From: Alphaproteobacteria bacterium
GTDB lineage: Bacteria; Pseudomonadota; Alphaproteobacteria; Acetobacterales; Acetobacteraceae
Assembly (NCBI GenBank): GCA_026400845.1
Contig: JAPLOH010000053.1
Coordinates: 40,411-104,410, forward strand
DNA: 64,000 nt
Direction: 5' to 3'
The notes under the pieces were generated by a model that ran no database searches, was not told the DNA's origin, and saw nothing but the letters and a program-made list of their open reading frames with translations. The number at the start of each line of letters is the position of its first letter. Positions within the stretch are counted from its first letter, which is position 1. The position numbers and the translations under genes were made by a program. Shown in pieces: positions 1 to 64,000 of the stretch.

Positions 1-399
1 GAAGATATTGAGCCCGTCGACCGAACGGGCGGTGCCGGTGGCGAGTGTCCGCCGCCGCGTATCCTGCGAAATCAGCGCCCAGTTGGCAGTGCCAACCAGC
101 CGCAGGCGCGACGGGATGGAGGTGGTTTGCGCGATGTTGAGGGTATCGCCCTGGATGCCGTAGCCCACCGAAAGATCATAGCGCTTCGCCACTCCGCCAC
201 CGCTGCGCTCGAAGCGCGCCTGCAAGGCCTGGCGCAACAACTGCCCGGAGCGCTCAGGGATCAGTGCGATCGAGATCTCCGCCAACCCTTGTTCGGCCGG
301 GCTGACTGTGCCGTTGTCGCGCACCCCGTAGAGCGGGCGGAAGCCGCAGGCCGTGAGCAACGCCAATCCCCCCGCCGCGGCCAGCAGGCGGCGGGACAT
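1..399 (-). CDS. lptE: LPS-assembly lipoprotein LptE (start inside the window, 3' end runs off the left edge)
   Basis: Translated by hand from the minus strand. ATG is the complement of 397-399. The product begins MSRRLLAAAGGLALLTACGFRPLYGVRDNG, a lipoprotein signal with an L-T-A-C lipobox followed by a GFRPLY motif. The frame stays open to position 1. The gene lies directly downstream of leuS, the conserved leuS-lptE order. It is absent from the ORF track because it has no stop in the window. Confidence 0.7.
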   Translation of the reverse strand, partial: MSRRLLAAAGGLALLTACGFRPLYGVRDNGTVSPAEQGLAEISIALIPERSGQLLRQALQARFERSGGGVAKRYDLSVGYGIQGDTLNIAQTTSIPSRLRLVGTANWALISQDTRRRTLATGTARSVDGLNIF

Positions 400-418
400 C
401 GGGGTCGGTTCGGATATG

Positions 419-3064
419 CTATTCCGCGATGACAAAATTCACGATCCGGTTGGGCACATAGACGCGCTTGACGATCCGCTTGCCATCCAGCAGCCGCGCC
501 ACGTTGGGTTCGTCCGCCGCGGCGCGCAACACATCCGCCTCGGCGCTGCCCGGCGGCATGGCAACCGTACCGCGCAACTTGCCGAGCACCTGCACGGCGA
601 TGGTGACCAGTTCGGCCGCGGCGAGCGACACATCCGCCTCCGGCCATGGCAATTCGGCGACGATATCTGAGGCACCGGGGTTGAGGCGCGCGAAGATCTC
701 CTCGGCCAAATGCGGCATAGCAGGAGAAATCAACCGTGCCGCCATTTCCACTGCCTCACGCCGCGCCCAGTCGAGGCCTTCGGTGTCGGCACCAGTCGTG
801 GCTTTTTCGGCATCACCGATCGCGTTGGACAATTCATAGATGCGGGCGACCGCGACATTGAATGCAAAGCTCTCGAGCGCCTCGGTTACCGTCAGGATCG
901 CGCGATGAGTGGCCCGCCGCAGCGTTCGTGCCGGGGTGCCGAACTGGGCCGGCGCTTCACCGTACGGGCCGGGGGCGATATTCTCGACCAGGCGGAACAA
1001 CCGCTGGGTGAACCGGTAGGCGCCGACCACCCCGGCCTCGGTCCATTCCATGTCCCGCTCCGGCGGGTTGTCGGAGAGGATGAACCAGCGCGCCGTATCT
1101 GCACCGTAACGAGATATGATGGCCCCGGGATCGACAGTATTTCGCTTTGATTTCGACATTGCCTCGACGCGCCCGACCGTCACCGGCTCGCCGGTGCCCA
1201 GATGGAATGCGGTGCCATCGGGCCGCTTCTCGATCTCCTCGGGGTAGAGCCAGGCGCCATTGCCGCCACCACCAAGCTTGTAACTCTCATGCGTCACCAT
1301 CCCCTGCGTGAACAGCCCGGCGAAGGGTTCGGAGACGTTGAGGTGCCCGGTTTTTTGCATGGCGCGCGAGAAGAAGCGTGAGTAGAGGAGATGCAGGATC
1401 GCGTGCTCGATGCCACCGATATACTGATCAACCGGCATCCAGTGCTTCACTGCCGCCTGCACAACCGGGATATCGGCATGGGGGCTGCAGAATCGGGCAA
1501 AATACCACGAACTATCGACGAACGTATCCAGCGTGTCCGTATCGCGTTCGGCAGCCTTACCGCAGCACGGGCATTTCACATGCTTCCAGGTCGGGTGCAG
1601 ATCAAGCAGCTTGCCGTTCCACTCGAACGACACGTCGTCCGGCAGCACGACCGGCAGTTCGGTCGCCGGCACCGGGACAACGCCGCAGGCCGCGCAATGG
1701 ATCACCGGCACCGGCGCGCCCCAGTAGCGCTGCCTGCCAACGCCCCAATCGCGCAAGCGCCAGTTCACGACGCCTTTACCAATCCCGCGCCGTTCGAGCT
1801 CGGTGATCACCGCACCCTTGGCCGCCTCCGGCGCCTCCAGCCCGTCGAGGAAGCCGGAGTTGATGATAATCCCCGTGCCGTCGAACGCCTTATCGGCGAC
1901 GGTGAAGCGCACGGCATCCTCGCCAAGGGGCAACACCACCGGCAGAACACCAAGATCATACTTCCGCGCGAAATCGAGATCGCGCTGGTCATGCGCCGGG
2001 CAGCCGAAAATCGCGCCCGTACCGTATTCCATCAGCACGAAATTGGCGATCCACACCGGGAAGGTAGCACCTTCGATGAACGGGTGCTTTACCCGCAGCC
2101 CGGTGTCATAGCCGCGCTTTTCGAGTGTCGCGATCACCGCTTCGGAGGTGCCCATGCTACGGCAATCCGCAACGAACTCGGCCGCTCCGGGGCTCCCCGC
2201 CGCTGCTGCGGTCGCCAGCGGATGCTCCGGCGCCACCGCGAGGAACGACATCCCGTAAAGTGTGTCGGGCCTGGTGGTATAAACCTCGACGCTGCCAATC
2301 CCGGCCGTCGGCGTGGCCAGCTCAAACGACATGCGTGCGCCTTCGCTCCGCCCGATCCAGTTGTGCTGCATCAGCCGAACGCGTTCCGGCCAGCGATCGA
2401 GCCCGTCGAGCGCCGCGAGCAGGTCCGGCGCATAGTCGGTGATGCGCAGGAACCACTGCGAGAGCAGCTTCTTCTCCACCTGCGCGCCGGAGCGCCAGCC
2501 CTTGCCGTCAATCACCTGCTCATTGGCAAGCACCGTGCCGTCCACCGGGTCCCAGTTGACCCAGCTTTCACGCCGCTCGGCGAGGCCGGCTTCGAGGAAA
2601 TCAAGGAATAGCTTTTGCTGATGGCGGTAGTACGACGGGTCGCAGGTCGCGAATTCGCGGTCCCAGTCGAGCGAGAGGCCCATGCGCTTCAACTCGGTGC
2701 GCATGTTCGCGATGTTGTCCCAGGTCCACTTCGCCGGATGGATACCGCGCTCGCGTGCCGCGTTCTCCGCCGGCAGCCCGAAGGCGTCCCACCCCATCGG
2801 ATGCATCACCGAATGGCCGCGGGCCCGCTTGTAGCGCGCCACCACATCGCCCAGCGTGTAGTTGCGCACATGGCCCATGTGGATCTTGCCGCTGGGATAG
2901 GGAAACATCTCAAGCACATAGTATTTCGGCTTGCCGTCGGTCGGCACATCCTGCACGCGGAAGGTGCCACGCGCATCCCACTCCGCCTGCCAACGCGGCT
3001 CGGCGCGGGCAAAGTCGAATCGCGGCTCGGCCGCGGCTGGGGTCTCGGCTGGGGGAACGCTCAT
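419..3064 (-). CDS. leuS: leucine--tRNA ligase
   Basis: 881-aa ORF. Class I synthetase HIGH-type motif ([15 protein letters not shown]) and KMSKS (AMSKSKRN). Full-length LeuS-like sequence throughout. Confidence 0.97.
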
Positions 3065-3246
3065 CGATCTCTCACGGCAAGGCGGCTGAACTTATCACAT
3101 CATGTATCCGTCAGATCGCCGATAACGGCAACCCGGACCGCTCTTCCCGTAGTAGCCAGTCTGCTCCACCAATGGCCTGTCTGCCCCACCCTGACGTTGG
3201 AGCAGCATCCCGATCAGCGGATTGGCCTTCCGCGCGGCATTGCGCG

Positions 3247-4695
3247 ATGCTTGCGGCAATGAGTGACGCGTCCCGATCCGAAGCCGATCGCCCGGCCAAC
3301 AGCACGCGGCGGAACCGCCTGACGGCGCTGATCGTCGCCTGCGCGCTGTTCATGCAGAACCTCGACAGCACGGTGATCTCAACCGCGCTGCCGACCATGG
3401 CCAAGGCCTTCGGTGCCGAGCCTACGCACATGAACGTGGCGCTGACTTCCTACATGCTGAGCCTCGCCGTGTTTATCCCCTGCAGCGGGTGGCTTGCCGA
3501 CCGGTTCGGGACACGCACCGTCTTCCGCGCCGCGATCGTGGTGTTCACCCTCGGCTCGGTACTGTGTGGCAGCGCCAATTCACTGCCATTCCTGGTGTGT
3601 GCCCGCATCCTACAAGGGCTCGGCGGCGCGATGATGGTGCCGGTGGGTCGGCTATTGCTGTTACGCACGGTGCCGAAATCCGAGCTCGTCTCCGCGATGG
3701 CCTGGCTGTCCACCCCGGCACTGCTCGGCCCGGTACTCGGCCCACCGCTTGGCGGCTTCGTGGTGACCTATTTTTCCTGGCGCTACATCTTCGCCATCAA
3801 CATCCCGATCGGCATTCTCGGCATCATCCTCGTCACCCTCTACGTCGAGGATGTGCGCGAGCCCGGCGGTGCGAAGTTCGATTGGCGGGGGTTCGCCTTC
3901 TCATCGGTTGCTCTTGCCGCGCTGATGTTCGGGCTCGAAACGCTTGGCCGCGGGGTGGTGTCTGAGGCGCTCAGCATCGCAGCACTCGGCGTTGGCCTGG
4001 TCGCCGGCGCGTTCTACGTCCTGCATGCCCGCGCCCACACCAGGCCGATCATCGATTTCACCCTGGTGCGCATTCGCACCTTCGCGGTGGCACTCATTGC
4101 CGGAACCCTCTTCCGTATCGGCATCGGCGCCTTGCCTTTCCTGCTGCCGATGATGCTCCAGCTCACCTTCGGCCAATCCGCGGCGCAATCGGGGCTGATA
4201 ACCTTCGCCAGCTCCCTCGGTGCGCTGGTGATGAAACCAGCGGCGACCACCGCGCTGAAGCGCCTCGGTTTCCGCGATACGCTGGTCTTCAACGCCATCC
4301 TCTCGGCGTTCCTGTTGTCGCTCTGCGCCTGGTTCACGCCGGGCTGGCCACCGTTCCTGATCTACGCCGCCCTGCTGTTCGGCGGTTTCTTCCGCTCGCT
4401 GCAATTCACCGCCTACAACGCACTGGCCTATGCCGACGTACCGCGCGACCGCATGAGCTCGGCGACCGGCTTCTACTCCGCCATGCAGCAGATATCGCTG
4501 ACCCTCGGCGTCTCCATCGCCGCCGCCTCCCTCACCGTCACCATGACTATCACCGACCACGCCACGCCCCTGCTGGCCGACTTCTCGACCGCCTTCCTCG
4601 TGGTCTCCCTCGTCTCCCTCTGCGCCGCCCCCCTCGCCCTCACCATGCCCCGCACGGCGGCGACCGAACTGAGCGGGCATTCACGCGGACGATAG
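3247..4695 (+). CDS. MFS transporter, DHA2 (EmrB/QacA-like) drug:H+ antiporter family
   Basis: Frame of track ORF 2755..4695. The first ~164 aa are Arg/Pro-rich and overlap leuS, so the likely start is ATG 3247 (MLAAMSDAS) or 3259. From there the sequence has many hydrophobic spans and MFS motifs (LDSTVISTALPTM, GWLADRFGTR). Confidence 0.85.
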   Translation: MLAAMSDASRSEADRPANSTRRNRLTALIVACALFMQNLDSTVISTALPTMAKAFGAEPTHMNVALTSYMLSLAVFIPCSGWLADRFGTRTVFRAAIVVFTLGSVLCGSANSLPFLVCARILQGLGGAMMVPVGRLLLLRTVPKSELVSAMAWLSTPALLGPVLGPPLGGFVVTYFSWRYIFAINIPIGILGIILVTLYVEDVREPGGAKFDWRGFAFSSVALAALMFGLETLGRGVVSEALSIAALGVGLVAGAFYVLHARAHTRPIIDFTLVRIRTFAVALIAGTLFRIGIGALPFLLPMMLQLTFGQSAAQSGLITFASSLGALVMKPAATTALKRLGFRDTLVFNAILSAFLLSLCAWFTPGWPPFLIYAALLFGGFFRSLQFTAYNALAYADVPRDRMSSATGFYSAMQQISLTLGVSIAAASLTVTMTITDHATPLLADFSTAFLVVSLVSLCAAPLALTMPRTAATELSGHSRGR

Positions 4696-4861
4696 GCTGG
4701 AATGATCCTGACTCTACCACCCCAATAGCTTTGCTCCGGGCCGAGCACGCCGGATGTCCGCTGCTGCCGGTGATGCTTCAACGATCGGCAGTTAACGGCC
4801 GGCAACCCATGATATTAAGACCGATATTGTAACAAAAACCACGCACCTCTCCCCAACAAGC

Positions 4862-5467
4862 TCAATCCCGCGGCAGCCGCCTGGGCAGCAGCTTCATCGG
4901 CTTCCCCTCCGAATTGGGGTACCACAAGATCGCCTCGCGCTCCTTGCGCGTAAGCCGCTTCGGTTTGGTCGAGACCTTCTTCGACCGCGGCGTGCGCGGG
5001 CGGCGCGGCAACGGCGGGACGCAGGCGACATCGATGTTGAGAAGCCGGAACATCGGGCGCAACACGCGCTGCGCCTCGGGCGAGGCCGCGACGATTGCGG
5101 CAACCTCCGGGCGGTTCATCTGATAAGCCAATTGCGCGGTGAACCCCACAACCTCCCAGCCGAGAAACCCGACCCAGCCCTTGGTGCGCGGAAACGCCGG
5201 GCGCGGCCCCACAGGCGGCTTGCGCACCGCTCCAGCGCGGGACTTGCGCTTGCGGAACACCTCCCCCGCCGCAATCCGCACCATCACCCGCTCGAACCGC
5301 CGCACGCCCCCGATCAGATAATTCCACACCGCCGGGCCGTGCCCATAGTTCCGATGGCCGATGAGCTTGGTGCCCATCATGCGCAGAAGACTCGCCATGA
5401 TACGCACCACCAGCGCCGCCACTTCGGCGTGCAGGGTGGACGCGGGGGGAGGAGTGCAAACTATCAT
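4862..5467 (-). CDS. conserved hypothetical protein with a Lys/Arg/Pro-rich C-terminus
   Basis: 201-aa ORF with GC-rich third positions. No recognisable catalytic motif. The start codon is uncertain because there are several in-frame Met codons. Confidence 0.5.
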   Translation of the reverse strand: MIVCTPPPASTLHAEVAALVVRIMASLLRMMGTKLIGHRNYGHGPAVWNYLIGGVRRFERVMVRIAAGEVFRKRKSRAGAVRKPPVGPRPAFPRTKGWVGFLGWEVVGFTAQLAYQMNRPEVAAIVAASPEAQRVLRPMFRLLNIDVACVPPLPRRPRTPRSKKVSTKPKRLTRKEREAILWYPNSEGKPMKLLPRRLPRD

Positions 5468-5518
5468 GACTTATTAGATAACTATCAAGATCAGGGATGT
5501 CAAGGGAGAAGGGAAGCA

Positions 5519-5570
5519 GGAAGCGGTTCTTTCTTGAAAAAAGAACCGAAAAACTTTTGCCACAGTTTCG
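5519..5570. repeat. solo arm (half copy A) of the nested-palindrome repeat family
   Basis: ggaagcggttctttcttgaaaaaagaaccgaaaaacttttgccacagtttcg. It contains the local hairpin ggttcttt/aaagaacc. It is an imperfect inverted repeat of 9003-9055. Confidence 0.8.
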
Positions 5571-5657
5571 ATCGACGTTCCGCTCGCAAAGTGCGGGGGC
5601 GGGGCTTGACGCGGAGTGGGACTGGAACGAGTTTCATCCCGCAACAAGGCAACCATA

Positions 5658-6575
5658 ATGGACCTCCAGCGCAGGGAACTCCGCGACGACCTGAACCGCA
5701 TGCGTGGATCGCGCGACGCCATTCTGCGCGCGCGGGGAGACAACGTCGCATTCGAGGAAAACGTATCCGCCGCACGGACGGCGGGATTCGAGGCGGCAAC
5801 GGCGCGACAGTCGAGTTTGCAGGCGGCGCTCGCCTATTACTTCGACCGGAGCGTGCAGGGCGAGGCGAAAACCCATGTGCCGTCCACGTTTTCGGCGGAG
5901 AATGACCTGGCCCTGCTGCCACCCGGCGTGGCGGGCAACCAAAAAATCATCCGGATCGAATGCCTCGACGACTGGCAGCGGGAGAGCTGGTTCAGTTTCA
6001 CCAAGCTCGAAGCCGCAGTACAGCCGGACAGGCGCGATGCCAGCGTGATAGAGCCGAATATCCGCCGCCTGAACGCGTTCGCCGGCGCGCGGCCGGCCTA
6101 TGCGGCGTTCAAATCGGAAGTGTCGACCGACCTCGGCCTGCCCGATTGGTTCGAGCGGCTGGTAGCGCGGCTCGGGCTTGGCCATTTTGCCGTCGCGCGA
6201 GAGGACGTGCGGTATTTCGCGCTGATGGAGTATCTGGCGCGCGACGTGATTGCGGGAACGTCGATTGAACGGCCATTCGCCAAACCCACCTTATTGGAGG
6301 CGCGCGGCAACGAGTACTTCTTCCCGGCGCCGCGCGGCGAGGACTTCGGCTTCACCGCGGACCTCGCGCCGGAAACAGGGCGTGACGCGGTGCGTGAATT
6401 CCTCCATGCTCGGTTAAGCTACACGGCGGATCATATGGTCCGGGTCTATCGTTTGGCGGGGCCTACGGCATCGGTGCGGCTGAGCGCGGTGCGGGATGCG
6501 CATTTGCGCCATGTCCGGGCGCGGTCGGGGCGGGCGGATTTTGGCGCCTTCATGGCGGACGAGGTGGATGAGTAG
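5658..6575 (+). CDS. hypothetical protein (first gene of the repeat-bracketed cassette)
   Basis: Track ORF 5616..6575. The likely start is ATG 5658 (MDLQRRELRDDLNRM). The N-terminus is charged and coiled-coil-like. No known motif was recognised. GC-rich third positions. The stop overlaps the next ORF's start (atgagtag). Confidence 0.55.
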   Translation: MDLQRRELRDDLNRMRGSRDAILRARGDNVAFEENVSAARTAGFEAATARQSSLQAALAYYFDRSVQGEAKTHVPSTFSAENDLALLPPGVAGNQKIIRIECLDDWQRESWFSFTKLEAAVQPDRRDASVIEPNIRRLNAFAGARPAYAAFKSEVSTDLGLPDWFERLVARLGLGHFAVAREDVRYFALMEYLARDVIAGTSIERPFAKPTLLEARGNEYFFPAPRGEDFGFTADLAPETGRDAVREFLHARLSYTADHMVRVYRLAGPTASVRLSAVRDAHLRHVRARSGRADFGAFMADEVDE

Positions 6576-7224
6576 CGCGGCTTCAATCGACCGGATGGAT
6601 GGCACGGGACGGCACCCATGGCTGGCAGCACTGGTCGCGTCGCCGGCAGAGGAGGTGCGCGCGCTGATCGAGCTGTACGCCGAGGTACACCCCTATGGGC
6701 GGGCGGAGCCGGGCGATGCGGCGCACGCGCTGCTGTTCGGACTGGCGGGCGACGATCCGGCGCGGGCGGCGCTCGACGCCGGCTGTGGCGCGGTGTTGCT
6801 GGCTTTGCGGGCGGAGATGGATCGGGGGGACGCAGCAGAGTATCCGCGGGCGGCGATGCTGGCGTTGCGACTGCTGACCGTGATCCGCCGGCTACGGCCG
6901 GCGCAAACCGTGCGGGACCTGCATCGGCGCTACATGTTCTGGTTCGCGGTGTTCGAAACGGCAGCACTCGATGACGGTCTTGACGTGCGGCGGGAGTTCC
7001 TGCGGGTTCTGGCGCTGACGCAGGATATGGCGGAGACCACCGCACCGCGCCGGCTGATGGCGCTGTGGCTGGACGTCTGCGCCGAAGCCGGGCCAAACGG
7101 GCAGTATGACCCGAGCTATCTCGATGTCGGGCTCAGCGGACTGCGGGATTTGCCGCTGGCGGCCGAGCATGACGCCAACGAGGAGGCGATGTGCCACGGC
7201 ATCGCGCGCTGGGCGGTGCGGTAG
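6568..7224 (+). CDS. hypothetical protein, possibly the N-terminal part of a larger TPR protein interrupted by an in-frame TAG
   Basis: ATG 6568 (MSSAASIDRMDG) overlaps the upstream stop. The ORF ends at TAG 7222-7224. The same frame continues with coding-like sequence into ORF 7309..8916. Confidence 0.5.
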   Translation: MSSAASIDRMDGTGRHPWLAALVASPAEEVRALIELYAEVHPYGRAEPGDAAHALLFGLAGDDPARAALDAGCGAVLLALRAEMDRGDAAEYPRAAMLALRLLTVIRRLRPAQTVRDLHRRYMFWFAVFETAALDDGLDVRREFLRVLALTQDMAETTAPRRLMALWLDVCAEAGPNGQYDPSYLDVGLSGLRDLPLAAEHDANEEAMCHGIARWAVR

Positions 7225-7308
7225 CGGCCGGAACAGGCGCAGTTCCTGGCGCGGTGGCGCGAGATCGAGAGCGCGTATCCGCGCAGCTCGGAATTCTGGC
7301 CCAAGCTG

Positions 7309-8916
7309 GTGCAAGAGGTGATCGGGGCGACTGAAAAGTGGCTCGGGGCCGAGGCCGGGGCGGGGCGGACATTTCCGGCCGCGGCATGGTGGTTGCCCCG
7401 CCAACGCCTGGTCCTGGCGCACGAAAAGCCCGGACGGCGGCCCTCCGCGGGTAGGTTCCAGCGCACCTCGTCACCGCCGCCGGCGGAGCGGCGCAAGACG
7501 CTTTTGCGCGAGATCGCGAAACCGCTGGATCAGCTTCGGGCGCCAATCGAGCGGCTGATGGCGGATCTTCGGCGCCATGCCGAGGCGACGGGGGAGACCT
7601 ATGACTGCGTTCGTACCGCATGCAATGTCGGCATGCGGTTGTTGGAGAGCGGGCCGGGGGGCGAGCGTGCCGCCCGCGGCGTGGTTGCGGCAGAGTTGGG
7701 GCGGATGGTGCTCGGGTTCGAACCGCACAATCCTTTCGCCTGGGCACTGTGGCGCGATGGGCTGGAGGCACAGGGGGCACTGGCGGCAGCGGAGGAGGTC
7801 GGCTGGGAGGCGCTTCGGCGCTACCCGGAGAACCCGCAGTGGCGCACCCAATTGGCGACGGTGCTGGTGCATGCCGGTCGGGCCGACGAGGCGGCGGCTC
7901 TGTTGCGGGAGACGATAGCACTGTTCCCGGGCAATGTGATCGCACGCAACCAGTTGGCAATCGTCTTGGGGGAGCGGCTCGGCGATCCGCAGGGAACGGC
8001 CGGGCTGTTGCGGGAGATGATAGCGCTGTTTCCGGGCGATGCGCCGGCACGCAACCAGTTGGCGACGGTGCTTGCGAGGAGGTTGAGCGATCCCCAAGGG
8101 GCGATAGCCGTGCTGGAGGCGGCGATCGCGGCGCTATCCACCGACGCCTATACATATAATTTCCTCGCGATCCTGATGAACAATACGCGGGGGGATCGTG
8201 CTGGTGCGGCGACGGTGCTGCGTGCGGGGCAGGCGGCCGGGTTGGCTGACGAGGTTACGGCGGAGCTGCAGCAGCAGCTGCACGAAGGGCGTCGTCAGCT
8301 GCGTCACCAGTCGACGCGAGCGCCGCAGGCGACCGGCCTTGCAGTGACAGCCGCGGCGGCGGTTCAGTTTGACCTATCGCGTGAGTTCACGGATCCAGCT
8401 CAGGCGACCGGCGTTGCCGTACCAGAAGCCGCGGCCCAGGTCGACTTGCCCGACGCGCGAGCGCGGCGGGCGTTGTTCCGCGCCGAGTGCGGGGATGACC
8501 GGGCGGCGGGGCTGGCGGAGGTGCGGCGGTTGCTCGATGAGGATGGGGCGTCGGCCTATACGCGGTATGTGGCGCGGCGGACGGGCGTGGTTTCGGGCGA
8601 CGGCATGGGGCATGTGTTTGCCTATGCTTTCGATCGGGCGGCCCAGGCGGGGTCCGGCGCGGCGCTGCGGGCGTTGCTGGACCATGCGCAGGGGGCGGAT
8701 CGCTATGTCGTGCGATCGGCGCAGGCGCTGATGGCGGGCGATGCCGAGTCGCCTGCGGTGTTGGGGGCCAATGATATCGACGCCGGTTCGGCGCTGCGGC
8801 GGTTTGCTGGTGTGGCGGGGACGATCAATGGGGCGTTGCGCGGCGGGCACGCGGATCATTCTGCGATGCTGCGGCTGCTGCGCGACTTCGCTGCCGCGGA
8901 GTTGTCGGCCGCGTGA
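7309..8916 (+). CDS. tetratricopeptide-repeat protein (same frame as 6568..7224, so possibly one disrupted gene)
   Basis: 535-aa ORF with TPR-like repeats (LLRETIALFPGNVIARNQLAIVLGERLGDPQG / LLREMIALFPGDAPARNQLATVLARRLSDPQG). The 84 nt between the TAG and the first listed start also show GC-rich third positions. Confidence 0.6.
   Translation: MQEVIGATEKWLGAEAGAGRTFPAAAWWLPRQRLVLAHEKPGRRPSAGRFQRTSSPPPAERRKTLLREIAKPLDQLRAPIERLMADLRRHAEATGETYDCVRTACNVGMRLLESGPGGERAARGVVAAELGRMVLGFEPHNPFAWALWRDGLEAQGALAAAEEVGWEALRRYPENPQWRTQLATVLVHAGRADEAAALLRETIALFPGNVIARNQLAIVLGERLGDPQGTAGLLREMIALFPGDAPARNQLATVLARRLSDPQGAIAVLEAAIAALSTDAYTYNFLAILMNNTRGDRAGAATVLRAGQAAGLADEVTAELQQQLHEGRRQLRHQSTRAPQATGLAVTAAAAVQFDLSREFTDPAQATGVAVPEAAAQVDLPDARARRALFRAECGDDRAAGLAEVRRLLDEDGASAYTRYVARRTGVVSGDGMGHVFAYAFDRAAQAGSGAALRALLDHAQGADRYVVRSAQALMAGDAESPAVLGANDIDAGSALRRFAGVAGTINGALRGGHADHSAMLRLLRDFAAAELSAA
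7900..8109 (+). repeat. tandem 105-bp (35-codon) duplication inside the TPR gene
   Basis: Units start at 7900 and 8005 (ctgttgcgggaga(c/t)gatagc(a/g)ctgtt(c/t)ccgggc...). They encode two near-identical TPR-like units. Confidence 0.75.
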
Positions 8917-8976
8917 TTGCTGTTTTGCGGGCGCTCGGCGGGGAGTGATTGCGGGGTGGCGGCGCCCTCACCCCGG

Positions 8977-9055
8977 CCCTCTCCCGCAAGGACGGGAGAG
9001 GGGGAAGCAAGTGGAAAAGTTTTTTGCTTCTTTTTTTCAAAAAAGAAGCGCTTCC
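8977..9055. repeat. centre hairpin plus arm (half copy B) of the nested-palindrome repeat family
   Basis: Hairpin ccctctcccg-caagga-cgggagaggg (8977-9002), followed by ggaagcaagtggaaaagttttttgcttctttttttcaaaaaagaagcgcttcc (9003-9055). Confidence 0.8.
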
Positions 9056-9137
9056 CCTGTATCACCTAAGCAGGAGCGCTTTCGCGGATCGAAGACGATC
9101 CGCTGTCGCTTGCCTCGCCGCTACGCTGCGCTTCGCG

Positions 9138-10412
9138 TCAGGTGTTCATAGCATCAAAGAAATCCTGATTGGTTTTGCTGTATTTCAGCTTGTCCAGCAG
9201 GAAGTCCATCGAATCCATTGGCCCCATCGGGTTGAGGATGCGGCGCAGCACCCACATTTTGCTCAGCGTGCCGCGATCGACCAGGAGTTCTTCCTTGCGG
9301 GTGCCGGATTTGGTGATGTCGATGGCGGGGAAGGTGCGTTTGTCCGACAGTTTGCGATCGAGGATGATTTCGCTGTTACCGGTGCCTTTGAACTCTTCGA
9401 AGATCACTTCGTCCATGCGGCTGCCGGTGTCGATGAGGGCGGTGGCGATGATGGTCAGCGAGCCGCCTTCCTCGATGTTGCGCGCCGCGCCGAAGAAGCG
9501 TTTGGGGCGTTGCAGGGCGTTGGCGTCGACGCCGCCGGTGAGGACTTTGCCGGAGGAGGGGACGACGGTGTTGTAGGCCCGGGCGAGGCGGGTGATGCTG
9601 TCGAGCAGGATCACCACGTCACGCTTGTGTTCGACCAGGCGCTTGGCTTTTTCCAGCACCATTTCGGTGACGGCGACGTGGCGGGTCGGCGGTTCATCGA
9701 AGGTGGAGGCGACGACTTCGCCTTTCACGGTGCGCGACATGTCGGTGACTTCCTCGGGCCGCTCGTCGATGAGCAGGACCATGAGGAAGACTTCGGGGTG
9801 GTTGTTGGCGATCGCGGTGGCGATGTTTTGCAGCATCACGGTTTTGCCGGTGCGCGGGGGGGCGACGATCAGCGCGCGCTGGCCCATGCCGATGGGGGCG
9901 ATGAGGTCGATCACCCGGGGCGTCATGTCCTTCTGCGGGCCTTTGGCGACGGACTGGAAGTTCTCCATTTCCATCTTGAGGCGGCGATCGGGGTAGAGCG
10001 GCGTGAGGTTGTCGAAGTTGATGCGGTGCTTCACCGGGTCGGGCGGGTCGAAGTTGATGGTGTTGAGTTTGAGCAGGGCGAAGTAGCGCTCGCCGTCCTT
10101 GGGCGCGCGGATCTGGCCTTCGACGCTGTCGCCGGTGCGCAGCGCGAAGCGGCGGACCTGGGAGGGCGAGACGTAGATATCGTCGGGGCCCGGGAGGTAG
10201 TTGCTTTCGGCGCTGCGCAGGTAGCCGAAGCCGTCGGGCATGATTTCGAGCGTGCCGGAGCCGAAGACGCTGTGCTCGGCCTCGGCGAGGTTTTTCAGGA
10301 TCGCCACCATCATGTCCTGCTTGCGCAGGGAGGAGGCGTTCTCGATGTTGAGGGATTCGGCGAAACCCAGGAGTTCTGCCGGTGGTTTTGCCTTGAGTTC
10401 GGCGAGATGCAT
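9138..10412 (-). CDS. rho: transcription termination factor Rho
   Basis: 424-aa ORF. N-terminal [33 protein letters not shown], Walker A (PPRTGKT), full-length Rho-like sequence. Confidence 0.97.
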
Positions 10413-10718
10413 TCGGTCGCCTCAAACATGCCGACGGGCAGGGCCGGTCGGACAGGGGGGATAAGGGGCAGGTTCGAGCGGAATTGGATGGCTCGGTTGC
10501 TGTCCTCGGATCGCGCGGTCCGCGGGGCGGAACGATCGAATAATCGGCGAGGGCAGCACTGTCCCGGAGGGGAGGGGGTCGATCGCGCTTCCAGGGGAGA
10601 GGACGCGAATACGCGCTCGAACACCAATACGGTAGGCGGCGGCGGCCACCGCGTCAACCACCGCATGCACCACGCGACGTTGCATGGCGGTGCGGTCGGC
10701 CGCTAGGCTGCCGATCAA
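10413..10718 (-). promoter_or_regulatory. rho 5' leader/promoter region, C-rich on the transcribed strand (rut-like)
   Basis: The plus strand carries G runs (gggcagggccgg, caggggggataaggggcagg, ggaggggaggggg, ccaggggagagg). The rho-sense RNA is therefore C-rich and G-poor. Confidence 0.3.
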
Positions 10719-10769
10719 ATGCGACGGATTAACCTGATCGCAACATCCGATGGTACAGGGGAAACGCCA

Positions 10770-11519
10770 ATGTCCGGCGCCGGAACGGCACCACTTCAGG
10801 CCAGTGTCGCGATTATCGGGGCTGGGGACTATATCGGGGCAGCGATTGCCCGGCGGTTCGCCGCCGGTGGCTATCTCGTCGTGTGCGGCAGACGCAATGC
10901 AGAGAAGCTTGAACCGCTGGTCGCCGAGATCAACGCGGCGGGTGGACGGGCGATCGGGCTGAAATGCGATACGCGCGTGGAGGCGGAGGTCGCGGAGTTC
11001 CTCGACGCCGCGCATGCCGCGGCGCCGCTGGCAGCGGTGATTTTCAACGTCGGGGGGAATGTGAACTTCCCCATCCTGGAGACCACCGAGCGGGTGTTCC
11101 GCAAGGTGTGGGAGATGGCGTGCTACGGGGGATTCCTCGCCGGGCGGGAAGCGGCGCGGCTGCTGTTGCCACAGGGCCGCGGCAGCATCATCTTCACCGG
11201 CGCCACCGCGAGCCTGCGGGGCGGCAGCGGCTATGCGGCGTTTGCCTCCGCCAAGTTCGGCCTGCGGGCGATCGCGCAGAGCATGGCGCGTGAGTTGGGG
11301 CCGCAGAACATCCATGTCGCGCATCTGGTGATCGATGCCGGCGTCGATACCGCCTGGGTGCGCGAGCGGATCGCCGCGCGCGGGGCGACCGAGCGGCTCG
11401 AGCCCGGGCATCTCGTCGATCCCGCCTCGATCGCCGAGGTCTACTGGCAGTTGCATCACCAGCCGCGCGACGCCTGGACCCATGAGCTCGATGTCCGTCC
11501 TGCGTTGGAGAAATGGTGA
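10770..11519 (+). CDS. SDR family oxidoreductase
   Basis: Track ORF 10719..11519. The likely start is ATG 10770 (MSGAGTAPLQASVAIIGAGDYIGAAIA). Rossmann glycine motif and an SDR-type YxxxK region (YAAFASAKFG). Confidence 0.8.
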   Translation: MSGAGTAPLQASVAIIGAGDYIGAAIARRFAAGGYLVVCGRRNAEKLEPLVAEINAAGGRAIGLKCDTRVEAEVAEFLDAAHAAAPLAAVIFNVGGNVNFPILETTERVFRKVWEMACYGGFLAGREAARLLLPQGRGSIIFTGATASLRGGSGYAAFASAKFGLRAIAQSMARELGPQNIHVAHLVIDAGVDTAWVRERIAARGATERLEPGHLVDPASIAEVYWQLHHQPRDAWTHELDVRPALEKW

Positions 11520-11524
11520 CCGGC

Positions 11525-12130
11525 ATGCGTCCCGTTGAGTTCCACTTCGATTTCGGCAGCCCCAACGCCTATCTGGCACACCGGGTGATCCCGGCGATCG
11601 AAGCGCGGACCGGCGTGCGGTTCCGCTACGTGCCGGTGCTGCTGGGCGGCGTGTTCCGCGCCACCAATAATCGCTCGCCCGGGGAAGCTTTCGCCGGTAT
11701 CCGCAACAAGCCGGAGTATCAGCGGCTGGAGATGCAGCGCTTCATCGCGAGGCACGGGCTCACCGCGTTCCGCCGCAATCCGTATTTCCCGGTGAACACG
11801 CTGCAGATCATGCGCGGCGCGGTGGCGGCAGAGGCGGATGGCTATTTCGCGGCCTATGTCGAGGCGGTCTACCGCGCGATGTGGGAACAGGAGCTGAAGA
11901 TGGACGAGCCCCACATCATCACGGCGGCACTCGATGCCGCCGGGCTCGATGGTGCGCGGACGCTCGCCCGGATCGGGGATGCCGGCGTGAAAGCGGCGCT
12001 GATCGCCAATACGGAAGCCTCGGTCGCCCGCGGCACCTTCGGTTCGCCGACCTTCTTTGTCGGGGAGGAAATCTGGTTCGGCAAGGACAGCCTCCGCGAT
12101 GTCGAGGAGGCGATCCTCGCCGGCCGCTAG
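11525..12130 (+). CDS. 2-hydroxychromene-2-carboxylate isomerase / DsbA-family protein
   Basis: MRPVEFHFDFGSPNAYLAHRV is the typical HCCA-isomerase/DsbA-like N-terminus. About 200 aa. Confidence 0.75.
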   Translation: MRPVEFHFDFGSPNAYLAHRVIPAIEARTGVRFRYVPVLLGGVFRATNNRSPGEAFAGIRNKPEYQRLEMQRFIARHGLTAFRRNPYFPVNTLQIMRGAVAAEADGYFAAYVEAVYRAMWEQELKMDEPHIITAALDAAGLDGARTLARIGDAGVKAALIANTEASVARGTFGSPTFFVGEEIWFGKDSLRDVEEAILAGR

Positions 12131-13098
12131 GCGGCGCGGAGTGCCGCCCCGGCGAGCCGCCCGCCGAGATACTCCGCCAGCGCGCCCATGCCGGAGCGGT
12201 TGGTGCCGCTGATGCCGGCCCGGGATTCCGCGTCGGGGTTGTAGTTGGTGTTGGTGTTCACGTCGTAGACCAGCGGCCCGCCATCTGGCCCGGTGATGAA
12301 CTCGATCCCGGCGACGTCGATCCCGGCGATCTCCAGGAACGCTTCGAGCTGACGGCGGAAGCCGGGTTCGATGCCGTCAATCACGGTGAACTTGTGTTCC
12401 GGCCGGCCCTCCACTTCCCCCACAGGGCAGGCGGCCTCGCCGATCGCGCAGACATCGGCGGGGCAGAGTTCGAACCCCTCGCTGGTGTCGACCTCCACCG
12501 CGTAGGTGAAGCGCCGGCCGGTGAATTCGGCGCGGGTGATCACCGGGCGCGGCGCGCGGATATAGGCCTGGAGCAACTGGATGCCGTCGACCGGTTCGAC
12601 GTAGCCATCCCCAGCCACGTAGTCGCGCAGCCCCGCAATGGTGTGGAAGAGTTGCACGCCATGGCCCTTGCCGCCGCGGTTGGGTTTGAGGATCACGGGT
12701 TCGCCGGCGAAATAGCGTTCGGCCGCCGCGACGATCTCATTGCGCCCGGCGACCACGACGGTGCGCGGAGTATGCAGCCCGGCGGTTTCCAGCGCGGCGT
12801 ATTGGCGAACCTTGCTGATTTCGAGATCGAGCGCCCGCGGGCCATTCACCACCACACGGCCCCAGCGGGTCAGCCACGCCAGCACACTCGCTGTGTACTC
12901 GGCGGAGAAACGATGATCGCGGGTGTGCGAACTCGCGCTCATGCGGTTGTAGAATACGCCTTCCGGCGGTGGGGCAGCAAAGTCGATCGCGCCGGTGTGG
13001 AGGAACATCTCCGCCCAAGGGAGTCCGCGCCGGTCCAGTGCCTCGGCAAGCGGAGGCAGCCAGGCGGGGTTTTCGTGGATGACATGGATGCGGCTCAT
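12127..13098 (-). CDS. ATP-grasp domain protein (RimK-like ligase family)
   Basis: 323-aa ORF with an ATP-grasp-like core (PVILKPNRGGKGHGVQLF ... GIEFI ... VYDVNTNTNY). Confidence 0.7.
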   Translation of the reverse strand: MSRIHVIHENPAWLPPLAEALDRRGLPWAEMFLHTGAIDFAAPPPEGVFYNRMSASSHTRDHRFSAEYTASVLAWLTRWGRVVVNGPRALDLEISKVRQYAALETAGLHTPRTVVVAGRNEIVAAAERYFAGEPVILKPNRGGKGHGVQLFHTIAGLRDYVAGDGYVEPVDGIQLLQAYIRAPRPVITRAEFTGRRFTYAVEVDTSEGFELCPADVCAIGEAACPVGEVEGRPEHKFTVIDGIEPGFRRQLEAFLEIAGIDVAGIEFITGPDGGPLVYDVNTNTNYNPDAESRAGISGTNRSGMGALAEYLGGRLAGAALRAA

Positions 13099-13286
13099 GG
13101 TTTGGGTCCCGCCGGTCTGGCGGTTCGGCTTGAGCGCCGGCGCCGCTGGTCAGGCGCAAAAATGAGGTGTCCGGCTTGTTGTGTAAATGAAATGGAGACC
13201 CAAAGAATCAGCCCACAACAGTGGTTCCATGCTCCCGGAGCGTTCCCAGAGAGAATTCTGTTCTCACCGGGATATCTGGGGGTGAT

Positions 13287-13733
13287 TCAGCCTTCGCCGG
13301 GTCGCCGTGTCCGCCACATCTGGGTGCGCAGATCGGGATGCGGGCCGAAGCCGAAGCTGGCGTAGAGGCCGTGCGCGTCGTCGGTGCTGAGGCTCCAGCG
13401 ACTGATGGTTTGCACGTCTGGATGCGCTAAAATCGCCGCCATCAGCGCCTTGCCAAGACCGCGGCCGCGATGGGCCGGCAACACGTAGACGTCGGAGAGA
13501 TGGGCCGCGGTGGTACGGTCGGTGACGAGACGGGCGAAGCCGGCCTGGCTGCCGTCGGGCGCATAGAGGCCGAAGCAGAGGGAGTTGGCCAGTGCGCGCT
13601 CGACGGTCGCCCGGTCACGCCCACGGGCCCAGTAGCTGTCCTCGCTGATGAACCGATGGATCGACGCTATATCGAGGCGGTCCTGTGCGTCGCTGATCTC
13701 GTAGCCATCAGGGAGGGCAACGCGATAGGGCAT
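13287..13733 (-). CDS. GNAT family N-acetyltransferase
   Basis: Track ORF 13287..13931. The likely start is the ATG overlapping the hemJ stop (MPYRVALPDGY). Acetyl-CoA binding motif (VLPAHRGRGLGKALM). Confidence 0.75.
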   Translation of the reverse strand: MPYRVALPDGYEISDAQDRLDIASIHRFISEDSYWARGRDRATVERALANSLCFGLYAPDGSQAGFARLVTDRTTAAHLSDVYVLPAHRGRGLGKALMAAILAHPDVQTISRWSLSTDDAHGLYASFGFGPHPDLRTQMWRTRRPGEG

Positions 13734-14185
13734 CAGAATGGCCGCACGATCACCATGATGACGATGACGAACATCAGCAGGGTCGGGACTTCGTTGGCGA
13801 TGCGGTAATAGCGCTGCGGCCGGGTGTTGCGGTCCTCCATGAAGTCGCGCCGCCAGACCACGAGTTTCCCGTGAAACGCACTCATTGCCAGCACACCAGC
13901 GAGCTTCACCCAGGGCCAGATACTCGACCAATCGATCACGCCGGGGGTCAGCACCAGCAGCAGGCCGAAAATCCAGGTCGCGATCATCGCGGGGTTGATG
14001 ATCTGCTTCAGCAGGCGCCGCTCCATCACTTTCATGCGTTCGCTCTCGGCGCTGCCGGGGTGGACCATGCAGTGATAGACGAAAAGGCGCGGCAGATAGA
14101 ACATGCCGGCCATCCAGGCGATCACGCTCATCACGTGGAACGCCTTCACCCAGAGATAGGTGTGGGCGAGGAACCCGAGGGTCAT
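13733..14185 (-). CDS. hemJ: protoporphyrinogen IX oxidase HemJ (UPF0093/CopD-like membrane protein)
   Basis: 150 aa, multi-TM. FHVMSVIAWMAGMFYLPRLFVYH fits the HemJ family pattern. Located in the hemE-hemH cluster. Confidence 0.8.
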   Translation of the reverse strand: MTLGFLAHTYLWVKAFHVMSVIAWMAGMFYLPRLFVYHCMVHPGSAESERMKVMERRLLKQIINPAMIATWIFGLLLVLTPGVIDWSSIWPWVKLAGVLAMSAFHGKLVVWRRDFMEDRNTRPQRYYRIANEVPTLLMFVIVIMVIVRPF

Positions 14186-14871
14186 CGCGGAGCCGCCGCG
14201 ATCAGGGCTGGCAGGTCGAACATCGAGGTGAACAGATGCGCGCCGACCTCCCGGAGGCGGGGATCATCGCCGTGCGGCGCAAATCCAAGACACGGCATTC
14301 CGGCCGCGGCGGCGGCCCGCGCACCGGTGACGCTGTCCTCGATCACCACGCAGTCCATAGGCGCGACACCTTCGGCAGCCGCCGCCGCGAGGAACAGGTC
14401 GGGCGCCGGCTTGCCCTCGGCGACATCGGTGTAGGAGTGCAGCCGGCCCGCGACCATCGTGGAAATGTCCATGGCCGAGAATTTGGCCGCCATTTCCGCA
14501 TGGCTTGAATTGGAGGCGACGCGCCACGGCAGGCCCAGCACGGAGATTGCCCGAAGTGCTTCGACGGCGCCCGAGATCGGGCGCAGTTCGCGCCCGAAGG
14601 CCTCGATCAGCCGACCGGTCAGCCGCTCCACCCAGTCCCGAGGGAGTTCACGGCCAAGGTCCGCCTCGATCATCGGCACCATGGCCTCAAGGTTGAACCC
14701 GACGAAGCGCCGCACGCACTCCTCGGGGGTGATCGCAAGTCGCGCCTCGGAGATCATTTCGGCCGATACACGGTTAGCAAGCGGTTCGCTGTCGGCGAGC
14801 ACGCCATCGCAGTCGAAAATCACCAGGCGAAGCGGCGAAGCGCGGCCGGACATGAATTCAAGAGCGGTCAT
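14182..14871 (-). CDS. HAD family hydrolase (phosphatase, beta-phosphoglucomutase-like)
   Basis: Track ORF 14182..15192. The likely start is the ATG at 14871 (MTALEF), overlapping the hemH stop. HAD motif I (VIFDCDGVLADSE) and motif IV (VIEDSVTGARAA). Confidence 0.8.
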   Translation of the reverse strand: MTALEFMSGRASPLRLVIFDCDGVLADSEPLANRVSAEMISEARLAITPEECVRRFVGFNLEAMVPMIEADLGRELPRDWVERLTGRLIEAFGRELRPISGAVEALRAISVLGLPWRVASNSSHAEMAAKFSAMDISTMVAGRLHSYTDVAEGKPAPDLFLAAAAAEGVAPMDCVVIEDSVTGARAAAAAGMPCLGFAPHGDDPRLREVGAHLFTSMFDLPALIAAAPR

Positions 14872-15923
14872 GCTGCCTTCTCCAGCCCGGCAAGCCGGTG
14901 CGGACAATCGCGGTGTTTGTCCGGGCATATGGCGCCCGCGGCACAGAGGCCGGGGCCGCGTCCACGGCGTACGAGTCCGGCAAGTGCCCCGATGAACCCA
15001 GGGTCTGAGTTCGCTGCGGGCACCCGGTAATACGCTGCTACACCGAGCTTGTGGGCGAGTTCGCGATACTCCACATCCAATTCCACCAGGGTTTCGGAAT
15101 GCTCCGACACAAACGCGATCGGCACCACCGCGACGGCGGTCTTGTCGTGCGCCGCGCGTTCCAGTTCCTCCTCGGTGGACGGGCCGATCCATTTTTGCGG
15201 CGTGGCGCGGGACTGGTAGCAGATCGCTGCATCGAGGCCGGGGATGCCCAGTGCCGCGATCACCGCAGCAACCGTCTGCTCTATCTGATGCTGATAGGGG
15301 TCGCCCCTGGTGACGATAACCTCGGGCAGGCCATGAGCCGAAAACAGGACCCGCAGTTTTCCATCCGGGCCGAGTTCGGCGCGGGCGGCATCATACGTGC
15401 CACGCACCAGGGCGGCCATTGCGGCTACATAGGCGGGGTCGCCATGGTAGCAGCACAGCGAGGTGACCGGCTTCATCAGCCCAATCTTCGAGGCCGCCTC
15501 GCGCCAGGCGGTCAGCGAGCTGCCAGTCGTGGTGGTGGAGTAGTGGGGATAGAGCGGCAGCAGCATGATCTCGTCGGGGTCCCAGGCCAGCACTTCCCTG
15601 GCGGTCTGCTCGCTGAAAGGATGCCAGTAGCGCATTGCGACGAAACACTTGGCGTCGATCTCCGGCAACGCGGCCTCAAGTGCCGCTCCCTGCGCCACAG
15701 TAAGTTCCAGCAGTGGCGACTTGCCACCAAGCAGAGCGTAATTCTCGGTCGCCGGCTTGACCCGGGCACGAGCAATGATCCGTGCCAGGAACGGGCGAAC
15801 GAAGAACGGAACACGCAGGATTGCCGGGTCCCGAAAGAGATTCAGCAGGAAGGGCTTGATCGCCTCGGGCCGGTCGGGGCCGCCGAGGTTGAACAGGACG
15901 ATGGCAATCTTGGGTTTACGCAT
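14868..15923 (-). CDS. hemH: ferrochelatase
   Basis: Track ORF 14868..15992. The likely start is MRKPKIAIVLFNLGGPD (ATG 15923). Ferrochelatase-like throughout (LPLYPHYSTTTTGS). Confidence 0.9.
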   Translation of the reverse strand: MRKPKIAIVLFNLGGPDRPEAIKPFLLNLFRDPAILRVPFFVRPFLARIIARARVKPATENYALLGGKSPLLELTVAQGAALEAALPEIDAKCFVAMRYWHPFSEQTAREVLAWDPDEIMLLPLYPHYSTTTTGSSLTAWREAASKIGLMKPVTSLCCYHGDPAYVAAMAALVRGTYDAARAELGPDGKLRVLFSAHGLPEVIVTRGDPYQHQIEQTVAAVIAALGIPGLDAAICYQSRATPQKWIGPSTEEELERAAHDKTAVAVVPIAFVSEHSETLVELDVEYRELAHKLGVAAYYRVPAANSDPGFIGALAGLVRRGRGPGLCAAGAICPDKHRDCPHRLAGLEKAA

Positions 15924-15954
15924 GCCGCCAGAGATGGCCCCCCGCGCCGCGCCG

Positions 15955-16983
15955 TCAACCACCCCGGACCGCCGCCACCAGCGCGGCGACATGCTCAGGG
16001 GGGGTCTGCTTCACGATGCCATGGCCAAGATTGAATACATGCGGCCGGCCACGCAGGGCTGCGGTGATGCGCTTCGCCCCCTCCACCATCGGTGCACCGC
16101 CGGCCAGCAGCGCGAGAGGATCGAGATTGCCTTGCAGGGCGATATGCGCCGGCACCAGCTTGGCCATTGCCGCCGGGTCCATCGAGGTGTCCATCGCAAC
16201 CGCCTGCACGCCGGTCTGCGCGGCATATTCGCCCAGCAACATACCGGCGAGACGGGGGAAGCCGATCAGCGGCACATGGGGATGGCTCTCGCGCAGTGCG
16301 GCGGCGATCCGCGCGGTCGGCGCGATCACCCAGCGGCGAAACTCGTCGGGTGGCAGCATGCCAGCCCAGCTGTCGAACAGCATCAGCGCCTCCGCCCCGG
16401 CATCGGCCTGGCCGCGGAGATAAACGAGATTGCCCTCGACGATGATATCGATCAGCCGGCCAAACAGTGCCGGATCGGCGTAGGCCATGCCCCGCGCGGC
16501 GGCGAATTCGCGCGAACCGTGACCCTCCACCATGTAGCAGGCGACCGTGAAGGCGCCGCCGGTAAAACCGATCAGCGTGGCGTCTCCGAGTTGCTCGCGC
16601 ACCCGGCGCACCGTTTCCCACACCGGCGCCACGGCATCGGCGACGCGGTCAACCCGCAGCCGGTCGACCCCGGCGCGATCGCGGATCGGTGTCAGCACCG
16701 GGCCTTCACCCTCGGCGTAGCGAAGGTCCTGGCCCAAGGCCCAGGAGACGATCGGCAGATCACTGAACAGGATGGCGCCATCCATCCCGAAGCGGCGCAG
16801 CGGCTGCAACGTGATTTCGGCCGCGAGGGCTGGGTTGAGACAGAGCTTGAGGAAGTCCCCGGCTTCGGCGCGCAGGGCACGATATTCCGGCAGATAGCGC
16901 CCGGCCTGACGCATCAACCAGATCGGCGGCGGCCAAACCGCCTCGCCCGCCAGAACCCGCAAAATCGTCTTCGCCATACCCAT
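15955..16983 (-). CDS. hemE: uroporphyrinogen decarboxylase
   Basis: 342 aa. PPIWLMRQAGRYLPEYR signature. Full-length HemE-like sequence. Confidence 0.95.
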   Translation of the reverse strand: MGMAKTILRVLAGEAVWPPPIWLMRQAGRYLPEYRALRAEAGDFLKLCLNPALAAEITLQPLRRFGMDGAILFSDLPIVSWALGQDLRYAEGEGPVLTPIRDRAGVDRLRVDRVADAVAPVWETVRRVREQLGDATLIGFTGGAFTVACYMVEGHGSREFAAARGMAYADPALFGRLIDIIVEGNLVYLRGQADAGAEALMLFDSWAGMLPPDEFRRWVIAPTARIAAALRESHPHVPLIGFPRLAGMLLGEYAAQTGVQAVAMDTSMDPAAMAKLVPAHIALQGNLDPLALLAGGAPMVEGAKRITAALRGRPHVFNLGHGIVKQTPPEHVAALVAAVRGG

Positions 16984-17212
16984 ACCCGCTCCGTACCCAA
17001 CGCCCTTCTACCAGATAAAAGAGTTCTTAAGAGAGTGGCTGTAGTGAGTGGGGCCTGTGGAAATCGGGGTATCTTGTCGGTATCCTCGTTTGCCCAGAAG
17101 CGCGACGACGCCGGTCCCCCGACGGCGAGGAAGTACTCTTCATCCCCGCTGATCGTGAACCAGTGGCGGCACGGGGCTGCCAATCCCGGTTATCCCCGCT
17201 ATTCTCCGCGCC
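16984..17212. other. candidate chromosomal replication origin region (hemE / DUF299 intergenic)
   Basis: Divergent intergenic region in the position occupied by Cori in Caulobacter. DnaA-box-like 9-mers: ttatccccg (17190-17198) and atttccaca (complement of 17056-17064). Repeated atccccgct at 17142 and 17192. A short AT-rich patch at 17011-17035. Confidence 0.35.
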
Positions 17213-18088
17213 ATGCCAAACCAGAACAAGCTGAACCAGCACAACCTGCACCTGGTGTCCGATTCCACTGGCGATACCCTGAACACCGTGGCCCGCGCTG
17301 CGGTGGCGCAGTTCGAGGACTCGCAGATCGTCTATCATCGCTGGAGTCTGATCCGCACCCGCTTCCAACTCCATCGTGTGATCGAGGGCATCGAGTCCGA
17401 GCCCGGGCCGGTGCTATCGACATTGATGGAAAAGGGCTTGCGGACCGAACTCGAAATGGCGTGCCAGCGCCTCGGCCAGCCCGTCGTGCATGTGCTGGAT
17501 CCGGTGTTCAGCGTGTTCCAGCAGCATTTCGGCGAACAGGCCTCGGCCCGCGTCGGCCGGCAATACGTGCTCGATTCCGACTACTTCAAACGTATTGACG
17601 CCATCCACTACGTGCTTGCCCATGATGACGGCCAGGCCCAGGCCGGCATCGAGGAGGCGGATGTCATCCTCGTCGGGGTCTCCCGTAGTTCCAAAACGCC
17701 TACCTGCTTCTATCTCGCCAATCGCGGCATCAAGGCGGCCAACGTGCCGCTGGTGCCGGCGTTGGGCGAGCCCGAGGTGCTGGCCAACCCGCACTGCCCG
17801 GTGATCGGCCTGACCATCGATGCCGAGGTCTTGATCGACATCCGCCGCCATCGGCTGCGCATGATCGGCGGCAACCATGCGCCGGCGCCGCGGCATGACA
17901 GCGGCGAATATGTCGATCAGGACGCCGTCAAGGCCGAGATTCTGTGGGTTCGTCGGCTTTGCACCCGCCGCGGCTGGCCGGTCATCGATGTAACCCGCCG
18001 TTCCATCGAGGAGACCGCGGCAACGGTCGTGCAATTGATCGACGCCTGGCACAATCGCCGCCAGAAGGCCGCCGAGGCACCGCCATGA
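17213..18088 (+). CDS. pyruvate, phosphate dikinase / PEP synthase regulatory protein (DUF299 kinase/pyrophosphorylase)
   Basis: 291 aa. [13 protein letters not shown]-terminus and P-loop GVSRSSKTP are typical of the PpsR/PDRP family. Confidence 0.85.
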
Positions 18089-18699
18089 TGCTGCAATCCG
18101 CGGAGCCCCGCCTTGTGTTGGCAAGCGCGTCGTCCGCCCGCCACGCGGTGCTCACCGCTGCGGGCCTGCGTTTCGAGGTGAAGGCAGCGGCGATCGACGA
18201 GGCGGAGATCAAGCGTTCCGCCCGTGCGGACGGGATGTCGGCCGAGGATACCGCCCTGCTGCTGGCCGAACTCAAGGCCACCCGCATCGCCACGCGCGAT
18301 CCCGACGCGTTGGTGATTGGTTGTGACCAGTTGCTGGTTTGCGGGGATGTCTGGTTTGACAAGCCGACGGGCGTCGCGGGCGCACGCGAGCAACTCGTGG
18401 CCTTGCGCGGCAAGACCCATACGTTGGTCACCGCGGTTCTGTGCCTGCGCCAGGGCCAACGAATATGGCACAATGTTGCCAAGCCGCGGCTACGGATGCG
18501 GCCATTCTCCGACGCTTTCCTCGATGCCTATCTCGCGGCTGAGGCCGATCACGTGACCAGCACCGTTGGCGCCTACCGGTTGGAAGGGCCAGGTGTGCAG
18601 TTGTTCGATACGGTGGAAGGTGAACACGCTGCGATCCTTGGATTGCCGCTGCTGTCGCTGCTTGGCTTCCTCCGTCAGCATGGGATACTACCGGCCTAG
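18085..18699 (+). CDS. maf: Maf-like nucleoside triphosphate pyrophosphatase
   Basis: Track ORF 17944..18699. The likely start is ATG 18085 ([19 protein letters not shown]), overlapping the upstream stop. Maf family pattern. Confidence 0.85.
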
Positions 18700-18766
18700 A
18701 TTGGTATAGCGCCGACACAGCCGATCGGACTTACCCGTCAGACCAATCTGCGGGCATGCTTCCATC

Positions 18767-19414
18767 ATGGAAAACACAGCCCCTACCGATTTCACCCGCC
18801 TGCGGCGCATGCACGAGCGCGGGCAATATGACCGCGAGTCGCTCCATGCGATCCTCGATGCGGCCAGCCACTGCCACGTCGGCCACATCATCGCTGGCCG
18901 ACCCGTGGTAATCCCGACGCTGCATTGGCGCGATGGCGATGAGGTGTTCTGGCACGGCAGTTCCGCCAGCCGCATGGTGCGGGCCAATGGCGCCGGCGGC
19001 GAGGTCTGTCTCACCGCCACCATCATGGACGGCTATGTGCTCGCCCGCTCCGGCTACAACCACTCGATCAACTACCGCTCGGTGATGCGCTTCGGCACCC
19101 CTCGGCTGATCACTGACCCGGAAGAGAAACTGTCGGTGTTGAAAACCTTCGTCGAGCGGCTGTTCCCCGGCCGCTGGAACGCGCTGCGCCCGCCCAACGA
19201 CTACGAGATGAAGGCAACCTCGATCCTCGCCATGAAACTGACCGAGGCTTCCGCCAAAGTGCGGAGCGCGCCGCCGGGCGACAATCCCGAAGATACCTCG
19301 TGGCCGGTCTGGGCGGGTGTCCTCCCGCTCTTCACCGTGGCCGGCGCCCCGCAGCCGGACCAGTTCGTCACCGCAGGATTGCTCCCGCCGCCTACGCCAC
19401 TGATCGAGGTCTGA
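18767..19414 (+). CDS. pyridoxamine 5'-phosphate oxidase family (FMN-binding split-barrel) protein
   Basis: 215 aa. The pattern RMHERGQYDRESLHAILDAASHCHVG ... PTLHWRDGDEVFWHGS resembles the flavin-nucleotide-binding PNPOx-like family. Confidence 0.65.
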   Translation: MENTAPTDFTRLRRMHERGQYDRESLHAILDAASHCHVGHIIAGRPVVIPTLHWRDGDEVFWHGSSASRMVRANGAGGEVCLTATIMDGYVLARSGYNHSINYRSVMRFGTPRLITDPEEKLSVLKTFVERLFPGRWNALRPPNDYEMKATSILAMKLTEASAKVRSAPPGDNPEDTSWPVWAGVLPLFTVAGAPQPDQFVTAGLLPPPTPLIEV

Positions 19415-19476
19415 CCGCACTCCCCTGCTGCACCGCGGCATGGTAAGGAGCGACCGGAGAGACCGGAGGCCAGCCT

Positions 19477-20433
19477 ATGCGCAACTTCAGCGATCTGAGT
19501 GAGAGGGAAGTTCTCGCCTTGGCGATCGGCGCCGAGGAGGAGGATGGGCGCATCTACCTCGATTTCGCCGAGGGGCTGCGGGGCGACTACGCGGCGTCGG
19601 CGCAGGTCTTCATCGACATGGCGGCCGAGGAAAACGAGCACCGGCGCTGGCTGATCGACCTCTATCGCGAGAAGTTCGGCGAGCACATCCCGCTCATCCG
19701 CCGGCAGGATGTGCGGGGTTTCGTGGCCCGCAAGCCGGTGTGGCAGACCCAGCCGCTGCGGCTCGATGTGGTGCGCGGCCAAGCCGAGCAGATGGAGTTC
19801 GAGGCCGCCCGGTTCTATCGGCAGGCCGCCGCGCGCAGCCAGGATGCCTCGATCCGCAAACTACTGGGCGATCTGGCCGAGGCTGAGGCGCAGCACGAGC
19901 ACACCGCCGAGCGGTTGATGGAACAGAACCTTCCAACCGATGTACGTGCCGCCGAGGACGAGGCGGCGCGGCGGATGTTCGTGCTGCGGGTGATCCAGCC
20001 GGGGTTGGCCGGGTTGATGGACGGTTCGGTTTCCACCCTCGCCCCGGTATTCGCCGCCGCCTTCGCCACCCAAAGCTCGTGGGACGCCTTCCTGGTCGGC
20101 ATGGCCGCCTCGATCGGGGCCGGCATCTCGATGGGTTTCGCCGAGGCACTGTCGGACAACGGCAGCCTCACCGGGCGTGGCGCGCCATGGATCCGCGGGC
20201 TGATCTGCGGGCTGATGACCACGCTCGGCGGCATCGGCCACACCCTGCCATTCCTGATCCCGGGCTTCCTCACGGCCACCATTGTCGCCGCAGCGGTGGT
20301 CATCGTCGAACTCGGCATCATCACCTGGATACGATGGAAATTCATGGATACCTCGCCGCTGTCGGCCGCCATGCAGGTTGGCTTCGGTGGCGCCCTCGTC
20401 TTCGCGACGGGCATCCTGATCGGCAGCAGTTGA
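19477..20433 (+). CDS. mbfA: membrane-bound ferritin-like iron exporter (rubrerythrin/ferritin-like domain fused to a VIT1/CCC1 domain)
   Basis: The N-terminal domain has ExxH ferritin-like motifs (AAEENEHRRW, AEAEAQHEH). The C-terminal domain is a hydrophobic VIT1-like domain (GLMDGSVSTLAPVFA...). Confidence 0.75.
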   Translation: MRNFSDLSEREVLALAIGAEEEDGRIYLDFAEGLRGDYAASAQVFIDMAAEENEHRRWLIDLYREKFGEHIPLIRRQDVRGFVARKPVWQTQPLRLDVVRGQAEQMEFEAARFYRQAAARSQDASIRKLLGDLAEAEAQHEHTAERLMEQNLPTDVRAAEDEAARRMFVLRVIQPGLAGLMDGSVSTLAPVFAAAFATQSSWDAFLVGMAASIGAGISMGFAEALSDNGSLTGRGAPWIRGLICGLMTTLGGIGHTLPFLIPGFLTATIVAAAVVIVELGIITWIRWKFMDTSPLSAAMQVGFGGALVFATGILIGSS

Positions 20434-20506
20434 TCAAGCCGTCCATGGCGCTTTGATTGCCAGCGTCCATGCAATAGCCTGGGATCCCGAACGCGATGCA
20501 GGACGA

Positions 20507-21025
20507 ATGACCGACACGTTCCGATATTCCCGAACGATGATTGCGCTGCATTGGATATCCGCGGGGCTCATAGCGGCGTCCTGGCTCACCGCGCAGGTTA
20601 TCGATGTGTTTCCGCGCGCCCATCGCGGGCCGATCACCTCGATCCACATGTTCCTCGGTGTCGCAACCGGAGCCGCGATCCTCGCCCGGCTCGCCCTGCG
20701 TGCCGCGGGAACGCCGCGGCCCGCGCCGGACGAGGGGATCGTCGACTGGGTAGCCCGCGCGGTGCACATGATCCTTTATGCCCTTGTCATCGCCGCCGCG
20801 CTGCTCGGTGTCGCCAATGCCTGGGCACGCGGCGCCAGCGTGTTCGGCGTGTTCACCTTCACCTCTTTCACGACCGACCGTGACCTTCGTCATCTGATCG
20901 GCGGGTTGCACGAAACCGCCACCGACGCGATTGTCATCCTCGCTGCCGGTCATGCGATGATCGCGCTGGCGCACTACGTCCTCCTGGGCGACAGCGTTCT
21001 GCGCCGCATGCTGCCGAGGGCCTAG
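20507..21025 (+). CDS. cytochrome b561 family protein
   Basis: Track ORF 20453..21025. The likely start is MTDTFRYSRTMIALHWISAG. Four TM spans with conserved His residues (LHW, HMFLG, HMILY, GHAMIALAH). Confidence 0.75.
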   Translation: MTDTFRYSRTMIALHWISAGLIAASWLTAQVIDVFPRAHRGPITSIHMFLGVATGAAILARLALRAAGTPRPAPDEGIVDWVARAVHMILYALVIAAALLGVANAWARGASVFGVFTFTSFTTDRDLRHLIGGLHETATDAIVILAAGHAMIALAHYVLLGDSVLRRMLPRA

Positions 21026-21097
21026 GCGCTGGACTCGATTTTTCACGGCGATCTCTCGACCCGGCGCGGCCGATCGCTGGCCTGGATCGACAGCCTG

Positions 21098-21700
21098 TTG
21101 GTCGACCATGCCGTCTTGCGGCTGATCTGGCGCAACTGGGGCGTGGTGGTGCCCGGCATTCTCTACCGCAGCGGCCACCCCACGCCTGGACAGCTTGCCC
21201 GGGCGCGTCGGATGGTTGGGCTGCGCAGCGTGATCAACCTGCGCGGCGCCACGCGCAGCGGGTCGGACGCGCTGTCCCGTGCGCAGGCTACCCGCCTCGG
21301 TCTCACCATTCACGACGTCGCCTTGTCGAGCGGGCGGGCGCCGGAACGCGAGACGCTGTCTCGTCTCGCGGAGGCACTCGAAGCCGCGGAGAAGCCAGCG
21401 CTGCTGCACTGCAAGTCCGGTGCTGACCGGGCGGGCTTTGCTGCGGCCGTGTTCATCCTGCTGCAAGGCGGTCGTGCCGCCGACGCCTTGGCGCAGATGA
21501 GCCTGCGGCATGGCCATCTCCGCCGTTCCCGCGCCGGGGTGCTGGATGCGGTGCTGCTGCGCTATCAGGCGGTCGCCGAGGGCCGGATGACGTTCCTCGA
21601 CTGGGTGAAAACCGGGTATGATCCGGCGGCGATCACCGCCGGCTTTCACGCCGGGGGGTTGTCGGGGTTCGTGCACGACCAGGTGCTGCGGCGGGAATAG
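21098..21700 (+). CDS. protein tyrosine/dual-specificity phosphatase family protein
   Basis: CX5R active-site loop HCKSGADRAG. The start (TTG in the track) is uncertain. Confidence 0.65.
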   Translation: MVDHAVLRLIWRNWGVVVPGILYRSGHPTPGQLARARRMVGLRSVINLRGATRSGSDALSRAQATRLGLTIHDVALSSGRAPERETLSRLAEALEAAEKPALLHCKSGADRAGFAAAVFILLQGGRAADALAQMSLRHGHLRRSRAGVLDAVLLRYQAVAEGRMTFLDWVKTGYDPAAITAGFHAGGLSGFVHDQVLRRE

Positions 21701-21710
21701 GAGCGAGGCG

Positions 21711-22598
21711 ATGAATGCGACCGATGTAATCGAGGCTTTTGCCATTCCCTCGTGGAACGGCCCGGTCTCCGAGGAGGACCGCGCCCGCGCCCTCGCCGCG
21801 CTGGAGGATGGCCGCGTGGTGATGATCCCCGGGCTCGAATTCCGCCTCCACGAGGCCGAATACCCGCTCCTCGACGGCGGCGCGCTCGACAATTCGCGCA
21901 AGAACGTCAGCTATGACCCGCGCACCGGAAAATGTGGCGGCTCTGGCCATTCCGGCCCGGAACTCGAACGCCTGACCGTGATGATGGACCGCTATGCCTC
22001 AACGGCGGACCATTTGGTCCGCATGCTGTTCCCCTCCTACGCCCCGCACCTCGAAGTGGCGCGGACGAGCTTCCGCCCGGCCGAGATCAGTGGCCGCGTC
22101 TATTCGCCGCGCCATGACGACCGGCGGTTGCATGTCGACGCCTTCCCGACCCGCCCCACCGCAGGCCGTCGCATATTGCGTGTGTTCAACAACGCCGCCC
22201 CCGACGGCACGCTGCGGCGCTGGCGGGTCGGCGAGCCTTTCGCCGATTTCGCTGCCGCCTTTCTGCCGCGGGTGCGAGGGATGTTTCCCGGCCAGTCGCT
22301 CGCGATGTCCCTGCTCGGTCTGACCAAGGGAAGGCGCACCCGCTACGACCAGTACATGCTCGGCCTGCACGATGCCGGCAAGCTCGACGCGGGTTACCAG
22401 AAAACCGCCCCACAGGCCGACGTCGTCTTTCCCGCCGGCACCACCTGGATGTGCTACACCGACCAGGTGTTGCACGCCGCCCTCGCTGGGCGTTGCGCGT
22501 TCGAGCAGACGTTTCACCTTCCGGTGGCGGCGATGGCCACTCCGGAAAAATCGCCGATCAAGGTCCTCGAACGTCTTTCTGGCCGTCGGTTGGCGTAG
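21711..22598 (+). CDS. kdoO: Kdo hydroxylase-like Fe(II)/2-oxoglutarate dioxygenase (KdoO family)
   Basis: Track ORF 21618..22598. The likely start is ATG 21711 (MNATDVIEAF). RTSFRPAEISGR...DDRRLHVDAFP...RILRVFNN...YTDQVLHAA...EQTFHLP matches my recollection of the KdoO (Kdo_hydroxy) pattern. Confidence 0.7.
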   Translation: MNATDVIEAFAIPSWNGPVSEEDRARALAALEDGRVVMIPGLEFRLHEAEYPLLDGGALDNSRKNVSYDPRTGKCGGSGHSGPELERLTVMMDRYASTADHLVRMLFPSYAPHLEVARTSFRPAEISGRVYSPRHDDRRLHVDAFPTRPTAGRRILRVFNNAAPDGTLRRWRVGEPFADFAAAFLPRVRGMFPGQSLAMSLLGLTKGRRTRYDQYMLGLHDAGKLDAGYQKTAPQADVVFPAGTTWMCYTDQVLHAALAGRCAFEQTFHLPVAAMATPEKSPIKVLERLSGRRLA

Positions 22599-22632
22599 GC
22601 GGGATTGTTTATGTGGTGGTAGGCAAAGTGAA

Positions 22633-22759
22633 GGAAGCGCTTCTTTTTGAAAAAAGAAGCAAAAACTTTTTATCCGCTCGCTCCGCGCTCGCCGTGATAA
22701 GCGTAGCGCTAAACCGATAAAAGTTTTTTGGTTCTTTTTTTCAAAAAAGAACCGCTTCC
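22633..22759. repeat. full copy C of the nested-palindrome AT-rich repeat element (~127 bp)
   Basis: Left arm ggaagcgcttctttttgaaaaaagaagcaaaaactttt, a centre, and right arm aaaagttttttggttctttttttcaaaaaagaaccgcttcc. The arms are inverted repeats and each holds its own hairpin. Confidence 0.9.
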
Positions 22760-25700
22760 TACTGCTACCGCCACCGGATAACTGACCATACCAAGCACCA
22801 GGTCGATCTCCAACCGCGCCGCCCGCGTTTGGGCCGGCAGAGTGAGCACCGCACGGCCGTTGGTCCAGCGCATCATCCCTTCACAAGCGTGCAGCCCCGC
22901 TGCGCCATCGAGCGGCAGTGTCGTGCCGGCGAAGCGGACCGCAGCGATGGCGACGCCGAGGCGGCGGCGATCGTCGCGACCAGGGTCGATCTCGTGCGGC
23001 ACCGCGGCACGCGAGGTGAGCACGACCTCGGTTGTGCCGGGGGGAACCAGGGCGACCACGCGATCCCCGCTGGCATCCTGGCGCGTGAGGGCCTGCCCGC
23101 CAGCATGGAGTTCCACCGCCGGATCGTCCTCGCGCCGGTAACCGAGGGCGGCGGCTCGCACGGCCAGCCCTGCCCGGGCGGCGGTGAGCGCGGCGCCACC
23201 GAGGGTCAGCGGCAGGCAGGCGCGCTCGTCCCAGCCGCGTGCCGAGAGGCCCGCGAGCAGATCGGGGTGCAGGGGGCGCTCGCCCGGTCCGCTGGCGAAC
23301 AAGCCACGATTGCCGGTATCGAGATAGCTCTCCGCTGGTAGCCCCTCGGCCAGCAGCAGGTCATGCGTATCAAGCTCGACATGCCAGTAGGTGATGCCGC
23401 CCTCGGTTGGTTCGCGTCGCACGGTCATGCCGTTGGCGAGGAGATAGGCCGGCACCAGCGATGCTCCAGTCCACACCGCATGGTCGGGCGAGACGACGAG
23501 GTCGCGATGCGGCAACCCGGGCCCGAAAGCGTCGGCGGCGATCCGCACCGGTGCCACCTTCGCGGGGTCGGCGTGGCGGTCGAGATCGATCCGCGTGCTC
23601 CCGGTCCAGACGATGCGCCGCAGCCGGCCGCCGTTGGCCACCGGCACCAGGTCACCGACACGCAGCGCCTCGACGCGACGCTCGCCGGCGATGGTGAGGA
23701 TGCGTGTGCCCTGGGCAAAACACGGCGCGGCGTCGTTGGAGAAGACGACGATGCCGGTGCCGGCACCGTCCGTCGACGCAGCGAAGCCCCCCGGGTGAAA
23801 GCCGGTGACGAAGAACTGCACCGCGCCGGAATTGGTGGTGAGGTTGACCGTCCCGCCGGTCGTGGGGTCGGTGTTGGCCGTGTAGCTGATCGGGTTGCCG
23901 CCGGGAAAGCCCGCGTTAAGGAAGTCGATCCGGTTGTTCGACGGGCCGAGGCCGTAGAAATCGCTGACCGTGCCATGGAAAGTGATTGGACTGGTGACCC
24001 GGATGAACTCCGGGGCAGTTGGCGTGATGCCGAGATTGCCGGTGCCGAAGTCGAACCGTGCCGAGATCGGCAGCCCGTTGTCGAGTTGCAGCACCGACGA
24101 TGGCGAAAGTTTGAACATGCCGCTGCCCGCCAGCACGGCATTGATTTCCAACGTCGCTCCGCCTTGGCTCAGCGTGCCATTGCTGGTCAGCCCGCCGGCA
24201 AGAACGGTGCCGTCGTTGCGCAGCGTGCTGTCGATGCTGTTGACGATGATCATCCCGGCGCCCTGCACCATCGCACCGCTGGCGACGACGAATTCACCGA
24301 AGACCGGCATGGTGTTGCCGATGGTGAGCTGGCTGGCGCTGAGGTTGATGGTCGAACCCTGCCAGATGTCGAGCGTGCCCGCCGTTGCGGTGAGTGCGCC
24401 GCCGCCATTGATGGAAAGCACCCCGCTCGAGGCACCCTTGAGCAGGAATGGAGTGGTTGCGATGGTGCCGTTGTTGAGCGCGAGCAGGCCACCGAGGTAG
24501 ATGCCGCCGGTCACCTGGGCAAAGGCGCCGCTGCTGATGTTGAGGGTACCTTGGGAATCACGGCCGATAACGAGATCGCCGTCGTCGATCAGGCTGCCGC
24601 CGGACTGGATGTTGACCACGCCGGAGGTAGCGCCCACCGTGCCGCTGCGATTGCCGATCGACAGGCCATAGCCGATATCGGTGATGCCGGCCGCCGCGCC
24701 GACCAACACCGTGCCACCATTGCCGACCGAAAGCGTACCGTTGCTGCGTTGCCCGACGATCAGCGGGCCGCCGCCGGTGTCGAGCAGCGCGCCGCGGCCC
24801 TGGACGAAGACCGCGCCGGCCGCCGCCGTGTTGGCAGTGCTGCCGCCGCCGATGATCATCTTGGCGGTGTTGAACAATTCGCCGGTGCCGAGCTGTACGA
24901 CGCTGGAATTGACGCTGAGCGTGCCGGTGCCGCCGGCGCCAACGGTGAGCCATGGCAGGTTGCTCGACCACAGCGTCGCCGAGCCGGTGATGGTGTTGCC
25001 GACCACGATCGAGCCGACTGGCGTTCCCCCCCCTTGGCCGATGTTCCAATGGGCGTTGTTGTCGAGCGATACCGTGCCGCTCGAGCCGAAGGAGGCGCCG
25101 ATCATGGCGAAGGAGGCATCGTTCAGCGTCGCCCCGCTTTGGACCGACACCGACCCGGCGCCGCCGGAGACGAAGCCGATCGTCCCCAGGGCGTTGACCG
25201 ACAAATTGCCGCCGCCGACCAGCATGCCGCCGGACAGCGGCGTTGAGGCATCCCCGCCGGCATCGGTGTAGACCGTGTGCGCCCCGGCGATATAGAGGCT
25301 GGAGGCCGAACTGTTCGCGCCGGTTTGGAAAGCGCCGCCGATCTGGGTGTAGGTCGCGGTCACGCTGGCGCTCAACGTGCCGTAGACCGTCGATGTCTGG
25401 GTCTGCGAGACAATGTCGTTGGACACGTTGAAACCTGCGCTCGCATTGGTCCCGATGCTGATGTTGCCAGCCGATGCGATGGTTCCGGCGGTGTTCTGCG
25501 CGTAACCCTCGAGCCCGAGCCCGAGCTGCCCGCCGCCCAGCGCGAATGGGAGGGCACCGCCGATAGCCAACTGGCCGCCTGGCTCGAGAGTGAGCTGGGC
25601 ATCGGTGGAAAGGTACAAGCGAGTAGTCGTCAGCGTTCCACCGGCGGCGATGTCGATCTTGCCGTCTACGGCGGCGAAGGCGCCGCCGGTACCTTGTCCG

Positions 25701-27190
25701 GTCAGGTCACTCACCATCAGCGGCGCGGAGAGCGTAAGTGCCGCGAACGGGTCGGCGAGCGAGACCGAACCCGCGGTTTGCGGGCTCGTGACGGAGAGAA
25801 CGTAGTTGGTGAACACGCCATTGTTCGCCGCGGCGGCCTCGGCGGCGGACAGCGAGATTTGTGCCGTCTGGTACTGTCCGGGGATGCCCCCGGCGCCGCT
25901 GCCGTGGGTCCAGTTGGCGGCCGACCAGTCGGTGGTCGCGCCATTGGTGACGCCGCCCCAGCTCGCCAGGGTGCCGGTCACCGCAACGGTGGTGCCGGCG
26001 TTGACGACGTTCTGGCTGTTGCCGAGGGTGATCAGGGTGTCGCTGCCAGCGCTGACGAGCTTGAAGTTGCCGCTCGCCGCACCGTCGATCGTGCCGGTAC
26101 CCGGCACCAGGCTGGCGGCTTGGAATCGGATGCGGGCGACCTCGCTGGTGCCGCGGTTGATCGTCAGCACGTCGTTCCCGTAATTGGCATCGGCGCCGTA
26201 GCTATAGGTCAGGCCAACCGGATTGACGCCGACGAGCTGGATGGTGTCGCCAGGCTGGAAACCGGTGGAGCGCGCGAAGAAGTTCTGCAGCACCGTGGTG
26301 GTGAGCGTGGTGCCGGCGTTCACGACGTTGAAGTTGGACGGCAGTACGAAATTGGACTCGAGCTTCAGCAAACCATTGCTGTCACTGAAATTGATGAGCT
26401 GGGCGCCCGGCATATTGGTTTTGACGTCCAGCGTCGCGCCATGGGTTTCGCCGAGCAGGCTTATGAGGCCGGATTCAGAGTTCATCCGCGCATTGAGCTG
26501 ATCGACCGCCGCGCCTTGGGCGCCTTCGAGCAGCATGAACGCGCCGTTGGAGAACCGCGTGCTCGTGTTGCTGTCGCCGTTGATAGTGACTGTACCGCCG
26601 AAATTAAGGATGGCGCCTTCCGAACCGAAATACCCGGCGATGGTGCCAAGCTGGCTGACGTTGATTGTCAGGTTGCCGCCGGGTTGCACCCAGAATTGCG
26701 CGTCGCTGTTAACGACTCCGGTTGCATTGACCACCAGGGTCTCGGCCGTGCCAGCTTGGCGAATGGCGAAGTCGCCGCTGTTTTGCACCAGTTGCAGCGT
26801 GCTGAGGGCGCTGCCGGTGAGGTTCAGCACGGCATTGTCGCCCAGCGTGAAGGACGAAGAATCGATATAGCTGTCGGTGATATTGAAGACGAAGCCCTGG
26901 CCTACCGCGGCGCCATCGCCGGCCGTCACCAGGCTCGACACCATGGTGACGTTGTTGAAGGTGACGGTGTCGAAGGCTCCAGCTACCTGCAACGTATTGC
27001 TGCTGATTGTCTGTGCGGTGCCGGGCTGGCCGATGAGGTCCATCGCCACCGAGCTGCCAAGAGAGCCGGCGCCGATGATGATGGTGTCGAAGGGCTGCGG
27101 CATGATCCCACCGACCCAGTTCAACGGATCGGTGGCGTCGTTGATGTCGGTATGCAGGCTCGACTTGCCGATCCAGGTCACCGTCGCCAT
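22709..27190 (-). CDS. large beta-helix-repeat protein with a C-terminal Hint (Hedgehog/intein-like) domain
   Basis: Track ORF 22709..27214. The likely start is ATG 27190 (MATVTWIGKSS), preceded by aaggaa. About 1150 aa of Gly/Thr/Ser/Asn-rich autotransporter-passenger-like repeats. The Hint module starts at CFAQGTRILT (Cys codon 23720-23722) and includes SPDHAVW and THDLLLAEG. A further 197 aa of unknown sequence follow. Confidence 0.85.
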   Translation of the reverse strand: MATVTWIGKSSLHTDINDATDPLNWVGGIMPQPFDTIIIGAGSLGSSVAMDLIGQPGTAQTISSNTLQVAGAFDTVTFNNVTMVSSLVTAGDGAAVGQGFVFNITDSYIDSSSFTLGDNAVLNLTGSALSTLQLVQNSGDFAIRQAGTAETLVVNATGVVNSDAQFWVQPGGNLTINVSQLGTIAGYFGSEGAILNFGGTVTINGDSNTSTRFSNGAFMLLEGAQGAAVDQLNARMNSESGLISLLGETHGATLDVKTNMPGAQLINFSDSNGLLKLESNFVLPSNFNVVNAGTTLTTTVLQNFFARSTGFQPGDTIQLVGVNPVGLTYSYGADANYGNDVLTINRGTSEVARIRFQAASLVPGTGTIDGAASGNFKLVSAGSDTLITLGNSQNVVNAGTTVAVTGTLASWGGVTNGATTDWSAANWTHGSGAGGIPGQYQTAQISLSAAEAAAANNGVFTNYVLSVTSPQTAGSVSLADPFAALTLSAPLMVSDLTGQGTGGAFAAVDGKIDIAAGGTLTTTRLYLSTDAQLTLEPGGQLAIGGALPFALGGGQLGLGLEGYAQNTAGTIASAGNISIGTNASAGFNVSNDIVSQTQTSTVYGTLSASVTATYTQIGGAFQTGANSSASSLYIAGAHTVYTDAGGDASTPLSGGMLVGGGNLSVNALGTIGFVSGGAGSVSVQSGATLNDASFAMIGASFGSSGTVSLDNNAHWNIGQGGGTPVGSIVVGNTITGSATLWSSNLPWLTVGAGGTGTLSVNSSVVQLGTGELFNTAKMIIGGGSTANTAAAGAVFVQGRGALLDTGGGPLIVGQRSNGTLSVGNGGTVLVGAAAGITDIGYGLSIGNRSGTVGATSGVVNIQSGGSLIDDGDLVIGRDSQGTLNISSGAFAQVTGGIYLGGLLALNNGTIATTPFLLKGASSGVLSINGGGALTATAGTLDIWQGSTINLSASQLTIGNTMPVFGEFVVASGAMVQGAGMIIVNSIDSTLRNDGTVLAGGLTSNGTLSQGGATLEINAVLAGSGMFKLSPSSVLQLDNGLPISARFDFGTGNLGITPTAPEFIRVTSPITFHGTVSDFYGLGPSNNRIDFLNAGFPGGNPISYTANTDPTTGGTVNLTTNSGAVQFFVTGFHPGGFAASTDGAGTGIVVFSNDAAPCFAQGTRILTIAGERRVEALRVGDLVPVANGGRLRRIVWTGSTRIDLDRHADPAKVAPVRIAADAFGPGLPHRDLVVSPDHAVWTGASLVPAYLLANGMTVRREPTEGGITYWHVELDTHDLLLAEGLPAESYLDTGNRGLFASGPGERPLHPDLLAGLSARGWDERACLPLTLGGAALTAARAGLAVRAAALGYRREDDPAVELHAGGQALTRQDASGDRVVALVPPGTTEVVLTSRAAVPHEIDPGRDDRRRLGVAIAAVRFAGTTLPLDGAAGLHACEGMMRWTNGRAVLTLPAQTRAARLEIDLVLGMVSYPVAVAVGSGSFLKKRTKKLLSV

Positions 27191-27283
27191 GGTCGTTTCC
27201 TTCATGCACTTCACACGAAGTTTACCGGGCGGTTAGTCTACGTCAAGGAATTGTAAGGATGGGCTAATAATTCCCGTGCCGGC

Positions 27284-27538
27284 TCAGGTCTCGGTCGGCG
27301 GATCGTCGAGGAACCACACTTCGATCGGGCCTTTCTGCCGCATCAGTAGCGGAAAACCGCGGCGATCCACCGTCTTGCCGACCGGCAGAGCCACCCAGCC
27401 TTCGCTCACGCAGTATTCGCCGACATTGGTGCGCTCGATCCCCTTGAAGCGCACGCCGATACCGCGGGCAAGCAGATCGGGTTTGTAGAAAGGGCTCCGT
27501 GGGTCACTGGAGAGGCGGTCGGGGGGCGTTTCGGCCAT
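27284..27538 (-). CDS. DUF3297-like small conserved protein
   Basis: 84 aa. PPDRLSSDPRSPFY...GIGVRFKGIERTNVGEYCVSEGWV resembles the DUF3297 family, from memory. Confidence 0.6.
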   Translation of the reverse strand: MAETPPDRLSSDPRSPFYKPDLLARGIGVRFKGIERTNVGEYCVSEGWVALPVGKTVDRRGFPLLMRQKGPIEVWFLDDPPTET

Positions 27539-27605
27539 GGTCTTACCTTGTCATGCAGGACGGCAGGAACGGGGCCGGGAGCGTGGTCCCGGCCCCGCAG
27601 CGGGA

Positions 27606-28547
27606 TCAGCCCGCGCTAATGCGATCGATCTCGGCGAGGTCCTCTTCCGTCATTTTCCAACCGCCGGCCTTGACGTTCTGCTCAAGTTGCTCAGGCTTGG
27701 TCGCCCCCGCGATCACGCTCGCGACTGGCGCCCGGGCCAGGAGCCAGGAGAAGGCGAGTTCGAGCGCGGTGTGGCCACGGCTCTCGGCGTAGTCGATCAG
27801 CTTCTCGGCGATCGCCCAGTTGCGGTCAGTGAGGTAGCGGTCGGCGAGGCGCGCGGTGGTGGTGAGACGCGAATTATCCGGCATCGGCGCGTTGCGGCGA
27901 TACTTGCCGGTGAGCAGTCCGGACGCGAGCGGGAAATAGGGCAGCAGGCCGAGCCCATAGGCGCGGGCCGCCGGCATCAGCTCGCGCTCGGCGTCGCGCT
28001 TCACGAGTGAATACTCGTCCTGGCAGGAGACGAAGGCGTTGAGCCCCATCGATTTTGCAGTCCAGGCCGCCTCTACCACCTGCCAGGACGGCAGGTTGGA
28101 GCAGCCGACATAGCGCACCTTGCCGGAGCGCACGAGGTCATCGAGCGCCCGCAAGGTCTCCGCGATCGGGGTCAGCGGGTCGATGTTGTGGAGCTGGTAG
28201 AGGTCGATGTAGTCGGTTTTCAGCCGGCGCAGGCTGTCCTCCACGGCGGCCATAATGTAGCGGCGCGAGGCGCCCTGCTTGCGCCCGTCATCGGACATCG
28301 GCATGCAGAACTTAGTGGCGAGTACGATCTCCTTCCGCCGGTCGCCCATCACCTGGCCCATGCAGGTCTCGGAGCCGCCACGCTCGCCATAGACGTCGGC
28401 GGTGTCGAACAAGGTGATCCCGAGGTCGAACGCCTTGTGGATGACGGCGCGGGTCTGTTCGAGGTCGATGCGGGCGCCGAAATTGTTGCAGCCGAGGCCG
28501 ATGGCTGAAACGCGCAGGCCGGATTTCCCGAGGTTGCGGATTTCCAT
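27606..28547 (-). CDS. aldo/keto reductase
   Basis: 313 aa. MEIRNLGKSGLRVSAIGLGCNNFG ... FDTADVYG is the AKR signature. Confidence 0.9.
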   Translation of the reverse strand: MEIRNLGKSGLRVSAIGLGCNNFGARIDLEQTRAVIHKAFDLGITLFDTADVYGERGGSETCMGQVMGDRRKEIVLATKFCMPMSDDGRKQGASRRYIMAAVEDSLRRLKTDYIDLYQLHNIDPLTPIAETLRALDDLVRSGKVRYVGCSNLPSWQVVEAAWTAKSMGLNAFVSCQDEYSLVKRDAERELMPAARAYGLGLLPYFPLASGLLTGKYRRNAPMPDNSRLTTTARLADRYLTDRNWAIAEKLIDYAESRGHTALELAFSWLLARAPVASVIAGATKPEQLEQNVKAGGWKMTEEDLAEIDRISAG

Positions 28548-28602
28548 GACGTGACTCCTTGGGGATGGCGATGGCAGAGTGTCGCCGCAATCCGCCTGGC
28601 GG

Positions 28603-29145
28603 TCAAAGCGCGCGGTGGCGGCCCCGCATCGCTGCCATTACGCCACGCCCGGCGGCGTGATGGCGCAGCGCCATTCCGGCATGACCGAACGCGAGCACGA
28701 CGAGCGTGATCGCCAGCGCCCGATGCAGCGCCACCAGCACGGCGAATAGCGCCGGGTCGCGCTCCGCCAGCACCGGCAGCGGCAGCAGGCCGAGGAACAG
28801 CGTCGGGATGCGCAACGGCGCGGTATCGGCGGTGAGGACACCGAGCAGCGGCACGGTGAGCAGCAATATATAAAGTACAGCGTGCCCCGTCGCCGCCCAG
28901 GCGGAAGCATTGGGCGGCAGTTCCGTCGCCGGCCGGCCCAACCGGGTGCGCAGCACCAGCCGCGCCACTACCGCGAGCAGCACCAGCAGGCCGATCGATT
29001 TATGGGCCTGATAGAGCCAGAATTTCAGCGCCATCTGGCGGAATGGCACGGACGTCATGACCCAGGCGAGCCCAAACCCCGCGGCCACCAGCCCGGCCGT
29101 CGCCCAATGCAGCCAGCGCTGCGCCGGCGCCCATTCAGCCGCCAT
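28603..29145 (-). CDS. cytochrome b561 family protein
   Basis: Track ORF 28603..29289. The likely start is MAAEWAPAQRWLHWATAG (ATG 29145), overlapping the yceI end. TM pattern with conserved His residues. Confidence 0.75.
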   Translation of the reverse strand: MAAEWAPAQRWLHWATAGLVAAGFGLAWVMTSVPFRQMALKFWLYQAHKSIGLLVLLAVVARLVLRTRLGRPATELPPNASAWAATGHAVLYILLLTVPLLGVLTADTAPLRIPTLFLGLLPLPVLAERDPALFAVLVALHRALAITLVVLAFGHAGMALRHHAAGRGVMAAMRGRHRAL

Positions 29146-29719
29146 TCGCGGGCGCTCCAATGCGGATGCGCATGCTGATCCGCAGGCGCACCACGTCCTC
29201 GATGAAACCGCGATCTGCCACCATGCCGAAATCCCCGCGCGACACCTCGCCGCTGGCGACGACATCGGCCACCTCGCTCCCCGGTCCATCGGCGTGGCGG
29301 TCGACGATGGCGATCTCCATCGCTTGTTCGCGGGTGATGCCGCGGATGCGCAACTGGCCGCGCAGGTGGAAATGGGTGTCGTCCCGCCGTTCCACCGATG
29401 TCGCGCGGAAGCTGATGGCGGGGTGTTGCGTGGCGTCGAAATAGGCAGGCGTCTTCAGCATGGTCGCCGCCTCGGGCACGGCGATGGCGACCGAGGCGGC
29501 ATCGATGGTCACCTCGACTCGGGTGTCCTCCAGCCGGGCAGGGTCCACCACTAGCCGCCCGCGGAACAGTTCGAAGCCGCCTTCGGAGGTGAACAGGCCG
29601 AAATGGCCAACCTTGAAGCCGATCGCGCCGTGCCGCTGGTCGAATTCATAGAAGCCGGGCGCGGCGTGGGCGGCACTGGTGGCCAGCAGGACGACGGCCA
29701 GGAGTGTCAAACGCGCCAT
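29135..29719 (-). CDS. yceI: YceI family periplasmic polyisoprenoid-binding protein
   Basis: 194 aa. Signal peptide MARLTLLAVVLLATSAAHA. FKVGHFGLFTSEGGF...FDATQHPAISF is YceI-like. Confidence 0.85.
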   Translation of the reverse strand: MARLTLLAVVLLATSAAHAAPGFYEFDQRHGAIGFKVGHFGLFTSEGGFELFRGRLVVDPARLEDTRVEVTIDAASVAIAVPEAATMLKTPAYFDATQHPAISFRATSVERRDDTHFHLRGQLRIRGITREQAMEIAIVDRHADGPGSEVADVVASGEVSRGDFGMVADRGFIEDVVRLRISMRIRIGAPANGG

Positions 29720-29785
29720 GCCGCCCTCGCCGATGCAAGCCCATCAGATGGGGAGGCAATGCCCGGAGCACCAGGGCGGCGCGGA

Positions 29786-30529
29786 TTACAACCGCGCTGG
29801 CGGCCCGAGGCTGGCGATCTCGTTGAGCAGCTTGCGCTTCATGGCCTCGCCGAAGCTGCGGAAATCGTGGATTTCGAGCACGAATGTGCCGATCCCGCCG
29901 GTGGCATGTTCGCGGTAGTAGTTGGTGAGCCCGCCGGGCGGTTGGGTATGGGCGAGGTTCCAGGCGATCGGGTTGTCGTTGATGATCGCGAGGCCGTTGA
30001 TGGTCACCCCGGCTTCCACCGCCTCGTCGCGCGCCGCGGCGACGTCGCGGCCGTGGTTGTTGGTGCCGTCGCCGCAGACGTCGATGATCCGGCGCTGCGC
30101 GTCATAGCCGGCGCGGGCGAGTTCCTTCATCGCATGGTCGATGCCGCTGCTGATCGAGGTGCGGCCCCAGAAGCTGCGCGGCGCGGCGCGCAGCTTGGTC
30201 GCGAACGCCTGGGCGGAGGCTTCGTCGCGGATCACCGTCCAGTCCACCACCGTGCGCACCTCGCCGGCCCCAGCGAACTCGACATAGGCGACCGCGATAC
30301 TGCCGATCACGCCGCCTTTGATCGCCGTCACCACGTCCCGATCGGTGAAGGCGCTGACATAGCCTTGTTTCATCAGGTCGAATTCGCCGTCATGCACGCT
30401 GCGCGACACGTCGGTGACCAGGACCAGCGCGACATCGACGGATTCGCCGGCAGCAAGCGCGGTTCCAGGGGTGGCGATCCCCAGAACGGCCGACGCCCAC
30501 AGGACGAAGACGGCAAACACCCAGCGCAT
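29786..30529 (-). CDS. DUF1194 (vWA-like) domain protein
   Basis: Track ORF 29786..30595. The likely start is MRWVFAVFVLWASAVLG (signal peptide). DVALVLVTDVSRSV...INGLAI...YYREHATGG resembles DUF1194. Confidence 0.7.
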   Translation of the reverse strand: MRWVFAVFVLWASAVLGIATPGTALAAGESVDVALVLVTDVSRSVHDGEFDLMKQGYVSAFTDRDVVTAIKGGVIGSIAVAYVEFAGAGEVRTVVDWTVIRDEASAQAFATKLRAAPRSFWGRTSISSGIDHAMKELARAGYDAQRRIIDVCGDGTNNHGRDVAAARDEAVEAGVTINGLAIINDNPIAWNLAHTQPPGGLTNYYREHATGGIGTFVLEIHDFRSFGEAMKRKLLNEIASLGPPARL

Positions 30530-30639
30530 GGGGCGATGCTCGTTCACTTCGGCGGCCGAACGCAAGCACAAACTGGCAGTGGCTTGACCATCCACGGCAA
30601 CCCACTGAGGATCAACCCCGGGATAGCGGAGACCGCCTG

Positions 30640-31443
30640 ATGGACTACACGCAGATCGCCGTCGAGAACGTCGGCGCGGTGCGCCGGCTGATGCACAACC
30701 GGCCGGAAATGCGCAACGCCGAGAGTTCGGTGCTGCTCGACGAGCTCGACCATGCGCTCGGCGCGGCTGTCGCCGACCCCACAGTGCGGGTGATCGTGAT
30801 CGGCGGCGTCGGCGATCACTTTTCGGCCGGGCATGACCTCAAGGAGGGCCAGGCGCGGCGGCAGGAATTCACCGTCGAGGACCGCTATGCCTACGAGGAG
30901 CGGCGCTACCTCGATTATTCGCTGCGCATCTGGGATTGCCCGAAGCCGACCATCGCTATGGTCCAGGGCGCCTGCATTGCCGGCGGCTTCATGGTCGCCA
31001 ATATGTGCGACCTGATCGTCGCTTCCGAGGACGCCTTCTTTGCTGATCCGGTGGTGCGCACCATGGCGGCCTCCGCGGTCGAGGTGCTGGTGCACCCCTG
31101 GGTGATGGGGCTGCGGGCGGCCAAGGAGTTCCTGTTCACCGGCAAGCGCATGTCCGCCGCCGAGGCCTACCGCATCGGCATGATCAACCGCCTCGTGCCG
31201 CGCGCGGAGTTGGAGGCGGCGACCATGGTGCTGGCCAATGAGATCGCCCAGGCGCCGCCCTTCGCCATCAAGTTGACCAAGCGCTCGCTGAACCGCGCGG
31301 CTGATATGCAGGGGTTCCGCAGCTCGGTGATGGCGCATTTCGACACCCACCAGCTCGCCCATGTCAGCGAGGAGTTCAAGGCCGGTCGTGCCGCCGGAAT
31401 GGCCGCCGCGATCGCCCGCAATAAGTCGGGAGCCGCCGAATGA
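30640..31443 (+). CDS. enoyl-CoA hydratase/isomerase (crotonase) family protein
   Basis: 267 aa. RPEMRNAES...VIGGVGDHFSAGHDLKE is the crotonase fold signature. Confidence 0.85.
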   Translation: MDYTQIAVENVGAVRRLMHNRPEMRNAESSVLLDELDHALGAAVADPTVRVIVIGGVGDHFSAGHDLKEGQARRQEFTVEDRYAYEERRYLDYSLRIWDCPKPTIAMVQGACIAGGFMVANMCDLIVASEDAFFADPVVRTMAASAVEVLVHPWVMGLRAAKEFLFTGKRMSAAEAYRIGMINRLVPRAELEAATMVLANEIAQAPPFAIKLTKRSLNRAADMQGFRSSVMAHFDTHQLAHVSEEFKAGRAAGMAAAIARNKSGAAE

Positions 31444-32393
31444 TCCCCGTTCTGCTGGACTGCGATCCCGGCCATGACGATGCGGTGGCGATGGTCTACG
31501 CCGCGCATCACATGAACCTGGTCGCCGTCACCACCGTGTTCGGCAACCAGTCGATCGACCTGGTGACCCGCAACGCCCTCGGCCTGCGGCAACTCATGCA
31601 GCGCGACTTCCCGATCGCCGAGGGGGCCGGCGGGCCGCTGGTGGGCGCACGTGTCGAGGGCGGCGCGGTGCATGGCAAGACCGGGCTCGACGGCGCGGAA
31701 CTCCCCAACCCCGATCGCGGGACGGAGGACATCCACGCCGTCGAGCTCATTCTGCGCACCGCGCGCGCGCATCGCGGCGAGCTGGTGCTGGCAGCGACCG
31801 GGGCGCTCACCAACGTCGCGCTGGCCCTGGCGATGGAGCCGAAACTCAAGGACTGGCTGCGCGGCATCACCATCATGGGCGGCACCACCGGGATCGGCAA
31901 CGTCACCCAGGTTGCCGAGTTCAACATCTATGCCGACCCCGAGGCGGCCGACGCGGTGCTGATGGCCGGCGTCGAGACCTGGCTGGTCGGGCTCGACGTG
32001 ACGCGCCGGGTGGGGGTTGGCGCCGCCGACATCGCCCGGTTGCGCCAGGGTGGCCGGCTCGCCCGCACCATGGGCGATCTGCTTGATTTCTTCCTGCAAT
32101 CGCTGAAGCGGGTGCACGGCCTCGACACCGCAACCCTGCACGACCCCTGCGCCCTGGTGCCGTTCATTGACCCCACCATGATGGAATATCGCCATACCGG
32201 CGTGCGGGTGGAACTCGCGGGCGGGCTCACCCGCGGCATGACGGTCGCCGAGTTGCGCCGCCTTGGCAATGTGCCACTCGGCCATCTGCGCCCCTCGCCG
32301 CCGGCCAACGTCCATCTCGCGCGCGAACCTTCGCCGCGACTGCTGCCGCACATCGTGCAGGCAGTGCTCGACTTCGACGCGACCTTGACCTGA
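31440..32393 (+). CDS. nucleoside hydrolase
   Basis: 317 aa. N-terminal DCDPGHDDAVAM aspartate cluster (the DXDXXXDD-type IUNH motif). Confidence 0.85.
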   Translation: MIPVLLDCDPGHDDAVAMVYAAHHMNLVAVTTVFGNQSIDLVTRNALGLRQLMQRDFPIAEGAGGPLVGARVEGGAVHGKTGLDGAELPNPDRGTEDIHAVELILRTARAHRGELVLAATGALTNVALALAMEPKLKDWLRGITIMGGTTGIGNVTQVAEFNIYADPEAADAVLMAGVETWLVGLDVTRRVGVGAADIARLRQGGRLARTMGDLLDFFLQSLKRVHGLDTATLHDPCALVPFIDPTMMEYRHTGVRVELAGGLTRGMTVAELRRLGNVPLGHLRPSPPANVHLAREPSPRLLPHIVQAVLDFDATLT

Positions 32394-32405
32394 CGGAGAC
32401 GCACC

Positions 32406-33359
32406 ATGGCCCGCAAACTCATTCTCGACGTCGATACCGGCACCGATGACGCCGTCGCCATCATGCTGGCGGCGCTGCACCCCGATCTCGAGCTGATCGG
32501 CGTCACCACCGTCAACGGCAATGTCGAGGTGCGGTACTGCACCGACAACACGCTGCGCACGCTCGATTTCATCGGCCGCGGCGACATACCGGTGTTCGAG
32601 GGGCTGAACCGTCCGCTGACCCGGGCGGACTTCCCCATCCCGCGCGCCCTGAAGAAAAGTACCGGCGTGCACGTGGCCGAACTGCCGCTGCCGGCACCCA
32701 CCAGCGTGAAGCACAACAAGGGGGCGGTCGAGTATCTCATCGAGACCTACCGCGCCGCCACCGAGGAGATCGTGCTGGTCCCGACCGGGCCGCTCTCCAA
32801 CATCGCCGCTGCCATCGCGCTTTATCCGAAACTGGTCGAACTTGTGCCCGAGGTCGTGCTGATGGGCGGCGCGCATCACCACGGCAACGTGACGCCATCG
32901 GCCGAGTTCAACATCTGGGCCGACCCGGACGCCTCGGCCTCCGTCTTCGCTGCCGGCTTCCGCAAGCTCGTGTGCGTTCCGCTCGACGCCACCCACGAGG
33001 CGCTGGTTTCGCTCGCCGACACCGCGGCGATGGAGGCGCTCGGCACGCCCTCGGGCATCGCCGCTTCGCGCTTCATCTCGCACCGCATCCGCGCCTATGA
33101 CGCCAATCAGCCGATGGCCGAGCGCGGCGCCGCCCCGGTGCATGACGCGCTCTGCATCGCCTATCTGGTCGACCCCAGCGTGATCACCACCGATTTCCGC
33201 CACGTCGCGGTGGAGACGATGGGGCCGCTGACCATGGGGCGGACGGTGGTGGACACCAATTTCCGGGGCGAAAATCCACCCAATTGCCACTTTGCGTTCC
33301 ACGCCGATCGCGCCAAATTCGTCGCCATGATGCTAGAAACCTTCGCCCGCACCGCCTGA
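32406..33359 (+). CDS. nucleoside hydrolase (second paralogue)
   Basis: 317 aa. N-terminal LDVDTGTDDAVAIM motif. Confidence 0.85.
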   Translation: MARKLILDVDTGTDDAVAIMLAALHPDLELIGVTTVNGNVEVRYCTDNTLRTLDFIGRGDIPVFEGLNRPLTRADFPIPRALKKSTGVHVAELPLPAPTSVKHNKGAVEYLIETYRAATEEIVLVPTGPLSNIAAAIALYPKLVELVPEVVLMGGAHHHGNVTPSAEFNIWADPDASASVFAAGFRKLVCVPLDATHEALVSLADTAAMEALGTPSGIAASRFISHRIRAYDANQPMAERGAAPVHDALCIAYLVDPSVITTDFRHVAVETMGPLTMGRTVVDTNFRGENPPNCHFAFHADRAKFVAMMLETFARTA

Positions 33360-33378
33360 ACCCAGGAAAGGACGCAAG

Positions 33379-34686
33379 ATGCTCCGCCTCTCGACCGCCC
33401 TCCTCGCCGCCACCCTGTTTGCCGCCCCCGCATTCGCGGGCGAACGCAGCGCCCCCACCGCGGACTGTCCGCAGGGCGTGCTGACGCTCTCGGTGCTCAA
33501 GCCGCAAAACAATCCGCCCACGCCGGTGATGATCTCGGCCTGGGAGACCGCCAATAAATGCATGAAGATCGAGCTGAACGAGGTGCCCTTTGGCCAGCTC
33601 GCCGACAAGATCAACGTGCTCGCCGCCTCCGGCAACCCACCTGATGTCGTGATGTATGACGGGCCGAACACCCAGACCTACGCCGCTGCCGGCGTGCTGC
33701 TGCCGCTCGACAAATATTTCCCCGCCGGCCTCAAGGCCGACATGGTCCAGGCCACACTCGACGAGCATACCTACGAGGGCAAGATCTACTCGCCCGGCAC
33801 CCAGCAGGCCTCGCTCGCGCTGTTCTACAACGCCGACATGCTCGCCCCCCTCGGCATCACCCCGCCGCGCGAACTCGCCAAGGCCTGGACCTGGGCCGAG
33901 GCGCTCGATGCGATGAAGAAGTGCCAGAAGGGCGAGGGCGACAACGTCACCGTCTGGGGCCTCGCGCCCAGCCGCTTCGGCAACGCGACGCCGGGCTTCG
34001 TCTACCGCGACCTGCTGTTCCTGCGCACCTTCGGTGACCCCAAGGCGGCGCCCGACAGCAGCGCCTACAAGACCTATTGGGCCCTCTCGCGCGACGCCAA
34101 GACGGCGCAGGGCTGGATCAACTCCCCCGAGGCGGTCGAGGGCGCGAAGTTCTATTCGGATCTCTTCAACGTCCACAAGGTGACGCCCAAGGCCGGCATC
34201 CCCAACGCCTTCCAGGACAAGAAGGCCTGCTTCACCATCGACGTCTCCTATTTCGTCGCCGGCCTGGCGAACAACGACCCCGGGTTCAAATGGGGCGTCA
34301 CCCCGCTGCCCTATGCCAAGGCGCCGATCGTGCACACCGGCAGCATCACGCTCGGCGTGATGGCGAAGGGCAAGAACCCCGACGAAGCGGCGAAGTTCGT
34401 GCTCGACATGTCCACCGGCAAGATCGCGGAGGACTACAACCGCGCCGCCCGTGCCCTGCCGGTGATGAAGTCGATCGCCGCCAAGATGACCGAGTTGCAG
34501 TCCTATCCGCTCAACATCTTCCTCGAAGAGGTGCAGCAATGGGGCCACCCGCGGCCGCCCTCGCCGCATTTCGCCCAGTACGACAAAATCGTCACCGACG
34601 CGCTGCGGGACATCGCCTACGGTGCCGATCCGAAGACCCGGCTCGATTCCGCGGCCCGCTCCCTGCAACCCATCCTGGCGCGCTGA
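33379..34686 (+). CDS. ABC transporter substrate-binding protein (sugar / CUT1-like, family 1)
   Basis: 435 aa. Signal peptide MLRLSTALLAATLFAAPAFA. Extracellular solute-binding protein pattern. Confidence 0.85.
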   Translation: MLRLSTALLAATLFAAPAFAGERSAPTADCPQGVLTLSVLKPQNNPPTPVMISAWETANKCMKIELNEVPFGQLADKINVLAASGNPPDVVMYDGPNTQTYAAAGVLLPLDKYFPAGLKADMVQATLDEHTYEGKIYSPGTQQASLALFYNADMLAPLGITPPRELAKAWTWAEALDAMKKCQKGEGDNVTVWGLAPSRFGNATPGFVYRDLLFLRTFGDPKAAPDSSAYKTYWALSRDAKTAQGWINSPEAVEGAKFYSDLFNVHKVTPKAGIPNAFQDKKACFTIDVSYFVAGLANNDPGFKWGVTPLPYAKAPIVHTGSITLGVMAKGKNPDEAAKFVLDMSTGKIAEDYNRAARALPVMKSIAAKMTELQSYPLNIFLEEVQQWGHPRPPSPHFAQYDKIVTDALRDIAYGADPKTRLDSAARSLQPILAR

Positions 34687-34730
34687 TGCATGCCAGCCGT
34701 CGGTGTCATTGATCGATCGGGTGGCACGGG

Positions 34731-34858
34731 GAGCAAGCGCTTCTTTTTGAAAAAAGAAGCAAAAACTTTCTATCCGTTTGCTCCGCACGCCCCACGGAGA
34801 GAGCGGAGCAAACGGAGGAAAGTTTTTTGGTTCTTTTTTACAAAAAAGAACCGCTTCC
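34731..34858. repeat. full copy D of the nested-palindrome repeat element
   Basis: gagcaagcgcttctttttgaaaaaagaagcaaaaactttc, then the palindromic centre ccgtttgctccgc...gcggagcaaacgg, then aaagttttttggttcttttttacaaaaaagaaccgcttcc. Confidence 0.9.
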
Positions 34859-34886
34859 TTTCTCTGCCCATGGCTCCTTACTTTTG

Positions 34887-35777
34887 ATGATTGCTGCAAA
34901 GCGTCGCGCGATTCTGCATTGGGCGGCGGTCACGACGTTTGTCGGGCCGTTCCTCCTGATGCTGCTGATGTTCCAGTATGTGCCGGTGGTGCGTATGGTG
35001 TGGGACAGCCTGTGGGATTTCGCGCTGCTGAACCCGGACAAACGAACCTTCGTCGGTCTCGGCAATTATCTCGACGCCTTCGACGACCCGGACCGCCGCC
35101 AGGCCTTCGCCGTCACCTTCGGTTTCGCGTTCGGGGTGGTGTGCCTGGTGATCCCGATCTCGTTCTTCATCGCGATCTACCTCAATGGCCGCCTTCCCGC
35201 CCGCGCCGTTGTGCGCACGGTGGTCTTCCTCCCCGTGGTAACCTCCTCGGTGGTGATCGCGACCATGTGGGTGTTCCTGCTCGACCCCACGAATGGGCTG
35301 ATCAACGGCGCCATCGCGATGATGGGGTTCAAGAAGCTCGCCTTCCTCACCAGCAAAGCCCAGGCGCTGCCCTCTATCATCGGCATGATGGTGTGGCAGC
35401 AGACGGGCTTCGCCACCGTGCTGTTCCTCTCAGGCCTGCAAGGCATCCCCCGCGACCTGGAAGATGCCGCGCGGGTGGATGGCTGCGGCTGGTGGCAGCG
35501 GCTGCGCCACGTGGTGATGCCGCTGCTCGGGCGGACGACGGTGTTCGTCGTGGTCATCATGACGGTCTTTTCGCTGCAAGCTTTCGCGCCCGCGTTGATC
35601 ATGACCGGCGGCGGCCCGGAGGGCACCACCGACTTCATCGCGTTTGACATCTACCAGCTCGCTTTCGCCCTCCAGCAGCCCGGTCTCGCCTCGGCGATCA
35701 GCACGCTGTTCATGCTGGTGGTGATGGGGGTGAGCCTGTTGCAGATGCGGTTGATGCGCTCGGAGTGGAGCTATTGA
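34887..35777 (+). CDS. carbohydrate ABC transporter permease (MalF-like)
   Basis: Track ORF 34827..35777 starts inside repeat D. The likely start is ATG 34887 (MIAAKRRAIL). EAA-type loop (DAARVDGCGWWQRLRHVVMP). Confidence 0.85.
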   Translation: MIAAKRRAILHWAAVTTFVGPFLLMLLMFQYVPVVRMVWDSLWDFALLNPDKRTFVGLGNYLDAFDDPDRRQAFAVTFGFAFGVVCLVIPISFFIAIYLNGRLPARAVVRTVVFLPVVTSSVVIATMWVFLLDPTNGLINGAIAMMGFKKLAFLTSKAQALPSIIGMMVWQQTGFATVLFLSGLQGIPRDLEDAARVDGCGWWQRLRHVVMPLLGRTTVFVVVIMTVFSLQAFAPALIMTGGGPEGTTDFIAFDIYQLAFALQQPGLASAISTLFMLVVMGVSLLQMRLMRSEWSY

Positions 35778-36613
35778 AGCGCGCCAGTGTACTCGCCGGC
35801 GCGGCGTTGGTGTTGGTGGTGATCCTGGTGGTGTTTCTTGGCCCCTACGCCTGGATTGTCGCCTCCTCGTTCAAGCCGCAATTCGAGATATTCCGCGATC
35901 TCAACCCGATCTCCTGGGCGACCTTCATCCCCGCCAATCCGACGATCGCCAATTTTGTCCACCTTTTCGTCAACCGCGGCGTGGGGCGGGCGCTGATCAA
36001 CTCGGCGATCGTCTCCTCCTGCCAGGTCGGCGGCACGCTGCTGCTGTGCGCGATGGCGGCATACGGGCTCACCCGTATTCGCTTCCGCGGCGCCAATTTC
36101 GTCTTCGGTGTGGTGCTGATGACGTTCCTGCTGCCGATCGAGAGCCTGATGGTGCCGCTCTACATGCACGTCGCCAATCTCGGGTTGCAGGACACGTTGC
36201 CCGGCGTATTCATCCCGTGGATCGCCAGCCCCTTCGGCCTGTTCATGCTGCGTCAGGCCTTCGAGGATCTGCCGCGCGAGCTTGACGAGGCGGCGACGAT
36301 CGACGGCGCCGGGCATTTCCGTATTTTCTGGAGCGTCGTGCTCCCGAATGTCCGCACCACGCTGGCTACCCTCGCGCTGGTGACGTTCCTGTTCTCGTGG
36401 AACGCCTTCCTGTGGCCGCTGGTGGTCATCGCCTCGCCGCGCAACCAGGTGATCCAGCTCGCCATCGCCCAGTCGGTCTCGATCGGTCAGTTGCCCAATT
36501 GGGGCGAAACCTTCGCCGGCGCCACCATCGCGACGGTGCCGCTGATCGTGCTGTTCCTGTTCCTGCAACGCTACTTCGTGCGCGGCATCGCCCTCACCGG
36601 CGTCAAGGGCTGA
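35765..36613 (+). CDS. carbohydrate ABC transporter permease (MalG-like)
   Basis: 282 aa. EAA loop (DEAATIDGAGHFRIFWSVVLP). Confidence 0.85.
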   Translation: MELLKRASVLAGAALVLVVILVVFLGPYAWIVASSFKPQFEIFRDLNPISWATFIPANPTIANFVHLFVNRGVGRALINSAIVSSCQVGGTLLLCAMAAYGLTRIRFRGANFVFGVVLMTFLLPIESLMVPLYMHVANLGLQDTLPGVFIPWIASPFGLFMLRQAFEDLPRELDEAATIDGAGHFRIFWSVVLPNVRTTLATLALVTFLFSWNAFLWPLVVIASPRNQVIQLAIAQSVSIGQLPNWGETFAGATIATVPLIVLFLFLQRYFVRGIALTGVKG

Positions 36614-36727
36614 GATCAGCCGACGACCGTCACTGACGGTTCGCCTGATTGCCCGCTGCCGCGCGGGTTTCACTTGCGCGCATAAAGATATCCTTATATA
36701 GCCGCCGCCGAAACGCAGGAGCGCAGC

Positions 36728-38017
36728 ATGAGCGACTACAAGGTGAAAGACATCTCCCTGGCCGAATGGGGTGCCAAGGAAATTTCCATGGCCGAGGACG
36801 AGATGCCCGGCCTGATGGCGATCCGCGCCGAATACGGTGCCGGCAAGCCGCTGGCCGGCGCCCGCATCGTCGGCTGCCTGCACATGACCATCCAGACCGC
36901 GGTGCTGATCCAGACGCTCGAGCATCTTGGCGCCACCGTGCGCTGGTCCTCCTGCAATATCTTCTCAACGCAGGACCACGCCGCCGCCGCCATCGCCGCC
37001 ACCGGCACCCCCGTGTTCGCCTGGAAGGGCATGAACGAGGAGGAGTTCTGGTGGTGCATCGAGCAGACCCTGCGTGGGCCGGACGGCTGGACGCCCAACA
37101 TGATCCTGGACGATGGCGGTGACGTCACCGCCATCATGCATCAGAAATATCCCGAGATGCTGAAGGACGTGCGCGGCATTTCCGAGGAGACCACCACCGG
37201 CGTGCACCGCCTGTGGGACATGGCCAAGGCCGGGACTCTGCTGGTACCTGCCATCAACGTGAACGACAGTGTCACCAAGTCGAAGTTCGACAACCTGTAT
37301 GGCTGCCGTGAGTCGCTGGTGGACGCCATCCGCCGCGGGACGGACGTGATGATGGCCGGCAAGGTCGCCGTGGTGAACGGGTTCGGCGATGTCGGCAAGG
37401 GCTCGGCCGCCTCGCTGCGCCAGGCCGGCTGCCGCGTCATGGTCACCGAGGTCGATCCGATCTGCGCGTTGCAGGCGGCGATGGAGGGCTATGAGGTCGT
37501 CACCATGGAAGATGTGGCGCCGCGGGCGGACATCTTCGTCACTGCCACCGGCAATGTTGATGTGATCACGATCGACCACATGCGCGCCATGAAGCACCGC
37601 GCCATCGTCTGCAACATCGGCCATTTCGACAGCGAGATCCAGGTCGACGCCCTGCGCAACTACACCTGGGACAACGTGAAGCCGCAGGTCGATGAGGTGT
37701 GCTTTCCCGATGGCAAGCGCCTCATCCTGCTCTCCGAGGGCCGCCTGGTGAACCTTGGCAACGCTACCGGCCACCCGAGCTTCGTGATGTCGGCGAGCTT
37801 CACCAACCAGACCCTGGCCCAGCTTGAACTCTGGACCGCGCCCGCCGGGAAGTATGAGTGTCAGGTCTACACGCTGCCCAAACATCTCGACGAGAAGGTG
37901 GCGGCGCTGCATCTCGCCAAGGTCGGCGCCAAGCTGACCCGGCTGTCGCCGAAGCAGGCCGAGTATATCGGCATGCCCGTCAGCGGCCCGTTCAAGCACG
38001 ACCTCTACCGCTACTAA
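36728..38017 (+). CDS. ahcY: adenosylhomocysteinase
   Basis: 429 aa. Full-length AhcY-like sequence (EMPGLMAIR..., [13 protein letters not shown] motif, C-terminal [10 protein letters not shown]). Confidence 0.97.
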
Positions 38018-38028
38018 CCGATCGCCAG

Positions 38029-38050
38029 CCGGCCGGGGCAACCCGGCCGG
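38029..38050 (+). terminator. GC-rich hairpin just after ahcY (possible terminator, no clear U tract)
   Basis: ccggccggg-gcaa-cccggccgg, 11 nt after the ahcY stop. Confidence 0.35.
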
Positions 38051-38173
38051 TTAGCACCGCATTCACTTTAACGTGGATATCATCGTTTTGCCGTGACGCC
38101 GCCTTGATCGTCGCGCCATACCGAGGCTCGAAAACCCGAGCGCATCAAACGCCCGGGATTTGGAGCCTTACCG

Positions 38174-38407
38174 ATGCCGCAGACGATCGAATTCGACCCC
38201 GAGATGCCCTGCACGATGGCGCTCCGCCGCCGTCTGGCGGAGGGCACGGACCGCAGCTTCGCCGCCGACCTGCTGTTTCTCGAACGCTGGGAAATATCCC
38301 CCGCGCCGGGCAGCGGGGCAGCGCTGCGGGTTTCCCAGATCCGTCGCGCCAATCCGGAACTTGCCGCGGCCATCCGCGCCGAGATCCAGCGGGAGTTGCA
38401 CCGGTAG
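38174..38407 (+). CDS. small hypothetical protein
   Basis: 77-aa ORF with strongly GC-rich third positions. No motif recognised. Confidence 0.4.
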   Translation: MPQTIEFDPEMPCTMALRRRLAEGTDRSFAADLLFLERWEISPAPGSGAALRVSQIRRANPELAAAIRAEIQRELHR

Positions 38408-38515
38408 GAACGGGGGTTTCTTTCGAAGCAGAACCCTCCCGACCGCAAGCGATTTCCTTGCAGCGATCCGCGTGAGGTGGCAGATCAATGCCGCAACGCA
38501 GCATCGGAGGCAGAG

Positions 38516-39226
38516 ATGGCGGTGAACAAGGTCTATCCGGACGCTACAGCAGCACTTGCTGATCTGCTGCGCGACGGGATGACGATCATGGCTGGCGGCT
38601 TTGGCCTGTGCGGCATTCCCGGCGTGCTGATCGAGGCGATCAGGGCTTCGGGGGTGAAGGACCTCGTTTGCATCAGCAACAACGCCGGGGTGGATGATGG
38701 CGGGCTCGGGCTCCTGCTGCAAACCAGGCAGATACGCAAAATGATCAGCTCCTATGTCGGCGAGAACGCCACCTTCGCCAGGCAGTTCCTCGCCGGCGAA
38801 CTCGAGATCGAGTTCAACCCGCAGGGCACTTTGGCCGAGCGCATTCGCGCTGGTGGGGCCGGAATTCCCGCCTTTTTCACCAAAACCGGCGTCGGCACCC
38901 AGATTGCCGAGGGCAAGGACGTGCGGGAGTTCGACGGCGAGCAATATGTGATGGAGCGCGGGCTGTTCGCGGATCTCGCAGTGATCCACGCGTGGAAGGC
39001 GGATACCGAGGGCAATCTGGTCTATCGGAAGACCGCGCGGAACTTCAATCCGATGATGGCCACCGCCGCCAAGACGACGGTGGTGCAGGTGGAGCACCTG
39101 GTGGAGCCCGGCGAGATCGACGCCGACCACATCATCACGTCAGGTATTTTCGTCAAACGCATCGTGCATGTCGGCAATATCGAGAAGCGCATCGAGCAGC
39201 GCACCGTGCGCAAGCGCGCGGCGTAA
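38516..39226 (+). CDS. scoA: 3-oxoacid CoA-transferase subunit A
   Basis: Track ORF 38477..39226. The likely start is [23 protein letters not shown] motif. ScoA/AtoD-like throughout. Confidence 0.9.
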
Positions 39227-39239
39227 GGAGGGCACGCAC

Positions 39240-39875
39240 ATGGCATGGACAAGAGATGAAATGGCTGCCCGCGCCGCCCGCGAGTTGGAGGACGGCTTCT
39301 ACGTCAATCTCGGCATTGGCATCCCCACGCTGGTGGCCAACCATATCCCCGCCGGGATTTCGGTGCAGCTGCACAGCGAGAACGGCATGCTCGGCACCGG
39401 GCTGTTCCCCTTCGAGGGTGAGGAGGATGCGGACCTCATCAACGCCGGCAAGCAGACGGTAACCCAACTTCCGACCACCAGCTTCTTCGACAGCGCCGCG
39501 AGCTTTGCAATGGTGCGCGGTGGCCACATCAACATCTCCATCCTCGGTGCGCTTCAGGTGGCCGCGAACGGCGATCTCGCCAACTGGATGATCCCCGGCA
39601 AGATGGTGAAGGGGATGGGTGGCGCGATGGATCTCGTGGCCGGTGTCAAGCGCGTGGTGGTGCTGATGGAGCACACCGCCGGCGGCAAGCCGAAGCTGCT
39701 GAAATCCTGCACTTTGCCGCTCACCGGCGCTGCCGTGGTGGATATGGTGATCACCGATCTCGGCGTGTTCAGGACCGGCCGTAGGGGGGCTACGTTGACT
39801 CTGCTGGAGACGGCCCCGGGGGTCAGCGTGGCGGAAATCCGGGCGCAGACGGAGGCGGAGTTCGACGTGGCATGA
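39240..39875 (+). CDS. scoB: 3-oxoacid CoA-transferase subunit B
   Basis: Track ORF 39168..39875. The likely start is ATG 39240 ([16 protein letters not shown]), after aaggag. SENG active-site motif (HSENGMLG). Confidence 0.9.
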
Positions 39876-40335
39876 AAGACGGTGGCTCGGCGTAGTGTAC
39901 TGTGGCGCCGACATAGAGGGCACCTAGGCCGAGCCGATCGTCATGGCCGGCCTGCCAAACGAGCGTGTCGTCAGGCCGGGTTTCATGCAGGAGCATATGG
40001 TGGACCGCGAGGGCCACGGCATCGGCCTCGGCAAGCGCCTGAGTGACCCAGTCCGGCAAAGCGTCGTAGCACCAGGTCCGATCGCCGATCACCACAGCGG
40101 CGCGGCAGCCGCGATCGGGGATGATGGGGGTGCGGGGATCGGGCCAGCCCATGAATTCCGCCATTGCCGCGTCGAAGACTTCGACGCGGGTTGCGGCCCA
40201 TGCGAGGGCGCACGTGGGATCGGCGGCGGGCATTCCACGTGTTGCACGGAGCCATTCGACGAATACCGCAAGGCCGCTTGCCGCGACGCGTTCGGACTCG
40301 GGGTGCCATGCGATTGAAACCATGCCGTGTCCCAA
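39823..40335 (-). CDS. hypothetical protein whose N-terminus resembles the N-terminal domain of acetoacetyl-CoA synthetase (possible gene remnant)
   Basis: 170-aa [29 protein letters not shown]...[12 protein letters not shown] resembles the ACAS_N-type N-terminus of acetoacetate-CoA ligases. It is far too short for the ~650-aa enzyme. Its 3' end overlaps scoB by about 50 nt. Confidence 0.35.
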
Positions 40336-40411
40336 AATAGGGGCCTTGATCCGCGCGCCAAGGGGAGGCTATATGCGCCCTCTTCGCGACCCAAGGCGAA
40401 GTTTGCGATGT

Positions 40412-40487
40412 GGGGCCATAGCTCAGCTGGGAGAGCGCCTGAATGGCATTCAGGAGGTCAGCGGTTCGATCCCGCTTGGCTCCACCA
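40412..40487 (+). tRNA. tRNA-Ala (anticodon GGC)
   Basis: 76-nt cloverleaf folded by hand. Acceptor stem ggggcca/tggctcc with the G3:U70 alanine identity pair. Anticodon loop a-t-GGC-a-t. T-loop ggttcgatc. Encoded 3' CCA. Confidence 0.95.
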
Positions 40488-40554
40488 TCCCACCCTTCTC
40501 GATGAAATCCGCGGACACCAACGGGGGCAGCGTGAGCCGCCCCCGCTGAGACAG

Positions 40555-41832
40555 TCAGTTGGATTTCGCGAGTGTCTCGATTTCCTTCTGGCCCCAGGCC
40601 ACGGCGTCCCCCACCGCCGTCTTGTCGACCAGGATCTTCTGCATCACCTTGGTCAGCACATTGGCGTCGAACACCTTGCCGGCGAGTTCGTTGGGCGGGC
40701 CGGCGTGGCCGTCGACGAAGCCTTCCTGGGCGAGCGCCTTGAGGTTGGCGAAGGCGGGGTTGGCGCTGAACAGCGGTATCTGGTCGATCATCGCCGGGTA
40801 GATCGGCACCCAGCGGCCGCCGACCTTCTCGATCGTGGCGCGATAGCGACCGGGTTCGTAGAACCAGCGGAGCCAGTCCTTCGCCAGATCCGGCCGTTTG
40901 GAGGCCTTGGTGACGTGCCACATCCAGGAACCGACGGTGTTGCCGACGACGCCCTTGGGGCCGGGGCCGCGGGGGATGGCGGCCATCACGGTATTGGCCA
41001 GCGTTTTCGGGTCGTTGGCGACCAGCCAGTAGTAGATCGACGGCGGGTTGAAGACGATGGCGCTGCGGCCGGTCTGGTAGGCGACGTTGTTGCCGGAATC
41101 ATCCCAGGTCAACGCGGCGCGGGGGATGATGCGGTCGGTGAGGAACACGTCGGCGAGCCACTGGTAGGCGGCCCTGGTCTCCGGGCTGTCGAACACGATG
41201 GTCTTGCCATCAGCCGCCATCACCGTGCCGCCGTAGGACCAGATGAGGTTGCGGATCTGGCCCTCGGCGTCGGCGGAGGTGCTGACGGTCATGCCGAGCG
41301 CGCCCATTTGCGGGTGCTTGGCCTGGATGGCTTTCGAGACGGCGCGCAATTCATCCCAGGTAGTCGGCACTTTCATGCCGACCTCGGCGACCAGGTCGGT
41401 GCGCACGAACATCGGCGAGATGTCGACCTCGAGCGGCAGGGCGTGGGACTGGCCACCGCTGATGCCGGTCTTGAGGTGCACGTCGAATATTCCGCCGGGG
41501 ACCTTGCGGATATCGGCCAGCACGTCGTCCAGCGAAACAGTGAGGCCGCGGCCGATGTAGAACTGCGACTTCTGGCTGACATGCATGAAGGCGTCGGGCG
41601 GCGCCCCGGCCTGGAAGGCCGCGGCGAGCCGGTCGTTGATGACGTTGGCGGGGACCACCACGTATTCGGCGTTGATGCCCTTGGATTTTCCGAAGGCGGC
41701 GACCTGTTCGCCGATGAAGGCATCGGCGTCCTGGTTGAAGGATTGCAGGCCCCAGACGGTGAGGTCCGCCGCCTCCACTGGCCCGGCCATCAGGCCGAGA
41801 CCGAGAAGCAGTGCTGCCAGTCGCGATCGCAT
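40555..41832 (-). CDS. ABC transporter substrate-binding protein (sugar / CUT1-like)
   Basis: 425 aa. Signal peptide MRSRLAALLLGLGLMAGPVEA. Family-1 solute-binding pattern. Confidence 0.85.
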   Translation of the reverse strand: MRSRLAALLLGLGLMAGPVEAADLTVWGLQSFNQDADAFIGEQVAAFGKSKGINAEYVVVPANVINDRLAAAFQAGAPPDAFMHVSQKSQFYIGRGLTVSLDDVLADIRKVPGGIFDVHLKTGISGGQSHALPLEVDISPMFVRTDLVAEVGMKVPTTWDELRAVSKAIQAKHPQMGALGMTVSTSADAEGQIRNLIWSYGGTVMAADGKTIVFDSPETRAAYQWLADVFLTDRIIPRAALTWDDSGNNVAYQTGRSAIVFNPPSIYYWLVANDPKTLANTVMAAIPRGPGPKGVVGNTVGSWMWHVTKASKRPDLAKDWLRWFYEPGRYRATIEKVGGRWVPIYPAMIDQIPLFSANPAFANLKALAQEGFVDGHAGPPNELAGKVFDANVLTKVMQKILVDKTAVGDAVAWGQKEIETLAKSN

Positions 41833-41859
41833 GAGCGTTCTCCCTTGGTTGTTGCTTGG

Positions 41860-42699
41860 TTACTTCACGCTGCCGGCCGTCAAACCCTCGACGAGGTATT
41901 TCTGGGCGGCGAGGTAGATGACGAGGACGGGGGCGATGGCGATGGCGCAGGCGGCCATCACCTGGCCCCAGATGAACACGTCACCCATCATCATCCCCAC
42001 GAGGCCGCTGGTGATGGTGCGTGCCGCCTCGCTGTAGGTGAAGATCAGGGCGTAGAGGAACTCGTTCCAGGCCTGGGTGAAGGCGAATAGCGCGACCACC
42101 ACCAGCCCGGGCGCGGCTACCGGCACCAGCACATGGATCAACACCTGCATCCGGTTGGCGCCGTCGATGCGGGCGGCCTCATCGAGATCGGTGGGGACGG
42201 TGCGGAGATAGCCGATCAGCATCCAGGTGCAGAACGGCACCGTGAAGGTGAGATAGGCCAGCACCAACCCGGTCAGGCTGTCGATCACGCCGAACTGCTG
42301 CAGCACGAGGAACAGGGGAATGAAAAGCAAGGCCGGGGGCAGCAGATAGGCGGCCACGATGGCGCGGGCCACGATGGCGCGGCCCACGAAACGCATGCGC
42401 GTGATGGCGTAGGCCGCCAGCGTGCCGATCACCACCGCGGCGATGGTGGTGCCGATGGCGACCATCATCGAGTTGCGCAGGAACAGCGGGAAGCGGGTGC
42501 GGCCGAATACGATGCCGTACTGCATCAGCGTGAACGTCTCGGGCCAGGCGGTCGGCGGATAGGCGTAGATCTCCTTCTCCGTCTTCAGCGAGGTGACGAG
42601 GATCCAGTAGATCGGCGCCAGCGACCAAATCAGCAGCACCGCGATGGCAAGCACGAGGCCCACGCGATAAAGTGGGCGGGAGCGGCGGCCGACGATCAT
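41860..42699 (-). CDS. carbohydrate ABC transporter permease (MalG-like)
   Basis: C-terminal 279 aa of track ORF 41860..43692. The likely start is MIVGRRSRPLYRV (ATG 42699), overlapping the upstream permease stop. EAA loop DEAARIDGANRMQVLIHVLVP. Confidence 0.85.
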   Translation of the reverse strand: MIVGRRSRPLYRVGLVLAIAVLLIWSLAPIYWILVTSLKTEKEIYAYPPTAWPETFTLMQYGIVFGRTRFPLFLRNSMMVAIGTTIAAVVIGTLAAYAITRMRFVGRAIVARAIVAAYLLPPALLFIPLFLVLQQFGVIDSLTGLVLAYLTFTVPFCTWMLIGYLRTVPTDLDEAARIDGANRMQVLIHVLVPVAAPGLVVVALFAFTQAWNEFLYALIFTYSEAARTITSGLVGMMMGDVFIWGQVMAACAIAIAPVLVIYLAAQKYLVEGLTAGSVK

Positions 42700-43589
42700 C
42701 GCACCCCCTTCTCGCGCAACATCCGCCGCGTCAGCAGCACGATGATGCCGATGAAAATGGGCATCACCGAAACCAGCACCGCCGCCCCCTGTCCAAGCTC
42801 GTTGCGCTGCAGGCCGTACTGATAGGCCAGTGTCGGCAGGATATGGGTGCGGTTCGCCGGGCCGCCGCCGGTGAGCACGTAGACGGTGTGGAAGGAATTG
42901 AAGGTCCAGATGCTCGACAGCATCACCGTGATGGCAATGACGTCGAGGATGGAGGGGATGGTAATGGTGCGGAAGCGGGACCAGGCACCGGCGCCGTCGA
43001 TCGCGGCCGCTTCGTAGAGTTCGGGCGGGATGGTCATCATGCCGCCGACGAACATCATGATGAAGAAGGGCAGCCCCTGCCATGCCGCCGCGATGGCGAT
43101 CGACCACAACGCCACCTCGGGGTCCGACAACCAGTCGACCGGGAAGGACACCAGGCCGGAGCCGAGCAGGAGAGCGTTCAGCACGCCGGCCTGGTCGTCG
43201 AACATCCAGCGCCAGCCGAGCACGGCGACCAGGCCGGGAACCGCCCAGGGCAGGAAGGCCAGCGCCCGGATGAAATTGCGGCCAGGGAACGGCTGCGTCA
43301 GCAATACCGCCGCCGCGAGGCCGGCGACCAGTTTGGCGGCAACGATGCCGACGGTGAGCACGACGGAATTTCGCAGCGCCATCCAGTAGACTGGATCGTC
43401 CATCAGCCGGGCGAAATTGGCAAAGCCGATGAACTGGCCGGGCTTGGCGACGGCGCGGCTGGTGAAGCTGGTCCAGACGCCGTCGACCAGCGGGTAGGCG
43501 GCGAGCAGGATCAGCACGAGCAGCAGCGGAAGCAGGAAGCCATAGGCCTCCAATTGCCAGCGCCGCACGGCTGCGCGCACGCGGTTCAT
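42696..43589 (-). CDS. carbohydrate ABC transporter permease (MalF-like)
   Basis: 297 aa. EAA loop YEAAAIDGAGAWSRFRTITIP. Confidence 0.85.
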   Translation of the reverse strand: MNRVRAAVRRWQLEAYGFLLPLLLVLILLAAYPLVDGVWTSFTSRAVAKPGQFIGFANFARLMDDPVYWMALRNSVVLTVGIVAAKLVAGLAAAVLLTQPFPGRNFIRALAFLPWAVPGLVAVLGWRWMFDDQAGVLNALLLGSGLVSFPVDWLSDPEVALWSIAIAAAWQGLPFFIMMFVGGMMTIPPELYEAAAIDGAGAWSRFRTITIPSILDVIAITVMLSSIWTFNSFHTVYVLTGGGPANRTHILPTLAYQYGLQRNELGQGAAVLVSVMPIFIGIIVLLTRRMLREKGVR

Positions 43590-43716
43590 CCGGGCGCGCC
43601 GCCGTCCCAGCCGTTTGCCATCGCGTCCTCCATTGGGCGGGTTCTCGCGCTGCCGCTGCGGGGATGATCATCGCGATTGGCCGAGTTGGCAAGTCGGGAT
43701 ACCACCCGACCGGCGT

Positions 43717-45318
43717 TCAGGCGGCAGGTGGTGCGCGTCTGCGATGTTCGGCCATCGTCCGTAGCGCGTCAGCGGCCATCGCCACCACAGGCGCCCACTC
43801 GCCGCTGATGGTTTGGCGCAGAATCCGCAGCGAGGGATACCACGGGCTGTCGTCGCGCCCGGCGAGCCAGCGCCAGCAGGAGTCGTAGCGATCGAGCAGC
43901 AGCACCGGCTTGCCCATCGCGCCGGCGAGATGGGCCACCGAGGTGTCGACGCTTACCACGACGTCGAGATTGGCGATGATCGCCGCGGTATCGGCGAAAT
44001 CGGCGATCTCTGCCGTGAAGTCATGCAGCACAAGTGTATCCGGCCGCGGTTCCGCGGCTGGTGCGCCCTTTTGCAGGCTGACGAGGGTAACCCCCGGGAC
44101 GGCACCGAGCGGAGCCAGATCGGCGAGTGACGCGCTGCGCCGGCGATCGAGCGACGTGAACCAGGGAAGCCATGGCCGCGCCTGGCCCGCCCACACGACG
44201 CCGACGCGCAATCCGTCTTCAGGGAGGCGGGCGTTCCAGGACGGGGTGAGGCCTGGATCAGCGCGAAGATAGGGGATGACGGCCGGAACAGTGTCGAGCG
44301 TGGTGGCGAATGCGCGGGGTAGACTGAATACCGGGACATGCCAGTCGAATGGGGGAATACCTGCCCCCTCCGGCAGGATTTCGACGCCCGGCAGTTGCGC
44401 CATCAACCTGGTCAGCGCTTCCGGCACGCGTAGCAGCACCCGTGCACCGCGGGCCACCAGCATGGGCAGATAGCGGCCGAACTGGAGCGTGTCGCCAAAA
44501 CCTTCCTCATGCCAGGCGAGCACCGTTCGCCCGGCAAGGTCGAGCGTCGCCACGTCTGGCAGCAACAGGTTCATCGGCAAGCCCGGACCACGCCCGGATT
44601 CGAGCCTCGCCTCGTAGTCCGGCCAGGCCTCCGCCATGCGCCCGGCGCGGAGCAGGGTAACCGCGCGATTGAGCCTCAGGCGTGGGTCACTTGGCGCGCA
44701 GGCGATTGCCCGGTCGTGGGCCACGACCGCCGCGTCGAACCGGCCTTCTATTTTCAGGGCCATGCCGAGATTGGTCCAGGCGCCGCCTTCATCCGGATTG
44801 AGGTCGACCGCGCGTTCGAATACCTCGATGGCGCCGGTCGCGTCCCCGCCCTCGAGCAACGCCATGCCCAGCATGTTCCAGCCCGGAGCGAATTCGGGCC
44901 TGCCCGCGAGGCCTCGACGCATGACGGCCGCGGCGGCGCGAGCCTGGCCGCAATCGAGCAGGAATTCCGCCTGGCAATAGGCGAGGTTCACGTCAGCCCA
45001 ATCGAGCGCCGCGCAGTGGGCGAACTGGGTCGCCACCAACGCCGGGTTGCCGGGGGACAAACGCGCGAGATCGGCGCACGGATGCGCAAAGCCGGGCCGG
45101 GCATGGGCGACGTGTTGCAGCAGCGGTGCGGCGCGCCTGGAATCGCCCTGGAGCGCAAGGGCAAGGCCGACCACCAATGCCGCCTCGATGTCCCCGCCAT
45201 CTCCGCGGAAAAAGGGGCTGGCCAGGGCCTCGGCCTCGGCGCCCCGCCCCGCCTCCAGGGCGGCCATTGCGCTGCCGAGGGCGGCTACCCGGGCGGGGTC
45301 GGTGACTGGGGATCGCAT
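43717..45318 (-). CDS. TPR-repeat protein with a C-terminal glycosyltransferase family 9 (heptosyltransferase-like) domain
   Basis: 533 aa. N-terminal TPR units. C-terminal VGVVWAGQ...VSVDTSVAHLAGAMGKPVLLL is typical of GT9. Confidence 0.7.
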   Translation of the reverse strand: MRSPVTDPARVAALGSAMAALEAGRGAEAEALASPFFRGDGGDIEAALVVGLALALQGDSRRAAPLLQHVAHARPGFAHPCADLARLSPGNPALVATQFAHCAALDWADVNLAYCQAEFLLDCGQARAAAAVMRRGLAGRPEFAPGWNMLGMALLEGGDATGAIEVFERAVDLNPDEGGAWTNLGMALKIEGRFDAAVVAHDRAIACAPSDPRLRLNRAVTLLRAGRMAEAWPDYEARLESGRGPGLPMNLLLPDVATLDLAGRTVLAWHEEGFGDTLQFGRYLPMLVARGARVLLRVPEALTRLMAQLPGVEILPEGAGIPPFDWHVPVFSLPRAFATTLDTVPAVIPYLRADPGLTPSWNARLPEDGLRVGVVWAGQARPWLPWFTSLDRRRSASLADLAPLGAVPGVTLVSLQKGAPAAEPRPDTLVLHDFTAEIADFADTAAIIANLDVVVSVDTSVAHLAGAMGKPVLLLDRYDSCWRWLAGRDDSPWYPSLRILRQTISGEWAPVVAMAADALRTMAEHRRRAPPAA

Positions 45319-45356
45319 ACGGGCATAGTCGCCCGCAGCGATTAACCCCGGATGAA

Positions 45357-46655
45357 TCAGGCCGCCTTGCGCCAGCTCAGTTCGGCATCGATCGCGGTGG
45401 CGAAGGCGTCGAGCGTTACCTTGATGTCGGCCTCGGTGTGGGCGGTGGAGATATAGGTCTTGCCGTCGCTTTTCAGCACGCCGTTGGCGCGGATGGTCTG
45501 GTTGAAGCGGCGCACCGCCGCGGCGTCGCTGCGCATGACGGCGCGGTAGTCGTTGAGGTTGCCCTCGGCGAACACCACGTCGAACATTACGGGATGGCCG
45601 AGCACCTGGGCCGGCAGCCCGGCGTGGCGGAGCATTTCGCCGATGGTGTCGATCAGGGTCTGCCCGGTGGCATAGGCGCGCTCGTACTGGCCGGGCTGGC
45701 GCAGCACGGCGAGCGAGGCGAGCCCCGCCACCGCCGCCACCGGATTGCCCGAGAGCGTGCCGATCTGCGTCATGAACTTGTCGTCGCCGACCTTGCCGCG
45801 GTCGAACATCGCCATGATCTCGGCCTTGCCCGCCACCGCCGAAAGCGGAAACCCGCCGCCGATGATCTTGCCCATGGTGCAGATGTCCGGCGTGATCCCG
45901 TACAGCTCCTGCGCGCCCCCGTAGGAGAAGCGAAAGCCGGTCACCACCTCGTCGAAAATCAGGGGAATGCCGAGCTCGGCCGTCACCGCACGAACAGCGG
46001 CGAGAAAGCCGGGGGCCGGGGCGATCAGGCGCTGGAAAGGCTCGACGATCACGCCGCCGAGCTCATCGGCATATTCGCGGATCATCCGCACCGCCGCGTC
46101 GGTGTCGTTGAACGGGGCGACGAGCACCTCGTTCTGCACGCTGCGGGGAATGCCGGGGGTGTCGGGCACGGCCTGCGGAAAGTTGGCGAGGCGCTTCGGC
46201 GCCAGGCTCATCAGCCCCCAATCGGACATGCCGTGGTAGCCGCCCTCGAACTTCAGGATCTTCTCCCGCCCGCGATAGGCGCGCACCAGACGCATCGCAT
46301 ATGCATCGGCCTCGGTGCCGGAGGAGCAGAAGCGCACCTGCTCGGCGCAGGGCACCGCGCGGACGATTTCCTCGGCGAGAAGAATGCCGTGCTCGTTGTT
46401 GGTGAAGAAGGTGGTGCCCCGGCGCACCTGCGCTTCCACGGCGGCAGTGACATCGGGGTGGCAGTGGCCGATGAACATCGGGCCGGAACCGAGCAGGAAG
46501 TCGACATACTCGTTGCCGCTGACATCCCACACCCGGCCGGCGCGGCCCTCGGCGATGACGATCTCCATCGGCACGTTGCCGAAGGTGCCGCCGGGCAGCA
46601 CGCGGCGGGCGATGGTGACGAGTTCCTGTTCGCGCTCGGAGATCGGGTTCGGCAT
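45357..46655 (-). CDS. class-III (PLP) aminotransferase, glutamate-1-semialdehyde aminomutase-like
   Basis: Track ORF 45357..46829. The likely start is MPNPISEREQELV (ATG 46655). SGTEADAYAMRLVRAY ... FDEVVTGFR ... MGKIIGGG, with a Lys that would bind PLP. Confidence 0.85.
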   Translation of the reverse strand: MPNPISEREQELVTIARRVLPGGTFGNVPMEIVIAEGRAGRVWDVSGNEYVDFLLGSGPMFIGHCHPDVTAAVEAQVRRGTTFFTNNEHGILLAEEIVRAVPCAEQVRFCSSGTEADAYAMRLVRAYRGREKILKFEGGYHGMSDWGLMSLAPKRLANFPQAVPDTPGIPRSVQNEVLVAPFNDTDAAVRMIREYADELGGVIVEPFQRLIAPAPGFLAAVRAVTAELGIPLIFDEVVTGFRFSYGGAQELYGITPDICTMGKIIGGGFPLSAVAGKAEIMAMFDRGKVGDDKFMTQIGTLSGNPVAAVAGLASLAVLRQPGQYERAYATGQTLIDTIGEMLRHAGLPAQVLGHPVMFDVVFAEGNLNDYRAVMRSDAAAVRRFNQTIRANGVLKSDGKTYISTAHTEADIKVTLDAFATAIDAELSWRKAA

Positions 46656-46717
46656 GGTGGGCGTCCTTGTGCTGCTACAGACAAGCTCAACACTGCCGGC
46701 AGCATCGCGCAAGGGGT

Positions 46718-48610
46718 TCAGATCGCCACCCGCACCCCGAGCTCCACCACGCGGTCGGATGGGATGCGGAAGAACTCGGTGGCCGAGACCGAGTTGCGGG
46801 CCATCAGCAGGAACAGCCACATCCGCCACATCGACATCTTGGGCGCGGTGGCGGCGACCAGGGTTTCGCGGCCGAGGAAGTAGCTGGCCTGCATCGAGTC
46901 CACCATGACGCCCGTCGCCTCCAGGCCCGCGAGCTCGCGCGGCAGATTTGGGCTTTCCATGAAGCCGTAGCGGATCAGCACGCGGTGGATGCCGGCGGCG
47001 AGCGCGGTGATCTCGGCGCGCTCGGCCGGGCGGACTTCGGGGACGTCGACGGTCTGCACGGTGACGAACAGCACCTGCTCATGCAGCACCTTGTTGTGCT
47101 TGAGATTGTGCAGCAGGGCGCCGGGCACGTAGTCGGGGTTGCCCGTCATGAATACCGCCAGCCCCGGCACTCGGATGGTGCGTGATTGCGGCAGCCGGGC
47201 GAGGAAGGAGGCGAGCGGCAGGCTGTCGGTTTTCCACCGCTCCAGCAGCAGGCCGCGGCCGCTTTTCCAGGTGGTCATCAGCACGAAGATGCTCATGCCC
47301 AGCACCAGCGGCACCCAGCCGCCCTCGAATATCTTGAGGGCGTTGGACGCGAAGAAGGCGATGTCGATCACCATCAACCCGCCGAACACCCCCAGCGCCG
47401 CCATTCGCGACCAATGATAGGTGCGGCGGAAGGCGACGATGGCCAGGATCGAGGTGGCGATGAACGTCCCGGTCACCGCGATTCCGTAGGCGGAGGCCAG
47501 ACTGTCGGAGCTGCGGAACGCGGCGACCAGGAACAGCACGCCGAGCAGCAGCGTCATATTCACCTGTGGAAGATATATCTGGCCCTCCTCGGTGGCGCTG
47601 GTGTGGCGCACGGTGAGGCGGGGCAGGAAGCCCATCTGCATGCATTGCCGCGCCATCGAGTAGGCGCCCGAAATCAGCGCCTGGCTGGCGATCACGGTCG
47701 CGGCGGTGGCGAGGATCACCATCGGCAGCCGCAGCCACTCCGGGCAGAGCAGGAAGAACGGGTTGCTCAGCGTCGCGGGGTCCGACAACACCAACGCGCC
47801 TTGGCCGAAGTAGTTCAGCAGCAGACAGGGCAGCACGAGGACCAGCCAGGCGAGCTGGATTGGCCGGCGGCCGAAATGCCCCATGTCGGCATAGAGTGCC
47901 TCGGCACCGGTGACGGCGAGCACCACCGAGCCCAGCACCAGGAAGGCGAGGAAGCCGTGATGCAGCAGCACCGCCACGGCGTAGGTCGGCGAGATCGCCA
48001 GCAGCACCTCGGGATTCCCCGCGATCGCCCGCAACCCGAGCAGCCCGATGGCGCCGAACCACAGCACCATGATCGGCCCGAACAGCCGCCCGATCGCCGC
48101 CGTGCCGTGGGATTGCACGAGGAACAGGGCCAAAATAATCACCACCGAAAGCGGCAGCACGAACTCCTTGAACGCTGGCGCGGCGATCTCCAGCCCCTCG
48201 ACGGCGGAGAGCACCGAGATCGCGGGCGTGATCATGCCGTCGCCGAAGAACAGCCCGGCGCCGCAAATGCCGATCATCGTCAGCGCCTTGGTCAACCGCG
48301 GGCCGGTGGTGCCGCGCTGGGCCAGCGTCATCAGCGCGAGGATGCCGCCCTCGCCGCGATTGTCGGCGCGCATCACCAGCAGGACGTATTTCACCGTCAC
48401 CACCAGGATCAGCGACCACAGGATGAGCGACAGCACGCCGAGCACGTCGGCGCGGACCATGCCGCCTTCCTTGAAATGTTCGAGACTGGCCTTCAACGCG
48501 TAGAGCGGGCTGGTGCCGATGTCACCGTAGACGACGCCGAGAACACCGAGGAAACCCGCGAGCTTGATGGACGCGGCCGGGGTGGCCGCGTCGGCTGTCG
48601 CCGTGGTCAT
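46718..48610 (-). CDS. kup: potassium uptake transporter Kup
   Basis: Track ORF 46718..48682. The likely start is [11 protein letters not shown] (ATG 48610). [13 protein letters not shown] signature. Full-length KUP-like sequence. Confidence 0.95.
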
Positions 48611-48733
48611 GCTGTTGCTCCATGTCGCGCCAAAGGGCAGCGCTGGGCGGAGGCCGATACGCTTCGGCCACGAGCCCGGCAAGCGGGCGGCGGCATGGCT
48701 GGTGTTCGCCGGCAGCAGATTACCGCAGGCGGG

Positions 48734-49417
48734 TCAGCCGCGCGTCCCGAATATGGCGGTGCCAACCCGAACATGCGTGGCGCCATGGGCGATCGCGGTC
48801 TCGAAATCGCCGGACATGCCCATCGACACCACCTTCAGCCCATGTCGCGCGGCGCGATCGGCCAGCCAGTCGAAATGCGGCGCCGGATCGTCCTCGGCGG
48901 GGGGGATGCACATCAGCCCGGTGAGTGCGGCGCCGAAGCGCGCCTTGCAATCGGCGATGAAGACGTCCGCATCGCTGCGCCCGACGCCGGATTTCTGGTC
49001 CTCCGCGCCGACGTTCACCTGGATCAGCAGATCAGGCGTGCGGCCTTCGCGGGTGATGGCGTCGGCGATGGCGTCCGCCAGGCGCGGGCGGTCCATGCTT
49101 TCGATCACATCGGCGAGGCGCACCGCGTCGCGCGCCTTGTTGGTTTGCAGCCCGCCGATGATGTGCAATCGCATGGCGGGGTAGCCGGCGCGCAGATCGG
49201 GGAATTTCGCCGCGGCCTCCTGCACCCGATTCTCGCCGAACTGAATTTGCCCGGCATCCAGCGCGGCGAGCACCGCCTCGGCTGGATGCATCTTGGAGAC
49301 CGCGACCAGGGTGATGTCTTCCGCCCGCCGCCCGGCACGGCTGGCGGCATCGGCGATGCGGTCCTGGATGCGGCGCAAATTGCCGGCGACCGCACTATAT
49401 ATATTGTCCATGGGCAT
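48734..49417 (-). CDS. yggS: YggS family pyridoxal-phosphate homeostasis protein
   Basis: Track ORF 48734..49795. The likely start is MPMDNIYSAVAGNL (ATG 49417 or 49411). VAVSKMHP (PLP Lys) and GMSGDFETAI motifs. Confidence 0.85.
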   Translation of the reverse strand: MPMDNIYSAVAGNLRRIQDRIADAASRAGRRAEDITLVAVSKMHPAEAVLAALDAGQIQFGENRVQEAAAKFPDLRAGYPAMRLHIIGGLQTNKARDAVRLADVIESMDRPRLADAIADAITREGRTPDLLIQVNVGAEDQKSGVGRSDADVFIADCKARFGAALTGLMCIPPAEDDPAPHFDWLADRAARHGLKVVSMGMSGDFETAIAHGATHVRVGTAIFGTRG

Positions 49418-49438
49418 CCGCTCTCGGCCGGAGGATCG

Positions 49439-50035
49439 ATGGACCACAAACTTGTCGCATGGGCGCGCGCGGTCAAGTCCGCCGGACGGGGGGCGGGGCG
49501 GATTCCGCCGCTGTGGCTGTTCACCGATGCATCCCGCCTGCCGGATCCCGCCGCTTCGGTGGCCCGCCTTCCCGCAGGGCTGTGCGGTGTGGTGTTCCGC
49601 CATGACGGCGATCCTGATCGGGCCGCCCTCGGGCGCCGCCTCGCCGCCATCTGCCGCCGCCGCCGCCTCGCTTTGGTGGTGGCCGGCGACTGGCGGCTTG
49701 CGGCTGCGCTCGGCGCCGGCCGGCATCTGCGGGGCGGGCGCGGCGGGGGGGGGGCCAGTGGCGGGCGGGACGGGTTGACCACGAGTTCGGCCCACTCGGC
49801 GGCGGACCTGGTCCGGGCGCGGCGGGCGGGCGTGCAGATTGCGTTTCTCTCACCGGCCTTCGCCACGGCCAGCCATCCCGGGGCCGCCGGCCTCGGCCCG
49901 CCGCGGTGGTGCGGCCTGGCGCGTCTTCATGCGCGCGGGATGGCGGTGGCGGCACTGGGCGGGGTCGACGGGCGAACGGTGCGGCGCCTTGTGTTCTGCC
50001 GCGCCGTGGGGGCGATCGCGGCGCTGGCCCAATAA
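49439..50035 (+). CDS. thiamine-phosphate synthase family (ThiE/TenI-like) protein
   Basis: Last 198 aa of the spurious 949-aa track ORF. ATG 49439 (MDHKLVAWARAV), after ggagga. SAHSAADL...FLSPAFATASHPG...ALGGV resembles the ThiE fold family. Confidence 0.6.
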   Translation: MDHKLVAWARAVKSAGRGAGRIPPLWLFTDASRLPDPAASVARLPAGLCGVVFRHDGDPDRAALGRRLAAICRRRRLALVVAGDWRLAAALGAGRHLRGGRGGGGASGGRDGLTTSSAHSAADLVRARRAGVQIAFLSPAFATASHPGAAGLGPPRWCGLARLHARGMAVAALGGVDGRTVRRLVFCRAVGAIAALAQ

Positions 50036-50078
50036 AAAACTGGCCCAGGAAATGAACTGAGTGCATGAAAAATTTCGC

Positions 50079-50107
50079 TTGCAAAAAACATCAGAGTCAT
50101 TTATAAC
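50079..50107 (+). promoter_or_regulatory. sigma70-like promoter (TTGCAA - 17 nt - TATAAC)
   Basis: ttgcaa at 50079-50084, a 17-nt spacer, and tataac at 50102-50107, inside a locally AT-rich patch of a GC-rich genome. An aaggag box and ATG 50141 lie downstream. Confidence 0.45.
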
Positions 50108-50140
50108 GTCAGTTGAGCCTCAAGGAGTGACCGAAACCCG

Positions 50141-50872
50141 ATGCCCCGCCCGACCGTCCCCGCCCCGCAGCCCACCAACGGCATGGCCGCCCTCATCGGC
50201 GAAATGCTGGCGGCACTGCTGTACGCCCTGTTCGGGCTGGCGCTGCGCCGCGCCGCCCGGCGGGCGGCGGCCCTGGAGGGGACGCTCACCCCGGTGCTGG
50301 AGGCCGAGGCGGCGGCCGGCTGCGAAACGGAGCCCTATGTTGAATGGATCGCCGTGCCCGCGCCGTGGCGCAACGGGAAACTCCTGCGCCCCTGGCACGC
50401 CCGCGCGCTCAGCATCCCCTTGCCCTGCCGCTTCCGCCGTCGCGGCGCCTTCGGCCGCGGCCCTCCCGCGCGCGCCCTCACCTCAGGTCGTCAGCAAACC
50501 GGCACGGAACAGGCCCCGTGCGCGGGGCACTTCGCGCGCCCACTCGCCGGCTGTTCGGCCTCGGCCGAAGGCCGGCTGTTCGACCTCGGCCGAAGGCCGG
50601 CTGTTCGGCCTCGCCCGAAGATGGGTTCCGCGGGACGGCCGGCAGAGCGGGTCGCGCGGGATGTCGAGCCGGTGACTGTGTCAAATCCGCCACAGTGTTT
50701 CGGAAATGCCATGCGACCCCGCTTTGAGCAATTGCGGGTTGCGGCAAACCCATTCAATACTCTCGACAGGTCCGGCTGCCCCACCCGTTGCGGGAGTTTT
50801 CGTCGCAGTTCATCGCGGCGGCTCACGTGGGAACGGGGCGGGGCCTGGAAACAAGGAGGATTGAATGCGTAA
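50141..50872 (+). CDS. hypothetical protein (one predicted TM helix; the C-terminal two-thirds are of doubtful coding quality)
   Basis: 243-aa ORF. The first ~100 codons have strongly GC-rich third positions (MPRPTVPAPQPTNGMAALIGEMLAALLYALFGLAL...). Coding signal then fades. The frame runs through a 3 x 25-bp tandem repeat and ends overlapping the porin start. Confidence 0.3.
   Translation: MPRPTVPAPQPTNGMAALIGEMLAALLYALFGLALRRAARRAAALEGTLTPVLEAEAAAGCETEPYVEWIAVPAPWRNGKLLRPWHARALSIPLPCRFRRRGAFGRGPPARALTSGRQQTGTEQAPCAGHFARPLAGCSASAEGRLFDLGRRPAVRPRPKMGSAGRPAERVARDVEPVTVSNPPQCFGNAMRPRFEQLRVAANPFNTLDRSGCPTRCGSFRRSSSRRLTWERGGAWKQGGLNA
50546..50620. repeat. 3 x 25-bp tandem direct repeat
   Basis: gccggctgttcggcctcggccgaag / gccggctgttcgacctcggccgaag / gccggctgttcggcctcgcccgaag. 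Each unit holds a small cggcc-gaa-ggccg hairpin. Confidence 0.85.
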
Positions 50873-52193
50873 TTATCTTCTCGCCTCGGCGGCCCTGCTG
50901 GGCCTCGTGGCCGCGAACACCGCCCAGGCGGCGACGTTCGCGACGACCGACCCCTCGCGTAACGCGTCGGCCTTCGGCACGACGCAGACCAGCCCGGATC
51001 CCGGCAAGATTATCGTCCACATGGGCGGTTTTGTTTCGGTGAGCGTTGGTATTGTCAACAACAATTCCGACAAGTCGTCGACCACCGCCGCGAAGCACCA
51101 GCCCTATGGCCTCGCCACTTACATGCGCCTGTACTTCGGCATGGATGGCAAGCTCAGCAATGGCATGATGTACGGTGCGAAGACTGAGATGCGCACCAAC
51201 CAGCAGGCCACCCCGGGCAACCCGTCTGCCAACTCGACCGCGGCGACTTTGTATACCCGCCGCGCATACATGTATGTCGCTGGTGACAACTGGGGTCTCG
51301 TCCGCATGGGCGTGACCGACGGCCCGCTCTCGTTGCTCGCTGGCTCGTCGATCACCACGGGTGAAGCCTACGACACCGGCCACTGGGACGGTGACGTGTG
51401 CGACTTCGTCGCGAACTGCCTGAGCTGGGTGTTCCCGGTCGTCGGCAACGAGTATGACTCGGCCAAGATCACCTACATGACCCCGAAGATGAACGGCTTC
51501 CAGGCCGGCATCAGCTTCGCGCCGTCCTCCGTGTCGACCAACGCCGGCGCCGATAACTTGGCTTCTACCGGTTTGTCGGCTCGTCAGTCGGTTTCGACCA
51601 TTGGAAGCGACACGACACGTCCGCGTAACTACTTCGAAGTTGCCGCCAAGTACACCGGCAACCTCGGCCCGGTCGCTCTCGACACCTGGGCTGGCTACTG
51701 GGGTTCGGGCGTCGTCGGTGCCGCCACTCCCGCGGCTCTCCCGGCCGGCGTCACCAAGGTCAATGGCCTCGCCATCGGCTACTGGGGCTTGTCGCTCACC
51801 TACCAGGGCTTCTCGGTGTTCGGCACGGTCACTGGTGGCAACACCAACGGTCAGGCCGGCACGACACGCGTCAGCCTCGCCAGCGGCCGTTCCAAGCAGC
51901 AGCAGGCCGGCATCGTCGGCGTGCAGTACTCCTCCGGCCCGTACACGGTCGGCACGGCGTACTACCAGGTCGAACGTCAGGGCTCCAACGGCGGCACGGG
52001 CAACCGGGTCGAGCGCGGCTTCGACATCGGCGGCACCTACAACGTCGTGTCCGGCCTGGACTTCTTCCTGGGCTACACCTACGGCACGATCCACCAGAAC
52101 GGCGTGAACTTTGTTGACGCTGCTGGCCCGGTCACGGCCAACAACAAGGCTTCGACGAACGCTCTCGTCGGCACCATGCTGGTTCGCTGGTAA
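50865..52193 (+). CDS. outer-membrane porin
   Basis: 442 aa. Signal peptide MRNYLLASAALLGLVAANTAQA. Alternating beta-strand pattern. C-terminal aromatic residue (…TMLVRW). aaggagga RBS. Confidence 0.8.
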   Translation: MRNYLLASAALLGLVAANTAQAATFATTDPSRNASAFGTTQTSPDPGKIIVHMGGFVSVSVGIVNNNSDKSSTTAAKHQPYGLATYMRLYFGMDGKLSNGMMYGAKTEMRTNQQATPGNPSANSTAATLYTRRAYMYVAGDNWGLVRMGVTDGPLSLLAGSSITTGEAYDTGHWDGDVCDFVANCLSWVFPVVGNEYDSAKITYMTPKMNGFQAGISFAPSSVSTNAGADNLASTGLSARQSVSTIGSDTTRPRNYFEVAAKYTGNLGPVALDTWAGYWGSGVVGAATPAALPAGVTKVNGLAIGYWGLSLTYQGFSVFGTVTGGNTNGQAGTTRVSLASGRSKQQQAGIVGVQYSSGPYTVGTAYYQVERQGSNGGTGNRVERGFDIGGTYNVVSGLDFFLGYTYGTIHQNGVNFVDAAGPVTANNKASTNALVGTMLVRW

Positions 52194-52222
52194 GCTACGT
52201 CTACGACTTGACTTCGACTGGG

Positions 52223-52252
52223 AACGGCGGGGCATCAGCCCCGCCGTTTTCC
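52223..52252 (+). terminator. rho-independent terminator of the porin gene
   Basis: aacggcggggc-atca-gccccgccgtt followed by a T-rich tail (ttttcc), 30 nt after the stop. Confidence 0.75.
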
Positions 52253-52312
52253 GTTTGGCCCAACCGGCGTCGCCGCTCGAGGTGATGGCAGAGGGGACCG
52301 TGCCGCGGCCGG

Positions 52313-53665
52313 CTACCCTCCGGCAACCCGGGTGCGCGTGCGCATGGTGACGAATTCCTCGGCCGCGGTGGGGTGGATGCCCACCGTGCGGTCGAAATCG
52401 GCCTTGGTGGCGCCGGCGTTGATGGCGATTGAGAGGCCCTGGAGGATCTCCGGGGCGTCCTCGCCCAGCATGTGTGCGCCGACGACCTTCTGGCTCGCCT
52501 GATCCACCACGAGTTTCATGATCGTCTTGCGAACGCGGCCCGACAGCGTGTGACGCATCGGGGTGAATTTCGCGACGTAGATGTCGGCCGGCCCGTTCTT
52601 GGCGGCCTCGGCCTCGGTGAGGCCGACGGTGCCGATGGGCGGCGAGGAGAACACGGCGGTGGCGACGCGGTCGAGGTCCCACAGGCGGGGGCCGGGGCCG
52701 TAGAGCCGGTCGGCCAGCGAATGGCCCTCGGCGATGGCGACCGGGGTGAGGTTCAGCCGATCGGTGACGTCGCCGATGGCGTAGATGTTGGGGGCCGAGG
52801 TCTGGCTCTGCCCATCCACCACCACGGCGCCGAAGCCGTTGGTTTCGACGCCGGCGGTTGTGAGGCCCAGGCCTTCGGTATGGGCGCGCCGGCCGAGGGC
52901 GGAGAACACGAGGTCCGCGTCGATCATGGTGCCGTTGACGAGGTGGACACGCTTCGTCTCGCCGATCGCCTCCACGCTCGCCACCGTGGTGGCATGGTGC
53001 AGCGTGATGCCCTGCGTCTTCATCGCCTCGGCAAGGCCCTCGCGCATATCCTCGTCGAAGCCGCGGAGCGGCAGGTCTTGGCGGAACACGAGGTCCACCT
53101 TGGCGCCGAGACCGGCGAAGATGCCGGCGAATTCGACCGCGATGTAGCCGGCGCCGAGGATCACGACGCGCTCGGGCAATTCGGGCAGGTAGAAGGCGTC
53201 ATCGGAGACGATGCCATGCTCGGCGCCGGGGAAGGCCGGGTGCACCGGGCGGCCGCCGGCGGCGATGACGATGCGCTCGGCCGTGACCTTCTGCCCGCCG
53301 ACATCGAGCGTATGGGCGTCGATGAAGGTGGCCCGCGCCTCGAAGCTGGTGCAGCCCGACATCAGGCGCTTATAGGCGCCGTTGAGCCGCTCGATCTCCT
53401 TGTTCTTGGCGGCGATCAGGCGTGGCCAGTCATGCCGGCCAGGCGCTACGTCCCAGCCGAAGCCGGCGCTGTCGGCGGCGGCGGCACCGTATTCGGCGGC
53501 CATGACGAGGAGTTTCTTGGGCACGCAGCCGATATTAACGCAGGTGCCGCCCCAGAAGCGCTCCTCCGCCACGCCCACCTTGGCGCCGTGGCCGGCCGCC
53601 ATGCGGGCGAAGCGCACGCCGCCGGAGCCGCCACCGATGACGAAGACGTCGAAGTCGTAGCTCAT
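52313..53665 (-). CDS. gor: glutathione-disulfide reductase
   Basis: 450 aa. FDVFVIGGGSGG FAD motif and redox-active GGTCVNIGCVPKK. Confidence 0.9.
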   Translation of the reverse strand: MSYDFDVFVIGGGSGGVRFARMAAGHGAKVGVAEERFWGGTCVNIGCVPKKLLVMAAEYGAAAADSAGFGWDVAPGRHDWPRLIAAKNKEIERLNGAYKRLMSGCTSFEARATFIDAHTLDVGGQKVTAERIVIAAGGRPVHPAFPGAEHGIVSDDAFYLPELPERVVILGAGYIAVEFAGIFAGLGAKVDLVFRQDLPLRGFDEDMREGLAEAMKTQGITLHHATTVASVEAIGETKRVHLVNGTMIDADLVFSALGRRAHTEGLGLTTAGVETNGFGAVVVDGQSQTSAPNIYAIGDVTDRLNLTPVAIAEGHSLADRLYGPGPRLWDLDRVATAVFSSPPIGTVGLTEAEAAKNGPADIYVAKFTPMRHTLSGRVRKTIMKLVVDQASQKVVGAHMLGEDAPEILQGLSIAINAGATKADFDRTVGIHPTAAEEFVTMRTRTRVAGG

Positions 53666-55140
53666 GTGCCGATGCCACCGAGCGCGAGGTATTTCACCTC
53701 GAGATACTCATCGATGCCCTGGTGCGAGCCCTCGCGGCCGAGGCCGGAGGATTTCACCCCGCCGAAGGGCGCCACCTCGGTGGAGATGATGCCCTCGTTG
53801 ATGCCGACCATGCCGTATTCCAGGGCCTCGGCGACACGGAAGATGCGCCCGACGTCCTTGGCGTAGAAATAGGAGGCCAGCCCGAACTCGGTATCGTTGG
53901 CCAGCGCGATGGCCTCTTCCTCGGTATGGAACCGGAAAAGCGGCGCCACCGGGCCGAAGGTTTCCTCGCGGAAGATCATCGCGTCTACAGGCACGTTGGC
54001 GAGCAGGGTCGGCTCGAAGAAATTGCCGCCCTGGGCGTGGCGCTTGCCGCCGGTGACGATGCTGGCGCCGCGGGCGAGCGCGTCGGCGATGTGCTCCTCC
54101 ACCTTGGCCACCGCCTCCGCGTTGATCAGGGGCCCCTGGGTCACCCCCGGCTCCATGCCGTTGCCGACCTTGAGCGCCTCGACGGCGATCTTCAGTTTGG
54201 CGGCGAAGGCGTCGTACACCGCGTCCTGCACCAGGATGCGGTTGGCGCAGACGCAGGTCTGCCCGGTGTTGCGATACTTGCTGGCCATGGCGCCCAGCAC
54301 GGCCTGGTCGAGATCGGCGTCATCGAACACGATGAAGGGGGCGTTGCCGCCGAGTTCCATCGAGGTCTTCTTGATGGTGGGGGCACATTGCGCGAGCAGT
54401 TTGGCGCCGACCTCGGTGGAGCCGGTGAAGGTGAGTTTTCGCACCTTTGGGTTGGAGGTGAGTTCGCCACCAACTTCGCCCGACGGGCCGGTGATGACGT
54501 TGCAGACACCGGCCGGCATGCCGGCCCGCTCGGCCAGCACCGCGATGGCGAGCGCCGAGAAGGGGGTTTGCGAGGCCGGGCGGATCACCCCGGTGCAGCC
54601 TGCGGCCCAGCCCGGGCCGGTTTTGCGGGTGATCATCGCGGCCGGGAAATTCCACGGCGTGATGGCGGCGAACACGCCGATCGGTTCCTTCTGCACGATG
54701 ATGCGGCGGCCCTTGGCGTTCTGCGGGATGGTGTCGCCGTAGACCCGCTTGGCCTCTTCGGCGAACCATTCGAGGAAACTGGCGGCATAGGCGATCTCGC
54801 CCTTGCTCTCCGCCAGCGGCTTGCCCTGCTCGGCCGTCATGATCACCGCGAGGTCATCCGTATTGGCGATCATCAGGTCGAACAGGCGGCGCAGGATTGC
54901 CGAGCGCTCCTTGGCCAGCATCGCCCGCCAGCCCTTCTGGGCGGCAAAGGCGGCATCGATGGCGCGGCGGGTCTCGGCGGTGCCGAGGGCGGGCACCTCG
55001 CCGATGATCTCCGCCGTCGCCGGATTGCGCACCGCGATGGTTCGCCCGGAATCGGCCTGCACCCATTTGCCGTCGATGTAGTTGGCCTGACGGAAGAGCG
55101 TCGGGTCCTTGAGAGGAAGGGGCGTGACGGGGTTGAGCAT
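53662..55140 (-). CDS. gabD: NAD(P)-dependent succinate-semialdehyde dehydrogenase
   Basis: Track ORF 53662..55275. The likely start is MLNPVTPLPLKDP (ATG 55140). Aldehyde dehydrogenase motifs (ELGGNAP, catalytic Cys in GQTCVCANR). GabD-like. Confidence 0.9.
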   Translation of the reverse strand: MLNPVTPLPLKDPTLFRQANYIDGKWVQADSGRTIAVRNPATAEIIGEVPALGTAETRRAIDAAFAAQKGWRAMLAKERSAILRRLFDLMIANTDDLAVIMTAEQGKPLAESKGEIAYAASFLEWFAEEAKRVYGDTIPQNAKGRRIIVQKEPIGVFAAITPWNFPAAMITRKTGPGWAAGCTGVIRPASQTPFSALAIAVLAERAGMPAGVCNVITGPSGEVGGELTSNPKVRKLTFTGSTEVGAKLLAQCAPTIKKTSMELGGNAPFIVFDDADLDQAVLGAMASKYRNTGQTCVCANRILVQDAVYDAFAAKLKIAVEALKVGNGMEPGVTQGPLINAEAVAKVEEHIADALARGASIVTGGKRHAQGGNFFEPTLLANVPVDAMIFREETFGPVAPLFRFHTEEEAIALANDTEFGLASYFYAKDVGRIFRVAEALEYGMVGINEGIISTEVAPFGGVKSSGLGREGSHQGIDEYLEVKYLALGGIGT

Positions 55141-55468
55141 GGCGGGGTCTCCCGGTTGCGATGCGGCCTGACGGGTAGAGATAGGAGCGATCGCGCTGGT
55201 TGTCAGGTAGGGCAAAAACTGTCTTGCCTGAGGTAACACACCAATTGCGCAGGAAACGGACCGCGCAAGTCCCACTCCTCGTCAGTCAGGTCGCTCGAAC
55301 AGCGCTGCTTGGTGCGGTCATAGCGGCCACGGTTGTCGTTCGTCCGAATTGTCGGGCTCCTGTGAATCGGCTTCGCAGATAGCGAATCACAAGCGATTCC
55401 TTCGATTCAAACTGTTTCCAGATGGACACGAAGGCCCCAATGGGTGCGGGCAGAGTCCGTCCCTTGCC

Positions 55469-56767
55469 TTAAACCGGCCGCGTCCCGCACCACTCCGCGA
55501 TGAACGCCGCGATCGCCAGGGTGTTCTTCTTCAGGCTCGGCAGATGGGCCGCCTCGTCATAGGCGTGGGCGCCTTTGCCGGTGGGGCCGTAGCAGATGCC
55601 GGGGATGCCGTAGTAGAGCCCGTACATCCGGCTATCCGCCACGCCCGTGCTGCTGTGCTCCTTCAGCGGTTCGCCATAGACCTGAAGATGGGTCTGGCGC
55701 AGCACCGCCTCGGCGTCGCTGCCGGGCTCCAGGATGTAGCCGTCGGCCTGGAAGCCGTTCCAGATCACCTCGGGCGGGCTGTTGGCCATGAAGGGGTCGT
55801 TCTTCGCGGCATTCGCGACCGTGTTGAGGATTTGCTGGCGGGCGGTGGCGAGGTCGGTGCCCGGGAGCAGGCCGATGCGGCAATCCACTTCGCACCAGGC
55901 AGGCGTCGAGCTGCCCCAGTCGCCGCCGCGGATCACGCCGGGGTTGAAGTTCACGGGGTGGTTGACGTGCTTGAACCAGGGATGGGTCTTGGCGTCCTCG
56001 TTGATGCGCTCGGTCAGCGCGTAGATGTCGTTGAGCAGCCGGTAGGCGGACATGATGGCGTTGGTGCCGGTGCCGGCCACCGCGACGTGCACGGGCACGC
56101 CGCGCACCCGCAGGCGGAACCACATGACGCCGACATAGGCGCGGCTGAGCTGGCCGCCGGTCGGCTCCGGCACCAGGGCGCAATCGGCGCGATAGCCGCG
56201 GGCGAGGGTGGAGAGGGCGCCATTCCCGGTGCATTCCTCCTCGGTGACAGTCTGCACGTAGACGTCGGCGGCGGGTGCGAGCCCGGCGGTGCGCAGTGCG
56301 TCCATCGCCCATACCATGGCGGAAACACCCTGCTTCATGTCATGGGCGCCGCGGCCATTCATCCACTCCCCGGTGATCACGGGATCGAACGGCTTGTGCG
56401 TCCACATATCGGTGGGGCCCTCCGGCACCACGTCGACATGGCCTTGCAGGATCAGCGAGCGGCCGTTCTGCCCACTTGTGTCAGAGGGTGGCGCGCGCAC
56501 GGTGGCGACCACCTGGGCGGCCTGATTGTAGTCAGTGTCCAGGACCGGGGAGAAACCGGGGAGGTGGGACATATCCACCTCGGCGAGCGTGTAGCGATCG
56601 ACGCTCCAGCCGCGGCCGGCGAATTCGCGAGCGATCCAGTCTTGGCAGGGGCCTTCCTTGCCGCGCCGCGAGGGAAAGCGCACGAGGTTCTGCAGCCAGG
56701 CGACCTGCATGTTCCAGTTCTGCTCGACGGCTTTTTCGAGGGCGGCGAGGGTGGCGGCGTCGGGCAT
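55469..56767 (-). CDS. ArgE/DapE family M20 metallopeptidase (deacylase)
   Basis: 432 aa. M20 pattern (LILQGHVDVVP ... GRGAHDMKQG ... TEEECTGNG). Confidence 0.85.
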   Translation of the reverse strand: MPDAATLAALEKAVEQNWNMQVAWLQNLVRFPSRRGKEGPCQDWIAREFAGRGWSVDRYTLAEVDMSHLPGFSPVLDTDYNQAAQVVATVRAPPSDTSGQNGRSLILQGHVDVVPEGPTDMWTHKPFDPVITGEWMNGRGAHDMKQGVSAMVWAMDALRTAGLAPAADVYVQTVTEEECTGNGALSTLARGYRADCALVPEPTGGQLSRAYVGVMWFRLRVRGVPVHVAVAGTGTNAIMSAYRLLNDIYALTERINEDAKTHPWFKHVNHPVNFNPGVIRGGDWGSSTPAWCEVDCRIGLLPGTDLATARQQILNTVANAAKNDPFMANSPPEVIWNGFQADGYILEPGSDAEAVLRQTHLQVYGEPLKEHSSTGVADSRMYGLYYGIPGICYGPTGKGAHAYDEAAHLPSLKKNTLAIAAFIAEWCGTRPV

Positions 56768-56829
56768 CGGGTATTCTCCGTGTCGGGCGGCCAGTTTTAC
56801 GCTGCCCGCCCAAGCACGGGAAGGGGCGG

Positions 56830-57636
56830 CTAGGGCAGCAGGATCTGCGTCTGCGATCCCGCGTCGTATTTCCTGAGGTAGTCGCTGATGCGCTCGAAGG
56901 TCGCGGTCACCGGCGGCTTGCCGGGCTCCTGGTCGGACATCGAGACCCCCGCGGTGAACATCGAGCCGAGCAGCAGCTTGAACGGGTTGACGTTGACCGG
57001 TTGGGCGATGAAGTAGGCGCGCTCGGCGTCCTTGATCTTCTGGGGGTCCCCGGTGCGGTAGATCGCGGCGTTCACCACATCGAGCACGAATTCGGTGCAG
57101 TTCTGCCGGCCCAGGGTGAAGGGGTTGGCGATGACGGAGTAGTGGGGGTCGTGCAGGGCCTTGTAGGTGGGGGAGGCGATGACATCGAGCAGCCGTGTCT
57201 GCAATTCCTCGGAGGGGATGATGATCCCGGCCTCGAGCTTGGCCACCGCGGCAAAGAAATCGGCCGGATAGTCCTGCACGAGACTGCTGACGTCGGGCTT
57301 CGCGTCGTCCTGGTAGAGATTGTACATCGCGTAGCCCGGCACTTTCCTGCCGTCGGCCAGCGTGATCTGCGAGTAGACGGCGAAGCCGACATGGGAGAAA
57401 TGCATTCCCTCCGGCAGATCGGCCGGCGGCACGCCGACGCGCCCGACGATGGCGACGCGGGCGCCCACGCCAGCGATGGTGCGCTCGACCTTTTTGGCGA
57501 AGGTGATAATCTGCTCGGGCTTGAAATGCGCGACCTCAGTGGCGTTGCTGCTCGCGGCGCTCAGGCCGGCGGCGGCGGCCGGAACAGCCAGACCGAGGCC
57601 CGTGGCAAGCGCTGCTGCTGCGAATACGTTCCTCAT
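56830..57636 (-). CDS. DUF2145-like secreted protein
   Basis: Track ORF 56830..58047. The likely start is MRNVFAAAALATGLGLAVPAAAA (signal peptide). The family assignment is from memory only. Confidence 0.55.
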   Translation of the reverse strand: MRNVFAAAALATGLGLAVPAAAAGLSAASSNATEVAHFKPEQIITFAKKVERTIAGVGARVAIVGRVGVPPADLPEGMHFSHVGFAVYSQITLADGRKVPGYAMYNLYQDDAKPDVSSLVQDYPADFFAAVAKLEAGIIIPSEELQTRLLDVIASPTYKALHDPHYSVIANPFTLGRQNCTEFVLDVVNAAIYRTGDPQKIKDAERAYFIAQPVNVNPFKLLLGSMFTAGVSMSDQEPGKPPVTATFERISDYLRKYDAGSQTQILLP

Positions 57637-57992
57637 GGCTTTGCCTTCAGCGCCTGGTCGGGCGAGATCACCGTGATGGTCTGGTCGGTCACCGGGAGTG
57701 GTGTACCGGGTCGGGCGGAGGCGGCTTGGGCGGAGGCATTGGCCGCCGAACCGCTCGCGGCACCCGCCGAGGCGGCGACACCCTGGCTGGCCTTGAGAGG
57801 CACCGAGGAGGCGCCGAGTGCCACCTGTCCCGAGGCGGCAAGGGAATGCGCGGCGCTGCCGCTGGCGAGCCCGCTGGCTTGCGCGCCCTGCTGCACCGCG
57901 ATGCCGGCATTCGCGGCGGGCTGGGCCAAAGCGGCGCTCGTGAGGCCGATCGCCGCAGCGAGCACCAGAACGGGAGTGAATACGCGTAACAT
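57633..57992 (-). CDS. Ala/Gly/Ser-rich low-complexity secreted protein
   Basis: Track ORF 57633..58007. The likely start is MLRVFTPVLVLAAAIGLTSAALA (signal peptide). Its stop overlaps the start of the next gene. Confidence 0.45.
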   Translation of the reverse strand: MLRVFTPVLVLAAAIGLTSAALAQPAANAGIAVQQGAQASGLASGSAAHSLAASGQVALGASSVPLKASQGVAASAGAASGSAANASAQAASARPGTPLPVTDQTITVISPDQALKAKP

Positions 57993-58138
57993 CGACACCT
58001 CCTGCAATTTCGTGACGAAACAGCGACAGCGGCGATGATATGGGCATTCGAGGTGCGGCAGAAAAGCCTCAGTGAGATGGATTTCGCGACGCCGCCGTGT
58101 CCGTTAGTCTCCGGTCGAACACGCGGGGAGACGTCGGG

Positions 58139-59041
58139 ATGGGCCGGGCTGAGGTGAAGGGGCGGGTGGTGCCGGCGGCGCTGCTGGGCGAGTTGGTCGA
58201 TGCGACCGGTCTGCGTGCCGATGGCGCGGCGCTGCGGGACAGGCTCGCGGCGGACGGCTACGTGTTTCTCCGCAACGTGATCGATCCCGCCGCGGTGGCG
58301 GCCGGGCGTGCCGAAATCCTGGCGCGGCTGGAGGCGGTCGGTGAAATCGTTCCCGGCAGCGATGGCGTGTTCACCGGAACCTCCCGCCGCCGCGAAATGG
58401 CGCCCGATCTCGGCGCCTTCTGGCAATCCGTCAGCGAGGGACCGGAGTTCCGCGCCGTCTCGCACGGGCCGGCGGTGAGCGAGGTGATGGCGGCGATCGC
58501 GGACGGCCCGGTGCAGGCGCAGGACTACGTGTTCCTCCGCGTCGGCGTGCCCGGCCGTGCTACCGGGCTGCATTTTGACGCACCCTTCTTCACCCGCATG
58601 CACGATCAGGTCTGGACCGTCTGGCTCCCCCTCGGCGACGCGTCGGTCGAGCAGGGGCCCTTGGTCGTGGTTGAGGGCTCCCACCGCTGGGAAGACGCGA
58701 TCGGTCAGGTCCGCGGCTTCGACGTGGTGCGCGATACCACCCGCAAAGCCGATTTCGGCGCGGACGCCATCGCCGTGGCACAAAGCCGCGGCGCCCGCCT
58801 GCTGACGGCGGATTTCCGCGCCGGCGACCTCATCCTGTTCGGCATGTACACGCTGCACGGCAGCCTCGACCACCACGATACCTCCGGCCGAGTGCGCGTC
58901 TCCTGCGACGTGCGCTGGCAATCCGCCGCCATGCCGCTCGACCCGCGCTATTTCGGCGCCAACCCCGGCGGCACCACCGGCGCCGGCTATGGCGAGCTCA
59001 ACGGCGCCAAACCCCTCGACCAGCCCTGGCATGTCAGGTGA
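58139..59041 (+). CDS. phytanoyl-CoA dioxygenase (PhyH) family Fe(II)/2OG oxygenase
   Basis: Track ORF 58097..59041. The likely start is MGRAEVKG. HFD (H-x-D) motif in GLHFDAPFF and a distal His (YTLHGS). Confidence 0.7.
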   Translation: MGRAEVKGRVVPAALLGELVDATGLRADGAALRDRLAADGYVFLRNVIDPAAVAAGRAEILARLEAVGEIVPGSDGVFTGTSRRREMAPDLGAFWQSVSEGPEFRAVSHGPAVSEVMAAIADGPVQAQDYVFLRVGVPGRATGLHFDAPFFTRMHDQVWTVWLPLGDASVEQGPLVVVEGSHRWEDAIGQVRGFDVVRDTTRKADFGADAIAVAQSRGARLLTADFRAGDLILFGMYTLHGSLDHHDTSGRVRVSCDVRWQSAAMPLDPRYFGANPGGTTGAGYGELNGAKPLDQPWHVR

Positions 59042-59069
59042 TGCTGCCCCCGCACACAGGAGACCCGCG

Positions 59070-60647
59070 ATGCTGAACGCCGCCATCGACAAACTCTTCG
59101 CCCAATGGACCGGCCCGCAAAGCCCCGGCGCCGTCGTCGGCGTCACCCGCAACGACGCCCTGATCCATGAGGCCGCCTATGGCATGGCCGATATCGCCCA
59201 TGGCATCCCGCTCGACCGGCACTCCGTGATCCGCATCGGCTCGCAATCCAAGCAGTTCACCGTGCTGCTCGCCCTGCTGCTGGAGGCCGAGGGCAAGCTC
59301 TCCATGGACGAGGACGTGCATCGCTACGCCCCCTGGCTGCCGCCCTTCCCCCACAAGGTGACGCTGCATCACCTCGCTACCAATACCGGCGGGCTGCGCG
59401 ATTTCCTGGAAATCATGATTTGGAACGGCCTGCCATTGGCGTCGGACTCCAGCCGCGCCCTCTCGCGGCGGCTGCTGGCGCGGCACGCCGAGGTGAACTA
59501 CGTGCCGGGCAGCCAGATGCTCTACTCCAACACCGGGTTCTTCCTGCTGTCGGAAATCATCGAGGAAGTCTCGGGCCGCAGCTATAACGAGCTCCTCGCC
59601 CACTACATCACCGGCCGCGTCGGCATGCCCGACACCTGCCTGCAAGCGCGCGACGCCGAAATCCTGCCGCGGCTGGTCAACATGCACCTCAAGGGCAAGA
59701 CGGGCTGGGAAACCGTGCGCTGGGGCTTCCCGCTCGGCGGCGAGGGCGGCATGGTCTCTACCCTCGTCGACATGCTGGCCTGGCAAGCCACCCTCGCCAA
59801 CCCGCCTGCCGACTGGCAACCGCTCCTCGCCAGGATGACCGCGCCCCTCCATTACACCAACGGCACCGAGACCCTGTACCGCATGGGCCTGGTGGTCGAC
59901 CGCTATCGCGGCGCGCTCGGCATCGGCCACGGCGGCGGGGTGGCGGGCGGCAAGTCGGAATCCATCCGCTTCCCGGAGCATGGGCTGGGCGTGGTGATCC
60001 TCGGCAATCTCTCGGAAATGGCGCCGTTCTCGCTGGCCCGCCGCATCGCCGATATCGCGCTGGAGGGAGACCTCACGCCCCGCCATCCCCCCGCGGGGGC
60101 GGCGGCGATGTGCGCGGCGTCCGGCGTTTACCGCGAAATCGGCAGCGGCGAAGTGTTCATCCTCACCGCGTCGAACGGCGCGCCGGTTTTCCGCAGCCTG
60201 GGCAGCACGAGTTCCGGCGCCACCGCGATGGACGAGGGGGCCCCCGGCATTTTCATGCCGGAGCGCCCGACCGCGCATCTGGAGCTAACGCCGCACGCCG
60301 ACGGCACGCTCGCCGCGACGTTCTGCGGCACGCCGACCCGCTATCGCAAGGTGGTTCCGCCCAAGTCGCCGCCTCGCGATCTCGACGGAAGTTACGCCAA
60401 CCGTGCGCTCGGCCTCGATGCGAGCATTGAGACGGCAGACGGCGTGACCAGCCTGCTGGTCCGCTCCGACGTCGGTGCGATGCGCAGTGACCTGGAATGG
60501 ATCGACACGGATTTGCTAGCCGTCCACCCCGCGGGCCAGATGGGGCTCGCGGCGACCTTCACCGCGACGCTGCGGCTGGTTGAGGGCGGGCTTGAGCTCA
60601 CGACGGATCGGACCAAGGGGCTGCGGTTTATGCCGGTGACACGTTGA
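59070..60647 (+). CDS. serine hydrolase, beta-lactamase/D-aminopeptidase-like family
   Basis: Track ORF 58989..60647. The likely start is ATG 59070 (MLNAAIDKLF), after aggaga. SxxK motif (GSQSKQF) and YSN motif (LYSNTGF). An extra C-terminal domain follows. Confidence 0.8.
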   Translation: MLNAAIDKLFAQWTGPQSPGAVVGVTRNDALIHEAAYGMADIAHGIPLDRHSVIRIGSQSKQFTVLLALLLEAEGKLSMDEDVHRYAPWLPPFPHKVTLHHLATNTGGLRDFLEIMIWNGLPLASDSSRALSRRLLARHAEVNYVPGSQMLYSNTGFFLLSEIIEEVSGRSYNELLAHYITGRVGMPDTCLQARDAEILPRLVNMHLKGKTGWETVRWGFPLGGEGGMVSTLVDMLAWQATLANPPADWQPLLARMTAPLHYTNGTETLYRMGLVVDRYRGALGIGHGGGVAGGKSESIRFPEHGLGVVILGNLSEMAPFSLARRIADIALEGDLTPRHPPAGAAAMCAASGVYREIGSGEVFILTASNGAPVFRSLGSTSSGATAMDEGAPGIFMPERPTAHLELTPHADGTLAATFCGTPTRYRKVVPPKSPPRDLDGSYANRALGLDASIETADGVTSLLVRSDVGAMRSDLEWIDTDLLAVHPAGQMGLAATFTATLRLVEGGLELTTDRTKGLRFMPVTR

Positions 60648-60649
60648 CT

Positions 60650-60965
60650 GGCGCAACCGGATGCGGCGCAAGACCTCGCAGAGCACCTGCGCGATGCGCA
60701 GCGGCACCCGCCGGTAGTCGATGCCGGCCGCGAGGCGCACAGCGATCCCAGATCTCTACTCGGTCTGCCGCAGCACCAGAAGGTCACCATCGGGGAATAT
60801 CAGCCCGCCGTTGAACGGAGCCTCGATTGGCCGCATGCAGACAGGTGACAGGCCGGGCAAAACGGGGGTAGCTTCGTGCGTGGTGGGCATGGCGAGTCTG
60901 GGATTGGTATCGACACTGAAATAGAGAATAATGTCGTAGGATTGTCTCCATTCCCGTCGACCAAC
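60650..60965 (-). mobile_element. remnant of an IS1380-family insertion sequence (5' fragment of the transposase gene, frameshifted and truncated)
   Basis: Minus-strand ORF fragment MPTTHEATPVLPGLSPVCMRPIEAPFNGGLIFPDGDLLVLRQTE, continuing in another frame as RLAAGIDYRRVPLRIAQVLCEVLRRI. This resembles the conserved IS1380 transposase N-terminus (…FDGG.L.SD.G.LLL… then ..RLA.C..D.R....I.H....L..QR.), from memory. A locally AT-richer patch lies upstream (60890-60965). Confidence 0.35.
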
Positions 60966-61015
60966 AGGCCTAATCCCGGCTAGCATTCGGTAAAATTCGG
61001 GCGGAGGATGGGCCG

Positions 61016-62188
61016 ATGGCGGGATCGAGGGAAACGTCGCTGCAGGTTCCGGTGCGCGTCACGCGGGTGAGCGTGGCGCCGCTGGTGGGGGAGACGCCGA
61101 AAGGTGGTTGGTCGACTGAGATCCGACCAGAAGATTCCATCCATTCGCTGCTCGCCGTGCACACCGATGCCGGCGTCATCGGCCATGGCAGCGTGTTCAC
61201 CAATGGCGGCCTCGCGGAGGCAGGCGTGAAGGTGCTGGAGCCGCTGTTCTTAGGCGAGAATGCCCTCGAACCCGAGCGGGTCAGCGAGAAGATGCACCAG
61301 AACACCTTTTGGATGGGCCGCGGTGGCACACTCACCCATGTGATCGGCGGCATCGACATCGCGCTGTGGGATATCCTCGGAAAAGTCACCGGCATGCCGG
61401 TCGGCCGCCTGCTAGGCGGCACCTACACCAAACGCGTGCAGCCATATTGCTCGCTGCTGATGGAAGAGCCCGACCCAATGCGTGACCTGCTGGCCGAATA
61501 CCGCGCCAAGGGCTTTCGCGCCTTCAAGATCGGCTGGGGCCCGTTCGGCCGGCGCGATGACACTAGGCTCGACGAAGCAATTGTCCGCGCCGCCCGCGAA
61601 GGTGCGGGTGATGACACCAAGTTGTTCGTCGATGCCGGCGCGTCGGACAGTTATTGGCCGCAAGGCCTAAAGTGGGCGATGCGGACCGCCGAAATGCTCA
61701 AGGACTACAACGTAGGCTGGTTCGAGGAAGCGCTGCGCCCCGATGCCATCGACGATTTCTGCCACCTCCGCCGCGTCTCCCCCGTGCCCATCGCCGGCGG
61801 CGAATGCCTCACCCGCCGTCAAACCTTCCTCCCCTGGCTGCAACGCGGCGCACTCGACATCATCCAACCCGACGTCACCAAAGTCGGAGGCATGTCCGAA
61901 CAACGCCGCATCGCCAGGATGGCCGACGATTACGGCGTGAAATACGTCGGCCACGGCTGGAATACCGCCGTCGGCCTAGCCGCCGACCTGCAAATGGCCA
62001 GCGCTTTCCCCAATGTCGACCTCGTCGAATACATCGGCGGCAGCCCCTACCTCGACGGAATTACCCAATGCCCCTTCAAACTCGATAGCCAAGGCTGGCT
62101 CGAAATCCCCGAAGAACCTGGCCTTGGACTCCATCTCGACCGCGACAAACTCGCCGCCTACACGCGAGATCCGGCTGTGTTGTTCTAG
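61016..62188 (+). CDS. mandelate racemase/muconate lactonizing enzyme family (enolase superfamily) protein
   Basis: 390 aa. IDIALWDILGK, metal ligands in VDAGAS / WFEEAL / IQPDV, and a KVGG region. Confidence 0.85.
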   Translation: MAGSRETSLQVPVRVTRVSVAPLVGETPKGGWSTEIRPEDSIHSLLAVHTDAGVIGHGSVFTNGGLAEAGVKVLEPLFLGENALEPERVSEKMHQNTFWMGRGGTLTHVIGGIDIALWDILGKVTGMPVGRLLGGTYTKRVQPYCSLLMEEPDPMRDLLAEYRAKGFRAFKIGWGPFGRRDDTRLDEAIVRAAREGAGDDTKLFVDAGASDSYWPQGLKWAMRTAEMLKDYNVGWFEEALRPDAIDDFCHLRRVSPVPIAGGECLTRRQTFLPWLQRGALDIIQPDVTKVGGMSEQRRIARMADDYGVKYVGHGWNTAVGLAADLQMASAFPNVDLVEYIGGSPYLDGITQCPFKLDSQGWLEIPEEPGLGLHLDRDKLAAYTRDPAVLF

Positions 62189-62689
62189 GCGCCAAACGAA
62201 GGTCGAGCGGGGCGCGCATAGGCCAAGGCATGGGTGCACGGAGGCGATTGTATGATTTCAGCGGCTGCAGTGGTTGATTTCGATCGACGCCTGATCCGCG
62301 ATTTCCACCGTGATGTGATCCGCCTCAATGGGCAATTCCCCGCCGGCAGGATGGGGTCGAATCACTGGGTTGTCCGATCGCGTTTGGTGGTTTTGGCGCT
62401 GGCCTTGAAGCGAAGCTGTCGTTTCCGGTTTGTAGGATGTGGCAGCAGTGCGTCAGGCGGCTGATCTGACTTTTCGAGCTGCGGGCCTGTAGAAGCGCGC
62501 AAAGGGTGATCTTGTCCTCGGTCGCCGAGGCAGCACCGGCGCATAGACCACTTCGGCGGGCGTGGTCGGTGCGCGTCAATGAACCAGCGTTCAAGTCGTT
62601 TGATGAAACTGACCGAATCCCGAATTGGAATTGCGATCTTCATTCAACCGGCTTTCGACCGTGCCCGCGCGGCGGGGCTCTACGCCGGG

Positions 62690-63529
62690 CTAGCCTGAGC
62701 CGAACGCCGCCGCCTTGTCGAAGCCGGCGGACAGCCGCGCGTAGCGGTCGTCGATCATTCCGCGCATTTGCGGATGAGTAAAGATGTAGAGGTCGTCGTC
62801 GCGGATGCCGGCCAGCACGCGGGCGGCGGCTTCGGCGGGGGGGATGCCGTGATCCATGGTGAGTTTGGTGCCCGCTGCCGCCGCCCGGCCCTCGCGACTG
62901 TTGGGCGGCGGCGGCGGCACGCTGGCGGGCGCGTTGCGCCGGCTTTCGTAGAACTCGGTATTCACCGCGCCCGGGCATAGCACGCTGGCGCCGAGCGCCG
63001 TGCCGGCAAGCTCTCCGGCCAGCGCCTCCGTCAGGCTCACCACGGCGGCCTTGCTGGCGCAGTACGGCCCCATGCCCCTGAACCCGTTCATGCCCGCCAT
63101 GCTGCCGGTGTTGACGATGTGACCGGTCTCGCCGTGGGCCTTCATATGCGGCAGGAATTCGCCGAGCCCGTGGATCACCCCCATGAGGTTGACCCCCATC
63201 AGCCAGGACCACGCCGCCGGGGAGACGGTGTCGATCCGCCCGCCGGTGCCGACGCCGGCGTTGTTGCACAACACGTGGATACTTCCGAAATGACCGATCG
63301 CCGCATCGCGCGCCGCGGCCACCGACTCGCGTCGCGCAACGTCGCATTGCACCACGCGCAGCCGTTCGCCATGAACCGCGAGATCGGCCGCCGCGCGATC
63401 CAGCGCCGCTGCCTCGATATCGGCCAGCACGACGTTCATGCCGGCTTCGAGCAACGCCCGGCACAGCGCGAAGCCGATCCCGCTCGCGCCGCCAGTGACG
63501 AACCCGGTCTTCCCCGCGAAATCCTGCAT
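62690..63529 (-). CDS. SDR family oxidoreductase
   Basis: Track ORF 62690..63559 (TTG start). The internal ATG giving MQDFAGKTGFVTGGASGIGF is more plausible. TGxxxGIG and YCASK motifs. Confidence 0.85.
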   Translation of the reverse strand: MQDFAGKTGFVTGGASGIGFALCRALLEAGMNVVLADIEAAALDRAAADLAVHGERLRVVQCDVARRESVAAARDAAIGHFGSIHVLCNNAGVGTGGRIDTVSPAAWSWLMGVNLMGVIHGLGEFLPHMKAHGETGHIVNTGSMAGMNGFRGMGPYCASKAAVVSLTEALAGELAGTALGASVLCPGAVNTEFYESRRNAPASVPPPPPNSREGRAAAAGTKLTMDHGIPPAEAAARVLAGIRDDDLYIFTHPQMRGMIDDRYARLSAGFDKAAAFGSG

Positions 63530-63584
63530 TGTCTTGGTTTCCTTGTATCGATTGGACAAGCCGGGGTTGGTTGTTGCAGGTTTA

Positions 63585-63708
63585 GGAAGCGCTTCTTTTT
63601 GAAAAAAGAAGCAAAAACTTTTTATACGTTGCTTCGCGCTCTCCCCGGGGAGAGCGAAACAACGTGGACAAGTTTTTTGGTTCTTTTTTTCAAAAAAGAA
63701 CCGCTTCC
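63585..63708. repeat. full copy E of the nested-palindrome repeat element
   Basis: ggaagcgcttctttttgaaaaaagaagcaaaaactttt, then the palindromic centre acgttgcttcgcgctctcccc/ggggagagcgaaacaacgt, then aagttttttggttctttttttcaaaaaagaaccgcttcc. Confidence 0.9.
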
Positions 63709-63718
63709 TTCCGCAGGC

Positions 63719-64000
63719 TCACGCCAGTACCCGCCGCCCCGCATCGAGCAGCATCTCGCTCACCCACGGCCCATCCATCACGTCGGCCTGCATGAGTTTC
63801 CCGGCCGCGTGCACCCGCCGGGTAATGTCGTCCATCACCTTGACGACCTCGGGGTGGTCGGGCTCGCCGGGAAAACCGAGGCTCTGCGCGAGGTCGTTCG
63901 GCCCGATGCTGTACATGTCGATGCCGGGTACGGCGAGGATGGCGTCGAGGTTGTCGACGGCCTCGCGGTCCTCCAGCAGGGCGATCACCAGCATCTGGGC
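63719..64000 (-). CDS. HpcH/HpaI family aldolase (C-terminal part; the gene continues beyond the right edge)
   Basis: Track ORF 63719..63994. The reading frame is still open at the window end. …IALLEDREAVDNLDAILAVPGIDMYSIGPNDLAQSLG is typical of HpcH/HpaI aldolases. Confidence 0.75.
   Translation of the reverse strand, partial: AQMLVIALLEDREAVDNLDAILAVPGIDMYSIGPNDLAQSLGFPGEPDHPEVVKVMDDITRRVHAAGKLMQADVMDGPWVSEMLLDAGRRVLA

Follow-up and report, generated by a model that had tools for sequence, protein, structure and literature searches.

We cautiously favor the explanation that a 3.4-kb operon segment was inserted into one resident copy of an intergenic repeat lying 3′ of rho, and that the two part-copies now flanking the operon were once a single element. 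The window, by which we mean the whole stretch of 64,000 nucleotides analysed here, contains three full copies of this repeat of about 125 bp each and two part-copies (5519–5570 and 8977–9055), as the preliminary description reported, and an arm profile search finds exactly eight arms in it; searches with the arm pattern return 4 and 12 matches, where shuffles predict 0.00. The full copies are as follows:

22633–22759, + strand: copy 1, between convergent genes
34731 (34733)–34858, + strand: copy 2, in a tandem spacer
63585–63708, + strand: copy 3, also in a tandem spacer; the copy most closely related to the split one

Each element is a mosaic palindrome of about 130 bp, in which two heterotypic AT-rich hairpin arms flank a GC-rich centre hairpin. 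The arm is a 10-bp hairpin within an AT-rich 40-mer, in a genome of 66% GC. Folding predicts a single long hairpin for each full copy (-55 to -69 kcal/mol), and the long stem ends in AAAAG/CUUUU, followed by U6–7 on either strand.

The repeat is not specific to the source genome. A search of related genomes for the 38-bp arm, proposed in the preliminary description, finds it family-wide, in dozens of Acetobacteraceae genomes; at least 120 genome stretches from Acetobacteraceae/Rhodospirillales contain it, and within the 918 kb surveyed (120 arm-bearing loci, about 260 sites) there are 160 full elements, counted as inverted arm pairs spanning 85–300 nt. Arms are nearly identical between genera, with one arm 21-mer conserved across genera; they start with GGAAGC or GCAAGC and have no GTAG/CGTC tetranucleotide tag, the palindrome reaches about 8 nt past the arm model, and the centre, which varies much more than the arms, falls into several sub-families. 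The arm hairpin is maintained by compensatory changes: among 56 distinct arms 96.8% of cells in the 10-bp stem are paired, and compensatory double changes occur in four of the ten stem pairs (43 double-change cells); none of 500 shuffles reaches the observed value, and slid controls give at most 2 cells. The two arms differ in their stem-closing pair in 126 of 145 full elements (87%). Element copies favor gene 3′ ends, with full elements in 51 of 166 convergent, 72 of 425 tandem and 12 of 159 divergent spacers (classes that rest on gene calls from a crude GC3-based finder), and a further 12 within ORFs. Direct repeats of 2–8 bp at offsets -3 to +6, which would indicate target duplication, are not in excess at the 76 full copies whose ends are complete, the sole direct-repeat peak, at offset -2, being the palindromic terminus itself; nor did we find a parent IS with ends matching the element or, in the 918 kb, a recurring transposase or recurrent non-metabolic gene near the arms. 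The element resembles a non-autonomous BIME/REPIN-like intergenic repeat, abundant throughout the Acetobacteraceae.

The locus of the split copy is made up of the following features:

4862–5467, - strand: 201-aa hypothetical gene on the far side of the split element; no Pfam or PHROG match
5519–5558, + strand: part-copy A, a lone arm of GGTTC/GAACC type, hairpin GGTTCTTTCTT-G-AAAAAAGAACC, profile score 36–46
5559–5573, + strand: possible, weak inner-stem remnant GCCACAGTTTCGATC
5571–8976, + strand: candidate insert, 3406 bp (leader, ORF1, TPR-partner gene, tail)
5658–6575, + strand: ORF1, 305 aa, uncharacterised alpha/beta protein family
6568–8916, + strand: partner gene, about 782 codons (previously ORF2 and ORF3), predicted all-alpha TPR solenoid, interrupted by TAG
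7222–7224, + strand: in-frame TAG replacing a conserved Gln codon (CAG); homologues have Gln
8977–9002, + strand: centre hairpin CCCTCTCCCG-CAAGGA-CGGGAGAGGG, homologous to the copy 3 centre
9003–9055, - strand: part-copy B, inner stem GGAAGCAAGTGG and an arm of GCTTC/GAAGC type, outer end towards rho
9138–10412, - strand: rho (Pfam Rho_RNA_bind, Rho_N, ATP-synt_ab); the element follows its 3′ end

Joined together, the two part-copies do rebuild one element, as first claimed: the reverse complement of 9055–8977 followed by that of 5570–5519 gives 131 nt that align end to end with eight canonical copies, with no segment missing or duplicated except that the centre loop is 8 nt longer, and that fold canonically (-67.7 kcal/mol). 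The arms also conform to the proposed type rule, that at 5519 being GGTTC/GAACC and that at 9015–9055 GCTTC/GAAGC; they are heterotypic and face inwards, arm A having its outer end to the left and its inner end towards ORF1. Both parts have their best local matches on copy 3, B on its left half and A on its right half. The centre hairpin at 8977–9002 and the copy 3 centre (CGCTCTCCCC GG GGAGAGCG) are homologous, and 10 of 12 positions agree between the inner stem of part-copy B and the left inner stem of copy 3 (p 0.03–0.07); 5559–5573 is best matched by the inner stem on the right side of the same copy (GTTTCGATC vs GTTTCGCTC, p ~0.10). The inverted repeat described between A and B is present, but the inner half-stem assigned to the arm at 5519 is indistinguishable from background, showing no excess over the family (p ~0.1), and because this remnant is statistically weak the conclusion that nothing is missing from the join depends on about 12 poorly supported bases. 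The inner match between A and B, CCAC, is unremarkable, with 37–61% of family inner sequences scoring equally, and we note that a ~52-bp inverted repeat of A and B follows from their shared family and is alone no proof of one former copy.

Compared with the family consensus, arm A has three private substitutions or indels; it is decayed further than arm B and occupies the spacer from which the 201-aa gene and ORF1 diverge, a divergent type that holds few of the unpaired arms of the family (8 of 70). Part-copy B is 82 nt away from the stop codon of rho, in a convergent spacer; its arm (9015–9055) is identical to a variant in several other genomes and differs from the left arms of all three local full copies, and a reading as a right arm carrying two compensatory substitutions suits it equally well.

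The segment between the part-copies has a leader of 87 nt, in which a TTGAC box lies at 5606–5610; such a box is also found 48–55 nt 5′ of the ATG at three other loci (L213, L214, and L215). Its tail of 60 nt holds a separate GC hairpin (GGGGTG 8953–8958 / CACCCC 8969–8974). The GC content of the segment is raised only mildly, at 0.682 compared with a window mean of 0.662 ± 0.014, within the top 6% of 3.4-kb windows. At the putative insert junctions, where looking for a target-site duplication had been proposed as a check, none is present, and the insert lacks both terminal inverted repeats and a mobility gene, in contrast to locus L009, where an IS66-like insertion with inverted repeats and an 8-bp duplication lies within one arm; that control case demonstrates that elements of this family can be split by insertions. 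Removal of the insert leaves a typical tandem rho–element–gene spacer, and in one relative whose Rho is 84% identical (L134) a full element lies immediately after the rho stop codon. Synteny 3′ of rho is broken in every relative found, and no orthologous empty site (rho, element, 201-aa gene) was found among the relatives searched. The 201-aa gene belongs to a multi-copy family with at least seven paralogues in the same MAG, which are its closest relatives, and a JGI metagenome scan yielded zero tblastn-confirmed relatives of its product.

The preliminary description saw three co-directional, coupled ORFs and nothing else in the 3.4 kb; the shared orientation, the lack of other genes, and an 8-nt overlap of ORF1 and ORF2 all hold, but the genes number two. 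ORF2 and ORF3 (6568–7224 and 7309–8916) share a frame with a single TAG between them, alignments of the joined gene to single proteins of 690–760 aa cover 98% of its length, and 27 of 27 family-invariant residues are retained on both sides of the TAG. This stop may have arisen recently as a nonsense mutation, may vary within the population, or may be an artefact of assembly. In two lineages the partner gene is disrupted by nonsense codons. Its product is predicted to be a cytoplasmic TPR-solenoid protein of about 750 aa, the model of its homologue P0060 (pLDDT 91.7) matching generic TPR scaffolds only. ORF1 has 59 close homologues and 884 clusters at 50% identity (E≤1e-3), an invariant Arg/His/Glu set, and an AlphaFold model with pLDDT 94.5, for which there is no fold match in PDB or BFVD; its sequence has no match in Pfam, NCBIfam, PADLOC, PHROG, or PDB. 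As had been noted from the letters alone, TPR is the only recognisable domain (a sub-threshold Pfam TPR-S match, E 3.4e-4, is the only one among the three ORFs), and profile and structure searches reveal no HUH/Y1, DDE, Ser/Tyr recombinase or transposase signature in either protein. None of the ORFs has a PADLOC match at E≤1, and by these models the operon does not appear to be a described anti-phage defence system. Outside TPR, the operon also has no Pfam, PHROG, or PDB match.

Relatives of the operon number in the hundreds in the Alphaproteobacteria, in lineages including Xanthobacteraceae, Microvirga, Methylocystis, Rhodoplanes, and Salinarimonas. Whether relatives carry the genes without flanking arms had been posed as a possible refutation, and they do, in six other contexts (L001, L003, L005, L127, L213, and L216); conversely, none of the 120 arm-bearing loci (918 kb, dozens of Acetobacteraceae genomes) carries an operon homologue. 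The operon is most likely an accessory gene pair unrelated to the repeat. At one locus, L214, an ORF1 homologue is preceded at a distance of 145 nt by an element centre that belongs to another sub-family, and the contig ends inside that element.

The explanation we favor is close to one of the two originally offered, a cassette in a pre-existing element. It is plausible and agrees with the anatomy, in that complementary halves carry heterotypic, inward-facing arms, although neither an empty site nor a target duplication was found. The spacer 3′ of rho would first have held one ordinary ~130-bp copy, an element that at gene 3′ ends most plausibly acts as a putative bidirectional terminator or 3′-end hairpin. 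The self-contained segment 5571–8976, with its leader and promoter-like box, two-gene operon, and 3′ hairpin, would then have entered at the base of the centre hairpin and moved the right arm 3.4 kb away, the likeliest routes being break-and-repair capture at a fragile palindrome or recombination via the short repeated arms. A more general proposition, that the elements are preferred landing sites for foreign cassettes and genome-wide integration hot spots in the Acetobacteraceae, with promoter-bearing operons captured through hairpin breakage or recombination, or that the ORF1/TPR pair is itself a new type of hairpin-targeting mobile cassette, seems to us decidedly improbable. The window locus and L214 provide hints of such a role.

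A serious rival, given the frequency of unpaired arms and the lack of any empty site among the relatives searched, is that A and B are independent truncated copies, the operon being there already or having arrived by any route, and the split appearance a coincidence; A would be a lone arm on the promoter side of the operon and B a half-element at the convergent 3′ ends of rho and the TPR gene. We regard this as possible but the less probable account. The 918 kb contains 86–101 unpaired arms among 421, roughly a quarter, alongside the 160 full elements; for about 70 of the unpaired arms no partner can be detected within 220 nt. Adjacent unpaired pairs show only a weak excess of the inward-facing orientation (+- 9, ++ 5, -+ 4, -- 3), and inward-facing pairs enclose metX/metW-like, hisC-like, and tyrC-like genes in L067 and an rsmI-like gene in L070 (names assigned by eye from translations), and leuS in L086. 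The unremarkable CCAC match, the greater decay of arm A, and the lack of a junction duplication are also consistent with independent copies. Coincidence would nonetheless have to account for adjacency across one operon among five sites in the window, inward orientation, heterotypic arms, retained parts that sum to exactly one element, the position of arm A in a spacer type rare for the family, and best matches to opposite halves of the same canonical copy. Alternatively, the arms could have acted as portable homology, an Acetobacteraceae donor operon between two repeats having swapped the centre of the resident element by a double crossover in the 40-nt arms, which would make the flanking halves chimeric donor/recipient copies and not one broken element. 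We judge forty nucleotides long enough for RecA-dependent exchange, and the near identity of arms across genera, the absence of target duplication, the exact identity of arm B with a variant common in other genomes and unlike the left arms of the local full copies, and the operon beside an element in L214 all accord with this; however, a donor configuration with an arm at each end of the operon has not been seen, the contig of L214 ends within its element, and the inner and centre sequences of B resemble local copy 3. We think this exchange unlikely.

The other original suggestion was that the 3.5-kb unit is an autonomous, cargo-bearing parent of MITE-like 125-bp derivatives, mobilised by ORF1 and/or the TPR protein. 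The inward orientation of the arms on either side of the genes does recall REPs flanking RAYT genes, the confidently predicted ORF1 fold without known relatives may represent a new enzymatic activity, and L214 has its different centre near an ORF1 homologue. We nevertheless reject it as very improbable indeed, because the operon is armless in six contexts and absent from the 120 arm loci; in addition, the long 'copy' at 5519–9055 has no recognisable transposase or recombinase, the partner is a plain TPR solenoid whose gene is nonsense-broken in two lineages, and a precise internal deletion restoring a canonical centre is less parsimonious than the insertion we favor.

The anatomy and location of the element would suit an intrinsic (Rho-independent) bidirectional terminator; a simple consensus terminator scan made no call at any element. 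It shares with MITE-like repeats (Correia of Neisseria, ERIC/IRU of Enterobacteria, and RIME of rhizobia) an intergenic, imperfect palindrome of ~125 bp, possible co-transcription with genes, and internal insertions in some copies, but differs in the missing target duplication and parent IS, in a centre much more variable than the arms with several sub-families, and in the cross-genus conservation of the arm 21-mer; its arms correspond to the terminal inverted repeats of a MITE. Other long arm pairs enclose housekeeping genes or an unrelated IS. The insert recalls IS1397 and ISKpn1 in BIME loops, and the L009 case here, in that inserted DNA parts one repeat into complementary halves, but it is an ordinary-looking two-gene operon without transposase, terminal inverted repeats, or duplication. 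As with REP-flanked RAYT genes, genes lie between inward-facing copies of a genome-wide palindrome, but neither protein has a Y1/HUH or Pfam match except TPR, and the gene pair has no repeat association in other genomes. CGTC REPs are reported missing from Acetobacteraceae (PMC3733652). The element differs from the BIMEs and REPINs of Enterobacteria and Pseudomonas in its AT-rich 40-mer arms without a GTAG/CGTC tag, in a unit that includes a GC-rich centre hairpin, and in that no RAYT gene was seen near copies in 918 kb; it resembles them in its inverted pairs of two unit types (compare the Y and Z REPs) around a variable linker, its high copy number, its bias to 3′ ends and convergent spacers, its frequent single units, and its compensatory hairpin. 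The genes between the two part-copies have no Y1_Tnp match.

The three full copies and two part-copies of the palindromic repeat lie where the preliminary description placed them, and a search of the 64 kb with an iterated arm profile returns eight arms and no more. The arm pattern gives 4 matches and the core 12, compared with 0.00 expected from dinucleotide-preserving shuffles. The features concerned are as follows.

4862-5467, minus strand, gene for a 201-aa hypothetical protein of a multi-copy family, adjoining arm A
5519-5570, part-copy A
5658-6575, ORF1, 305 aa
6568-8916, partner gene
8977-9055, part-copy B
22633-22759, full copy 1
34731-34858, full copy 2
40412-40484, tRNA gene, the only match to Rfam over the whole window
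63585-63708, full copy 3

The left arm of a full copy reads GGAAGCG-CTTCTTTTT-G-AAAAAAGAAG-CAAAAACTTTT, and is followed by a variable GC-rich centre and by a right arm that is the inverse of the left but with GGTTC/GAACC; on folding, each full copy gives a single long hairpin (-55 to -69 kcal/mol). The arm at 5519 is of the GGTTC type and that at 9015-9055 of the GCTTC type, and the two face each other. Two full copies also run into reading frames. A minus-strand ORF of 1501 aa (22709-27214) has its 3′ end within the right arm of copy 1 (22709-22759), so that its last ~17 codons and stop codon are repeat-derived, and an ORF at 34827 starts within copy 2, its true start probably lying further downstream.

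When 185,579 species genomes were queried with the arm sequence AAGCGSTTCTTTTTKRAAAAA, at least 120 stretches matched, and among the matches listed nearly all are Acetobacteraceae/Rhodospirillales MAGs, together with Acidiphilium, Acidocella and Rhodovastum. The iterated profile identifies 421 arms in 918 kb of these loci plus the window, forming 160 inverted pairs, typically of 115-150 nt, with 86-101 arms unpaired. Among 56 distinct arms the 10-bp arm stem is 96.8% paired, which none of 500 shuffles matched and slid registers did not approach. Compensatory double changes affect four stem pairs: the closing pair is C:G in 30 and G:C in 22, and at the three others U:A is replaced by C:G or G:C. 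Closing pairs are heterotypic, with one GGTTC/GAACC and one GCTTC/GAAGC arm, in 126 of 145 full elements, and the 'family rule' proposed from the window is therefore both real and general. The centres divide into several sub-families, one of which carries a GCTGTCGCGGAC motif.

Element copies favour the 3′ ends of genes, being present in 51/166 convergent, 72/425 tandem and 12/159 divergent spacers by crude gene calls. The genes recurring near arms are ordinary metabolic and transport genes, with no transposases among them, and target-site duplications, which the preliminary description suggested looking for, are absent from the flanks of full elements at every boundary offset tried. We infer for the element a probable role as bidirectional terminator or 3′ hairpin; on both strands its long stem closes with AAAAG/CUUUU and runs on into U6-7, and a simple terminator scanner made no call at the elements. 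A promoter role for lone arms was rejected, as their orientation is unbiased relative to gene starts.

Several further observations concern the family. In the flanks of full elements at the arm-bearing loci (L007-L126) the palindrome continues for ~8 nt outside the 41-nt arm model (terminal consensus RRGAAGNAA at the left end, TTNCTTYY at the right), which makes the true element ~140-150 nt. Arm density can be very high, as in one complete Acetobacteraceae chromosome, OZ240673.1, with 79 arms in twelve 8-kb stretches (L009, L012, L013, L016, L021, L023, L033, L051, L071, L081, L098 and L105), a density that is an upper bound because these loci were chosen for containing arms. In Acidiphilium sp. 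PA (L039, positions 950-1886) the TTG start codon of a lipoprotein gene and the sequence for the Lys/Arg-rich n-region (LKKRTKKLLL...) of its signal peptide (LAGAVLLALSGC) come from a lone arm, and a second, inward-facing arm lies downstream of the gene; the lone arm looks like repeat sequence exapted into coding sequence. In an 88%-identical relative (L131, 11273-11410) a different ~130-nt stretch bounded by GAAGCAAGG...CCTTGCTTCC lies downstream of rho, and may represent a second repeat family with the same outermost termini.

The region between the part-copies is coding, as the preliminary description had it, although its three ORFs are not three separate genes: 6568-7224 and 7309-8916 form one frame with a single TAG between them, at 7222-7224. 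Each homologue of the partner is one protein of 690-760 aa and has Gln in place of the TAG. The 27 partner residues that are invariant in the family all survive, upstream as well as downstream of the stop, so the interruption is either recent, polymorphic or an error. The partner gene overlaps ORF1 by 8 nt, an arrangement shared with relatives.

The idea that the operon encodes the repeat's own machinery is not supported. Homologues of either protein are present in none of 120 arm-bearing loci, and the operon occurs without arms in six other genome stretches (L001, L003, L005, L127, L213 and L216), with a different neighbourhood each time. Partner homologues are assigned by their source names to several Hyphomicrobiales lineages, and ORF1 has no match in plasmid and phage collections. 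Because the operon is unlinked to arms elsewhere, we reject the proposal that the window holds a cargo-bearing parent from which the ~125-bp copies derive; operon and repeat are independent. The second-closest homologue of ORF1 (61% identity) is on a contig that begins inside an element centre (L214, 1-160 and 1070-1400), where CCCTGCTGTCGCGA, 145 nt upstream of ORF1, has exact 12-14 nt matches to more than 10 full elements. The partner gene on this contig carries an in-frame stop of its own, a TAA (VHP*GRAEP), independent of the TAG in the window.

We lean, by a little, towards a simple insertion of the operon that split one element. Read in reverse complement, part-copy B (9055-8977) supplies a left arm, the left inner stem CCACTTGCTTCC and a complete centre hairpin, and part-copy A (5570-5519) supplies CGAAACTGTGGC and then a right arm. 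Joined, they make 131 nt that align along their full length with eight canonical copies, with no segment missing or duplicated except for a centre loop longer by 8 nt, and that fold like a canonical copy. In local matching, part-copy B comes closest to the left half of copy 3 (10/12, p 0.03-0.07) and part-copy A to the right half of that copy (8/9, p ~0.10), and arm A occupies a divergent spacer, an uncommon setting for the family. Without the candidate insert (5571-8976) the locus would read as the rho stop, 82 nt, the element, 51 nt and the next gene, a typical tandem spacer, and a relative with 84% identical Rho has a full element directly 3′ of its rho stop codon. That elements can be split is seen at L009 (3729-6515, chromosome OZ240673.1), a positive control in which an IS66-like insertion with terminal inverted repeats GTAATTGCTCACCCCGGG and an 8-bp target duplication TTTGCTTC lies inside a right arm, an IS630-like fragment also being present. 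The anatomy expected of a cassette within a pre-existing element is seen, and an empty site and a target duplication are not. The operon could have been captured during repair of a break at the foot of the centre hairpin; exchange through the arms would be an alternative route, and a recombination variant of the insertion seems to us improbable.

That the two pieces are independent fragments is the less likely account, but several points favor it. The window insert has no duplication, inverted ends or mobility gene, and its GC content is raised only mildly. The inner remnant of part-copy A does not exceed the family background. A CCAC adjoining both arms was rejected as strong evidence of splitting, since it is part of the family inner consensus and not above background. 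Unpaired arms are common, and other inward-facing pairs enclose leuS or metX/metW-, hisC-, tyrC- or rsmI-like genes (the '-like' names assigned by eye from translations); among adjacent unpaired arms the inward excess is only weak (counts 9, 5, 4 and 3). No empty site was found in relatives by a Rho-anchored search, which recovers the shared upstream hemE-hemH-hemJ-rho synteny with unrelated DNA downstream of rho, or with the 201-aa neighbour, for which tblastn confirmed no relative in JGI metagenomes. Insertion nevertheless comes out ahead when true splits and chance look-alikes are roughly compared by their rates.

In the window ~3.3 kb (10413-13732), encoding an SDR, a DsbA-like protein and a hypothetical 323-aa protein, separates rho from hemJ (13733-14185), whereas in relatives rho follows hemE-hemH-hemJ directly with a gap of 190-430 nt; the source genome therefore has extra DNA on both sides of rho. 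The 201-aa protein has no Pfam or PHROG match and at least 7 paralogues at 41-69% identity whose locus tags belong to the same MAG (NT133_03970, _05900, _16945, _09320, _09990, _12615 and _26875). Its C-terminus RLTRKEREAILWYPN.EGKPMKLLP..LPRD is almost unchanged in L210, the single homologue compared (49% identity); in L210 a 66-aa gene precedes a homologue.

TPR repeats are the only feature that Pfam, NCBIfam, PADLOC and PHROGs recognise in the operon, in agreement with the preliminary description, and ORF1 itself has no match in any of the four. Its 59 close homologues are all 'hypothetical'. Searched with a profile, 1.84 billion representatives yield 884 clusters (50% identity) at E<=1e-3, the best 150 of which show single matched stretches, mostly of ~300-340 aa. 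The profile and structure searches suggested earlier gave ORF1 no relative in structure databases: a PDB profile search with the ORF1 alignment as query found no match, and Foldseek with the AlphaFold model (pLDDT 94.5, pTM 0.90) found no fold relative in PDB and BFVD (best E-values 0.4 and 0.16). Pertussis-toxin S1, a recurring Foldseek match, was rejected (probability <=0.04, TM <=0.17). The invariant residues include R40, R145, R171, H176, Y192, E247, H250, R252, R279 and H282, a set that suggests ORF1 may be an enzyme.

The partner is all-alpha (model pLDDT 91.7), and Foldseek matches it to generic TPR solenoids only, such as OGT and APC/C subunits; neither N-terminus has a signal peptide apparent by eye. 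Members of the ORF1 family are invariably accompanied by a TPR solenoid. The patchy contexts, an MNT/HepT pair adjoining the operon at L127 and nonsense codons in two lineages lead us to a doubtful guess, that the operon might be an accessory, possibly conflict-related pair of a cytoplasmic enzyme and a TPR scaffold or sensor. With its large family, confident fold lacking a structural relative and constant TPR pairing, ORF1 is a reasonable target for functional work.

The original observation of the locus is largely correct, and these results leave major concepts unchanged. The locus may be a record of a gene cassette captured inside a repeat; were such capture general, it would have a bearing on the routes by which accessory genes reach Acetobacteraceae genomes. 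The repeat is an abundant mosaic palindrome whose arm is conserved across genera, whose two arms obey a clear rule of polarity and whose hairpin evolves by compensatory changes. It breaks metagenome assemblies, and could serve as a strain marker or in work on terminator or topology functions.

A literature search on the arm sequence and on Acetobacteraceae repeats or MITEs returned nothing relevant except a report that CGTC REPs are missing in Acetobacteraceae (PMC3733652), and the family is apparently a worthwhile and previously undescribed one of the BIME/REP kind. The element differs from REPs in lacking the GTAG/CGTC tag, and from REP systems in that no RAYT was found near arms in 918 kb of arm-bearing loci; its nearest known analogue is nonetheless a BIME or REP doublet.
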